Part shown: in pieces, positions 1 to 42,106 of the stretch
Layout: each line of letters starts with the position of its first letter
Position numbering within the stretch: position 1 is the stretch's first letter
Source: Candidatus Pacearchaeota archaeon
GTDB taxonomy: Archaea > Nanobdellota > Nanobdellia > Pacearchaeales > GW2011-AR1
Length of the DNA stretch: 42,106 nucleotides
Direction: 5' to 3'
Assembly: GCA_002687255.1 (NCBI GenBank)
Contig: NYZR01000013.1
Coordinates: 1-42,106, forward strand
The notes under the pieces: generated by a model
What the model was told of the DNA's origin: nothing
Seen by the model: the letters and a program-made list of their open reading frames with translations, nothing else
Database searches by the model: none
Position numbers and translations under genes: made by a program

Positions 1-165
1 GGCGAGACGCTGGGCGCGTGGGCGTTGACCGAGCCGGCGGCCGGCAGCGACGCGGGCGCCACCCGCACCACGGCCGCTCGTGACGGCGAGACGTGGGTGC
101 TGAACGGCGTCAAGACCTTCACGACGCATGGCGGCCTCGGAGGCGTGATGGTGGTCGTGGCGGTG
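1..165 (+). CDS. acyl-CoA dehydrogenase fragment (partial, GC-rich, compositionally foreign)
   Basis: Frame 1 reads [44 protein letters not shown], containing the ACAD LTEPxAGSD motif. Composition is much more GC-rich than the rest of the window and changes abruptly near nt 165. Confidence 0.55.
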
Positions 166-609
166 ATCTTTCTGGTGTTCTTAGGGATTAGTTTAAGGAA
201 TCCTGTGGTTGAAGTGGGGAAGGAGAGTCGAGAGGTGCAGATGTTCTTGAGTTCTTTGCTGGATATAAGTTCGGATTGTGCTTTGGGCTTTGAGCCGAAT
301 TTTGCTGATGTGGATACGTTGATTAGTGAGTGTCATCAGAGTAGTGGGAAGAAGTGCGTGGATGATCGGAGGGTTTGCGATATTGCTGAGGAGGTTGTTG
401 GTGCTGCTCTAAAACAGGGTTGGCATGTGGGGAATGCAAGTGTGTTGAAAGGGTATGAGTTCGTGGTGGTGTATGCTACTAATGGGTCTGAGGATGTTTC
501 TGTTTTGGGTGTTTCTGAGGGGAATTGTGTTGGTGAAAAGAGTGGGGCGAGCACGGTTCGGCCGGCGTTTCCGGGGACTTTAGTGACGAAGATGGAGCTT
601 TGCTATTGA
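166..609 (+). CDS. hypothetical Cys-containing protein, 5'-truncated at the composition junction; paralog of 3881..4495 and 4565..5209
   Basis: Open frame continues to the stop at 609. It has a hydrophobic stretch (VIFLVFLGI) followed by a Cys-containing soluble part, similar in layout to the two neighbouring membrane-anchored ORFs. Confidence 0.4.
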
Positions 610-617
610 GGACGTGG

Positions 618-998
618 TTAGATTTTTAGGTGGATGTTGATGCTGTCTACTACTACGACCGGTTTCAGGCGTTCTCGGTTCCCCGTTTTCTCGGCGATCA
701 TGTCGATGAAGCCGAATCTGTCCAGTAATTTGATGTCCTGAGAGACGGATTTGAAGTCTCTTTTGAGGATTTTGGCGAGTTCGTAGATGGATCCTGGTTT
801 TTTTACCTTGATGACATGTAGCATGCGGGCTTTTTCGTTGTTGAGGAGTCTTCTGAGAGCTGTGAGGCCTTCGAAATCATAATCTTTCTTCTCTCCTGCA
901 AATCTTTTGAAGATCACATTGAATGATCCCTCTTTGTCGACGATAAAAATTTCTCTGATCTTTGTTTTTGGTGCCATGATATATATGGGGTTGTCCAT
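618..998 (-). CDS. winged-helix DNA-binding protein (ArsR/MarR-like, COG4190-like)
   Basis: 126-aa ORF. The segment LLNNEKARMLHVIKVKKPGSIYELAKILKRDFKSVSQDIKLLDRFGFI is typical of wHTH proteins. The start may instead be Met8 at 977. Confidence 0.6.
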   Translation of the reverse strand: MDNPIYIMAPKTKIREIFIVDKEGSFNVIFKRFAGEKKDYDFEGLTALRRLLNNEKARMLHVIKVKKPGSIYELAKILKRDFKSVSQDIKLLDRFGFIDMIAEKTGNRERLKPVVVVDSINIHLKI

Positions 999-1344
999 AC
1001 CTTATATACCTTTTGGTTCTTATGGGAATGGGGGGGTTTTTTAGCCCCATATTTCTTTTTATCTGGTTGAGAATACCCCACATGGTGGAATTGCGTCCTT
1101 TGTTGTGTTCCCTTAGGCTTGTTTTCACTGCTAGTGACACCGGAAGCTTTATAAACTGGAATATAGCTTTCCTCAGTAAAGGGTGTTATTTAGGGGTTAA
1201 TTGGGCAAAGCTTTTTAAAGGGATATTTTCTCGTGTATATACTCTTACAGTTAAGCTGTATGACAGGTGGCTGTATACACCACTTCCTCTATGAGGCGCC
1301 CTTCGGCGGTCAAAGAGCTGAAAACTGAAAGGGGGTTTAATATA

Positions 1345-3774
1345 ATGAAAAAATATGTTTATCGGATTGCGTCTGTTGTCGCGAGTGCGGCCCTTCTAGG
1401 TTCTACTGCAGCTTTGGCTGCCGCAGCAAGTTACCCAGCTCCTTTCGTTCAGAATGGTGCTGCTGATGTTGCTGTTGTTTGGGGTGCAAATGCTGCACCT
1501 ACTGATTTAGTAGCAGTGGCTGACATTACGTCTCACTTGCAGGCTGAGCTTGCTTCACAGACAGCAACCGGTGGCGGTACTGGTCCCTCCAGTGTATCTG
1601 GTGGTGATTTCGTTCAACTTTCTAAGTCGAGCGATAACATCAACCTGAGAGATAACGTGAACACCGTATTCGGTGCGACGGTCGATGATGAAGACCTGGG
1701 CACGTTGCTCGCAGATGGGACGTACCGTAACGACGAAAACACTGAGTTCGATTTCGAACAAAAGATTAGCCTTGGTACGAATTTGATTTTGAGCTTCTTT
1801 GCTGACTCGGACCACAATAGTAAGGAACCATCCGTTGGTTTCAACCTGAGCTCTAACGTTCATGTGTTGAACTATTCTGTTGATTTCCTAACTGATGCTG
1901 AGTCTGATGTGAGCGGCGGAGATCTTGTTGATATTGAGACGACTGATCTTACCATTCTAGGTAAGACCTACTACGTTCTTGACTTTGACAACTCTACGTT
2001 GAAGCTTACCCTTTTGGATTCTGCTGCCAAGCTAAATCTTGTTGAGGGTGCATCCGAAACTGTTTCCTTTAACGGAAAGAGTTACGATGTTAGTATTAAC
2101 TTCGTAGGATCTGCTACTCAAACAAGAATTAACGTGGACGGCGAAATCACTAACACACTAAATGTTGGTGAGACTTACCGACTGAGCGATGGAACGTATG
2201 TGGGTGTCAGAGATATCCTATACGACTCCAAAGACAGTGGCGTGAGCAAAGTTGACGTGAGCCTTGGTTCTGGTAAAGTAGAGATTGAGAACGCAGTGGA
2301 CATCCAGTTGAATGATGAAACCATTAGTGGTGTTTCTGGGTTCGTTGCACGAGGCTCCGTAACAGGAGGTAAAGAGACCATTGATAAAATCCAAATTGAA
2401 TGGAATACCGATGAAGAAGAGTTTGTTTCCCCAGGAAGCGACTTGACCTTCCCCGGCTTTGGTGCTGTAAAGCTCTCCATGGGAGAGTTTGTGCGACCTA
2501 CACAGGAAGTTATTGAAATCACGAATGATGGAACTGACTCTATGGAGTTGAAGGTTCCTATCAAAGACGGAACAGTAACAATTCCACTTCTTGGTGCTAA
2601 CTCGACAGGTGAATACGTCCGAATTGGTGGCGACGCAGCCGATCAAATCCTGAGAACTAAATCAGATGATCGAGCTAACTTGATCTTTAATATCTCTGCC
2701 TCAGGCAGTAGTAATAAGGACAAGTATTTTGTTGCTTCCTATAACACATCCCGTGACGCAGAGTCTTATCTCTTGCGAGCGAGTGTTGTGGTAAAGGACG
2801 GTAAAAACAAGACCACGGTTCAAAAGAACGTCGGTGGGACTTGGGTTGATACCTGTACTGATAAGTCCAACGGAGATAGTTGTAGTATCGGAAACGTAGA
2901 GTTAACAATTAACGATGTGTATAAGCTGAGTGATGACAAATATGTCAACTTCACCGCTGGTACCAATGTTGATTTCAACACCTTATTTACGAAGGAAGGT
3001 TTGGCTATTCACTTGCCTTATGAAGTGAACGGCTCTGGCTTGCTTGGTGGTGTTGGTACAATTAACTTTACACAAGGATCTGCTGTTGCAGGTCACAGTT
3101 CTGACACGTTCGATCTTACCTTCGTTGAGGAGGATAAGGACGGAAATGTTGGTGCTGGTAACCGATTCAACGTCACGTTGAATGATCAGTCTGACGGCGA
3201 TGTCGAAGTAAGCGCAATTGTTCCAGGTTCTGACACACACAAGGAGATAGATGACGACAACAATGTTGTTGCCCTAGTTCAATCTGATCTCGCATCTCAG
3301 ATGCGAAGGATTGGAGATTCTAGCTCCCAGCGACAAGCAGAAGTTACTTACTACGGTGAGGAAACTTATGCTGACGTCTTTTTGACTGCAGTTGGTGCCA
3401 ACGTAGTTGGTGGCGGCGGTAGTGGAGGCGGTTCTGTCCTTGGGTCAGTCTCTGTTTCAGATGCTGAAGTTGCTTCTGTTGCAGGTAAGAACTTGATTGT
3501 CGTTGGTGGTAGCTGTGTGAACAGTGTAGCTGCAGATTTGGTTGGCGGTGCTCTATGTGGTGCTGACTGGGAAGCTGCTACGGGTGTTGGCGCAGGTCAG
3601 TATTTGATTCAAACGTTCTCCCGAAGTGGGGGCAACGTTGCTACTCTTGTAGCAGGATACAATGCTGGTGATACTACGAACGCTGCTAAATACGCTACTA
3701 CCCAGACGGTTGATACGTCTGTAGGTAAGAAGTATGTCGGTACGACTGCCACAACTGCAAGCATGGTTGCTTAA
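1345..3774 (+). CDS. S-layer protein (archaeal S-layer N- and C-terminal domains)
   Basis: GGGGG Shine-Dalgarno before the ATG at 1345. Signal peptide MKKYVYRIASVVASAALLGSTAALAAAA. N-terminus reads YPAPFVQNGAADVAVVWGANAAPTDLVAVADI, and the C-terminus reads KNLIVVGGSCVNSVAADL...LVAGYNAGDTTNAAKY, both typical of archaeal S-layer proteins. Confidence 0.8.
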   Translation: MKKYVYRIASVVASAALLGSTAALAAAASYPAPFVQNGAADVAVVWGANAAPTDLVAVADITSHLQAELASQTATGGGTGPSSVSGGDFVQLSKSSDNINLRDNVNTVFGATVDDEDLGTLLADGTYRNDENTEFDFEQKISLGTNLILSFFADSDHNSKEPSVGFNLSSNVHVLNYSVDFLTDAESDVSGGDLVDIETTDLTILGKTYYVLDFDNSTLKLTLLDSAAKLNLVEGASETVSFNGKSYDVSINFVGSATQTRINVDGEITNTLNVGETYRLSDGTYVGVRDILYDSKDSGVSKVDVSLGSGKVEIENAVDIQLNDETISGVSGFVARGSVTGGKETIDKIQIEWNTDEEEFVSPGSDLTFPGFGAVKLSMGEFVRPTQEVIEITNDGTDSMELKVPIKDGTVTIPLLGANSTGEYVRIGGDAADQILRTKSDDRANLIFNISASGSSNKDKYFVASYNTSRDAESYLLRASVVVKDGKNKTTVQKNVGGTWVDTCTDKSNGDSCSIGNVELTINDVYKLSDDKYVNFTAGTNVDFNTLFTKEGLAIHLPYEVNGSGLLGGVGTINFTQGSAVAGHSSDTFDLTFVEEDKDGNVGAGNRFNVTLNDQSDGDVEVSAIVPGSDTHKEIDDDNNVVALVQSDLASQMRRIGDSSSQRQAEVTYYGEETYADVFLTAVGANVVGGGGSGGGSVLGSVSVSDAEVASVAGKNLIVVGGSCVNSVAADLVGGALCGADWEAATGVGAGQYLIQTFSRSGGNVATLVAGYNAGDTTNAAKYATTQTVDTSVGKKYVGTTATTASMVA

Positions 3775-3785
3775 TCTACCTTAAT

Positions 3786-3830
3786 GGGGCTTTTGCCCCT
3801 TTTTTCTTTTTTTTCTTTTTTCTTTCTTTT
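3786..3830 (+). terminator. hairpin plus long T-tract terminator after the S-layer gene
   Basis: GGGGC-TTTT-GCCCC stem-loop directly followed by a ~30-nt T-rich run. Confidence 0.5.
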
Positions 3831-3850
3831 CTCTCTCGGTTGAGGGAATG

Positions 3851-3858
3851 TTTTTATA
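3851..3858 (+). promoter_or_regulatory. TATA box for 3881..4495 (leaderless spacing)
   Basis: TTTTTATA lies 23-30 nt upstream of the ATG at 3881. The same spacing recurs at most first cistrons in the window. Confidence 0.45.
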
Positions 3859-3880
3859 GCCGTTCTTTCTTGGTGCTTGT

Positions 3881-4495
3881 ATGAGAGCAGTTGGCACAGA
3901 AGCGCAGCTTGATCGGAGTAGAAAGCGGAATGGGATTATTATTAGTGTGTTGATGTTAGTGTTGTTGGTGGCTAGCTCTGTTGGGTTTGCTTTTCTTTCG
4001 AGTAATCATACGAGTGGTTCTCAGCAAGTTGCTGGGTCTGAGGGCGCTTATGAGGGTTCTGGTGTTGGGGGTTGGGTAGTTCCTGTTCTTGGTCGGGAAG
4101 TAAGGTTGACGTTTGGTCTTGAAGAAGTTGCTGAGATCCCTGTTGCTTTGACGACAGGTATAGAAGCGTATCAAGGGAAGACCTTGTATCTTGCGGTGGA
4201 GAATCCTGGGATCGAGGCAGAGTTGCGGAGCACTATTGGAGTCTTCACTGATCGGATTCAATTGGCTTGCTACGGGGAATGTGAGTTGGATTTGCCGGAG
4301 AAGGATTGTTCGGAGAACGTGATTGTCTGGACGGATGGCGTTGCCGAAGCAAGTTCGGCAGGCCCTCGCAGCTCGGACAAGGTGAACGCTGCTTCGGACG
4401 TTGGCGGGCAGGTGACGCAGGGAGAAGGGTGTGTGTTTATTGAAGGAGATTTAAGGGCTGTTGATGCTTTTCTTTATAAGGTGTTTGGTTACTAA
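3881..4495 (+). CDS. membrane-anchored hypothetical protein (possible class III/pilin-like signal KRNG-IIISVLMLVLLV) carrying an in-frame repeat insertion
   Basis: 204-aa ORF with a TATA at -25, an N-terminal TM segment and a Cys-containing ectodomain. Paralog of 4565..5209. Confidence 0.6.
   Translation: MRAVGTEAQLDRSRKRNGIIISVLMLVLLVASSVGFAFLSSNHTSGSQQVAGSEGAYEGSGVGGWVVPVLGREVRLTFGLEEVAEIPVALTTGIEAYQGKTLYLAVENPGIEAELRSTIGVFTDRIQLACYGECELDLPEKDCSENVIVWTDGVAEASSAGPRSSDKVNAASDVGGQVTQGEGCVFIEGDLRAVDAFLYKVFGY
4343..4399 (+). repeat. structured 57-nt repeat, copy E1 (in frame, 19 codons)
   Basis: GCCGAAGCAAGTTCGGCAGGCCCTCGCAGCTCGGACAAGGTGAACGCTGCTTCGGAC. Near-identical to 36926..36982, and its core is related to 27934..27998 and 12286..12320. 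Confidence 0.7.
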
Positions 4496-4498
4496 ACA

Positions 4499-4519
4499 GA
4501 AACTGTGTCACACAGTTTC
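4499..4519 (+). terminator. perfect 9-bp stem hairpin downstream of 3881..4495
   Basis: GAAACTGTG-TCA-CACAGTTTC starts 4 nt after the stop codon. There is no T-tract, so it could also be a protein-binding palindrome. Confidence 0.35.
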
Positions 4520-4564
4520 ATGTATTAGTCGAAAGATTTAAGAGGGCTTGGTTGATAGAAGATT

Positions 4565-5209
4565 ATGGCGGCTAGAAAGAAGAAAGAAAAACCATTGTTG
4601 GCTAAAGAGACCAAACACATCTTGATCGGTCTTGCTGTTTTGGCGGTGTTGTTTTTGATTTTGACGTCGGTGTTTGGCAAGTTGGGGACGTTTGAGTATG
4701 AGGGTATGACGTTTGTTCAAGAGAAGTTTGGACAGTTGGATGTGTTCCGGTATACGTATTTTTATGAGGGGATTGAAGGAGATATTCTCCAGTATAACAT
4801 GTTCCTGCGGGTTGACCCTAGGACGAATGAGGTTCCGGTGACGGGCGAGATCGAGCTGCCGGCGAAGAGTCGGCAGATGTATGTGAGTATTGATACTACA
4901 GGGATGGCTCAGTGTGAGTTGAGTGCTGTAGGGATTTCTAGTTTGTCGGCGTTCTTGACGAATAATCAGTATCCTGTGAAGGGGGCGACGCCGTTTGAGG
5001 CAGAGGCGGAGTTGAGAGATATTCCTTTTGCTGACTGCCAGAGCCATCCGGAGAATGCTGTTTTCGTTGTGAAGACTGGTGATGAGACGAAGGTGGAGAA
5101 GCAAGGGAATTTCTGTTGGGTGTTGCAGGCTGCGGATTGTGAGATTGTTGAGGTAGTGGAGAAGTTTGAGGTTGAAACTATTATTCAGGCTAGGGCGAGA
5201 GAGGCTTAG
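4565..5209 (+). CDS. membrane-anchored hypothetical protein (paralog of 3881..4495)
   Basis: 214-aa ORF with a TATA-like AGATTTAAGA about 25 nt upstream, an N-terminal TM segment (ILIGLAVLAVLFLILTSVF) and conserved Cys spacing shared with the neighbour. Confidence 0.6.
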   Translation: MAARKKKEKPLLAKETKHILIGLAVLAVLFLILTSVFGKLGTFEYEGMTFVQEKFGQLDVFRYTYFYEGIEGDILQYNMFLRVDPRTNEVPVTGEIELPAKSRQMYVSIDTTGMAQCELSAVGISSLSAFLTNNQYPVKGATPFEAEAELRDIPFADCQSHPENAVFVVKTGDETKVEKQGNFCWVLQAADCEIVEVVEKFEVETIIQARAREA

Positions 5210-5210
5210 T

Positions 5211-5745
5211 CTAAATAAATTGTAAGAGGCCACTTAGCATTTTTATCTTCATTTTTATTCCCCTCACGACGGGGTTCTTTCTTGTATGATGTTCAGTTTC
5301 TACAAGGATTGCATCAATTCCTTTGTCTCTCGCTGATTTGTAGTCCCAGAAGTAATTATCACCAACCATTAACGCTTTGCTCTTTGGTATATTTCTTTTC
5401 TTGAGAATTTTTAGGATAAGATCTCCTTTGGCCTCGTGCAGAGTTTGAGTTGCATGCACCTCGTCAAAGAGGTCTTTGAGGTTGAATAGTTTGACTTTCT
5501 CATTCAGCACTTCTTGAGCCTCCCTTGGAGGGTGTGGGTGAGTTGAGAGGATGACAGTTAGTATGCCTTTCCTTCTTATCTTCCTTAATGTTGAAATTGT
5601 TGTTGGGGTTAATGTGAAGTGTTTGTTATGCTCCTTATGGCCTCCTGGAAGTTGATAGACTCACCAGGCTCCTTCTTTGTGTTTTGTCTTCTTAGGATAC
5701 CAAATTGTTCCATCACCGTCGAAGAAGATTATTTTCTTTTTTCAT
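5211..5745 (-). pseudogene. HAD-superfamily phosphatase, disrupted (start out of frame in an A6 run plus an in-frame TGA)
   Basis: A single frame reads KKKIIFFDGDGTIWYPKKTKHKEGAW-TGA-VYQLPGG...ILTVILSTH...MVGDNYFWDYKSARDKGIDAILV, with HAD motifs I-IV. The ATG at 5745 is one nt out of frame with it. Confidence 0.55.
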
Positions 5746-6368
5746 TTTTTCTGTCTCTTCTTTTTGAGCAGATACACCAGGATAATCAGAAGGATAACTG
5801 CAAGCGTGGCCAGCGTTATGGTTGAAAGATGTTGATGCAAGACAGCTTCGTTTTCTCCGAAGAGTATGCCGAGGTAGACGAGGATGGCAGACCAGATGCC
5901 TGCTCCTGCTGCGGTGTATGCTATGAACTTGCCTAGGTGCATTTTGGCGAAGCCTGCCGGGAGAGAGATGAGTTGTCTGATGCCTGGGATAAGTCTGCCG
6001 GTGAATGTGGTGATGGCTCCGTGTTTTTGGAAGTAGTCATCTGACTTTTTGATGCTTTCATTTGAGATGAATAAGAACTTGCCGTATTTGTCTGCTAGTC
6101 TCGAGGCCGCTCTGCGGCCGAGATGGAGGGCGAGGGCGTAGTTGATGAGGGCTCCTGCGATTGAGCCGAGAATGGCTACTAGTAAGACTATGATGAAACT
6201 CATCTGACCACGGGCTATGAGGACGCCTGCGGGGATGAGTGAGGCTTCGCTCGGGAAGGGGATGAATGAAGATTCTATGGCCATCAGGATGAAGAGCCCG
6301 AGGTAGCCGAGGGAATCTATGAGAGAGATAAGCCATTCGAGTGCTTGAGGGATGAATTCTAGAGGCAT
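5742..6368 (-). CDS. dedA: DedA/SNARE-associated family membrane protein
   Basis: LGYLGLFILMAIESSFIPFPSEASLIPAGVL is typical of DedA, and there are multiple TM segments. Start placed at MPLEF (6368). The TGA stop overlaps the HAD ATG as ATGA. Confidence 0.75.
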   Translation of the reverse strand: MPLEFIPQALEWLISLIDSLGYLGLFILMAIESSFIPFPSEASLIPAGVLIARGQMSFIIVLLVAILGSIAGALINYALALHLGRRAASRLADKYGKFLFISNESIKKSDDYFQKHGAITTFTGRLIPGIRQLISLPAGFAKMHLGKFIAYTAAGAGIWSAILVYLGILFGENEAVLHQHLSTITLATLAVILLIILVYLLKKKRQKK

Positions 6369-6372
6369 GTGT

Positions 6373-6675
6373 TCAGGAAGGGGGGAAGGTATAAGAAGGT
6401 TCTTGTTTTGTTTTTTCTCTGAGTGCCTCAATTCTTTCTGTCGTTGATGCCATCTTTTTTCTATTGTTTCTGAGAGCCTCAGTTATCTCTTCAGTCATGA
6501 GAATTGCGCCACGGATGGTTGCTGCCCTTCGTTGTCCATGTGTGAGTAATTCCAGACCTTCTGGGAAATTATCCCCTGCCCCTGGACATTCATGATGCAA
6601 ATATCTGAGAAGATGCCCTTTGTGTTGGTCGGAGAGAGACCAATAGGCCTGTTGTATTGCTCCCAGATGTCCCAT
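6373..6675 (-). CDS. hypothetical protein (100 aa)
   Basis: ORF with a TATA (ATCTTATAAAC on the coding strand) about 25 nt upstream of its ATG. No family recognised. Confidence 0.45.
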   Translation of the reverse strand: MGHLGAIQQAYWSLSDQHKGHLLRYLHHECPGAGDNFPEGLELLTHGQRRAATIRGAILMTEEITEALRNNRKKMASTTERIEALREKTKQEPSYTFPPS

Positions 6676-6730
6676 TGAAGGTTATCTCTTTTTATGTTTA
6701 TAAGATTTTGCTATTTTCGAAAAATTCTCT

Positions 6731-7741
6731 TTAGGTATAACGCCAACCATGTTTATCTCCGGCGGAAAGTTTGTTATTTCTCCATGAATTTATCCAACCT
6801 GGAACATCCCCATTTACCACAATATACTTTCCGGCTATTTTAATACGTGCGGAGCTGGGCTGTTTAATTTTTCCCATGGATGCTGCATGACCCTCAACAC
6901 ATAGAGATCCTCCCCCTGCCTTGTCTCCCGTAAACTCTCCGGATGACCCTCCGATCATTATTTCTCCCGTTCCTTCATTCATATGGTCTCCTGCGTAACC
7001 TCCGGCGTTTCCCCTAATTTCAAGAGTTCCTGCTCGCATGTATGGGCCTGCATGATCTCCGGCTGAACCCATCACTTTTGTGGATCCTCCCCTTGCCCCG
7101 TAATTGATATGGGAACTTGCACTTCCTTCATGGATGATAATGTCTCCGTCAGTTTTATTTTTTCCGGCGTAATTCCCCAGAGAGCCTCCAGATATTACCT
7201 TTCCCCCTTTTTGTCCTTCCGCAAGATTATCTCCTGCCCCGTTAAGATAAGTTATTTCTCCACCTGTTATGCCAATTGCTGCGCAATTTCCTGCCTTGTT
7301 CTTAACAATTACTCGCCCTCCCGTCATGCCTCTGAAGGAATGATGGCCTGGGTCTCCCAAAACGGTGAGGTTGGTAGAATTCCGGAATCCTATGTGATCA
7401 TTGGAGAATCTTGCTTGGTTGAGATCAAGTGTTAGGTCGGACTCTGATGTGTGTCTGGCATTGCAGTATGCCGAAATGATTTCTGCAGCATGTGCCCTCA
7501 TACTTGTATTATTTTCTGTGCTTAGAGCTTCTACAAGTTTGTCGAGCATGACTTGGGAGCCCTCATTAAAGTCTTTTATTCGAAGGATAGATTCCAGGGT
7601 GCTGTGAAAATCTATCCCGTCCCCACCTTTATCATCTATTTCAAGTGCCTGTGCGAGGATCCCTCCAATATCGAGAGCGCCCTCCTTGTATGATCTTAGC
7701 CCTTCCCTTGGCGGTTCCGCAAGTGATGTGTCGGATGACAT
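6731..7741 (-). CDS. GXGXG-repeat beta-helix protein (GltB C-terminal / FwdC-like domain) with a unique N-terminal ~120 aa
   Basis: Repeated G.AG...G..M.GG.I.V.G units, for example GMTGGRVIVKNKAGNCAAIGITGGEITYLNGAGDNLAEGQKGGKVI and GTLEIRGNAGGYAGDHMNEGTGEIMIGG. Confidence 0.65.
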   Translation of the reverse strand: MSSDTSLAEPPREGLRSYKEGALDIGGILAQALEIDDKGGDGIDFHSTLESILRIKDFNEGSQVMLDKLVEALSTENNTSMRAHAAEIISAYCNARHTSESDLTLDLNQARFSNDHIGFRNSTNLTVLGDPGHHSFRGMTGGRVIVKNKAGNCAAIGITGGEITYLNGAGDNLAEGQKGGKVISGGSLGNYAGKNKTDGDIIIHEGSASSHINYGARGGSTKVMGSAGDHAGPYMRAGTLEIRGNAGGYAGDHMNEGTGEIMIGGSSGEFTGDKAGGGSLCVEGHAASMGKIKQPSSARIKIAGKYIVVNGDVPGWINSWRNNKLSAGDKHGWRYT

Positions 7742-7819
7742 GTTTCCTCATCGTAGGTTGTTCTTTTAAATATTATGGTGATGGGGAAAGTTTATATACT
7801 GATTATTCTGGAACGGTTG

Positions 7820-8044
7820 ATGAATCAAAGAGATGTTGACACCAGCAAGATGAGTTATCTCGAGTTCAGAGAGTTTGCTAGAAAGTATGAGGGGGGTGAG
7901 ACAGAAGATCCGGGCAGTCATGAAAGTTCAGAAGGTGAGCTTCGAGCCGATCCCCCGAGGCTCTCTACAAAGGATGGCAAATATTTTCCAGACCCTTTTG
8001 GTAGCTCTCCTTTTCTTTCAGGCACCATCCTCAGAGAAAGCTAA
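7820..8044 (+). CDS. small acidic hypothetical protein (74 aa)
   Basis: ATG lies 24 nt downstream of GTTTATATAC. No homology recognised, so the call is weak. Confidence 0.3.
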   Translation: MNQRDVDTSKMSYLEFREFARKYEGGETEDPGSHESSEGELRADPPRLSTKDGKYFPDPFGSSPFLSGTILRES

Positions 8045-8054
8045 TTTTCTTTCT

Positions 8055-8576
8055 TCAAGATTTCTTTATGTTAGGGTGTATAATACCTCGGATGTCTGTG
8101 TAGATGGGAATGGCTTTGATGCGGAAGATCTTGATGTTGGCTAGCCAGAGGATTGCTACGAGGGCTGTGGAGCCGAGATACCAGGTGAGCTGGTGTGTGA
8201 GGTCGAAGTAGGCATAGCCGACGAAGAGCAGTTTGGCGAATATGAGGATCCTTAGTGTGTTTATGACAAGAAAGCTTGCTAGTAAGAAGATCAGCGATTG
8301 GAGACGCTTTGTGAGGGGCATGGGGGTGGTGAGATTGAGCGCTGTGAGTGCGTAGTAAGCTGCTCCTGCGACGCATGCCGGGATGATGGATGCGTAGTAT
8401 CCTTTGAAGAATATCGTGTTTCCTTCTAGGAGGACTGCTGAGTATGCTTGTTGGAGGACGAAGAAGACAGGGTGGACTGTGAGGGGAGTGAAGATGGTGT
8501 AGAAGAGCCAGAGGTTTCCTAGACTGAGGAGGATGAGGAGAGAGTAGCGGAGGGCTATTGATCTGAGGAGTTGCAT
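8055..8576 (-). CDS. small exosortase/archaeosortase-family protein
   Basis: 173-aa polytopic membrane protein with the family's three signature positions in order: Cys (IIPACVAGAAYY), Arg (VINTLRILIF) and His (FDLTHQLTWYLG). Confidence 0.6.
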   Translation of the reverse strand: MQLLRSIALRYSLLILLSLGNLWLFYTIFTPLTVHPVFFVLQQAYSAVLLEGNTIFFKGYYASIIPACVAGAAYYALTALNLTTPMPLTKRLQSLIFLLASFLVINTLRILIFAKLLFVGYAYFDLTHQLTWYLGSTALVAILWLANIKIFRIKAIPIYTDIRGIIHPNIKKS

Positions 8577-8602
8577 GCTTGTTTCAGGAGAAGGGGATTT
8601 AA

Positions 8603-9016
8603 TTAGTCTTGTGCGCCATTGTTCTCTCTGATACTGCTGAGGACTACAGGTATCTTTCCGTTTACCTTTATGAGGTTTTGAATCAGCACTGCGCTCGTTA
8701 CGTCAGTTCCTCTGAGCATTTTATCATATTTTCCATCAAGGACTATTAATTGCGTCGCTGTCTCTGTTCCCAAGAGGTTATAATCATCTCTGAAAAGGAA
8801 ATCTTCTGTTGCTAATCTTCTCCCCTTGGGTGTGTGATTTAGCGCAGGATCTTGAATTTTCCGCTTGTATATCTCTCTTGCCTCTTCCCAGGGTATCCCC
8901 TTGTCTGAATCGTCTGAGAAAGCCTCTAAAAGTCTGCTGTGTTCCTCTGCGGAGAGAGCGGTAGCAGGATCAAAATAATTTAAATTTTCTAACGTTGGCC
9001 GAGGAGAACGGGGCAT
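8603..9016 (-). CDS. hypothetical soluble protein between the surface protein and the sortase-like gene
   Basis: 137-aa ORF. Its ATG is 1 nt from the stop of 9018..10979 and its stop lies 26 nt upstream of the sortase-like gene, so it appears operonic. Confidence 0.55.
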   Translation of the reverse strand: MPRSPRPTLENLNYFDPATALSAEEHSRLLEAFSDDSDKGIPWEEAREIYKRKIQDPALNHTPKGRRLATEDFLFRDDYNLLGTETATQLIVLDGKYDKMLRGTDVTSAVLIQNLIKVNGKIPVVLSSIRENNGAQD

Positions 9017-9017
9017 C

Positions 9018-10979
9018 TTATCTATTGCTCAATCGAACTGCAACCACGATGATCAAGATGATCAAGACGACATTGATTATGCCGATGACCCAGAGGGTGT
9101 TGTTGCCGCCGACGCTAAGGCCGGAGCCTGCGATGTTGACTGCTACAGATCGAGAGTCTAATTGTGAACCTGCTTGTGTCTGAACGGTGAAGGTCTGTTG
9201 TCCACTTGCTTCAGGGTTGACGTTGAAGGTTATGAGAACGTCTTTTGTCTCACCAGATTGGAGAGTGAGAACACGGTCGGAGATGCTCCCTAGAGTTCCC
9301 CAGGACTCGAAGTTCTTGGCGTCGATCACGAAGCTGGTTGCTTCTGAGTTTAGGTTACTGATTGTTGCTTTGACTGTCAGTGGTTGACCTGCTTTAGCTT
9401 CAGAATTTGAATCAAGTGCTGCTGAGATGCTTGCTGCCTGTGTTGTGCTTGAACCAGAGGTTGCGCTACAGCCGATTACATTGAAAGGAATCTTTTCTTC
9501 GTCGTCTAGACTGTCACGGTATTCGTCGTCTCGTGGCCGGTAGTCGTATTCTGCATCAAGCTCTAGGACGTAGGTCTTGTCCTTTGCATCTTGTGGCACT
9601 TGGAAGCTGAAACTGATCGTGTCTTCGTCTCCTTGATCTAGGTCTGTTTTGATCTCCCTGAAGAGGTCGATGTCGAGTTCCTTGTTTACCACAGAAACTT
9701 TTACCTGATCTTGGTCTTCGTCTCCGATGTTTACCACGTCGAGTGTCATGGAAACCGTGTCTCCGCAGGTTGATTCAGAAGGTTCGAATCGGATCTTATT
9801 GAATGCTATGAACTTTCCCTCGTCGTCTTCTCTTGAAACGGTGATCTCCTCAAAGAAGTCCTTGTTCAAATCTGTGGAAGAGTCTGTGCAGATTACTGAT
9901 TCTCCTTCTTGGTCGCTGAATGTTTTTACTGCGAGCTTGTAAGATCCGTCATCGAAGTCTGCTGGCACATCGAAGATGAATGTTGCAGTGTCATCCTTGT
10001 CATCGCTGATGTCTCCAAGATCGATTTCCTCTTTATCTGAATTATCGAAGTCTAGATCGTTGATATCGTTTGTTCCGCTTGTATCGAAGAGGCCCAACTC
10101 TACACGGACATCCTTCACCTTGTCATTACCGTCGTTATCTACTTTTACTTCTACTTCGATCTGATCTAGGATGAACCATTCTTCGTCGTCTCCGCTGCTG
10201 TCACCTTTGTTGTTGATGTTTATATCAAGTGAGAGATTGCCCCCTTGTGGGCCGTTTGAACAGAATGTCTTGTCAATGTTATAGGTTGTTGTGCTCACCA
10301 ATCCGGCCGTTGAGTCGTTTGCTGTGACTGTTACTGTGTGTGTTCCGAAGATGGCGCTTGCGAAGTCTGGGACGATTGTGATGAGCTTTGCTGCTCCTGC
10401 CGCAAGAGAGAATGAGCTTCCGAGGTTTGAAGTTCCGTCAAGAAGTTGTAATGGTATGTTGCCTGTTGTTGAAATGTTGAGGTTGGAGAGTGCGGAGTTT
10501 CCAGTGTTGGTTACATTTATAGATCCGTTTACCCCATGAGTTGGTGCTTTTATGCTTGACTGGCTGAGACCTGTTGAAGAGAGAATGGGAACTGTGAAGG
10601 TGGCGCTCCTTGGGTCTCCGGAGCCAGTATCGTCTGCTACGATTGTTCCTGCGATGGATCCTGTCTGGAATTTGTCAAATGTGACTGTTACGGTGACTAG
10701 CTGAGACGCAGGAGCAAGGGTGAGGTTTCCGATTGATGTCTCCGGGGTGGCAAGAGTTGCTGTTCCTGTTGAAACTGTTGAAGCGCCGAAGCTCACGTTC
10801 GCATCAACTGATCCTTCGTTCGTGACGTTTGCTGTGAAGGTGAAAGTGCCTGCGTCATGAGATACGTTTGCTGGAACATTTAGAAGTTCGAGAGAAAGCG
10901 AGGCTGCGCTCACCATAGAAATTGCAAACAGGACAGAGAACAAAGCGGTCAAGACGAAAATTGTGTTTCGAGCTTTCAT
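9018..10979 (-). CDS. large secreted surface protein with CARDB-like repeats and a C-terminal TM anchor (candidate sortase substrate)
   Basis: Signal peptide MKARNTIFVLTALFSVLFAISMVSAAS. Contains Ig-like/CARDB-like segments (VSMTLDVVNIGDEDQDQVKVSVVN) and D/E-rich linkers. The C-terminus is GGNNTLWVIGIINVVLIILIIVVAVRLSNR, a TM segment plus a basic tail. Confidence 0.75.
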   Translation of the reverse strand: MKARNTIFVLTALFSVLFAISMVSAASLSLELLNVPANVSHDAGTFTFTANVTNEGSVDANVSFGASTVSTGTATLATPETSIGNLTLAPASQLVTVTVTFDKFQTGSIAGTIVADDTGSGDPRSATFTVPILSSTGLSQSSIKAPTHGVNGSINVTNTGNSALSNLNISTTGNIPLQLLDGTSNLGSSFSLAAGAAKLITIVPDFASAIFGTHTVTVTANDSTAGLVSTTTYNIDKTFCSNGPQGGNLSLDININNKGDSSGDDEEWFILDQIEVEVKVDNDGNDKVKDVRVELGLFDTSGTNDINDLDFDNSDKEEIDLGDISDDKDDTATFIFDVPADFDDGSYKLAVKTFSDQEGESVICTDSSTDLNKDFFEEITVSREDDEGKFIAFNKIRFEPSESTCGDTVSMTLDVVNIGDEDQDQVKVSVVNKELDIDLFREIKTDLDQGDEDTISFSFQVPQDAKDKTYVLELDAEYDYRPRDDEYRDSLDDEEKIPFNVIGCSATSGSSTTQAASISAALDSNSEAKAGQPLTVKATISNLNSEATSFVIDAKNFESWGTLGSISDRVLTLQSGETKDVLITFNVNPEASGQQTFTVQTQAGSQLDSRSVAVNIAGSGLSVGGNNTLWVIGIINVVLIILIIVVAVRLSNR

Positions 10980-11130
10980 TTTATGTTGTAACTTTTCGAT
11001 TACACTTCTTTATAAAGATTTGTATACTTTGGTGCAATGGAAGATTTTTGTTATTCGATGTCAGGGGGTGTTTTATCGTCGGAAAATAAGGGAAGTGAAG
11101 GTTTAAATAGATGTTGATGCTCTGGTAGAT

Positions 11131-11499
11131 ATGGCGATTCGGTCTCGTGAGAATCTGTTTGGGGCATGGGCTTTTTTGGCCGGGATTATCTTAGCCGTTG
11201 TTGTGGGGTTGTTCGCAGGGTCTAATATTAACCCACTTATCTTAGGCATTTTGGCTTTGTTAGGATTAGTTGTTGGGTATTTCGTTTCTGAGAAAGATGT
11301 GCATACCTTTTTGATTGCTTCGGTGTCTTTGGTGATTGTTTCGTTTGCTGGGATTCAAGGCCTTGTTCTTAGTGCAGCTATTGTGGGTATTGATATAGGT
11401 CAGATTATTGCTTCGGTTTTGGGGGCGCTTTTGGTGTTGTTTGTTCCTGCTACGATTATTGTGGCTTTGAAGACTGTTTTTGCTATTGCTCAGAATTAA
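11131..11499 (+). CDS. small polytopic membrane protein
   Basis: 122-aa ORF with about 4 TM segments and GGTTTAAATAG about 25 nt upstream of the ATG. Confidence 0.6.
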   Translation: MAIRSRENLFGAWAFLAGIILAVVVGLFAGSNINPLILGILALLGLVVGYFVSEKDVHTFLIASVSLVIVSFAGIQGLVLSAAIVGIDIGQIIASVLGALLVLFVPATIIVALKTVFAIAQN

Positions 11500-11541
11500 G
11501 CGGGGTTGTTGTTTTTGTTGAGCGAGCTTTTCAAACTTTTC

Positions 11542-11823
11542 TTAAGAAGGGGAGGTTCGAAGGAGAATTGTAGGTGCAAATCTTTGAGTCACTAGAGGTT
11601 TGTAGATGAAATTATGGACGTCACATATATAAACTGCTTTTGCACCCTTTGTTCTTGCCGTGCTGGCGATCTTCCTTTCTAATGCTTCTCTTGAACTTCC
11701 TAAACCGAGAAGACCATACTTTGAAATGTAGTGGGTGTCCCCTACTTCCTTCATCTGGCCTGTGCTTCGTGCATTCTCGAATTCCTGAAGGTTTAGAAAA
11801 TGTATGCCATCTCTCTGTTCCAT
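11542..11823 (-). CDS. hypothetical protein co-transcribed with sepF
   Basis: 93-aa ORF starting 2 nt after the SepF stop. No family recognised. Confidence 0.5.
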   Translation of the reverse strand: MEQRDGIHFLNLQEFENARSTGQMKEVGDTHYISKYGLLGLGSSREALERKIASTARTKGAKAVYICDVHNFIYKPLVTQRFAPTILLRTSPS

Positions 11824-11825
11824 CT

Positions 11826-12227
11826 TTATTCTGCCGGTGTGCCTGAGCCGCCGATAAAATCAGTCTTTTCGGGTTTGTCTTGGGAGATGTGGGTCTTGTG
11901 GATTTCTGCGAATTGTGGGGTTGCGATGAGGGTGTTTTCTCCGAAGCCGGCGATGGATCCTGACATGGCGTCCACAGTCTTTTTGACTTTTGCTACGGCT
12001 CGCTTGAGTTCGATGACGTCTTTCTTTTTGAGGGGATTGATGTCTATGACTGCTATGGTGTAGCCGTCCCTTAATGCTGAGAGAACATGATTAGCGTCGT
12101 CGAAGTTTTTCAGAACAAATGGCTTGACTTGGACTTTGTTTTCCTCCTTGGGGGTGTTATTGACGTCTATCTCTAGGAACTCTTCTTCGTCGTCTTTCCC
12201 GAACATTTTTTTGAAATCGAAGGCCAT
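11826..12227 (-). CDS. sepF: SepF-like cell-division protein (FtsZ anchor)
   Basis: VKPFVLKNFDDANHVLSALRDGYTIAVIDINPLKKKDVIELKRAVAKVKKTVDAMSGSIAGFGENTLIATP matches the SepF/DUF552 core pattern. Confidence 0.7.
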   Translation of the reverse strand: MAFDFKKMFGKDDEEEFLEIDVNNTPKEENKVQVKPFVLKNFDDANHVLSALRDGYTIAVIDINPLKKKDVIELKRAVAKVKKTVDAMSGSIAGFGENTLIATPQFAEIHKTHISQDKPEKTDFIGGSGTPAE

Positions 12228-12250
12228 TAGATTTTTTGTTTTGGAATCTA

Positions 12251-12336
12251 TTTAAAGATTTGTGTGATGAACGCAAATCCTAGACTCTCGCCGCTCACAC
12301 CTCATGAGCGCAGCATCGAGTTTAAAGATTTGTGTG
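12251..12336 (+). repeat. repeat copy E2 (54-nt insert) flanked by a perfect 16-bp direct duplication TTTAAAGATTTGTGTG
   Basis: Identical 16-mers lie at 12251-12266 and 12321-12336. The insert at 12267-12320 ends with CTCGCCGCTCACACCTCATGAGCGCAGCATCGAG, which matches 30/34 with the core of 27934..27998. Confidence 0.6.
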
Positions 12337-12400
12337 GTCTGAGATAGGAAAGAGATTATTTATGCTTTTGGTTTGCTTTGATTACCATAATATTTAAGAA

Positions 12401-12706
12401 ATGCTGTTTCCCTTTGTTTGTATGGCAAGCGATCTAACTTGTGCGGCATGCGAAGGCATTATCTCTGGGGGATATGTTATTGTTGGGCGTGCTGGCAGTC
12501 GTTCAGATTCAGGAGAGGTGGTGTTACATGCAGAATCATTGAGAGAGGAGGCCGAGGAGGTTGCTGTTACTTTGAAAGCTATGGAGGATCCTGGGAGTTG
12601 TATTGGAAGGTATATTCATGAAGATGACAGGCGAAATCTTTATCATCCTGAGGTTGTTCATTTTGATAGAGTTGGAGTTGGGCAGGGAACAGAAAGGGTA
12701 GTTTAG
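12401..12706 (+). CDS. hypothetical protein (start uncertain; possibly MASDLTCAACEG at 12422)
   Basis: 101-aa ORF convergent with prefoldin and overlapping it by 4 nt. No family recognised. Confidence 0.35.
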   Translation: MLFPFVCMASDLTCAACEGIISGGYVIVGRAGSRSDSGEVVLHAESLREEAEEVAVTLKAMEDPGSCIGRYIHEDDRRNLYHPEVVHFDRVGVGQGTERVV

Positions 12707-13059
12707 TTTCTAGGCGGTCGTTCTTCTTTCTTCTCGTTTGTCTTTGCCATGGCTGCCTGGAGCTCATCTCTCAGCTTCGTTGCTTTTTCTGTGAGAAGTG
12801 CTTCTTGTTTTTCAATGGAAGAAAGTCGGAGGTCGGCGAGTTTCTTTTTTTCTTCTAGGTCTTTTTCTAGGGTGGCTTTGTCTGTTTTCAGCATGACATT
12901 GCCGAGGGTTTTGTAGACGTCGCCCTCTGCGCTTTTGAGTTCTTCTAAGGCGGTGTTGGTTTCGTTGAGTTCTAATTGCATTTGTTGTTTCTGCATCATG
13001 AAGCCTTGTAGCTGTTGTTCCGTGCTTTGCAATTGTTGGATAGTTTCTTGTTGTTCCAT
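12703..13059 (-). CDS. pfdB: prefoldin beta subunit
   Basis: 118-aa coiled-coil protein. LQGFMMQKQQMQLELNETNTALEELKSAEGDVYKTLGNVMLKTDK is typical. It sits in the conserved position downstream of rpoP. Confidence 0.8.
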   Translation of the reverse strand: MEQQETIQQLQSTEQQLQGFMMQKQQMQLELNETNTALEELKSAEGDVYKTLGNVMLKTDKATLEKDLEEKKKLADLRLSSIEKQEALLTEKATKLRDELQAAMAKTNEKKEERPPRN

Positions 13060-13063
13060 GGGA

Positions 13064-13201
13064 TTAGGCCGCCTTTAGTTTTACGACGTGTCTTCGAGGC
13101 TTGTAGAAGATCTTGCTTCCACAGTGTGGGCAGACGAATCGCTTGTCAAGGACTTTGCTCGTGATTGATTTTTCGCAGTTGAAGCATTTGTATTGTGCCA
13201 T
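13064..13201 (-). CDS. rpoP: DNA-directed RNA polymerase subunit P (Rpo12)
   Basis: A 45-aa ORF not in the supplied track: MAQYKCFNCEKSITSKVLDKRFVCPHCGSKIFYKPRRHVVKLKAA, with a CxxC...CxxC zinc ribbon and YK.R. Confidence 0.8.
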   Translation of the reverse strand: MAQYKCFNCEKSITSKVLDKRFVCPHCGSKIFYKPRRHVVKLKAA

Positions 13202-13238
13202 TATGATAGTTGAAGAGGGGTGTTTAAAAAGGTTTTGA

Positions 13239-13625
13239 TCACCCTTTAGTTACTGCCCAGTCCAGAAATTCTGCTCTTCTTCTTTTTTCTTGCTCTTCTT
13301 TCTTCGATCCGACAACCTGTAGTTCACTATAGTTTAGAAGAGAGAGTCTTTTCACCCCATCAATCATATGGATGACTCCTTCTATACTATCACTATCACT
13401 TATAGATTCGTATTCTCTGATGGAGAGTTTACCTTCCCCTGCTTGTTTTTCGGTGTCCCAGTTTATCTCTTCCACCCCCTGATAAATAGCGTATGTTCTC
13501 CCATCATTCTTACCTCTTGTCAATGCTATCAAGGTGTCTCCTTCATGAAGGTCTCTCACTTGGTGATTGGTTGTTCCAGCTCCTATTGATACGATCTCGC
13601 CTTGTTCTGATTGCTGTGGTGTCAT
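13239..13625 (-). CDS. hypothetical protein occupying the slot between rpl37ae and rpoP
   Basis: 128-aa ORF, tightly packed (5 nt after the L37ae stop). No Brix-like or other family recognised. Confidence 0.55.
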   Translation of the reverse strand: MTPQQSEQGEIVSIGAGTTNHQVRDLHEGDTLIALTRGKNDGRTYAIYQGVEEINWDTEKQAGEGKLSIREYESISDSDSIEGVIHMIDGVKRLSLLNYSELQVVGSKKEEQEKRRRAEFLDWAVTKG

Positions 13626-13630
13626 GTTTC

Positions 13631-13855
13631 TTATTTGCTGGAAACGGTGTAGGCTCCGTCGGCGAAGATCTTGCCGGTTTTGAGGCAGCGCCAGATGCCT
13701 GCTGCTATTCGCTTTGCTTGGGCTCTAGGATGAAATGGAGAGGGTTGTCTGCGTCGTTGTGTGGCTTCGACTTTGTTGAAGACCTTTCGTGCTCGTGTTC
13801 CGATGCCGCCGCTAAATCTGCCGGCTGCTTTGATCTTTTTTGTTTTTGCTGTCAT
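13631..13855 (-). CDS. rpl37ae: ribosomal protein L37ae (eL43), zinc-ribbon cysteines mostly replaced
   Basis: KKIKAAGRFSGGIGTRARKVFNKVEATQ...AAGIWRC...FADGAYT matches L37ae. The usual CPxCG is SPFHP here, and the second CxxC is CLKTG. Confidence 0.8.
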   Translation of the reverse strand: MTAKTKKIKAAGRFSGGIGTRARKVFNKVEATQRRRQPSPFHPRAQAKRIAAGIWRCLKTGKIFADGAYTVSSK

Positions 13856-13886
13856 GGTTGGGTTGGGTTGGGAGGGTTTTTAAATG

Positions 13887-14141
13887 TTACATATTCCTCA
13901 GCCAGTAGATAACTTCTCTTACAGGGCGTGTTAGGTAAGTTACTGGTTTTGAATAGTTTTGACTCAGGTCTTGTTCAATCTCTTTTCTCGTTTGATTTCC
14001 CCTTATAACAGAATCTTCAAAAAGAATGTTTCCTGTAAATGTAACTGCTGTGGTTAGTGCTAAGAGAGAAAGTGTTGACGTGAGGAGGTTAGACCTCTGG
14101 TGCGTTTTTTTATCTTCTCTTGGGTTTTGTTCTTCTTCCAT
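13887..14141 (-). CDS. small membrane protein (start taken at MEEEQNPRED)
   Basis: 84-aa ORF with one TM segment (LLTSTLSLLALTTAVTF). The upstream part of the longer track ORF overlaps a GC-rich structured region. Confidence 0.4.
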   Translation of the reverse strand: MEEEQNPREDKKTHQRSNLLTSTLSLLALTTAVTFTGNILFEDSVIRGNQTRKEIEQDLSQNYSKPVTYLTRPVREVIYWLRNM

Positions 14142-14149
14142 GGTGTGTA

Positions 14150-14286
14150 TGGGGGGCTGCCGGGTGCTCGCTGACCTTCGGTCATCGGCAACCCCAACTC
14201 CTTTGGAGTGTGGGGTATTGTGAACCGGTGGCACGGCGTAAAATCGGGGAGCCGATTAGACCACCAACGAAGTTGTGTGGTCTCAA
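14150..14286 (-). ncRNA. candidate structured RNA / decayed tRNA-like sequence downstream of tRNA-Pro
   Basis: Locally GC-rich. Strong hairpins on the minus strand include ACCCCA-C-ACTCC-AAA-GGAGT-TGGGGT, TGACC-GAA-GGTCA, AATCGG-CTCC-CCGATT and a 9-bp GGGGTTGCC/GGCAGCCCC helix. It also contains tRNA-Pro-like pieces (TGGTCTAATCGG, CCGGTTCACAAT, CCCGGCAGCCCC). Confidence 0.25.
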
Positions 14287-14359
14287 TGGGGCTGCCCGGA
14301 TTTGAACCGGGGTCGGCAAGTCCCAAACCTGCAATCATACCAGACTAGACCACAGCCCC
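14287..14359 (-). tRNA. tRNA-Pro (anticodon UGG)
   Basis: GGGGCTG TG GTCT AGTCTGGTA TGAT T GCAGG TTTGGGA CTTGC CGAC CCCGG TTCAAAT CCGGG CAGCCCC A. Folds as a full cloverleaf of 73 nt, with no encoded CCA. Confidence 0.9.
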
Positions 14360-14462
14360 AATGAAATTAGTTGTTTGAGACAACAGGGCTTTTTAGCCCT
14401 GGGCATGAACACCCTAACCATTGTGGCAGGGTAGTTCAGGTGGTATAAAAAGCTTTGCTGGG

Positions 14463-14864
14463 TTATCTAATCAGTTTTACGATCTGATCTAACAGGAGTC
14501 GGTCTCCTGGGATAAGTTTGAGCTCTTTTGTTTCAGAGAGGTTCATGAACACTGCATTCCCCTCCGTGGCGTTAATCATTTCCTTTCCTGGCAGGGGTGC
14601 TAAGAACATGTTCCTTTCTGCCATAAGGTTATACCCAGGGATCTCTGACTCTGTCTTTTTGAAGAAAGTGAAGTGTTGAAGATCGAGGCCTAGTTCTTCC
14701 ATTATCTCTCTTTTCAATGCTTGCTCTGGAGTCTCTCCTTTCTCGATGCCTCCTCCGAAGAATCCATACTCTTCGCCCCATTTGCTTATTTCTCTTCTGT
14801 CTTGTAAGAGGAGGTTACCTTTATTGTCGTGGAAAAGAACAAGAGCCACTCTTCGTTTTTTCAT
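14463..14864 (-). CDS. NUDIX hydrolase
   Basis: Nudix box GGGIEKGETPEQALKREIMEELGL. Start taken at MKKRRVALVLF (14864), 1 nt after the L11 stop. The longer track ORF is a K/R-rich read-through overlapping rpl11. Confidence 0.8.
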   Translation of the reverse strand: MKKRRVALVLFHDNKGNLLLQDRREISKWGEEYGFFGGGIEKGETPEQALKREIMEELGLDLQHFTFFKKTESEIPGYNLMAERNMFLAPLPGKEMINATEGNAVFMNLSETKELKLIPGDRLLLDQIVKLIR

Positions 14865-14865
14865 T

Positions 14866-15612
14866 TTATTCCTTCTTTTCTTCTGTTTTTGCATCAGCGT
14901 TTTCAGCTGGCGCCTCTCCTTCTGCAGGTGCTTCGCCTTCTGCCGGCGCTTCTCCATCGGCAGGAGCTTCAGCGCCATCTTCGCCTTCTGCTCCTTCGGC
15001 TGCCTTAGCGGCCTCCTTCGCCGCTGCTGCCTCCGCTTCTGCTGCTTCTTCCTCAGCCCTCTGTTTGTCTTGTGCCTTGGTGATCTTCTTGAATGCTGTG
15101 TCGAGTTTGGCTTTCTTTGTCGGATCCAGGTCTGTTTTTTCTGCGTTGATTTCTGTGTCAAAGTCTCCTTTGTCGATTGCTTTTTCTATGTCTGCTGCTG
15201 GTTTGCTTTCGATCAGAACGCCGAGGGAAACACAAGTGCCTACGACGGTTTTGACGGCTGCCTTGAGTGTTTTGTCTAAGAGATTAGGGAGTTTTGTTTT
15301 TGCGACGGCGATGACTTGCTCGATGGCGAGGTTGCCCACTTTATACTTGTGTGCTTCTGCTGATCCTTTTTCGAGTTTGAGTTCTTTCTTTACTAATTCA
15401 GATACTGGGGGAGAAGATACTGAGATTTCTACGGCTTTTGTGTCAGGATCTACGTCCAGGACGACGGGGACTTTCATTCCGGAGAATCCTTTTGTGGCTT
15501 CGTTGACGTCGGTGATTAATTGGCCGAGGTTGATACCTAAGGGGCCCAGCTGTTGTGCTACTGCCGGGCCGGGTTGCATCTTGCCGCCCTCAACAAGTAG
15601 TTTTACTTCCAT
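14866..15612 (-). CDS. rpl11: ribosomal protein L11 with a ~90-aa acidic/Ala-rich C-terminal extension
   Basis: MEVKLLVEGGKMQPGPAVAQQLGPLGINLGQLITDVNEATKGFSGMKVPVVLDV is canonical uL11. The protein is 248 aa, against roughly 160 for typical archaeal L11. Confidence 0.9.
   Translation of the reverse strand: MEVKLLVEGGKMQPGPAVAQQLGPLGINLGQLITDVNEATKGFSGMKVPVVLDVDPDTKAVEISVSSPPVSELVKKELKLEKGSAEAHKYKVGNLAIEQVIAVAKTKLPNLLDKTLKAAVKTVVGTCVSLGVLIESKPAADIEKAIDKGDFDTEINAEKTDLDPTKKAKLDTAFKKITKAQDKQRAEEEAAEAEAAAAKEAAKAAEGAEGEDGAEAPADGEAPAEGEAPAEGEAPAENADAKTEEKKE
14907..14978 (-). repeat. 18-nt coding tandem repeat (about 4 units, GEAPAE) in the L11 tail
   Basis: Units are gctggcgcctctccttct, gcaggtgcttcgccttct, gccggcgcttctccatcg and gcaggagcttcagcgcca. 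Together they encode APADGEAPAEGEAPAEGEAPAE. Confidence 0.7.
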
Positions 15613-16174
15613 TAGAATCCGTCCTCCAGTGGTAGAATGTTTCCTGTTCCGCCTTGGCCTGCGCTGAGGGCTGGGCCGTCTGTATCCTCTTCTTCCTTCT
15701 TCTCTTCGTCCTGCCCTTCTTCTCCTTCTTCTCCTTCTTCACGTCGGATCACTTTGATGTGCTCCATCTTTACGGTCACTGGGATGGGGACGGAGGCTCC
15801 GAGGAGGGAGACCACGACTTCGCCCTTTTGTTTGTCTACTCGTGTGACTTTTGCTTTTTCACCTTTGAGGTGTGACCAATCATTTCGACTATGTCATTTG
15901 CTTCGATGTTGACTTCCTCAGCCTTCGGCTCGAGCATGGATTGGACTTCTTCGTAAGGGACGTCTTGTCCTAATATGCCTTTGACGTAAGGGAGATTGTA
16001 AGCTGCTTCTTCTGCTGCGTCACGATCTTCTGCTTCTAGAATGAGATAGCCTTTTAGGCCGTGTGGTCTTACTACTGTTTGGACGGCTAATTGTTTCTTT
16101 CGAGCCCTGTCTGCGATCATCTCGAGTGCTCGGTCTTCTTTGTTTGTTGTTACTTTGATGATGTAGATTGCCAC
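15612..16174 (-). CDS. spt5: transcription elongation factor Spt5 (NusG): NGN + KOW, interrupted by a 1-nt frameshift, with an acidic C-terminal tail
   Basis: The NGN domain lies in ORF 15836..16174. The KOW sequence (KGEKAKVTRVDKQKGEVVVSLLGASVPIPVTVK) continues in the -1 frame down to 15612. The stop overlaps the rpl11 ATG as TAATG. Confidence 0.8.
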
Positions 16175-16265
16175 GGTGTTTCCACTACTTCGAGACTTTG
16201 AAAAAAGGAGAAGTAGATAAAGTTTGTGGTCTGGGAAGGTTTATAAATGTTCTGTTAGGCAAAGA

Positions 16266-16601
16266 ATGATGAAATGGAAACAGACCCATGTGCACTTAGA
16301 TTCTGGGTGGACAGGTCGCTTCGCTGCTTATAGTAAAAGGAGGGTGTCTCTTGCTGAACCTGAGAGAACTCCTTCTTATTGGGATCTCCCTAGAGAAGAG
16401 GTGATTAGCCCAGAAGAGGCTTTATTACATCATTGTGAATCGATGGAAGAGGAGATATTCTCTAGAGGAGGTTTTCAGATTGTTACAGAGAATGGTTTGA
16501 GGCAAATGAGTAGATTAAATTCTGAAATATCTATGGAGAATGTTGAAGCTCTTTATTTATCTGAACTCCGCCCTCATCAAGCTTCTCCAGATACTCTTTG
16601 A
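16266..16601 (+). CDS. hypothetical protein (111 aa)
   Basis: ATG lies about 25 nt downstream of GGTTTATAAATG. Its last ~20 codons lie antisense to the relic copy of the regulator's 3' end. Confidence 0.4.
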   Translation: MMKWKQTHVHLDSGWTGRFAAYSKRRVSLAEPERTPSYWDLPREEVISPEEALLHHCESMEEEIFSRGGFQIVTENGLRQMSRLNSEISMENVEALYLSELRPHQASPDTL

Positions 16602-16620
16602 TTCTGCTGACGGTTTGCGG
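16573..16620 (-). repeat. displaced copy (R1) of the 3' coding end of the wHTH regulator gene
   Basis: 40/48 identical to 17582..17629. On the minus strand it encodes PQTVSRIKEYLEKLDE, against PQTVSRIKEYLGKLDE in the intact gene. 7 of the 8 differences are synonymous. Confidence 0.7.
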
Positions 16621-16656
16621 GAAAGTGTTAAATAGTGTGGACGGCACTCTCCCTTC

Positions 16657-17091
16657 ATGGGCGGTGTTCAAGAGAAAGAAGATTCTGCGATCTTCTCCTT
16701 GAGACCCAGGGTAAGTGATATCGAAAATGGTGTCGCCTTCTTGGACTTTTTTAAGAATAGATATGACAACCCTATCGAGACTTTTAATTTTTGTAACTGT
16801 GTCGTTCTGGAAGCCCCGTATGTCCCACCAATTGAGTCTCCTGGAGATTATAGGATAAGATATTATGCAAACTTTGGTGGTGAAGACGAAGAGGGTTCAT
16901 CTTCGCTGGGGCTTATCCTTCCAGGAAGTTGCTTGATGCTAACTCTTGGGGACAGAGAGGGGTTTACCTTCCAGGATTCTTCCTTTAGTGGACGCCCTCC
17001 AGAGATATATTCTTTTCAGAGAGAGCACTTCAATCTTTTTGAGGTTTGTATTGAGGCAAGAAATGAGATCAATAGGATTTTAGAGAGTTAG
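16657..17091 (+). CDS. hypothetical protein (cassette gene 1)
   Basis: 144-aa ORF with its ATG 25 nt downstream of TTAAATAG. No family recognised. Confidence 0.5.
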   Translation: MGGVQEKEDSAIFSLRPRVSDIENGVAFLDFFKNRYDNPIETFNFCNCVVLEAPYVPPIESPGDYRIRYYANFGGEDEEGSSSLGLILPGSCLMLTLGDREGFTFQDSSFSGRPPEIYSFQREHFNLFEVCIEARNEINRILES

Positions 17092-17146
17092 TCTCCGAGA
17101 TTGGTGATGTATTCTTTGATTTTTCTAAAGGGAGTGCGATGACTAT

Positions 17147-17539
17147 TTACTGATTCTTAAGATCTTGTATCTCCTTGATCATTCCATCCAATCCGTGCTT
17201 CGCTACTTTCATTTCATCTATGTATCTTGCATCGTTTTCTTCTGCTATTCCTCTTGCGCTTTCTCTTGTAGAGAGCACCCAAATGTTTTTTGCTTCTGGA
17301 TCGCTTTGCCTGGTTTGCTTTATTGCTTCACCCACTAAGAGACTTGGGTTCTCTCCTGGTTTTTGGGGAAACTCTCCGTCTAGAAGATAGACTGTTGCTC
17401 TTGTGTCTTTTAGAAGTTCTTCAAATTCTTGCAAAGATCCAACTCCCCTATAGATTAGGGCTCTTCTACTCATTGCCTGCTCCACTGTGCCTCTAAGATC
17501 TTCAAGATCTTCGATGTGAATTACATCATAATGTTGCAT
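17147..17539 (-). CDS. stand-alone receiver (REC)-like domain protein (cassette gene 2)
   Basis: VIHIEDLEDL (acidic pocket), VYLLDGEFP (Asp57-equivalent) and IWVLSTRES (Thr/Ser position) fit a CheY-like fold. TTAAATAG lies about 25 nt upstream. Confidence 0.55.
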   Translation of the reverse strand: MQHYDVIHIEDLEDLRGTVEQAMSRRALIYRGVGSLQEFEELLKDTRATVYLLDGEFPQKPGENPSLLVGEAIKQTRQSDPEAKNIWVLSTRESARGIAEENDARYIDEMKVAKHGLDGMIKEIQDLKNQ

Positions 17540-17563
17540 CTTTCAGAGATTCTTGCAGCCTAT

Positions 17564-18025
17564 TTAAGAATTTGTGTGTTCTTCGTCGAGCTTCCCAAGA
17601 TACTCCTTGATTCTGCTGACAGTTTGAGGCAGCAAGAAGTTTTCTATTTTGGTTTCGAACAATTCGGAGAGGGGAGCGAATTCTGCTATTCGGTATTGGT
17701 TGTTGTGTTTGTCTACTAACATGGAGTCTCGGAGTCTTTTCAGCTGTCTTCTGATGTTGGATTCGGCTAGTCCTTTTTCGTCCAATGATTGTTCTTTTCG
17801 TTGGGTTTGGACTTGGTCACGGATTTGGAAGGAGGTGAGCCAGGTTTTGTTTTTTCTTGCTGCTTCTAAGACGTGGAGGATGTCGACCATGATGTCTCGT
17901 GAGTCTCCTGGTTGGAGGAGGCCTAATGATAAGCAGATTTTTCTCATAAGGTCTCTTGGCTGAGTGTCGTAGGGTTTTTCGTAGCGGCGGAGGGTGAGTT
18001 CGCCGAGGGGGGTTTCTTTTACCAT
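17564..18025 (-). CDS. archaeal wHTH transcription regulator (COG1318-like)
   Basis: LTLRRYEKPYD...ICLSLGLLQPGDSRDIMVDILHVL...SNIRRQLKRLRDSMLV is typical of a conserved archaeal HTH family. Confidence 0.65.
   Translation of the reverse strand: MVKETPLGELTLRRYEKPYDTQPRDLMRKICLSLGLLQPGDSRDIMVDILHVLEAARKNKTWLTSFQIRDQVQTQRKEQSLDEKGLAESNIRRQLKRLRDSMLVDKHNNQYRIAEFAPLSELFETKIENFLLPQTVSRIKEYLGKLDEEHTNS
17582..17629 (-). repeat. intact-gene copy (R2) of the duplicated regulator 3' end
   Basis: Partner of 16573..16620, and part of CDS 17564..18025. Confidence 0.7.
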
Positions 18026-18046
18026 TCTTCATTCAGTATATGAATT

Positions 18047-18055
18047 CTTATAAAG
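18047..18055. promoter_or_regulatory. single shared TATA element for divergent leaderless genes 17564..18025 and 18076..18435
   Basis: The CTTATAAAG core TTATAA is centred about 25.5 nt from both start codons (18025 and 18076). Confidence 0.4.
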
Positions 18056-18075
18056 CTAGTGGCTCTTTTCGGAGG

Positions 18076-18435
18076 ATGGAACTTGTTGCTTTTGTCGGGC
18101 CGGATCAGGAGAGTTGGGGGCAGATTACGGCGTTGATGAATCGGTTGCCGGAGTGTGAGAAAGTTGTTTTGGTTGTTGCCAAGGGTGTTTCTGGTTTTCC
18201 GGTTGATGGGAAGACGAACGTAGTTGAGGTTGATGCTTCGTTGCCTCTGGTGCAGTTGAAAGAGGCGATGTGGTCTGGATTGAAGAAGGAATTGGACGGA
18301 GCTTTTGAAGTTGCTGTGACCTTGGCTTCTGGAACGGGGAAAGATCATATGGCTTTGGTAGGGGCTTTGTTATCTGTTCCTGTGGGGATTCGGATTGCAG
18401 TGTTTACGAAGGAAGGGGTAAGGTTTGTTACCTAA
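18076..18435 (+). CDS. hypothetical small Rossmann-like protein
   Basis: 119 aa counted from MELVAFVG. Alternating beta/alpha pattern with an ASGTGKDHMAL motif. No family assigned. Confidence 0.5.
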   Translation: MELVAFVGPDQESWGQITALMNRLPECEKVVLVVAKGVSGFPVDGKTNVVEVDASLPLVQLKEAMWSGLKKELDGAFEVAVTLASGTGKDHMALVGALLSVPVGIRIAVFTKEGVRFVT

Positions 18436-19857
18436 TTATAAAAAGAGAAAGATCCACTTGACCATGAGGGCTGCTACTAACAAGAGGATGATCCAGGTTG
18501 ACCAGGCGAAGGCTTTTCGGCCGATTTTGTCGGAGCCTGTTAGGGCTGCGATGGTGAGGTAGAAGAAACGGCCGCCGTCAAAGATGCCTACAGGCAACAT
18601 GTTCACTAGGGCTACGGAGATGCAGATTAGGACAGTCCACCAGAGGAAGTTGTAGATGAACCAGCCGAAGTTTCCGAGTTCTGAAGTGTAGTAGACTTGT
18701 GGGTTTTTGATGAGGGTTCCGAGGTTGTAGACTTTGCCCATGAGGGAATCTCGGTTTTGAGGGATGGAGCCGATGCCGAGGAAAGCTACCCCTTGTCGGT
18801 CTGCTAATGTGAGAGATGTCGTGGTGATTTCGGCTTCGGTGGTTTGTGCGTCCTTAATGTAGGCTGTTCTGACAAGCACTGTTTGTCCGGGTTGGACGTG
18901 GTCACGGAGGGTGTGTTGGAGTTCTTCTAGAGAGGTGATCTCGTGATCGTCGATGTGTGTTATCGCCCCTGCGAGTTTGGCGTTAAAGGCAGGGGTGTCT
19001 GAGAAAGCTTCTATCTGTTCGATGCCTTGTTCCTGAGCTGCTTGGAAGAGTTGTGGAGAGGTGTAGTAGATTTCTTGTTCGAAGGTTATCGGTATGAGTT
19101 CTATCTCTTGATTGTGGAATTGTTGCGAGGTGAAGTTGAAGGCGGGGCCTGCTACCTGAGATTGTGCTGGCTGGATTGCAGAGACGGCGTAGGTGCTGAA
19201 GAGCACGCCGGCTGGTGTGAAGAATGCTGAGAAGAAGAGAAACATGATGATGGCGAAGAGTATTGTAGTCAAGACGTTGGCGAACGTGCCGGCTGCGAGG
19301 ATCGCCATTTGTGGCATCTTGGGAAGTTTATTCATGGCTTTTTCATCAGGCTCGACGAAGGCGGCGAGGAAGGGGCCGAGAAAGCCGAAGCCTGTGGAGT
19401 GGACTCTTAATGAGTTGAGTCGGGCGAAAATTCCGTGGGCGAATTCGTGAGGGATGGCTATGATTGCTATAATTAGGATCCAATACGTAAATGGAAAACT
19501 GGGGAGGAAGGAGATGTTGAACAGCTCTGGGAGGTAGGGGATGAGAGGGAGGAGGACGGGGACTTTGATCGCTGCGGCTGCTATCGGGGAAGTGAGGTAG
19601 ACCCAAGAGAATTGCAGGAGGAAGTAGATCATGGCCGCCATGAGGATGAATCCTGAGAGAATTACGAGGTATTGCGCTGGTTTGAGCCAGCTTGCGTGTT
19701 TTTTTGCGAACTCATCTATTCTTTTTACGCCCCATTGCGTTCGGTAGAGGTAGAGGAGGCCTTGTCTCTGCAAACGGGAGCGTTTGGCGTAGAGGAAGCC
19801 GACTACTAAGAGTGTGAATGCTGCTAAAAAGATTAGGTCGTAGATTAGGAAGCTCAT
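18436..19857 (-). CDS. site-2 protease (M50 family) with an inserted PDZ-like region
   Basis: HEFAHG (HExxH) lies in a TM segment, and the second motif is NMLPVGIFDGGRF. The protein is polytopic. Confidence 0.85.
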   Translation of the reverse strand: MSFLIYDLIFLAAFTLLVVGFLYAKRSRLQRQGLLYLYRTQWGVKRIDEFAKKHASWLKPAQYLVILSGFILMAAMIYFLLQFSWVYLTSPIAAAAIKVPVLLPLIPYLPELFNISFLPSFPFTYWILIIAIIAIPHEFAHGIFARLNSLRVHSTGFGFLGPFLAAFVEPDEKAMNKLPKMPQMAILAAGTFANVLTTILFAIIMFLFFSAFFTPAGVLFSTYAVSAIQPAQSQVAGPAFNFTSQQFHNQEIELIPITFEQEIYYTSPQLFQAAQEQGIEQIEAFSDTPAFNAKLAGAITHIDDHEITSLEELQHTLRDHVQPGQTVLVRTAYIKDAQTTEAEITTTSLTLADRQGVAFLGIGSIPQNRDSLMGKVYNLGTLIKNPQVYYTSELGNFGWFIYNFLWWTVLICISVALVNMLPVGIFDGGRFFYLTIAALTGSDKIGRKAFAWSTWIILLLVAALMVKWIFLFL

Positions 19858-19940
19858 TCGTTGAGTAGTAAAGGGGGGTTTTTAAGAGTTGTTGGAGGGC
19901 TAAGACATGGTTGTAAGAAAAAAGAAGTTCATAAACCTGT

Positions 19941-20681
19941 CTAATTTTTTTGCGGAGCTTCGCTTCTTTCGGAAGCTCGCAAACCTCCAAAGACAAAGCC
20001 GAAGTCGTAGCCGTCGCTCCTGCCGTAGCCATCGACACGCAACTGGCGGAAGCCCGTGTCGGCACTCAGCCTGACAACCCGGAGGAGCGTCTCTTGTGGA
20101 ATGTCGAAGCCCCCTACATGCACACCGTTGGTGTATTGTTCATCGCTTGCGAGTTCCTTTAAATTTAATGCGGTGCCTTTGGTATGTTCGAGAATATTTG
20201 CGAGTCCTTCGCTAGCGAATTTCCCTGCCTCTTGGATCCCTCTTGTGAAGGAGTCATATTCTGCGAAGCCGAAGTCTTGTTCTCCGAGGTAGATGTGTCC
20301 GTTGCTAAAAGGGATTTTTTCTGCTTGTTCGAGCTTTTTCTTGAATTCTGCTTCGCTTCGGACGTTGACAGCCACACCCTGTGGAGTCCTGGCGATTCGT
20401 GCAAGTTGGAGAGTCCCTGGGTTGAGGATTTTTTCTTGTGCTGACTTGATATCGTATGCCATCGCTTGTATTTGCTCTGAGGAAGTAAGAGGTTCAAAGG
20501 TTACGTCTGGTTGTTTTGCAGAGTGCCAGTAATGCTTCTGCATGTTTGCTTCGTTGGGATCGAGTGTTTCTGGTCCGAAGAGTGTGATGTCTCTTTTTTG
20601 TCCGTTGATTTCTATTTCTGGGAGGAGGTGAATATCTGGGAGCGCTGGTCTTTCTTCTGCTGTTCTCATTGCATATGCCAT
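19941..20681 (-). CDS. hypothetical protein (246 aa)
   Basis: ORF with TATTTAAAC about 25 nt upstream of its ATG. No family recognised. Confidence 0.55.
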   Translation of the reverse strand: MAYAMRTAEERPALPDIHLLPEIEINGQKRDITLFGPETLDPNEANMQKHYWHSAKQPDVTFEPLTSSEQIQAMAYDIKSAQEKILNPGTLQLARIARTPQGVAVNVRSEAEFKKKLEQAEKIPFSNGHIYLGEQDFGFAEYDSFTRGIQEAGKFASEGLANILEHTKGTALNLKELASDEQYTNGVHVGGFDIPQETLLRVVRLSADTGFRQLRVDGYGRSDGYDFGFVFGGLRASERSEAPQKN

Positions 20682-20789
20682 TGTTTCCTTTGCTCTCTGA
20701 GGTATTTAAACTTTTCTATTTGTTGTCCTTTCTAAGTTGTGACATTTTCTGATCGGAAGACTTAAATACTTTCTGTCTTACTTTCTTAC

Positions 20790-21047
20790 ATGGATGTGGA
20801 GTTTACTCGATTGTCCTCGAAAGGACAAGTGGTTATTCCTCGGAAGATTCGGGAGTCGTTGCACTGGGAAGTGGGCACGCCGTTTCGGGTGATGAAGGAA
20901 GGTGATGCAGTGATGATTGAGAAAATTGAGTTGGGAAGGAAGTCGTGGGATGAGGTGGCTGCGCCGTTTAGGAAAGCTGCTGAGGAAGCCGAGTTTACCC
21001 AAGAGGATTTATCACAGCTCATTCGTGATGTGCGTCGAAAGAAATGA
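20790..21047 (+). CDS. vapB: AbrB/SpoVT-type antitoxin
   Basis: MDVEFTRLSSKGQVVIPRKIRESLHWEVGTPFRV is a SpoVT/AbrB swapped hairpin. Its stop overlaps the PIN gene start as ATGA. Confidence 0.8.
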   Translation: MDVEFTRLSSKGQVVIPRKIRESLHWEVGTPFRVMKEGDAVMIEKIELGRKSWDEVAAPFRKAAEEAEFTQEDLSQLIRDVRRKK

Positions 21048-21460
21048 GAGTTGTGTTTGACACGAATGTCTGGCTTTCGGCGTTGTTTTGGAAGGGTGAG
21101 GCTGCTTCCTTGGTGAGATTGGCTGAACGGGGAAGAGTCGGAGTGTTCGTGAGTGAAGATTTACTTGCTGGGTTGGTTGAGGTGTTGCAGAAGGAGGCGA
21201 AGTTTCAGCAATTCTTAGGTGAGAGAAAGTTGGAGATTGAAGGGGTTGTTCGGGCGGTGCTTGATCTTGCCGATCTTGTGGATGTTCGAAGGAGGGTTTG
21301 TGTTGTTGAGGATGATCCCGATGATGACCGTGTGCTTGAGGTTGCTGTTGCTTCGGGGGCGAAGTATGTTGTTTCGTATGATCGACACTTGCTTTCTCTT
21401 GAGAAGTTTGATGGGATTGAGATGGTTCATCCAAAGGCATTTTTGGAGAGGTTATCTTAG
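21044..21460 (+). CDS. vapC: PIN-domain toxin
   Basis: MRVVFDTNVWLSAL...DDPDDDRVLEVAVASGAKYVVSYDRHLL shows the PIN acidic residues (TIGR00305-like). Confidence 0.8.
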   Translation: MRVVFDTNVWLSALFWKGEAASLVRLAERGRVGVFVSEDLLAGLVEVLQKEAKFQQFLGERKLEIEGVVRAVLDLADLVDVRRRVCVVEDDPDDDRVLEVAVASGAKYVVSYDRHLLSLEKFDGIEMVHPKAFLERLS

Positions 21461-21477
21461 AGAGATTTCATGAGAGA

Positions 21478-21538
21478 GTTATTCATTACACTATTTCTTC
21501 TTCAGAGGTCTGAAAGATTTGCCTTGGCAGCCCTTGCA
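21478..21538 (-). repeat. displaced copy (A) of the rpl40e 3' end (last 15 codons + stop + 14 nt)
   Basis: 55/61 identical to 22491..22551. It encodes CKGCQGKSFRPLKKK-stop, and all 5 coding differences are synonymous. Confidence 0.8.
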
Positions 21539-21545
21539 AAAACAA

Positions 21546-22454
21546 TTATCCATCGAGATACTTCTCAACAATATACTGCACGAATTCCCTCTCGTCTTTT
21601 TCGATTTGGTAGAAGTCGAGGGCGTTGTAGTAGGCTTCGAGGTCGGTGACTGGGATGTCTATTGGAGGATAGTTTTTTTTCCAGAGGATCCAGTTCATGA
21701 GGAGTCGTGAGAGGCGGGAGTTGCCATCGACGAAGGGCTGGAGTGAGATGAGTTTTGCGTGCACGAGTGCGGCGAGTTCGAGCGGATGAAGTTTTCTCTG
21801 GTGTTGTGCATACCATGACAGAAATTGATCGAGTTCTTTTTCGACGTGTTGCCATTTGGGCGGCAGGTAAATCGTGCCTGCGATCTTCACGTCCCTCTTG
21901 AGTTCACTCCTGAATTTTCCGGCGATGCTGTCGTCTATCCCTGCGAGCAGTGTTTTGTGTAATTTTTTGAGGAAGGCTTTTGTGAGAGGGCCTATGTATT
22001 GGGTGATCATGAGAAACCCTTTCTCGTGGTTTTCGAGTTCTTTGGCGATGCGTAGCGATTTCATTTCCTTCGGGATGATCCCTTCCTTCAGGATGAGGAA
22101 TGTCTGTCTTAATGTGACTGGAACGCCGGAGAGTTTGCTACTGTCGTAGGTGTATCTGATCATGAACTCTTCTTGCTTTTGTTCTCTCTCGGTCTTGCTG
22201 AGTTTTTTGAGTTCCTTCTGGTATGTTTCCTTTTTGTTCTCTATGTTTTTGACTATGTCGTCAGATAGGTAACGATGATTGTCTTTTTTGATGTCGTTGA
22301 GAAATTCTTCTTTCATTTTTTTTAGGTCTTCTTCTGGTGGAAGGGTCTTGCCTATATACTTGCTCTTTTGTCTGATGTTCTTCCCCTCCCTTATGTTGTG
22401 GACGAGGATCCAATAGGATTTCCCTTTAGTTGTTATCTTTCTTGCAAAAACCAT
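21546..22454 (-). CDS. Fic/DOC family protein with a degenerate active-site motif (QPFVDGNSRLSR)
   Basis: The Fic core is recognisable. The start is set at MVFARK (22454), 26 nt from the TATA GTTTAAATAT. The canonical HPFxDGNGRxxR has His replaced by Gln and GNGR replaced by GNSR. Confidence 0.8.
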   Translation of the reverse strand: MVFARKITTKGKSYWILVHNIREGKNIRQKSKYIGKTLPPEEDLKKMKEEFLNDIKKDNHRYLSDDIVKNIENKKETYQKELKKLSKTEREQKQEEFMIRYTYDSSKLSGVPVTLRQTFLILKEGIIPKEMKSLRIAKELENHEKGFLMITQYIGPLTKAFLKKLHKTLLAGIDDSIAGKFRSELKRDVKIAGTIYLPPKWQHVEKELDQFLSWYAQHQRKLHPLELAALVHAKLISLQPFVDGNSRLSRLLMNWILWKKNYPPIDIPVTDLEAYYNALDFYQIEKDEREFVQYIVEKYLDG

Positions 22455-22490
22455 GGGAAAGTTATTCACTACAGATATTTAAACCTTTTG

Positions 22491-22551
22491 GTTAGTCATT
22501 ACACTACTTCTTTTTCAGCGGCCTGAAAGATTTGCCTTGGCAGCCTTTGCA
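22491..22551 (-). repeat. intact-gene copy (B) of the duplicated rpl40e 3' end
   Basis: Partner of 21478..21538. The two copies are spaced 1013 nt apart. Confidence 0.8.
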
Positions 22552-22668
22552 GACGACTTTGCCGTTCAAGACCTTGAGGGAAGTGGTTCGGGTTTTTCGG
22601 CTGCACTTCTTGCAGACGAAGATGTTTTGGAAGAGTCGCTTTTGTGCTGCGGGGAGTTTTGTTGCCAT
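22504..22668 (-). CDS. rpl40e: ribosomal protein L40e
   Basis: A 54-aa ORF not in the supplied track: MATKLPAAQKRLFQNIFVCKKCSRKTRTTSLKVLNGKVVCKGCQGKSFRPLKKK, with a CxxC...CxxC pattern and a basic C-terminus. Confidence 0.85.
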   Translation of the reverse strand: MATKLPAAQKRLFQNIFVCKKCSRKTRTTSLKVLNGKVVCKGCQGKSFRPLKKK

Positions 22669-22670
22669 GT

Positions 22671-22928
22671 TTATTCCCAGCCTCCTCTTTCTACCATGGT
22701 GCCGATGATGCCGTAGCCGATGATGTCTTTCCAGCTGTCTTCTCTGCTTTCTTTATCGTCTATATCTTTTTCGATCATGTTCTTGAGGCGCTCTACTTTT
22801 TCTTGGAGTCTGATGAGGATGCCTTGCTTTCCGATGCTGGTGATGTTTCCGTCGCCGTAGCTTTTGTTTTTCTCCTTGAGGAGTTCTTTTACTTCGTCTG
22901 CGATGGCTTCCATTAGTGGTTCATTCAT
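22671..22928 (-). CDS. DUF1599-like small protein
   Basis: KNKSYGDGNITSIGKQGILIRLQEKVERLKNMI...EDSWKDIIGYGIIG fits the DUF1599 pattern (KN.dYG...G..iRl.dK..Rl...D...D...Y). Confidence 0.5.
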   Translation of the reverse strand: MNEPLMEAIADEVKELLKEKNKSYGDGNITSIGKQGILIRLQEKVERLKNMIEKDIDDKESREDSWKDIIGYGIIGTMVERGGWE

Positions 22929-23317
22929 TATAGCACCCTCATGATAGCCTTGCTACCTTCGATGTCCCAGTATTCGACTTCTTTTTCTGGTGCGAGTTCT
23001 GTTTTGAGTTCTTCGTCGAAGGGGAGATCCAGGGTTTCGTAGGATTCGAGATCCATGACGGAGGCTGTAGTGTCGGAGACGGAGAGGACTTGTCCTTTCT
23101 TCTTGAGAACGAGTGGGACTTCGAATCGTTCGTGGCCTGGGACGGCGATGACTTTCTTTTTTCCGGAGAAGATTGCTTTTGCTTCGATTCGACACTTGGC
23201 GTGGCCGTGCTTTCCTGTCTTAGAAATGTCGTTGGATTTGACCGTGTAGGCTTCGCCTTCTATGGTAATGGTTGTCCCAGGTTTTGCTTGGGATGCGTCG
23301 ATTAGTTTGAGGGGCAT
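22928..23317 (-). CDS. eif5a: translation initiation factor 5A (aIF5A)
   Basis: Contains the hypusine loop SKTGKHGHAKCRI and has a typical length of 129 aa. Confidence 0.9.
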   Translation of the reverse strand: MPLKLIDASQAKPGTTITIEGEAYTVKSNDISKTGKHGHAKCRIEAKAIFSGKKKVIAVPGHERFEVPLVLKKKGQVLSVSDTTASVMDLESYETLDLPFDEELKTELAPEKEVEYWDIEGSKAIMRVL

Positions 23318-23338
23318 GCTTGGGTTTGGAAGGAAAGG

Positions 23339-23347
23339 TTTATAAAA
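23339..23347. promoter_or_regulatory. single shared TATA element for divergent genes eif5a (23317) and the REC gene (23368)
   Basis: TTTATAAAA is centred about 25-26 nt from both start codons, which are 51 nt apart, as at 18025/18076. Confidence 0.4.
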
Positions 23348-23367
23348 TTATGGTGGGGTGGGGTGAT

Positions 23368-23724
23368 ATGGCAAGAATATTGGTTGTTGAGAATGAGAGA
23401 GATTATTGGCAGGTTTTAGCATGTCTCTTACAGGAAGGAGGCCATCGTCCTTCATTTGCTGAAGATGATTGCAGAGGCCTTATTAAGCTTAGAGAAAGGT
23501 CTTTTGATGTTGCATTAGTGGATATGGGGGTTTCAACGGGTTTTTCTAATCGGGCGATAAATTATGCTAATGATGAAACACAGACGGTTCCCATAATTAT
23601 GTCTGGTCATGGTCAACAAATTGTTAGAACTCATTTTTCAGAGAAAGATTTTCCTTATTTCTTTTACAAACATCGTGAGGAAGAACTTAACCAAATTATA
23701 GAAGATGCTTTGTTTTCTAGGTAG
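23368..23724 (+). CDS. stand-alone receiver (REC) domain protein
   Basis: MARILVVENE, FDVALVDMGV (phospho-acceptor Asp), VPIIMSGHG and FFYKH (Lys) give the CheY-like signature. The acidic pocket is EN rather than DD. Confidence 0.65.
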   Translation: MARILVVENERDYWQVLACLLQEGGHRPSFAEDDCRGLIKLRERSFDVALVDMGVSTGFSNRAINYANDETQTVPIIMSGHGQQIVRTHFSEKDFPYFFYKHREEELNQIIEDALFSR

Positions 23725-23772
23725 TTTTTTTAAACCCTTTTTCCCTCTATTGGTTCTGGTTAGCGTGAGGGT

Positions 23773-24195
23773 GTGAGTTGTGTGGAGGCATTTCAGCACG
23801 AGTATTCTTATAAACCAAGAGGTTTACCCTCTTCTATGGCGTTGGTTCTTCACCTTGATGATGAGATTCCTGTTCTTGAGGCTGCCGGAAATCAGATAGG
23901 GGAACTCGGTCACAGATATGGGGGATTTCATGATGTAAATGAGGCCAAGGCTGAAATAAGGGCTAACAGGTTTGATGCCCTTATCGTTGAGCCTTCGCCC
24001 GAAGGATATTGTGGCCAAGATCCTGTTTCTGTCATCGAATTATTTAGAGAGCTACATCCTGAGTCTCCGATCCAGTTTCAGACAGTTCTGGAAGAAATAC
24101 ATGTGAAAGAGTTAATGAGGGAGTATTCTGCGACCTATAGTCAAAAGGCTACTAGTTCTCATCCCTTTGATGATTTCTTGGCGCCTCTTGATTAA
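23773..24195 (+). CDS. receiver-like (pseudo-receiver) domain protein; start uncertain
   Basis: LVLHLDDEIPVLE and FDALIVEPS (Glu in place of the phospho-acceptor Asp), with conserved T and K positions plausible. Confidence 0.5.
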   Translation: MSCVEAFQHEYSYKPRGLPSSMALVLHLDDEIPVLEAAGNQIGELGHRYGGFHDVNEAKAEIRANRFDALIVEPSPEGYCGQDPVSVIELFRELHPESPIQFQTVLEEIHVKELMREYSATYSQKATSSHPFDDFLAPLD

Positions 24196-24225
24196 GTGTG
24201 TCCCTTGGGACGGAAAGAGAGCATA

Positions 24226-24331
24226 GAGAACTTTGCGAAAATAGCAAAATTCTCAGAGCGAACTTTGAAAGAGCGAAATCTCGCACTTTTAGCCGCTGCG
24301 AATTTCGCAAATTGATTTATTCAAAGTTCTC
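24226..24331. repeat. 106-nt MITE-like / regulatory repeat block bounded by 10-bp inverted repeats
   Basis: GAGAACTTTG...CAAAGTTCTC termini, with CATA on both flanks. Internal repeated GAGCGAA(A/C)T units and a 13-bp palindrome TGCGAATTTCGCA at 24298-24310. Confidence 0.35.
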
Positions 24332-24370
24332 CATACAAAAATTTATAACCTCTCATCTTCATCGTTGATT

Positions 24371-24739
24371 ATGGCAGAAGAACGTAAAGTTCATGCAGAT
24401 AGTGCGCTCATCGATGCGAGTCTTGCTCTGCCTACTGGCGTTTGTGGTGGAGTTGCAGGATTCTGTGCTAGTTACTGTTATCCCTTCGCCGTCCCTTTTG
24501 TTGTTGAAAAGATTCGAGAGGGTGTGGTTGATACCTGCACCAGGTTTGGCGCTACCGTAGGATTTTTTGCTGGTTATGGTTATGGTCTCTGGGATATCAC
24601 TCATCGGATCGTTGAGCAACCCTCAAATCCGGTTAGTTATGCTCCGATCGCTGCTAATCTTTTTTTTGGTGCGGTAGAGATTGGGGCGAGGATGGGTCGC
24701 AAATCGGAGAAAAGGTCTCAATTAGGATCTTCTAGCTAA
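24371..24739 (+). CDS. small membrane protein
   Basis: ATG lies 26 nt downstream of ATTTATAAC. Contains hydrophobic Gly/Cys-rich segments. Confidence 0.5.
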   Translation: MAEERKVHADSALIDASLALPTGVCGGVAGFCASYCYPFAVPFVVEKIREGVVDTCTRFGATVGFFAGYGYGLWDITHRIVEQPSNPVSYAPIAANLFFGAVEIGARMGRKSEKRSQLGSSS

Positions 24740-24750
24740 CATTAGTCTTT

Positions 24751-25209
24751 TTACATCTCTCCTTCTGAGTCGAGAAAGGTTACGGTATATTCTTGCATTA
24801 GTTTATAGTCTCCTACGAAAAAATGAGATCCTCTTTGTAGGGCGAGGGTTTCTACATTTCGATGATTTCTGTCCTCTAAGTAGATTCTCGGCTCTCTTCC
24901 CGGGACGAATCCCACTTTCTCTTCTTCTTCGGTAGGCAGGGCCTCTTCTTCTCTGATTACCCTTGCTGTCAGGACGGTTGAATCTAACTGAACCACCACC
25001 CTGTCCCTGCCATGATCCTCGGGAGTCTCCTCCCTTATCTCCCCCCTATCAACGAGATAGGTTGTATCTGGAAAAACCCGTTGCCCTGTTATTGTTGGAG
25101 GGCTGGGTCTGCTGTCCCTTGCATCTATTTCAAGTATTTTCTGAGGGAGATCTTCTGTTCCGGATCCGTCTTCTTCATTGGAAGGAATTCTCCAAATTGT
25201 ATAGGCCAT
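24751..25209 (-). CDS. hypothetical acidic protein (152 aa)
   Basis: ORF with a TATA about 25 nt upstream. No family recognised. Confidence 0.5.
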   Translation of the reverse strand: MAYTIWRIPSNEEDGSGTEDLPQKILEIDARDSRPSPPTITGQRVFPDTTYLVDRGEIREETPEDHGRDRVVVQLDSTVLTARVIREEEALPTEEEEKVGFVPGREPRIYLEDRNHRNVETLALQRGSHFFVGDYKLMQEYTVTFLDSEGEM

Positions 25210-25273
25210 ACCCTTTTCTGTTGAAGTTTTTTATAAACGTTACTCTTTTAAACGTTCTTTTTCTGGGCTGCAC

Positions 25274-25984
25274 ATGGTTACAGTGAAGAAAGGCGATTAT
25301 GTGTCGGTGGAGTTTAGTGGTTACACGGATGGCGAGTTATTTGATTCGAATGTTGCTAAGGATTTGAAGAAGCTTGATCCGGAGGGCAAGCAAGAGGCTA
25401 AGCCTCTTGAAGTGATTGTTGGGGAGGGGATGGTTGTTCCTGGGTTTGATGCTGGGTTGGAAGGGGCCGAGGTGGGGAAGGAAAAGAAGATAGAGGTTTC
25501 TGCTGCTGAGGGTTATGGTGAGAGGCATAAGAGTCTTGTTAGGGTGATTCCGTTGAAAGTGTTTACGGAGCAGAATGTGACTCCGCAGCCAGGGATGTCT
25601 CTTATGCTTCAACAGGGAATGATGAAGATTTTGTCTGTCGGTGGCGCTCGGGTGACGGCTGATATGAATCATCCTCTTGCAGGGAAGGATTTGACTTTTA
25701 CTTTTGTGGTGAAGAAGAAGATCACTGATGAGAAAGCAAAAGTTGGGTTGGTTTTGAAGATGTTGTTTAGGCAGGTTCCTTCTCATAGGGTTGAGGATAA
25801 TGCCAAGGAAGCTAGTTCCTCGGACACCTCAAACACCAAGAAAGGTGATGGTGTTCGAGGGAGGGTTGTGGTTGAAGGGCCTAAGGCGTTGGAGCAGTTT
25901 GTTGCTGCTTTTGGGGAGAAGTTCAAGGGGTTGGTTGGGAAGGATTTGGCTTGGGAAGAGAAGGACGAAAAGAAAAGTAACTAG
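25274..25984 (+). CDS. FKBP-type peptidyl-prolyl isomerase (SlyD-like with insert-in-flap) plus a basic/acidic tail
   Basis: VKKGDYVSVEFSGYTDGELFDSN...VIVGEGMVVPGFDAGLEGAEVGKEKKIEV...DMNHPLAGKDLTFTFVV. Confidence 0.8.
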   Translation: MVTVKKGDYVSVEFSGYTDGELFDSNVAKDLKKLDPEGKQEAKPLEVIVGEGMVVPGFDAGLEGAEVGKEKKIEVSAAEGYGERHKSLVRVIPLKVFTEQNVTPQPGMSLMLQQGMMKILSVGGARVTADMNHPLAGKDLTFTFVVKKKITDEKAKVGLVLKMLFRQVPSHRVEDNAKEASSSDTSNTKKGDGVRGRVVVEGPKALEQFVAAFGEKFKGLVGKDLAWEEKDEKKSN

Positions 25985-26676
25985 TGGTTATTACAAGCGG
26001 TCGATCTTACCTCATCTAGAAAGGATTTTAGATTCTCAAGGCCCGCCCCCTTCATTTCTTCCCCGTGTAGATCATCTTGGCATGACTCAAATGCTTGCTT
26101 GAATTTCCAGAGGCCTTCGTATGGCTCTTCCTCATCTTCCCGAGTATAGTTATTGATTCTTGTCAACCCTTCGCTACCGATGTAGACTCCGAAAATTGGC
26201 GTAGCATTTTCATAAAAAATAGAATTCCCTCCAGTCAGTCTTGCGGTCGAGAATTCTTCTTCCGCACTCGCAAATGAAAGGCAATCATTATTCCAAATTT
26301 CTAAACATTCGCTGCCTCGTTCTCCAAAGTCTCTTCCTGAGATAACTTCATCTGCCATCTCTTCTGCAGACTTTAAGCCGAGGCCTACCTTGTGATTAGA
26401 TGTATCTATAGCATACCTCATCCCAAGATGTTTGAAATTATCTGAGAACCTCTGGAAGAAGGGATGTCTTCCTCTAAACCATTGGAGATCTGATATTTCT
26501 CCCAGTTCATAGGCTTGCCATTTTTCCCAGTTTGGAGATGTTGACTTCACCTCTGTTAAGGTGTCTTCTAATTCTGCAGCCAGGTCTGCATCCTCTGCGT
26601 AGATCCTGGAATCTAGCTTAATTCCAGCCTCCCTTAGCCAAGATTCCACTGTTCTCTCTAATTCTGTTTTTATCAT
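25981..26676 (-). CDS. hypothetical protein (231 aa)
   Basis: ORF with an AGGAGA Shine-Dalgarno and a TATA upstream. No family recognised. Confidence 0.55.
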   Translation of the reverse strand: MIKTELERTVESWLREAGIKLDSRIYAEDADLAAELEDTLTEVKSTSPNWEKWQAYELGEISDLQWFRGRHPFFQRFSDNFKHLGMRYAIDTSNHKVGLGLKSAEEMADEVISGRDFGERGSECLEIWNNDCLSFASAEEEFSTARLTGGNSIFYENATPIFGVYIGSEGLTRINNYTREDEEEPYEGLWKFKQAFESCQDDLHGEEMKGAGLENLKSFLDEVRSTACNNH

Positions 26677-26841
26677 GATTATCTCCTGTGGAATTAACTT
26701 TTAAAACTTCTTCTTTTACTTCCTGTCGTATTACTACAACAATTCTTATAAACACGATAACTCTGGAGACAAGATGACGAAGAATCAGAGATTCTTCGGC
26801 TTGCAAACTCCTGACGGCCGGGCGTCGGGAAGGAGTTAGCA

Positions 26842-27948
26842 ATGGCCGAGGATGACGTTGTTGTTGAGTCACAAGAAGGGCCTCCGGCAGGGAGTGATAT
26901 CGATCAGGAATTGGAGAGTTTGTTGCAGCAGCAGAGCACTCGAGTGAAAGTGGTTGGGTGTGGTGGGGGTGGGGGCAACTGCGTAAGTCGGATGAAGGAG
27001 ATTGGTATTAAAGGGTGTGAGATTCTGGCCATTAATACGGATGCGCAGGACTTGTTGTATACGAATGTAGACGGGAAGATTCTTGTGGGGCGGGAGCTGA
27101 CAAGCGGTCTTGGAGCGGGGAGTAATCCGAAGATCGGAGAAGAGGCGGCTCGGGAGAGTGAGGCAGAGATTAAGAAGAAGTTGGCGAAGAGCGATATGGT
27201 CTTTATTACCTGCGGTTTGGGTGGAGGGACGGGCACCGGGGCGGCGCCGGTGGTTGCGGAGTTGGCGAAGAAAGGGGGGGCGTTGACGATTGGTGTAGTT
27301 ACCTTGCCGTTTACGGTTGAGGGGCAGAAGCGAATTGAGAACTCGCAGTATGGCCTGGATAAGATGGCTTCTACTTGTGATACCTTGATTGTGATTCCGA
27401 ATGATAAGTTGTTGGAGTTGGCTCCGGAGTTGCCCATTCATACGGCGTTTAAAGTGGCTGACGAGATTCTGACGAATGCGGTGAAGGGGATTACGGAGTT
27501 GATTACCAAGTCTGGTTTGGTGAATTTGGATTTTGCGGATGTGAAGGCGGTGATGTCTCATGGCGGCGTTTCTTTGATTGGTATTGGCGAGTCGGATACG
27601 CAGGAGCGGGCGAAGGATGCTGTGGATAAGGCGATTAACAATCCTTTACTTGATGTAGATATTTCTCAGGCTCAGGGGGCGTTGGTGAATATTATTGGAG
27701 GGAATGATATGTCGTTGGAAGAGTATAAGCAGGTGATGGAGGTGATCGGGACGAAGGTAGCGCCGGATGCGAAGTTGATTTCTGGGGCGCACATCTCGCC
27801 GGATTTGGAGAATACGATTAAGGTGTTGTTGATTGTGACTGGTGTAAAGAGTTCTCAGATTGTTGGGGCAGAGGATGGGATTGGGGTGAGTGAGACGCAG
27901 GCTTTGGAGAAGGAGTTGGGGATTGATTTCGTTGCCGATGATCGCTAG
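26842..27948 (+). CDS. ftsZ: cell division GTPase FtsZ
   Basis: GCGGGGGN, the tubulin signature [13 protein letters not shown], and NTDAQ. GGAAGGAG Shine-Dalgarno upstream. Confidence 0.95.
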
Positions 27949-27998
27949 GCGATCATCGGCTCCTCGCTGCTCACACCGCATGAGCGCAGCTTCGGATG
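27934..27998 (+). repeat. structured repeat copy E3 spanning the ftsZ stop codon
   Basis: GCCGATGATCGC-TAG-GCGATCATCGGC forms a perfect 12-bp stem with the stop codon in the loop. It is followed by TCCTCGCTGCTCACACCGCATGAGCGCAGCTTCGGATG, the core shared with E1, E2 and E4. Confidence 0.65.
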
Positions 27999-28015
27999 AT
28001 GACGACAGGTAAACC

Positions 28016-28450
28016 ATGAAAATAGAAGCACTTAACGAAGAAGGAATGAATCGCCTGAGATTGCTCGCCCAGTCTGAGTTGACATTAACGTTAGGTGCCA
28101 CGGAAGAGTTTCCTCATGTGCCTTCGTCATTGCTCCTGAGTTTTAGTGGGAGATATAGTCCTTATTTCTGCGGGGCTCTCCTTCCTGTTTTTTCTCTTGC
28201 TCCTGGCGATGAGCATCCTCTTGGGTATTCTTTTAGACAGAGGGTTGATACTCCTCTCCTAAGTAATGTTGTTGATTTCGTCTCCCCTCCCAATGGATCA
28301 GTCACTCGTATCTCTCTTTTTGCTGGACCATATGAACTCCATCGTCAGCAAGAGACCTTCCTTAAAAGAGGGATTGATTATGTTGAGATGTCTACAGAAG
28401 ACTATCTTGCTCTTGTGAGGGATTCAAGAGAGGGAGATGTTGCTGTTTGA
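28016..28450 (+). CDS. hypothetical protein co-transcribed with ftsZ
   Basis: 144-aa ORF with no TATA between it and ftsZ. No family recognised. Confidence 0.5.
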   Translation: MKIEALNEEGMNRLRLLAQSELTLTLGATEEFPHVPSSLLLSFSGRYSPYFCGALLPVFSLAPGDEHPLGYSFRQRVDTPLLSNVVDFVSPPNGSVTRISLFAGPYELHRQQETFLKRGIDYVEMSTEDYLALVRDSREGDVAV

Positions 28451-28495
28451 AGAGAGCACCGAAACGTTTAAATACGTAATGCACGTAATGCACTT

Positions 28496-28717
28496 ATGGT
28501 TAGTATGACGTTAGCGATACCTGAAGATATGAAGAAGGAACTTGATGAGTTTCCTGAGATGAATTGGAGCGAAGTAGCTCGGGCTGCGATGCGGAAGAGG
28601 CTTGAGTTTCTCAAACAGATTAAGGAATTTACGAAGGACAGTGAGATGACGATGGAAGATGCGATTGAGTTAGGTCGGAAAGTTAATAAGGGTCTTGCTC
28701 GGAGATACCGAAAATAA
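28496..28717 (+). CDS. small ribbon-helix-helix-like protein
   Basis: MTLAIPEDMKKELDEFPEMNWSEVARAAMRKRLE resembles a CopG/RHH N-terminus. GTTTAAATAC lies 25 nt upstream. Confidence 0.5.
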   Translation: MVSMTLAIPEDMKKELDEFPEMNWSEVARAAMRKRLEFLKQIKEFTKDSEMTMEDAIELGRKVNKGLARRYRK

Positions 28718-28840
28718 GTAAGAATTTTGTCAGTCTTGGATGCGCCTAAAGATTTGGGTTGCCTGCGTGGAGGAGGAGGAGGAGCATAATGAACATTAGG
28801 ATGAGAGGCCATTGATCTTTAATGAATTTTATTATTGGGT

Positions 28841-29035
28841 TCATTTTCTTTTCCCTCTTAGGTAATACAGGAACATAAGATGGAAATCTATATAAATGAT
28901 TGCCCAAAGAGTGACTTCGAGGAACGTTGGTTCCCTGATTTGGTATAGGTAGTATATTAGAGCTATGAGGACTCCGAGAAATGTGGAGAAGGCAATCATG
29001 CTGGTTGCGATCGCTGTTATTTCTTTCGTGTTCAT
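28841..29035 (-). CDS. small two-TM membrane protein
   Basis: 64-aa hydrophobic ORF with a TATA-like CCTTATAG about 25 nt upstream. Confidence 0.4.
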   Translation of the reverse strand: MNTKEITAIATSMIAFSTFLGVLIALIYYLYQIREPTFLEVTLWAIIYIDFHLMFLYYLRGKRK

Positions 29036-29117
29036 TTCTTTGGTTGAAAGATCATAGCTATAAGGATTTGCGTGATGGAACGCATAGGTTTAAAAGTTCC
29101 TAGTTTTTTAGTTGCTT

Positions 29118-29294
29118 ATGGGAGTTGGAGAGAAGATCGGGAGTTTTTTTGTGCAGTGTCGGCGGGTGTGGCACGTCCTCCGAAAACCGACGGGTGAGGA
29201 GTTTGCGTCGATTGCGAAGGTGTCAGCGATTGGGATTGCTGGGATTGGGCTGATTGGGTTTATTATTTCTGACGTCATAAAATTTTTCACCTAG
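29118..29294 (+). CDS. secE: protein translocase subunit SecE/Sec61-gamma
   Basis: FFVQCRRVWHVLRKPTGEEFASIAKVSAIGIAGIGLIGFIISDVIKFF is typical of archaeal SecE. GGTTTAAAAG lies 25 nt upstream of the ATG at 29118. Confidence 0.75.
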   Translation: MGVGEKIGSFFVQCRRVWHVLRKPTGEEFASIAKVSAIGIAGIGLIGFIISDVIKFFT

Positions 29295-29423
29295 GTTCAA
29301 AATTTTAGAACCCCAAGGATTCACTCATGGCTTGAACATCCTTGGAGTTATTAAGTTCTTTACGTAGTTATGCATACAGAGACAAAGCACAAACCTATTA
29401 AATAATCCATGAGGTCTGTATAC

Positions 29424-30326
29424 ATGGCTAAGAATACATTGGATAAACAGGACTCTAAGAAGATCCCTGCTAATCTTGTTGGGATGAAGTTTGATCCATT
29501 AGCTTCAGTGGATAAGTCTGCTGTATTAAATTATTTCCCTGAAGAACAAGGTGTTTTGCTTGAGGTTGCTGAGAGATACGTTGAGAAAGCATTAACAGAA
29601 TCTACAGGCGACTGCTTTGTAGATCCTGGATGTGGGTCTGCCATACTTAGCCTTGCTGTAGCAAAAAAGTTTGAGAGAGATTTTAGGAAAAGCATACAGA
29701 AAGTTTATGCAATTGACATCAATAAGAAGGCAATTAAATATGCAAAAAGCAACGTTCTGAAGAACGGCTTCTCAGATATATACTCCTTCGCATGTGAGCC
29801 CTATGAAATTGAGAGTGTTCCAAAAAATTCTGCTATGCTTATCAGCCATAATGTTCCATACCATCCAACGCATCCGAAATATGAAGGAAGAGTTTTCACC
29901 TCTTGCGGAGGAGGTGAGGGCGGACAGAAGTTATTAAGAGAATTTCTAAGAGTCTCTAGTTTCCACCTTGCTCCAAGAGGAGTCTTGTATGGAATTGTTA
30001 ATTGTAGAGGTGGTGAGGATCCTGAATTTTTTGACTACATTAGAGATTTCTATCCCACCGATTCGATTTATTGGTATCCTATTCACGATCCATGTAGCAC
30101 ACGTGAATTTCTATCCCACATTACCAGAGGGCAAGAACCTGAATGGGTCGAGAAGATCGCAAAGGATTATCCTAAAAATCATGTCGGCATCTATGTTATT
30201 GTTAGAGATTGTGATGGTGGGAAAATTTCTGTCAAAAAGGAAAAATTAAAGTTAGCCACTGCCGGCTGGCAATGGAGGTTTAATGCTCACAGGATTATAC
30301 AAGACCAAGCCATACAGGCAACTTGA
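29424..30326 (+). CDS. SAM-dependent methyltransferase of the NPPY (N6-adenine/N5-glutamine, HemK-like) type
   Basis: Motif I is VDPGCGSAILSL and motif IV is SHNVPYHP. Confidence 0.7.
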   Translation: MAKNTLDKQDSKKIPANLVGMKFDPLASVDKSAVLNYFPEEQGVLLEVAERYVEKALTESTGDCFVDPGCGSAILSLAVAKKFERDFRKSIQKVYAIDINKKAIKYAKSNVLKNGFSDIYSFACEPYEIESVPKNSAMLISHNVPYHPTHPKYEGRVFTSCGGGEGGQKLLREFLRVSSFHLAPRGVLYGIVNCRGGEDPEFFDYIRDFYPTDSIYWYPIHDPCSTREFLSHITRGQEPEWVEKIAKDYPKNHVGIYVIVRDCDGGKISVKKEKLKLATAGWQWRFNAHRIIQDQAIQAT

Positions 30327-30339
30327 CCCTATCTTTTTC

Positions 30340-31041
30340 TCATTTTTTCAATGTGTATATCACCCATATTGGAATCTTGGTCTCAGAATACCATTTGAAG
30401 GGTTCATTCCCCGTGGCTAAAGGTTTTCGAGTTTCAACTAGCCGCAACCTTGCCTTTTCGAAGGCCGCTTTGTAATCTTGGTCTGTCCAAATATGGCCGT
30501 AGAGGACAATGTCCGTTCCACGAACAACGGCCTTTCCTTTATCTCCACTTTTCAGATTTTTATTTTCGGGCCAGTCACAAATGAAAGATGCCCAATTATT
30601 CTTGTGAGCCTCTGGTGTCCCATCAACAATTATGATTGCGCCTCCTGGCCGCAACACCCTTTTCATTTCTTTCAAAACTTTTATCATCTCCTGTGATGTG
30701 GAGATCTCTAAGAACACTATGCTGGAGAAGATAAGATCAAAGCTGTTTTCTGGATATGGGAGGATGCCACTCTTGATCTGTTGGTAGGTGCCTTCTGGAT
30801 CTCTCTTTCTTGATTCCATAATCATGTCTTTGCTAATATCCACTCCAACCACATCCAGTCCCTGACTTTTTAGAAACCTCGTAGGTCTTCCCCCTCCACA
30901 ACCATAGTCAAGAGCCGTTTTCCCCCTAACATGTTGCCTAATAAGTTCAGGGATGTCACGGTAAGCCAGCCAGAATGAATCAACAATACCTAGGTCTGCA
31001 TAAGCTTTCCCAAACTTCTCATAATCATTATCCCTTGCCAT
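30340..31041 (-). CDS. class I SAM-dependent methyltransferase
   Basis: ALDYGCGGGRPTRFL (motif I), VVGVDISKDM and LRPGGAIIIV. Confidence 0.8.
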   Translation of the reverse strand: MARDNDYEKFGKAYADLGIVDSFWLAYRDIPELIRQHVRGKTALDYGCGGGRPTRFLKSQGLDVVGVDISKDMIMESRKRDPEGTYQQIKSGILPYPENSFDLIFSSIVFLEISTSQEMIKVLKEMKRVLRPGGAIIIVDGTPEAHKNNWASFICDWPENKNLKSGDKGKAVVRGTDIVLYGHIWTDQDYKAAFEKARLRLVETRKPLATGNEPFKWYSETKIPIWVIYTLKK

Positions 31042-31198
31042 GCTGGAGACAATCTTCCATCATTTAAGAATTTTTACAATGCATTCTCTGTTGATGTAGG
31101 AAGATTTATATAGCCATTTTGTCCGAGAAGAAGGTCTAACTACATCCTTGCTCGCTGGATTTCTTGGCGAGATGAGGCATGCTGTAGGGGATACGAAG

Positions 31199-31819
31199 AT
31201 GAAACTTGATGAAGCATTGAAGGAAATTCGGAAAGGGAAGGAACGTAAGTTCGATCAGTCGGTAGACTTGTTGATTAATCTTCGAGGGGTTGACCTGAAG
31301 AGGGATAATGTTAATGTGGTGGTTACTTTGCCGCATGCTCTCGGAAGTAAGAAAGTATGTGGGTTTTTGACGAAGAAAAGCGATCTTGTTACTTCTGTTC
31401 TTGAGCCTGATTTTCAGGGCTATGCAAAAGATCCGAAGAAGTTGAAGAAGTTGGCTGATGAGTATGACTTCTTTATTGCGGCTGCTCCGTTGATGCCGAA
31501 GGTTGCTACGACGTTTGGTAGAGTGCTGGGGCCTGCAGGGAAGATGCCTTCGCCGCAGTTGGGAATTTTGGCTCCGGAAAGTGATGAGTCGATTCAGAAA
31601 GTGTTGAAGGAGATTGGGAGTTCGGTGAAGTTGCGGGCGAAGGAAACGAGCTTGAAGTTGAGTATTGGGAAATTGAGTATGGAAGACGCTGCGATTTCTG
31701 AGAACCTGCGGGCGATTGTAAAGGGTGTGCTTGGTGTTCTTCCGAGCAATAGAGAGAGTGTGAAGAATGTTCTTGTCAAAACGACGATGGGGAAGCCTGT
31801 CGCCGTGGAGGGTTGGTAA
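31199..31819 (+). CDS. rpl1: ribosomal protein L1
   Basis: MKLDEALKEIRKGKERKFDQSVDLLINLRGVDLKR and the rest are canonical uL1. Confidence 0.9.
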   Translation: MKLDEALKEIRKGKERKFDQSVDLLINLRGVDLKRDNVNVVVTLPHALGSKKVCGFLTKKSDLVTSVLEPDFQGYAKDPKKLKKLADEYDFFIAAAPLMPKVATTFGRVLGPAGKMPSPQLGILAPESDESIQKVLKEIGSSVKLRAKETSLKLSIGKLSMEDAAISENLRAIVKGVLGVLPSNRESVKNVLVKTTMGKPVAVEGW

Positions 31820-31873
31820 TTATGAAAATCAGAGATTTTCAAATGTTCGCAATAGGAGGTATTGCTTCGCACT

Positions 31874-32866
31874 ATGGCTGCTGAAAAGAAGTTAGGGGCT
31901 GCGCAGGTTGCGGCGTGGAAGACTGAGTCGGTGAAGAAGTTGGCGGAGCAGATGAAAGGAGCGAAGACGGTGTTGTTGGCCTCGATTAAGGGGTTGCCGA
32001 GCGGACAGTTCCATGCGATTAAGAAGCAGTTGCGAGGGAAGGCTGAGATTGCTGTGGGGAAGAAGTCTATTGTGTTGAGGGCGTTGGAAGCTACGGAGAA
32101 GGGGGCGCTGCAGAATTTGAAGAAGGAGATTGGAGCGGACATTGCGTTGTTGTTTTCTGATATGGATGCGTTTGCTTTGTCTGGGCTGTTGACCGAGAGT
32201 CAGAGTAAGATGAAGGCTAAGGTTGGAGATATTGCTCCGGAAGATCTGGTTATTGAGCCGGGGCCAACTGACATGTTGCCGGGGCCGGCGATTTCTGAAT
32301 TGGGTGCGGTTGGACTGCAGGTTGCTGTGGAGGATGGGAAGATTGCGATTAAAGCTGCGCATACGGTTGTTAAGGAAGGGGAAGAGATTTCTGCTAATGT
32401 TGCTGATGTTCTTGGGAAGTTGAATATTGAGCCAATGAAAGTTGGGTTCGGCCCTTTGGCTGCTTATGATGCTGAGGCTGATAAGGTGTATGTGGGTATT
32501 CGGATTGATAAGGAAGGTGCTTTGGAAGCTTTGCGAGAGGCTCTTGGGAAGGCTTTAGGGTTTGCTGTTTCTAAGAGGGTTATTAATTCTGGGACTGTGG
32601 GTTACTTTTTGGCGAAGGCGGAGGCTGGGGCTAAGGCGGTTGAGGGGAAGGTGCAGGAAGAGGGTTCTGAGTCTGAGGGGAAGGAAGATAGCTCTAGTGA
32701 ATCTTCTTCGGAAGGGAATAATGATAAGGAAGAACAACCGGGTAGTGAGGAAGGTGCTGGCGGGGATGATGGTGAGAATGGTGGGGATGCTGGTGCTGCT
32801 GAGGCTGATAAGGCTGAGGAGAAGAAGGAAGAATCAGATGAGGGGGGAAAGAAAGATGGCGATTAG
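31874..32866 (+). CDS. rpl10: ribosomal stalk protein P0 (uL10)
   Basis: AGGAGGT Shine-Dalgarno upstream. VAAWKTESVKKLAEQMKGAKTVLLASIKGLPSGQFHAIKKQLRGKA is typical. The acidic tail ends in KKDGD without the usual hydrophobic terminal motif. Confidence 0.9.
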   Translation: MAAEKKLGAAQVAAWKTESVKKLAEQMKGAKTVLLASIKGLPSGQFHAIKKQLRGKAEIAVGKKSIVLRALEATEKGALQNLKKEIGADIALLFSDMDAFALSGLLTESQSKMKAKVGDIAPEDLVIEPGPTDMLPGPAISELGAVGLQVAVEDGKIAIKAAHTVVKEGEEISANVADVLGKLNIEPMKVGFGPLAAYDAEADKVYVGIRIDKEGALEALREALGKALGFAVSKRVINSGTVGYFLAKAEAGAKAVEGKVQEEGSESEGKEDSSSESSSEGNNDKEEQPGSEEGAGGDDGENGGDAGAAEADKAEEKKEESDEGGKKDGD

Positions 32867-33110
32867 TTTTCCTGGGACTAACTATGGACGTTCTGGAAGA
32901 GTTCACCCAGATAGTATTGCTTCAGTTTCTTACCTCACCCTTATGGGGCTACAAGAGAGAGGCAAACTTAGAGAAGGCGTGATGAGGGCAGATGTTGATG
33001 GTTTCGTTGTTGGAGTGACCTATGATGGGAGAATCATTTTTGCTCCTGACGAATTTGAGTATGAATGTGATGGATTTGATGATACAACTACACAAGGGGG
33101 CTCTAGATAA
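32856..33110 (+). CDS. unknown small protein A inserted between rpl10 and rpl12
   Basis: 84 aa. The ATG overlaps the P0 stop (ATGGCGATTAG), with a GAGGGGGG Shine-Dalgarno upstream. No family recognised. Confidence 0.55.
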   Translation: MAISFPGTNYGRSGRVHPDSIASVSYLTLMGLQERGKLREGVMRADVDGFVVGVTYDGRIIFAPDEFEYECDGFDDTTTQGGSR

Positions 33111-33111
33111 A

Positions 33112-33537
33112 ATGAATGTGTTGGGCGGCTTGGTTGCTGCGGAGAGAATGTTGAGAAGGATTAAGGAAGGAGAAAGGAGGCGGGAGGGCAAGATTGTGGA
33201 ACTGGGTGATGGCTTCGACTTAAGCAGTCTTGAACAGGAGGATGTTGTGAGGTTTGGATACGAGGGTTGTGGGGGATTTAAGGTTGTAGAAAGTGCTGAT
33301 GAGAGTATGATTTCTATTTACGGCCCCCTGATCAATAGGCTCAATAGAGCCATAGAGATTAGATCCTGTGCGACCATTGAATCGAGAATCGATAAAACGT
33401 GCCTTATCATGCCTAGAGAGAACCATGAGATACTTAGGAGAGGGGATGAAGGATATGATGAAAAGGCACGAACCCTTGCAGGATTAGGTTTTAGGGAATT
33501 TTCAGATTACATCATTGAAAAGGAGGACGCTAAATAA
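33112..33537 (+). CDS. unknown protein B inserted between rpl10 and rpl12
   Basis: 141 aa. The ATG lies 1 nt after the stop of A, with an AGGGGG Shine-Dalgarno. Its stop overlaps the rpl12 ATG (TAATG). No family recognised. Confidence 0.6.
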   Translation: MNVLGGLVAAERMLRRIKEGERRREGKIVELGDGFDLSSLEQEDVVRFGYEGCGGFKVVESADESMISIYGPLINRLNRAIEIRSCATIESRIDKTCLIMPRENHEILRRGDEGYDEKARTLAGLGFREFSDYIIEKEDAK

Positions 33538-33842
33538 TGGAATATGTTTATGGTGCTTTGCTCTTGCATAAGCTTGGTCAGCCGGTCACTGCGGAGAGTT
33601 TGACGAAAGTCATTTCTGCTGCTGGTGCTGAAGTTGACGAGGCTAAAGTGAAGACACTGATTGCTAGCCTTGAAGGTGTGGACATCGGTGCTGAGCTTGA
33701 GAACGCAAGTGCGGTAGCCGCTGCTCCTGCAGCTGGCGGTGCTGGCGGAGATGCTGGTGCTGCTGAGGCCGATAAGGCTGAGGAGAAGAAGGAAGAAAAG
33801 GCTGAAGAAAGTGCTGCTGGATTAGGCGCCCTCTTCGGTTAA
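33537..33842 (+). CDS. rpl12: ribosomal stalk protein P1 (aL12)
   Basis: MEYVYGALLLHKLGQPVTAESLTKVISAAGAEVDEAKVKTLIASLEGVDI, followed by an acidic tail ending in AAGLGALFG. Confidence 0.9.
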   Translation: MEYVYGALLLHKLGQPVTAESLTKVISAAGAEVDEAKVKTLIASLEGVDIGAELENASAVAAAPAAGGAGGDAGAAEADKAEEKKEEKAEESAAGLGALFG

Positions 33843-33990
33843 CCTTTCTTGATTGGTTACTGAAGGGGCTCTTGTAGCTTCGGTGCTGGTGTAGTTCTAG
33901 GAAGGCTTAAAGATTCTTTCAGAATCTTGAGGCCTTCAAGTTCGATAGAACGTGAAGGTTTATAAGTCTTTGACGAGAGTTCTGTATATC

Positions 33991-34069
33991 GCAATGATGA
34001 ACATTGCGGCACCGAGGAGGCGAGCTCCTCGGACGCACAACATCTCGAACGCATGAACGATGTTGATGT
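33991..34069 (+). promoter_or_regulatory. hairpin-rich leader between the TATA (33959-33966) and tRNA-Ser
   Basis: Three consecutive stem-loops: GCAATG-ATGAA-CATTGC, CCGAGGAG-GCGAG-CTCCTCGG and CAACATC-(14 nt)-GATGTTG. Confidence 0.3.
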
Positions 34070-34152
34070 GCCGGCATTGGGCAGTGGCCGCCCGGCAGGC
34101 TTGAACCCTGCTTTCCATTACGGATATCTCGGTTCGATTCCGAGTGCCGGCG
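34070..34152 (+). tRNA. tRNA-Ser (anticodon UGA), class II with a long variable arm
   Basis: GCCGGCA TT GGGC AGTGGCC GCCC G GCAGG CTTGAAC CCTGC TTTCCATTACGGATAT CTCGG TTCGATT CCGAG TGCCGGC G. 83 nt. Confidence 0.9.
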
Positions 34153-34251
34153 TTCTATGGAAACCAAGGTTTCCCTTAGGAACCCTTCCTTTAAGAGACT
34201 AACAGTTTCCTTTGCTAACCTTCCTTTTAGTTAGTCCGCTACGCTTGGCGT

Positions 34252-34521
34252 TTAACTAAACAAACCCTTCCAGAATGATTCTTTCTTGTTGGTGACGGTG
34301 GTTGCTAGTTCTTCGGGTTCGACGATTTCATAAGTGATTCTTGGTTTGGTTTTTAGGACAGGGGCTTGGTCGGCGAGTTCTTCATCTACTCGTTTGAAGG
34401 CTCGCTCGATTTCTGTTCGGGAGTGACCTTGGTTGAGAAGGGCGACACGGAGAGAGTCTTTGGTGTAGCCTTTTTTGAGGTTCTTTTTTATGTAGACTGC
34501 TAGGTCGGTGAGATAGGTCAT
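34252..34521 (-). CDS. small hypothetical protein (89 aa)
   Basis: ORF with TTTATAAA about 25 nt upstream of its ATG. No family recognised. Confidence 0.5.
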   Translation of the reverse strand: MTYLTDLAVYIKKNLKKGYTKDSLRVALLNQGHSRTEIERAFKRVDEELADQAPVLKTKPRITYEIVEPEELATTVTNKKESFWKGLFS

Positions 34522-34553
34522 ACTTTCTTTAGTGGTTGGCGTTTTATAAAGAT

Positions 34554-35774
34554 TTATTTGCTTTGCTGCTTTTTGTAGTAAGCCATGGCTGCTTTGAGTT
34601 TTTCTGGTTTGGTTGCGTAGAGTGTGAGGAGGGGGTCTCCTTTTTTGACTTTGCCTTGTGTGTGTTTGTAGAGATAGAGTCCTGCTGATTTTGTTTCGGG
34701 GCAGCCGAGAAGACGGGCGAGGTGGTTGATATCATGATTGTTGATGTGCTGTATTTTTCCTGAACGAGGAGCAGCGATGGTGTGTTGGTGTTTTGCCGGT
34801 TGCAACTTTGTATTCTTCCGGCCTTGTGTGTCAAGTATTTTGTTGAATGCTTGGAGGGCTTTCCCTGATCTGAGGAGAGATACTGCAAGGGTTTTTCCTT
34901 GGCCTTTTTTTGCTTTCTTTGTTAGTTCTAGTAGTTCAGCGGCAAGGAAAAGAGATTTCTTCTCGAGGTCTTTTGGTTGGTCTTTTTGTTGGAGCACGGC
35001 GAGGACATCTCTAGCCTCAAGGATCGGGCCGATGCCGTGACCAATCGGTTCAGATCCTGGGGTGAGGACAACGTGCATAGTGAGCTTGAATTGCTTTCCT
35101 AGGGCTAGAAATTTCTTTTTGAGACGGAGGGCTTTTTGTTTGGTGACTTTTGCTTCAGGGCCGAACGGTATGTCAACAAGCACGTGGGTGCTTCCCGCAG
35201 CGAGTTTTTTGCTGAGAATGGATGCAATGAGCTGTGCTTCCGGATCGAGATCTAGTATGCGCCCTACTCTGATGAGTTTGTCGTCTGCGGGAGCCATACC
35301 CAGGGCGCCGCCCCAGGCAAGACAGGCATTTGCTTTTTTGACTATGGTTTGGAGTGTTGTTGAGGGGAAATCCACTTTTGCTAAGACCTCCATGACGTCT
35401 GCGGTTCCCGCTGCGGAGGTGATCGCTCTTGAGGAAGTTTTTGGCAGGGTGAGTCCGGCTGCAGCGCAGATAGCTACGACGATTGGTGTGGTTCTGTTTC
35501 CGGCGACGCCGCCGATCGAATGTTTGTCTGCTATTACTTTTTGTGCCCATTTTAGCGTCACGCCGGAGCGCCACATGGCCTCGGTGAGGTAAGCAGTTTC
35601 TTGTAAAGACAGAGATTTTTCTTTGACTGCCATGATAAAGTAGGCTATCTCTGCTTCTGATAAAGAACCAGATACGATCTCGTTGATGATAGTTTCTATT
35701 TCTTTTTTTGAAAGAGATTGGTTATGGAGCTTCTTGCTGATGAGTGCTACGCTTTTTGGCTGGTGGTTGTTCAT
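34554..35774 (-). CDS. deoA: AMP phosphorylase / thymidine phosphorylase family enzyme (short form)
   Basis: DKHSIGGVAGNRTTPIVVAICAAAGLTLPKTSSRAITSAAGTADVMEVL is the archaeal DeoA signature. Start at MNNHQP after a GAGGAA Shine-Dalgarno. At 406 aa it lacks the long N-terminal domain of characterised AMP phosphorylases. Confidence 0.8.
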   Translation of the reverse strand: MNNHQPKSVALISKKLHNQSLSKKEIETIINEIVSGSLSEAEIAYFIMAVKEKSLSLQETAYLTEAMWRSGVTLKWAQKVIADKHSIGGVAGNRTTPIVVAICAAAGLTLPKTSSRAITSAAGTADVMEVLAKVDFPSTTLQTIVKKANACLAWGGALGMAPADDKLIRVGRILDLDPEAQLIASILSKKLAAGSTHVLVDIPFGPEAKVTKQKALRLKKKFLALGKQFKLTMHVVLTPGSEPIGHGIGPILEARDVLAVLQQKDQPKDLEKKSLFLAAELLELTKKAKKGQGKTLAVSLLRSGKALQAFNKILDTQGRKNTKLQPAKHQHTIAAPRSGKIQHINNHDINHLARLLGCPETKSAGLYLYKHTQGKVKKGDPLLTLYATKPEKLKAAMAYYKKQQSK

Positions 35775-35790
35775 AAATAATTCCTCTTTT

Positions 35791-36816
35791 TTAGGCGAAC
35801 AGTTGATCGAGCTTGCCTTCTTGATAGGCCTGTAAGAAGACGAGGAAATAGGCCAGGATGAGTGGGCCGATGATGAGACCAAGGATGCCGAAGATGAAGA
35901 GGCCGCCGATCATTCCAACTAAGATGACCACTGGGGAAATGTCTGTGTTCTTGGAAACAATATAAGGTCTGAGGATGTTGTCTATTCCGTTAACGATGAC
36001 GGCATTGTAGATGAAGAAAGCTACTGCTACGACTGCGCTTCCCTTGATTAGGAGATATATCGTGACGGGCACCCAAACGAGAGTTGGGCCTACAATAGGA
36101 ATAATTGCCAAGACTGTTGCCAGGAGAGTAAGGATGAGGGCGTTTGGAACGCCGAAAAGTAACAAACCTAGGCCTGCTAAAATACCTTGAGCTATTCCTA
36201 TGATAATCTGCCCGTAGACTATTGAGTTGGTAATGTCCTTGAAGTGTTTGATGAGTTGCTGCTCTTTTACGACACTTAGCGGAGATAGGCTTTTTACAAA
36301 GCCCTGAAGTTTTTCTGTGTCTCTTATTGTGAAGAAAAATACAAAGAGCACAATTACTGAGTGTAAGAGAAGCGTTGGGAAGTTGAGGAGAAACGCTGCG
36401 AGGTTGTTGAGAATTGTTGAGGCAAGTTTGCTAATAAAACTGTTCGAGGCTACTGTGACTTGAGTCGTGAATGTTTCTGAGGCTGTTGGGAAAAGGCTGG
36501 TGACCAATGAAGGTATGTCTGCTGTCTGAGAAAGTGTGAAGACCTCGAAGACTTGTTGTGTGACTATGGGCACGAGGAACCAGAAAGGGAGAGCTACGAT
36601 GAGGAATGCGATTATGCAGATAACGCTTGCCATGACATTCTTGCTCTTCATTCTTTTCATTAGCTTTCTCCGGACAGGCATGAAGATATACGCAAGTAGG
36701 AGGCCGCCGATGATTGAGAAGATTATTGGTTTTATGAGAAAGAAGGCTAGAATGGCGAGGGCTGCGAGAATGGCTGTTCCTGCGATTTTTCTCATGTCTT
36801 TTTCGCTGAGTGCCAT
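35791..36816 (-). CDS. AI-2E family transporter (PerM/YhhT-like)
   Basis: 341-aa polytopic protein with a typical C-terminal half (ILATVLAIIPIVGPTLVWVPVTIYLL...PVVILVGMIGGLFIFGILGLIIGPLIL). Confidence 0.8.
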   Translation of the reverse strand: MALSEKDMRKIAGTAILAALAILAFFLIKPIIFSIIGGLLLAYIFMPVRRKLMKRMKSKNVMASVICIIAFLIVALPFWFLVPIVTQQVFEVFTLSQTADIPSLVTSLFPTASETFTTQVTVASNSFISKLASTILNNLAAFLLNFPTLLLHSVIVLFVFFFTIRDTEKLQGFVKSLSPLSVVKEQQLIKHFKDITNSIVYGQIIIGIAQGILAGLGLLLFGVPNALILTLLATVLAIIPIVGPTLVWVPVTIYLLIKGSAVVAVAFFIYNAVIVNGIDNILRPYIVSKNTDISPVVILVGMIGGLFIFGILGLIIGPLILAYFLVFLQAYQEGKLDQLFA

Positions 36817-36892
36817 GTCGGGGTGAAGGTTTGGGTTTATATAAATGTAAGGATCGGGGAAGTTTTATAAAGCAATTTTTTCTTTGTGGGTG

Positions 36893-37654
36893 ATGTCGAG
36901 CGTTGTAAAGAAGATTTTTGACACTGCCGAAGCAAGTTCGGCAAGCCCTCGCAGCTCGGACTCTGTGAACGCTGCTTCAGATGGAGAAATTGATGAAGAG
37001 GTGCATGGGGCGTTGGTGAAATTTAGTAAGGGGTCTTTTCCGGATAGATGGTTAGTTGAGTCGAAGAAGCAGAAAGATAAGTGGGCGGTGAAGACGAGTG
37101 CGGAGTTTGCGAATTTTCTTGTTCGGGAATGTTTGCCTGCTGAGGGGAATGTGGAGGTGAAGGGTGTTGTTGTTTCTACGGAGAAGCTTGCTGATGTGTT
37201 GGATTTGCCTGTGGAGCGGGTGAAGCAGTTTATGGGAATCAAGCAGAATATTATTTCTGGGGAGATTGAAGTTGAGAAGATTCGGGAGGCTATGGAGAAA
37301 TACCCTCGGGCGTTTTTTGCGTTGTCGTTTTCTACGGATGATTGTGTCTTGAAGATCAAAGCAAAGGCACCGAAGAGTGCGAAGCCGAGCACGAAGGGCG
37401 ATAAGGAAGTGAAGATTGATTTTTGTTCGGTGAAGACGACTAACGAAGAGTTGGTGAGGGATTTGTTGTTCGATTGTCTTGCTGCGAAGCACGTGAGGGT
37501 GTCACATGAGTTTGTTATTTCTGAGATTGAGTTGCCTGCTGGTGTTGAGGATCCTGTGGAGATTCGAGAGAGGGCTGTTCGGAAGGGTGTGTTGAAGCGG
37601 ACTGTTGTTGCTGATGGTGCTGAGAAGCAGAGTGAAGCAGAGTTTGCTGCTTAG
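36893..37654 (+). CDS. hypothetical protein carrying repeat copy E4 near its N-terminus
   Basis: ATG lies about 25 nt downstream of GTTTTATAAAG. The 253-aa ORF has no recognised family. Confidence 0.55.
   Translation: MSSVVKKIFDTAEASSASPRSSDSVNAASDGEIDEEVHGALVKFSKGSFPDRWLVESKKQKDKWAVKTSAEFANFLVRECLPAEGNVEVKGVVVSTEKLADVLDLPVERVKQFMGIKQNIISGEIEVEKIREAMEKYPRAFFALSFSTDDCVLKIKAKAPKSAKPSTKGDKEVKIDFCSVKTTNEELVRDLLFDCLAAKHVRVSHEFVISEIELPAGVEDPVEIRERAVRKGVLKRTVVADGAEKQSEAEFAA
36926..36982 (+). repeat. structured 57-nt repeat, copy E4 (in frame, 19 codons)
   Basis: GCCGAAGCAAGTTCGGCAAGCCCTCGCAGCTCGGACTCTGTGAACGCTGCTTCAGAT. Encodes AEASSASPRSSDSVNAASD, against AEASSAGPRSSDKVNAASD in E1. Confidence 0.7.
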
Positions 37655-37684
37655 GTTTATATAGGAGATTTCATACCTTTTTCT

Positions 37685-38806
37685 ATGGGTAAAGCTCTTT
37701 TGTCTTCCTTGGTTGCTTTGTTTGTTTTGGTATTAATCGCCTATAACTTAACTTCTTCCGGGATAACTTTTATTTTACATTTGCTCTTGCTCATACTGGG
37801 GCTCTCTATCTCTATTTTGATGACTAATCGTGTGACTAAATCTAAGAATACTTTAAAGTCAAAAATTTACTTCTCTTTTATCTTGCCCTCGTTTATATTC
37901 TTCTCTATAATATTCTCCACTTTTCTTGGAACCCACCATGATATCGAACAATATGGGATAATTCCATCTCTTTTTTCTATGTCTGCGATCATAGTTGGGG
38001 TGATCAGTCTGATAATCGGGGTCGTTTTGTCTCTGAAGAGAAAGAATAGTGGAGACCTTGAATACGATCTAAAACCCACCCTCAAAATTCTGAGCGTGAT
38101 CTTCATACTCCTCTTCGTTCTGTTCTTCTACAACAGAATGTTATTGGGTCTTGCACTCTCAACAGAAGCAAAATCCCTATGCCATCTCACGATCTCTCCG
38201 GAGATTAATTCTCTCCTCTTTAATGCAGGAATCAAAGAAAGGTGTTTGTTTTTGACTTCTATGAAAGAGTCTAAAACAGGGGAGATCACCTGCGGAGAAC
38301 TTGAAGGCAGAGGGGCTAAGAATTCTTGTTACAGTAATACTGCTAAAGAAAGGAGAGATGTGAAGATTTGTGTGGACAACGTCATTCCAGAAGGAAGTTC
38401 ATCAGAATACTATGAATGTTCTTCGGCCATTAATCATCTAAAAGATGATCTTTATGAGATCCTAAAAGACCCTCTGCATCCTGATATTATGTATGCTGTC
38501 AAATCGACACCTGAACTTGGAATCTATTTATCAGGAGCAGGATCTGCTAAATATGCCAGATACTTGCCCCTAGTTGAGAACGTGGCTGCACAGGGTAATT
38601 TGGACGTAAGAAAAGCAGCCCTAGATATCCTAATCAATAGGGCGGCCTCGAAACCATTTGAAGAGGAAAAAAGAATTCTAAGAGAAGAGGTTTTGCCTAT
38701 TATTGGGGAGGATCCAGCACTACAGGAATACACAGAGATGATCAATCAGATTTTGAGTGCTGTTCTCCTGGAACCGATTCCTGGTGTTTCTGTGCCAACA
38801 CCATAA
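37685..38806 (+). CDS. polytopic membrane protein with a C-terminal helical-repeat (HEAT-like) soluble domain
   Basis: 373 aa, with about 5 N-terminal TM segments followed by a Cys-containing helical domain. TTTATATAGG lies upstream. Confidence 0.6.
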   Translation: MGKALLSSLVALFVLVLIAYNLTSSGITFILHLLLLILGLSISILMTNRVTKSKNTLKSKIYFSFILPSFIFFSIIFSTFLGTHHDIEQYGIIPSLFSMSAIIVGVISLIIGVVLSLKRKNSGDLEYDLKPTLKILSVIFILLFVLFFYNRMLLGLALSTEAKSLCHLTISPEINSLLFNAGIKERCLFLTSMKESKTGEITCGELEGRGAKNSCYSNTAKERRDVKICVDNVIPEGSSSEYYECSSAINHLKDDLYEILKDPLHPDIMYAVKSTPELGIYLSGAGSAKYARYLPLVENVAAQGNLDVRKAALDILINRAASKPFEEEKRILREEVLPIIGEDPALQEYTEMINQILSAVLLEPIPGVSVPTP

Positions 38807-38908
38807 CTTCTTCAATAATCTGAGATTGTCAAGTGATTTTGTTAGTTTGATGTTGAGCAAGCTTCTTTTTCTCTTGATTCATGTGAGGGAAAGGTTTATA
38901 ATCTCCTT

Positions 38909-38942
38909 GGAGTATTCATGGTTACTTACTTAGGAATACTCC
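38909..38942 (+). promoter_or_regulatory. 9-bp inverted repeat between the TATA and the ATG of the wHTH gene (candidate operator or leader hairpin)
   Basis: GGAGTATTC-(16 nt)-GAATACTCC ends 1 nt before the ATG at 38944. The TATA GGTTTATAA lies at 38892-38900. Confidence 0.3.
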
Positions 38943-38943
38943 T

Positions 38944-39129
38944 ATGAAATCTCATAGTTTGAAACTGTTGATGTTGTTGAAAGAGCAGAAAGTCGTGACG
39001 AGCTCGGAGGCTGCTCGAGCGCTGAAGGTTTCGTGGAATACTGCTGATAATTATCTGAAAGAGTTGCTTATTGAGGGAAGTGTTGAGCGGTTAAAGAAAC
39101 AGGGGGTGACGTTATGGGTTTTGAAATGA
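38944..39129 (+). CDS. small winged-helix DNA-binding protein
   Basis: LLMLLKEQKVVTSSEAARALKVSWNTADNYLKELLIEGSVERLKKQGVTLWVL has HTH plus wing. Its stop overlaps the next ATG as ATGA. Confidence 0.55.
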   Translation: MKSHSLKLLMLLKEQKVVTSSEAARALKVSWNTADNYLKELLIEGSVERLKKQGVTLWVLK

Positions 39130-39890
39130 GGTTTTCTAGAAGGGGGCAGGCTACGATCTGGGTGTTGGTTGCGTTAGTGATTGTGGTGGCCCTTGCTGTT
39201 TTGTTCTTTTTGCGAGGAGGGGAGGGGCCGAAGGTAGATTTTCAGCAGAGGTTTTCTCCACAAGGATTTTTGGAGCGGTGTGTTCGTGAGAATGTGGAAG
39301 ATGTTATTGAGGTGATGGGGCCTCGAGGAGGGTTTGTGGCGCCGCAGCATTCCCAGATGTTTGATGGGCAGGAAGTGACATATCACTGTTATACCAGGGG
39401 GAACTACTTACCTTGTGTGCAGCAGCATCCGATGTTATTGCGGGAGATGGCTGTGGAAATAAAGAATGAGACGTTCGATGAAATTCAAGGTTGTTATGGC
39501 TTGTTGGAACAAGAAGTGGGAAAGCGTCAGGGTTCTATGGAGACAGACGTTTTGGACATGAACGTTGCTCTGGCAAGGGATCGGATCATCGTTGAGCTGT
39601 TGGGGAGAACGACTATTTCTATCGAAGGTGGAACTGTGAGTTTTGATTCTTTTGAAGTCGAGGTGATGAGTCCTTTAACGAAACTGGCGAATGTGGCGAT
39701 GGAGATTGCAAGTCAAGAGGCGAAGTATTGTTACTTCTCGTATGATGGATATCAGTTGTTGTATCCGAGATTTGACATTCGGAAAACGGTGATGGGTGAT
39801 GATGTTCGTGTGTATACGATTGAAGATAAACCGTCGAAGCAGAAATTCTCATTAGCTATAAGGAGTTGTGCGATACCGCCTGGGATTTAG
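39126..39890 (+). CDS. type IV pilin-like (class III signal peptide) secreted protein
   Basis: MRFSRRGQATIWVLVALVIVVALAVLFFL has a basic N-terminus, an RG/Q prepilin-peptidase-type site and a hydrophobic helix. The body contains Cys. Confidence 0.55.
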   Translation: MRFSRRGQATIWVLVALVIVVALAVLFFLRGGEGPKVDFQQRFSPQGFLERCVRENVEDVIEVMGPRGGFVAPQHSQMFDGQEVTYHCYTRGNYLPCVQQHPMLLREMAVEIKNETFDEIQGCYGLLEQEVGKRQGSMETDVLDMNVALARDRIIVELLGRTTISIEGGTVSFDSFEVEVMSPLTKLANVAMEIASQEAKYCYFSYDGYQLLYPRFDIRKTVMGDDVRVYTIEDKPSKQKFSLAIRSCAIPPGI

Positions 39891-42106
39891 ATGATGTTGA
39901 AGAGGATTGCTCTGTTGGAAGTGTTCTTGTTAGTTGTGGCGACGTTTGCTTTTGCTTCGATTTTGTCTGATGCTTTTACAGGGTCTGTGGTTCCTGAGCA
40001 AGATCGGAAGAGGAGTTTGTTGCCGCCGTTGCTTTCTGGGCTGGGGAGATTGGTGTTTAGTGAAAGAGGACTTGTTTCGGCGTTAGAGGCGGATGACTTG
40101 CAAGAGGGAGCGCATACGTGTCTGCTTGGGAATGATGGGGCGTTCTGCCAAGAGTATATTGCTAGTGATTGCGCTGATGCGTGTTCTGAAGCATGTGTGC
40201 CGACGACTCGGGAGTTTGTCGCTGCGTGTAAGCCGGGGACGTGTTTCGATCCGGTTGAAGGGACTTGTCAAGCTGGAGCTCCGAGAGTGTTATGTGAGGA
40301 ACATGGAGGGGAATGGCTCGAAGACAGATTTGAGAATGTGGCACAGTGTCGGGAGGGCTGTTGTGTGTTGGGAGATCAGACAGATTTTACGACGGAACGG
40401 CAGTGCAGTCGGCAGAGCAATGTCTTAGGGGTTTCTTTTGATTATCGTCCGGAGATTCGGACGGAGATCGAATGTCTTGCTCTGGCGAGGACGCAAGAGG
40501 AAGGGGCGTGCGTTTTCGAAGAAACTGTTGATGGATTGGATCAGCGGAATTGTGTTTTCTCTACTCGGTCTGCGTGTCTTGCTGTTTCGGAGGCAGAGTT
40601 CCATCCCGGGCTGTTGTGCTCAAATCCAGAGCTAGGGACGATTTGTGTCCGGCAATCGAGCACCGCTTGTGTGGAGGATCGGGATGAAGTGTATTGGTTT
40701 GATAGCTGTGGTAATCGGGAGAACATTTATGATGCTAACAAGGCTGCGAGCTTCAACGACGGACGAGTGCAGCCCAAGAACGAGGCGTGTGAGTTGGTTG
40801 TTGGAGGGAATGAAGTCGCTCGGCAGAGCACGTGCGGGAATTGTAATTATTTGTTAGGGAGTAGGTGTGGGACTAGGGGTGGAGGTGAGAGACTTGCTGA
40901 TGGGTCTCAAGAAGTGGTGTGTCGTGCTTTAGGGTGTAAGGATGATCAGGGCAAGGAGCGAAAGAATGGAGAGAGTTGGTGTGTGTATCAGAGTAAGTTG
41001 GGGACGGATGGAAATCCTCCGGAGAGGTCTGTGGCTGTTCCGGGGAGTAGGCACTATCGGCAGGTGTGTCTTGATGGAGAGGTTCGGACGGAGCCGTGTG
41101 CTGATTTTCGGAATGGTATTTGTGTGGAAGATCGAGTTGACTTGCCTTCTGGTGGAGAGTTTGCGAACGCAGCCTGTCGGACGAACTTGTGGCAGCAGTG
41201 TTTGGATTACAACTCACAGATTGAGGATGATCCTGACGAAGGTGTTAGGTTATGTAATGAAAATCCGGATTGTTATATGAATGAAGTTAATCTTGTTCGA
41301 AAAGATAAGGATAATTTCAAGTTTAGCATGTGTGTGCCTGCGCATCCTGCAGGATTTAATTTGCGGACTCGAAATACCGGTCTGGGGGCTTCGGGGATTT
41401 GTGGGATTGCGAGCCAGACGTGCACATATTTTGAGGTTAAGACGCTGACTAGTGGGTGGAAGTGTAAGAGAAACTGTGCGTGTAAGGGGGCAGAGTTTAC
41501 CGAGGATATGCATGATCTGTGTATGTCGTTGGGAGATTGTGGAAGTTCTGTGAATTATGAAGGGACGTATACTAAGAATCATGGGGTTAAGGGGGGAGCT
41601 GATTTGGGAGGGAGTTATGTGAATCGGTTACAGACTTATGATGATGTTGATGCTGGAGAGTATTTGGAGGCTGATTTTGCTGCTCTGTTGGGGATTTTGA
41701 GTGGGGCTCCTGGGGTTGGAGAGGGGATTGGTGAGCCGGAGGCTCCGGAGGATGAGACCAAGGATGAGAGGAGGATTATCCTTCATACTTCTGGAGGGGT
41801 GGGTGTTGCTCTTGCTTCACTGGCCTACATTGCTCCTGCTGCGTTTGGTTCTGTTGGGCTTGGTGCTGGAAGCGTCCTTTCAGCCCTGGGCATACATGGG
41901 GGTGGATTTGGTCTTGGAGCCAGTCCGACCTTTGGTGGTGTTGGATTCGGAGGGGCAGCGATGGGCGCTGCTGTAGGATTTGCTGTTACTGGTCTTCTGA
42001 TTAATATGCTTGGGATAGGGCCTGGTTTAGATCAGGGGGTTGCCTATACCTTGATTGCTGCGGGAGCTCTTGCAGGTGGTGCTCTTGGTTTGGGTGTTGC
42101 TGGGGC
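39891..42106 (+). CDS. large Cys-rich secreted protein followed by a Gly-rich hydrophobic region (3'-partial, runs off the window)
   Basis: The ATG immediately follows the TAG of the previous gene, and the frame stays open to the window end (not in the track). Signal/anchor is MMLKRIALLEVFLLVVATFAFA. There are dozens of Cys in CxxxC/CxC contexts, then GVGVALASLAYIAPAAFGSVGLGAG... Confidence 0.65.
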   Translation, partial: MMLKRIALLEVFLLVVATFAFASILSDAFTGSVVPEQDRKRSLLPPLLSGLGRLVFSERGLVSALEADDLQEGAHTCLLGNDGAFCQEYIASDCADACSEACVPTTREFVAACKPGTCFDPVEGTCQAGAPRVLCEEHGGEWLEDRFENVAQCREGCCVLGDQTDFTTERQCSRQSNVLGVSFDYRPEIRTEIECLALARTQEEGACVFEETVDGLDQRNCVFSTRSACLAVSEAEFHPGLLCSNPELGTICVRQSSTACVEDRDEVYWFDSCGNRENIYDANKAASFNDGRVQPKNEACELVVGGNEVARQSTCGNCNYLLGSRCGTRGGGERLADGSQEVVCRALGCKDDQGKERKNGESWCVYQSKLGTDGNPPERSVAVPGSRHYRQVCLDGEVRTEPCADFRNGICVEDRVDLPSGGEFANAACRTNLWQQCLDYNSQIEDDPDEGVRLCNENPDCYMNEVNLVRKDKDNFKFSMCVPAHPAGFNLRTRNTGLGASGICGIASQTCTYFEVKTLTSGWKCKRNCACKGAEFTEDMHDLCMSLGDCGSSVNYEGTYTKNHGVKGGADLGGSYVNRLQTYDDVDAGEYLEADFAALLGILSGAPGVGEGIGEPEAPEDETKDERRIILHTSGGVGVALASLAYIAPAAFGSVGLGAGSVLSALGIHGGGFGLGASPTFGGVGFGGAAMGAAVGFAVTGLLINMLGIGPGLDQGVAYTLIAAGALAGGALGLGVAG

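What the first reader, a model, noticed from the sequence alone, without database searches (positions are those of the whole stretch)
36926..36982. Second in-frame copy (E4) of the 57-nt repeat, 11 codons into an unrelated ORF
This copy has the same length, the same reading phase (it starts GCC GAA) and the same strand as E1. It differs from E1 at 6 of 57 positions and encodes AEASSASPRSSDSVNAASD. The host ORFs share no other similarity, so the match reflects nucleotide-level element spread rather than protein homology. Two independent insertions that both preserve an ORF in the same phase suggest either strong filtering for frame-neutral insertions or a phase-specific insertion or translation property of the element.
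Basis: partly seen in the sequence, partly recalled or inferred. Interest (0 to 1): 0.6.

Follow-up and report, generated by a model that had tools for sequence, protein, structure and literature searches.

The report
Mobile hairpin element inside conserved gene
A 57-60-base hairpin-forming piece of selfish DNA sits in frame eleven codons into a conserved gene of a tiny marine DPANN archaeon and is almost certainly translated as a floppy 20-residue loop; it shares its reading phase with its sister copy because only stop-free phases survive, not because the element picks a phase.

Summary
E4 (36926-36982, +) matches E1 (4343-4399, +) at 51 of 57 bases. It lies 11 codons into the ORF 36893-37654 and reads AEASSASPRSSDSVNAASD.

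E4 is a true insertion inside the coding sequence. In 52 homologues, M-x-S-V-I-K-K-I-F runs straight into x-x-x-DEEVH, whereas this genome has about 20 extra residues between them. The ATG at 36893 is therefore the conserved start, and the downstream-GTG idea is unlikely. E1 is also an insertion relative to its orthologues.

The family has 14 copies in this 789-kb assembly. Other coding copies use other phases: GatA and GatB read as PLPKQVRQALAAPG.SQLRTS, and a topoisomerase carries an antisense copy. Phase-specific insertion is therefore not supported. A filter against stop codons, acting on an element whose length is a multiple of 3, is enough to explain the shared phase.

New findings:
- All 14 copies point the same way relative to the G+T-rich DNA strand, whatever the gene direction.
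- Short copies are flanked by target duplications of variable length (8-43 nt), and their first hairpin is an inverted copy of the target.
- No Y1 transposase, TnpB or reverse transcriptase was found in the assembly, which is 63% complete.

The closest analogues are Rickettsia RPEs, intragenic REPs and yeast mitochondrial GC clusters. How the element moves remains unresolved.

The parts
36926..36982 (+). E4, a 57-nt copy of the hairpin element. The inserted block is most likely 60 nt (36923-36982, ACT + 57), encoding T-AEASSASPRSSDSVNAASD.
   Evidence: The 60-nt boundary follows from the spacing KIF-D|GEI-DEEVH compared with 52 homologues, and from the 5' motif CACTGCCGAA shared with copy C38.
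36926..36942 (+). Hairpin 1: GCCGAA-GCAAG-TTCGGC, a 6-bp stem.
   Evidence: fold. Compensatory variants occur in other copies: GTCGAA/TTCGAC in C14 and TGCTGAG/CTCAGCA in C1.
36943..36950 (+). Conserved C-rich linker, AAGCCCTC.
   Evidence: Alignment A2.
36951..36975 (+). Hairpin 2: GCAGC-TCGGACTCTGTGAAC-GCTGC. This is the conserved core of the family. E1 and E4 have the middle pair as A-U; 10 of the other 11 aligned copies have U-A (E2 has a mismatch there).
   Evidence: 98% of cells paired; one covarying pair.
36976..36982 (+). 3' terminal motif TTCAGAT (family consensus TTCGGAC/T).
36893..37654 (+). Host gene: a conserved 253-aa protein of unknown function. E4 encodes residues 12-30.
   Evidence: Orthologues in 59 of 61 relatives. 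851 homologues at E<=1e-10, none with the insert among the 52 aligned. AlphaFold2 pLDDT 90.8, with a helix at residues 4-17, residues 18-33 in coil, and pLDDT below 50 at residues 24-29.
36864..36871 (+). TATA-box-like TTTATAAA, 22 nt before ATG 36893. It fits a leaderless or short-leader mRNA that begins at the conserved start.
   Evidence: The same TTTATAA-to-ATG spacing is seen upstream of the orthologues. The promoter role is inferred.
4343..4399 (+). E1, the sister copy, in frame in the membrane-anchored protein gene 3881-4495.
   Evidence: Eight orthologues lack the 19-20 residues.
12283..12322 (+). E2, a short-form copy (core only), flanked by 16-nt direct repeats at 12251-12266 and 12321-12336.
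27935..27998 (+). E3, a short-form copy at the end of the 26842-27948 ORF (ftsZ according to an earlier first-reader note, e1-3347423; not checked here). Hairpin 1 (27935-27959) contains that ORF's stop codon; the core is 27959-27998.

Best explanation
E4 is one of 14 copies of a lineage-specific, GC-rich miniature element, non-autonomous on present evidence. In its long form the element is 57-60 nt and consists of a hairpin, a C-rich linker, a conserved second hairpin, and the terminal motif TTCGGA(C/T). It was copied into the coding sequence of a conserved gene between codons 10/11 and the DEEVH motif. Because its length is a multiple of 3 and this phase has no stop codon, the gene stays open. 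The element is most likely translated as a disordered, Ser/Ala/Asp-rich linker of about 20 residues between the N-terminal helix and the body of the protein.

E1 and E4 are sister copies: they alone share the GCAGC...GCTGC form of hairpin 2. They share a phase for two reasons. First, orientation is fixed by the DNA strand: every copy has the same polarity relative to the G+T-rich strand, and both host genes are sense on that strand. Second, only two sense phases of this subfamily lack a stop codon.

Shown here: the insertion itself, the conserved start codon, the family census, the use of several phases, and the strand rule. Inferred: that the insert is translated, and how the element moves. 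My best guess for the mechanism is a copy process that is strand-specific and acts on single-stranded DNA or at the replication fork, with its enzyme supplied in trans or by the host. This guess rests on the strand polarity, the variable-length target duplications and the target-derived first hairpin of the short copies. I give that mechanism about 0.35.
For: - Insertion and start codon: the own protein reads MSSVVKKIFDT[AEASSASPRSSDSVNAASD]GEIDEEVH. Twelve genome orthologues and 52 database homologues read M.SVIKKIF-xxxx-DEEVH without a break. The nearest homologue, P0004, reads MSSVIKKIFDGVSDEGIH.
- The protein on record from the primary assembly also starts at this ATG (P0003).
- E1 is likewise absent from 8 orthologues.
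- Census: nhmmer and a covariance model each find the same 14 copies.
- Other coding copies: GatB and GatA in another sense phase, a TopoIII-like gene in antisense, and the C-terminal tail of a PEP-synthase-like gene. The insertions were checked against solved homologues 3h0l_B, 3h0l_A and 6k8n_A.
- Stop-codon pattern by phase.
- Strand rule: 14 of 14 copies lie with the same polarity on the G+T-rich strand (two-sided p = 1.2e-4), including copies antisense to, or downstream of, opposite-strand genes.
- AlphaFold2 places the insert in a low-confidence coil between two confident helices.
- Not a known RNA: no Rfam match at E<=1.
- Lineage-specific: absent from 400 other genomes of the order, except for a mini version in G378.
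Against: - There is no direct evidence of translation, transcription or mobility.
- No close strain with an empty site exists in the protein database; the nearest homologue was listed at 58% identity in the database search (64% in alignment A3).
- E4 has no recognisable target duplication.
- No transposase, TnpB or reverse transcriptase was found in the assembly. The assembly is only 63% complete, so neither mobilisation in trans nor a host-enzyme mechanism can be confirmed.
- Conservation of the 10 upstream codons would also be expected soon after a recent insertion even if the start had shifted downstream.
Confidence: 0.8

Rival explanations
1. E4 is not coding. After the insertion, translation of the host gene moved to a downstream start (in-frame GTG at 37001), so E4 lies in a 5' leader and its in-frame status is coincidental. 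It might then act as a leader hairpin.
For: An in-frame GTG exists at 37001. The literature notes that many REPs annotated at the 5' ends of ORFs are probably not coding (PMC3733652). The homology-rich part of the protein starts right after E4.
Against: The 9-10 residues upstream of E4 match the family's conserved N-terminus; I8 is at least 90% conserved. AlphaFold2 places residues 1-10 with pLDDT 92. The TATA box sits about 22 nt before ATG 36893, as in the orthologues, which suggests a leaderless mRNA that would initiate at that ATG. There is no well-spaced Shine-Dalgarno motif before the GTG: GAGG abuts it and GGAG lies 15-18 nt upstream (read). E4 contains no stop codon in this phase.
Confidence: 0.07
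2. The element is removed from the transcript. It would be an archaeal bulge-helix-bulge intron, or another self-excising RNA, so the mature protein lacks the 19-20 residues.
For: The element is hairpin-rich. Archaeal splicing endonuclease is known to process a few mRNAs (general knowledge). Removing 57 or 60 nt would keep the frame.
Against: A scan for a canonical helix-bulge(3)-helix(4)-bulge(3)-helix motif at the boundaries of E1, E4, GatA, GatB and the Topo copy found nothing at homologous positions. Copies inside genes avoid stop codons in the phase that is read, which an intron would not need to do. One copy is antisense to its host mRNA. There is no Rfam match. Relaxed BHB forms were not excluded.
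Confidence: 0.04
3. The repeat is kept for a host function, such as a regulatory RNA or DNA hairpin or a useful flexible peptide linker, and spread by recombination. It is not selfish mobile DNA.
For: Hairpin 2 and its flanks are strongly conserved (98% of cells paired). A compensatory stem variant, GCTAC/GTAGC, occurs in another genus. Several copies sit exactly at gene ends or in promoters.
Against: The contexts are heterogeneous: three reading phases, an antisense copy, promoters and 3' ends. The family is confined to one genome of 401 in the order, plus one mini version. No common peptide is encoded. Orientation follows the DNA strand and not transcription: at least 3 copies are antisense to the gene they lie in or beside (Topo, C38, C20), against 14/14 for the strand rule.
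Confidence: 0.08
4. Rival mechanism: an ordinary cut-and-paste MITE, or an IS200/IS605-type PATE/REP, mobilised by a classical transposase or Y1 HUH enzyme encoded in the unassembled 37% of the genome or in the host or a virus.
For: The long form has an 8-bp terminal inverted repeat, CCGAAGCA...TGCTTCGG (read). Strict strand polarity is a hallmark of single-strand transposition into the lagging-strand template (PMC5027513 and PMC6006769). PATEs are reported in other DPANN genomes by earlier notes.
Against: There is no fixed-length target duplication; flanking repeats range from 0 to 43 nt. IS200/IS605 elements make none at all. The two hairpins are unlike each other. No conserved target tetranucleotide is evident. 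PF01797 and PF07282 are not found above cut-off.
Confidence: 0.3

Closest known systems
Rickettsia palindromic elements (RPE-1 and the short RPE-4/RPE-6; Ogata et al. 2000, as reviewed in PMC10969869 and PMC3733652)
   Same: Short hairpin-forming repeats in a small, reduced genome. They are inserted in frame into unrelated housekeeping genes without breaking them, add hydrophilic peptide segments, and have no transposase of their own.
   Different: This element is archaeal (DPANN/Pacearchaeota-like) and was not detected outside this lineage. It is 57-60 nt against about 150 nt for RPE-1. It is read in several phases and in antisense. All copies have one polarity relative to the DNA strand skew. 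Short copies carry variable target duplications and a target-derived first hairpin. I did not find these last two features described for RPEs in the papers read.
REP elements (GTAG- or CGTC-tagged) and their RAYT transposases; intragenic REPs (PMC3733652)
   Same: Palindromic units of 20-40 nt. Some lie inside ORFs and encode 20-30 residues, and some supply stop codons at gene ends, as E3 and C19a do here. CGTC REPs also lack a dedicated transposase.
   Different: There is no GTAG or CGTC tag; the conserved end is TTCGGA(C/T). No RAYT (Y1) gene was found. The unit has two unlike hairpins.
IS200/IS605 single-strand transposons and their gene-less PATE derivatives (PMC5027513, PMC6006769, PMC3119063)
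   Same: Subterminal hairpins, one active strand, and a strict orientation bias tied to replication-strand asymmetry.
   Different: Those elements insert without a target duplication, 3' of a fixed tetra- or pentanucleotide, and need TnpA. Here the flanking repeats vary (0-43 nt), no fixed target was seen and no TnpA was found.
Palindromic GC clusters of yeast mitochondrial DNA (e.g. GC42; PMC4478555)
   Same: GC-rich palindromic mini-elements in an AT-richer small genome. They proliferate without an encoded enzyme, and they merge and shuffle to make new variants. Compare the long and short forms here and the 83-nt GatA/GatB variant.
   Different: A different domain of life and a different sequence. 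The strand polarity rule and the in-frame housekeeping-gene insertions are what I tested here; I did not check whether GC clusters show them.

Membership tests
Rickettsia palindromic elements (RPE) | Dispersed hairpin-forming repeat inserted in frame in unrelated protein genes, absent from orthologues | tested here: met
   E4, E1, GatA, GatB and the Topo copy.
Rickettsia palindromic elements (RPE) | Sequence membership in one of the described RPE families (Rickettsia/Wolbachia lineage) | not tested
   No RPE sequences were compared. The element was not detected outside this lineage: none of 400 other genomes of its order has it apart from a mini version in G378, and an exact-pattern scan of the genome and metagenome collections returned 3 stretches that I took for chance matches without inspecting them. 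It works like an RPE but is not filed as one.
MITE (classical) | Terminal inverted repeats | tested here: inconclusive
   The long form has the 8-bp pair CCGAAGCA/TGCTTCGG, with 1 mismatch in E4. The short forms (E2, E3, C20, C5) lack it.
MITE (classical) | Target-site duplication of fixed length | tested here: not met
   Flanking repeats are absent (E4, Topo, C14) or measure about 8, 9-11, 14-27, 16 or 43 nt.
MITE (classical) | Parent autonomous IS with the same ends in the genome | tested here: not met
   All 14 model hits are short copies. No transposase domains were found. The assembly is only 63% complete.
REP/RAYT | GTAG or CGTC terminal tag on a 20-40 nt palindrome | tested here: not met
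   The conserved terminus is TTCGGA(C/T).
REP/RAYT | Associated Y1 (RAYT) transposase gene | tested here: not met
   PF01797 has no match at E<=1 in the own genome, while the positive controls matched.
IS200/IS605-derived PATE | Strand-specific orientation (top strand on one replication strand) | tested here: met
   14 of 14 copies are on the G+T-rich strand. Polarity is uniform within all contigs.
IS200/IS605-derived PATE | No target duplication; insertion 3' of a fixed short target; similar left and right hairpins bound by TnpA | tested here: not met
   Direct repeats of variable length. The 5' neighbours vary: CGTT, CTTT, CATT, CACT. The two hairpins are unlike each other.
Archaeal bulge-helix-bulge intron | Canonical hBHBh' motif spanning both boundaries | tested here: not met
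   No consistent motif at the boundaries of five copies inside genes.
Any Rfam RNA family | Covariance-model match | tested here: not met
   Only a tRNA in the window at gathering score. Nothing at E<=1 in 36850-37050.

The most novel reading that the evidence does not exclude
The family spreads by an undescribed, transposase-free 'copy-in' route tied to one DNA strand. One version would be template switching of a nascent strand at the replication fork onto another copy exposed on the single-stranded template. This would explain the three features together. The first is that all copies have the same polarity on the G+T-rich strand. The second is that short copies are flanked by target duplications of 8-43 nt, which sometimes restore a gene's last codons or its TATA box. 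The third is that the first hairpin of short copies is an inverted copy of the local target. The same route might also underlie the larger cassettes in this lineage that earlier notes describe as bracketed by duplicated gene ends.
Probability: 0.2. Interest if true: 0.75.

Novelty: new variant of a known kind. Interest (0 to 1): 0.45.

Why it matters
E4 settles a question about this family: the element really does sit inside a conserved reading frame, not in a mis-annotated leader. DPANN archaea therefore tolerate selfish hairpin DNA inside core genes (GatA, GatB, a topoisomerase and a near-universal unknown protein), as Rickettsia does. The strict strand polarity, together with the variable duplications containing target-derived sequence, gives a concrete and testable handle on how such enzyme-less mini-elements move in tiny genomes. 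That question is still open for RPEs, CGTC REPs and mitochondrial GC clusters. There is also a practical lesson for annotation: low-complexity inserts in DPANN proteins can be mobile DNA and not lineage-specific protein features.

Tried and rejected
- Downstream start (GTG 37001): rejected on N-terminal conservation and promoter spacing.
- Canonical BHB intron: no consistent motif.
- Known RNA family: none.
- Thermodynamic stability: single-sequence folds are not more stable than shuffles (z = -0.6 to -1.2 for E1 and E4). The structure argument therefore rests on comparing copies. Hairpin 2 shows only one covarying pair within this genome, plus the G378 variant.
- 'Designed' stop-freeness: rejected. 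4-5 open phases out of 6 is ordinary for this composition.
- C/D-box reading of the E2 region: considered by eye and dropped, because there are no proper internal boxes.
- Exact-pattern scans of genome contigs and metagenome contigs: 3 hits in all, including bacterial MAGs; taken as chance and not inspected.
- Search for an empty-site strain through the protein database: the nearest homologue was listed at 58% identity, so none was found.
- Y1 transposase, TnpB and reverse transcriptase in the own genome: none above cut-off.
- PDB fold search for the host protein: no match.

Full report
**1. The observation**

The window (42,106 nt) is part of contig C13 of a 789-kb assembly in 54 contigs. The assembly is 63% complete and comes from a small archaeon of the DPANN/Pacearchaeota type. 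Homologues of the host protein are annotated as Pacearchaeota or Nanoarchaeota.

Bases 36926-36982 (+) read GCCGAAGCAAGTTCGGCAAGCCCTCGCAGCTCGGACTCTGTGAACGCTGCTTCAGAT. The repeat finder pairs 36925-36981 with 4342-4398 at 91% identity (D7). The two 57-mers differ at 6 positions: 19, 37-39, 54 and 57. E4 begins 33 nt after the ATG at 36893, in frame, and reads AEASSASPRSSDSVNAASD. E1 is in frame in 3881-4495 and reads AEASSAGPRSSDKVNAASD. No shuffle of the window gave a match with up to 3 mismatches.

**2. Is E4 inside the coding sequence?**

The host protein has orthologues in 59 of 61 related genomes and 851 homologues at E<=1e-10 in the large protein collection. I read the upstream DNA of the orthologues and aligned 52 homologues.
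- The family starts M-x-S-V-I-K-K-I-F, followed by four variable residues and then D-E-E-V-H.
- The nearest homologue, P0004, reads MSSVIKKIFDGVSDEGIH.
- This genome reads MSSVVKKIFDT[AEASSASPRSSDSVNAASD]GEIDEEVH.
- None of the 52 homologues has the insert; one has 3 extra residues.

The ATG at 36893 is therefore the family's conserved start, and about 20 residues have been inserted behind codon 10/11. Treating the insert as 60 nt (36923-36982, ACT + 57) restores the family's four-residue spacing (KIF-DGEI-DEEVH). It also matches the 5' motif CACTGCCGAA that E4 shares with copy C38.

A TATA-like TTTATAAA lies 22 nt upstream of the ATG. The orthologues show the same arrangement, which fits a leaderless or short-leader mRNA. 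It has no well-spaced Shine-Dalgarno motif.

An AlphaFold2 model built with the 53-sequence alignment is confident (pLDDT 90.8, pTM 0.87). Residues 1-10 score 92 and residues 4-17 form a helix. Insert residues 18-33 are coil, with pLDDT below 50 at residues 24-29, and the next helix starts at residue 35. The insert sits in a linker where a floppy loop should be tolerated.

E4 is thus a genuine in-frame insertion that is most probably translated.

**3. E1 is also a true insertion**

Eight orthologues of 3881-4495 run from ...IVW-xxx directly to ...xxV-Q-xxx-C-V-F-I-E-G without the 19-20 residues.

**4. The family**

A profile search and, independently, a covariance model of the conserved core each find the same 14 copies in the genome. 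The architecture is:
- Hairpin 1: GCCGAA-GCAAG-TTCGGC in the long form.
- A C-rich linker: (A/G)GCCCTC.
- Hairpin 2: GCWGC-TC...GARC-GCWGC.
- The terminal motif TTCGGA(C/T).

E1 and E4 alone have GCAGC...GCTGC in hairpin 2. Ten of the other eleven aligned copies have GCTGC...GCAGC, and E2 has a C-A mismatch at the middle pair. E1 and E4 are therefore sister copies.

Copies inside verified genes:
- E1, E4 and a partial copy in the C-terminal tail of a PEP-synthase-like gene are read as ...AASD.
- GatB (C25) and GatA (C7) are read in another sense phase, as PLPKQVRQALAAPG(G/R)SQLRTS.
- A topoisomerase III-like gene (C18) carries an antisense copy, read as LSEAALTKSEQQGPAELASAT.

Against solved homologues:
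- GatB has about 43 extra residues at that point (3h0l_B).
- GatA has about 31 extra (3h0l_A).
- The topoisomerase has about 59 extra (6k8n_A).

The remaining copies lie at gene 3' ends, in promoters or between genes.

The sense phase used in GatA and GatB normally carries a TGA, which comes from the GTGAAC loop. The GatA/GatB variant lacks that TGA. The number of open phases (5 of 6 in E1, 4 of 6 in E4) is ordinary for this base composition.

It follows that there is no phase-specific insertion. An element whose length is a multiple of 3, plus loss of insertions that introduce a stop codon, is sufficient.

**5. Strand rule (new)**

Every one of the 14 copies has the same polarity relative to the locally G+T-rich DNA strand (two-sided p = 1.2e-4). 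G+T polarity is uniform within every contig. The rule holds for:
- the copy antisense to the topoisomerase gene;
- the copy downstream of an opposite-strand permease gene;
- the copy in the 5' region of an opposite-strand gene.

Orientation therefore tracks the DNA strand and not transcription. This fixes E1 and E4 in the sense direction. With two stop-free sense phases, they would share a phase about half the time by chance.

**6. Footprints (new)**

In the short-form copies, direct repeats of the target abut the TTCGGA end:

| Copy | Flanking direct repeat |
|---|---|
| E2 | 16 nt, includes a TATA box |
| C20 | 9-11 nt, also TATA-like |
| E3 | about 8 nt |
| C19a | 14 nt, extendable to 27 nt |

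In each of these copies, the 3' arm of hairpin 1 is the reverse complement of sequence inside the upstream repeat copy. Hairpin 1 therefore differs from copy to copy and is derived from the target.

At C19a the two repeat copies encode the last eight codons plus the stop of the upstream ORF: ALKVLSRC* against FKVLSRC*. They differ mostly at synonymous positions, for example AGT against TCG for Ser.

The only related element in 400 other genomes of the order is in G378. It is a 33-nt mini version, TCCCCA-AGCCCTC-GCTAC-TCAC-GTAGC-TTCGGA. Two copies sit between three perfect 43-nt repeats of a gene's 3' end, and its stem is compensatory relative to GCTGC/GCAGC.

E4 itself shows no flanking repeat. 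E1 shows an 8-nt repeat with one mismatch, CGTTGCCG/CGTTGGCG.

**7. Mechanism**

The assembly has no Y1 transposase (PF01797), no TnpB zinc-ribbon domain above cut-off, and no reverse transcriptase (PF00078). The assembly is incomplete, so this absence is weak evidence.

The published mechanisms compare as follows:
- Strict strand polarity is known for single-strand transposition into the lagging-strand template (PMC5027513 and PMC6006769). However, IS200/IS605 elements make no target duplication and need a fixed target.
- Classical MITEs make fixed-length duplications, which is not what is seen here.
- Variable duplications plus inverted copies of the target look more like templated insertion by strand switching.

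I therefore commit only to a strand-specific copy process linked to single-stranded DNA or to the replication fork (about 0.35). I keep HUH/DDE mobilisation in trans as a strong rival (about 0.3).

A canonical bulge-helix-bulge intron is not supported, and no Rfam family matches.

**8. Comparison with known elements, and verdict**

Functionally the element behaves like several known repeats:
- Rickettsia RPEs;
- intragenic REPs, which can also supply stop codons, and whose position at the 5' ends of ORFs raises the same question of whether they are coding (PMC10969869 and PMC3733652);
- yeast mitochondrial GC clusters (PMC4478555).

It fails the defining tests for a classical MITE, for REP/RAYT and for an IS200/IS605 PATE (see the membership table). 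I file it as a new variant of a known kind.

Earlier notes of this scan had already called E1 and E2 RPE-like mobile hairpins, and they describe similar one-orientation mini-repeats in other DPANN genomes. I used those notes as leads only.

This report adds:
- proof that E4 is inside the coding sequence;
- the genome-wide census and use of reading phases;
- the strand rule;
- the target-derived first hairpin.

Overall interest is moderate. E4 by itself is one more copy of the family, but as a whole the family offers a testable route to the mechanism.

Noticed in passing
window 36893-37654: The host protein belongs to a near-universal family of this archaeal order: 59 of 61 relatives and 851 homologues, about 234 aa each. 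It has no Pfam domain. Its AlphaFold2 model is confident (pLDDT 90.8, pTM 0.87), yet no PDB fold match was found (best E 0.06, TM below 0.2). It may be an uncharacterised fold.
   Followed up: partly
G000 contig C25, about 11430-11560 (minus strand; GatB): The GatB insertion is about 43 residues. The hairpin element (an 83-nt variant shared with GatA on C7) is followed by a second small hairpin unit, CAGTTGCGGCCTGGAGGCCGCTCGGATGCCGCA, bracketed by GTTATCC repeats. This may be a second mini-element family or a nested insertion.
   Followed up: no
G000 contig C19, 32575-32690: Copy C19a is bracketed by two versions of the last eight codons plus stop of the ORF 32249-32605 (ALKVLSRC* and FKVLSRC*). 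They differ mostly synonymously (AGT/TCG Ser, TGC/TGT Cys). Earlier notes report the same kind of scar for 1-kb cassettes in this window.
   Followed up: partly
L050 (G378 contig C28, about 4740-4935): A relative in another genus carries two copies of a 33-nt mini version of the element, alternating with three perfect 43-nt repeats of a gene's 3' end (...DYGK*). This looks like a tandem amplification of target plus element.
   Followed up: partly
G000 contig C18, 239-2548: The topoisomerase III-like protein has about 59 extra low-complexity residues around the antisense element copy. It also has a second Ser/Thr/Gly-rich insert further downstream. Low-complexity inserts seem common in core proteins of this genome.
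   Followed up: no
whole assembly (all contigs over 8 kb): G+T excess keeps one sign along the whole length of every contig, with no polarity switch captured in 54 contigs. Replication origins or termini were therefore not sampled, or they coincide with contig breaks.
   Followed up: partly
window 12262-12345: The E2 region, together with its flanking 16-nt repeats, folds more stably than shuffled sequence (z = -2.8). The repeat copies pair with the inverted target copy inside the insert.
   Followed up: no
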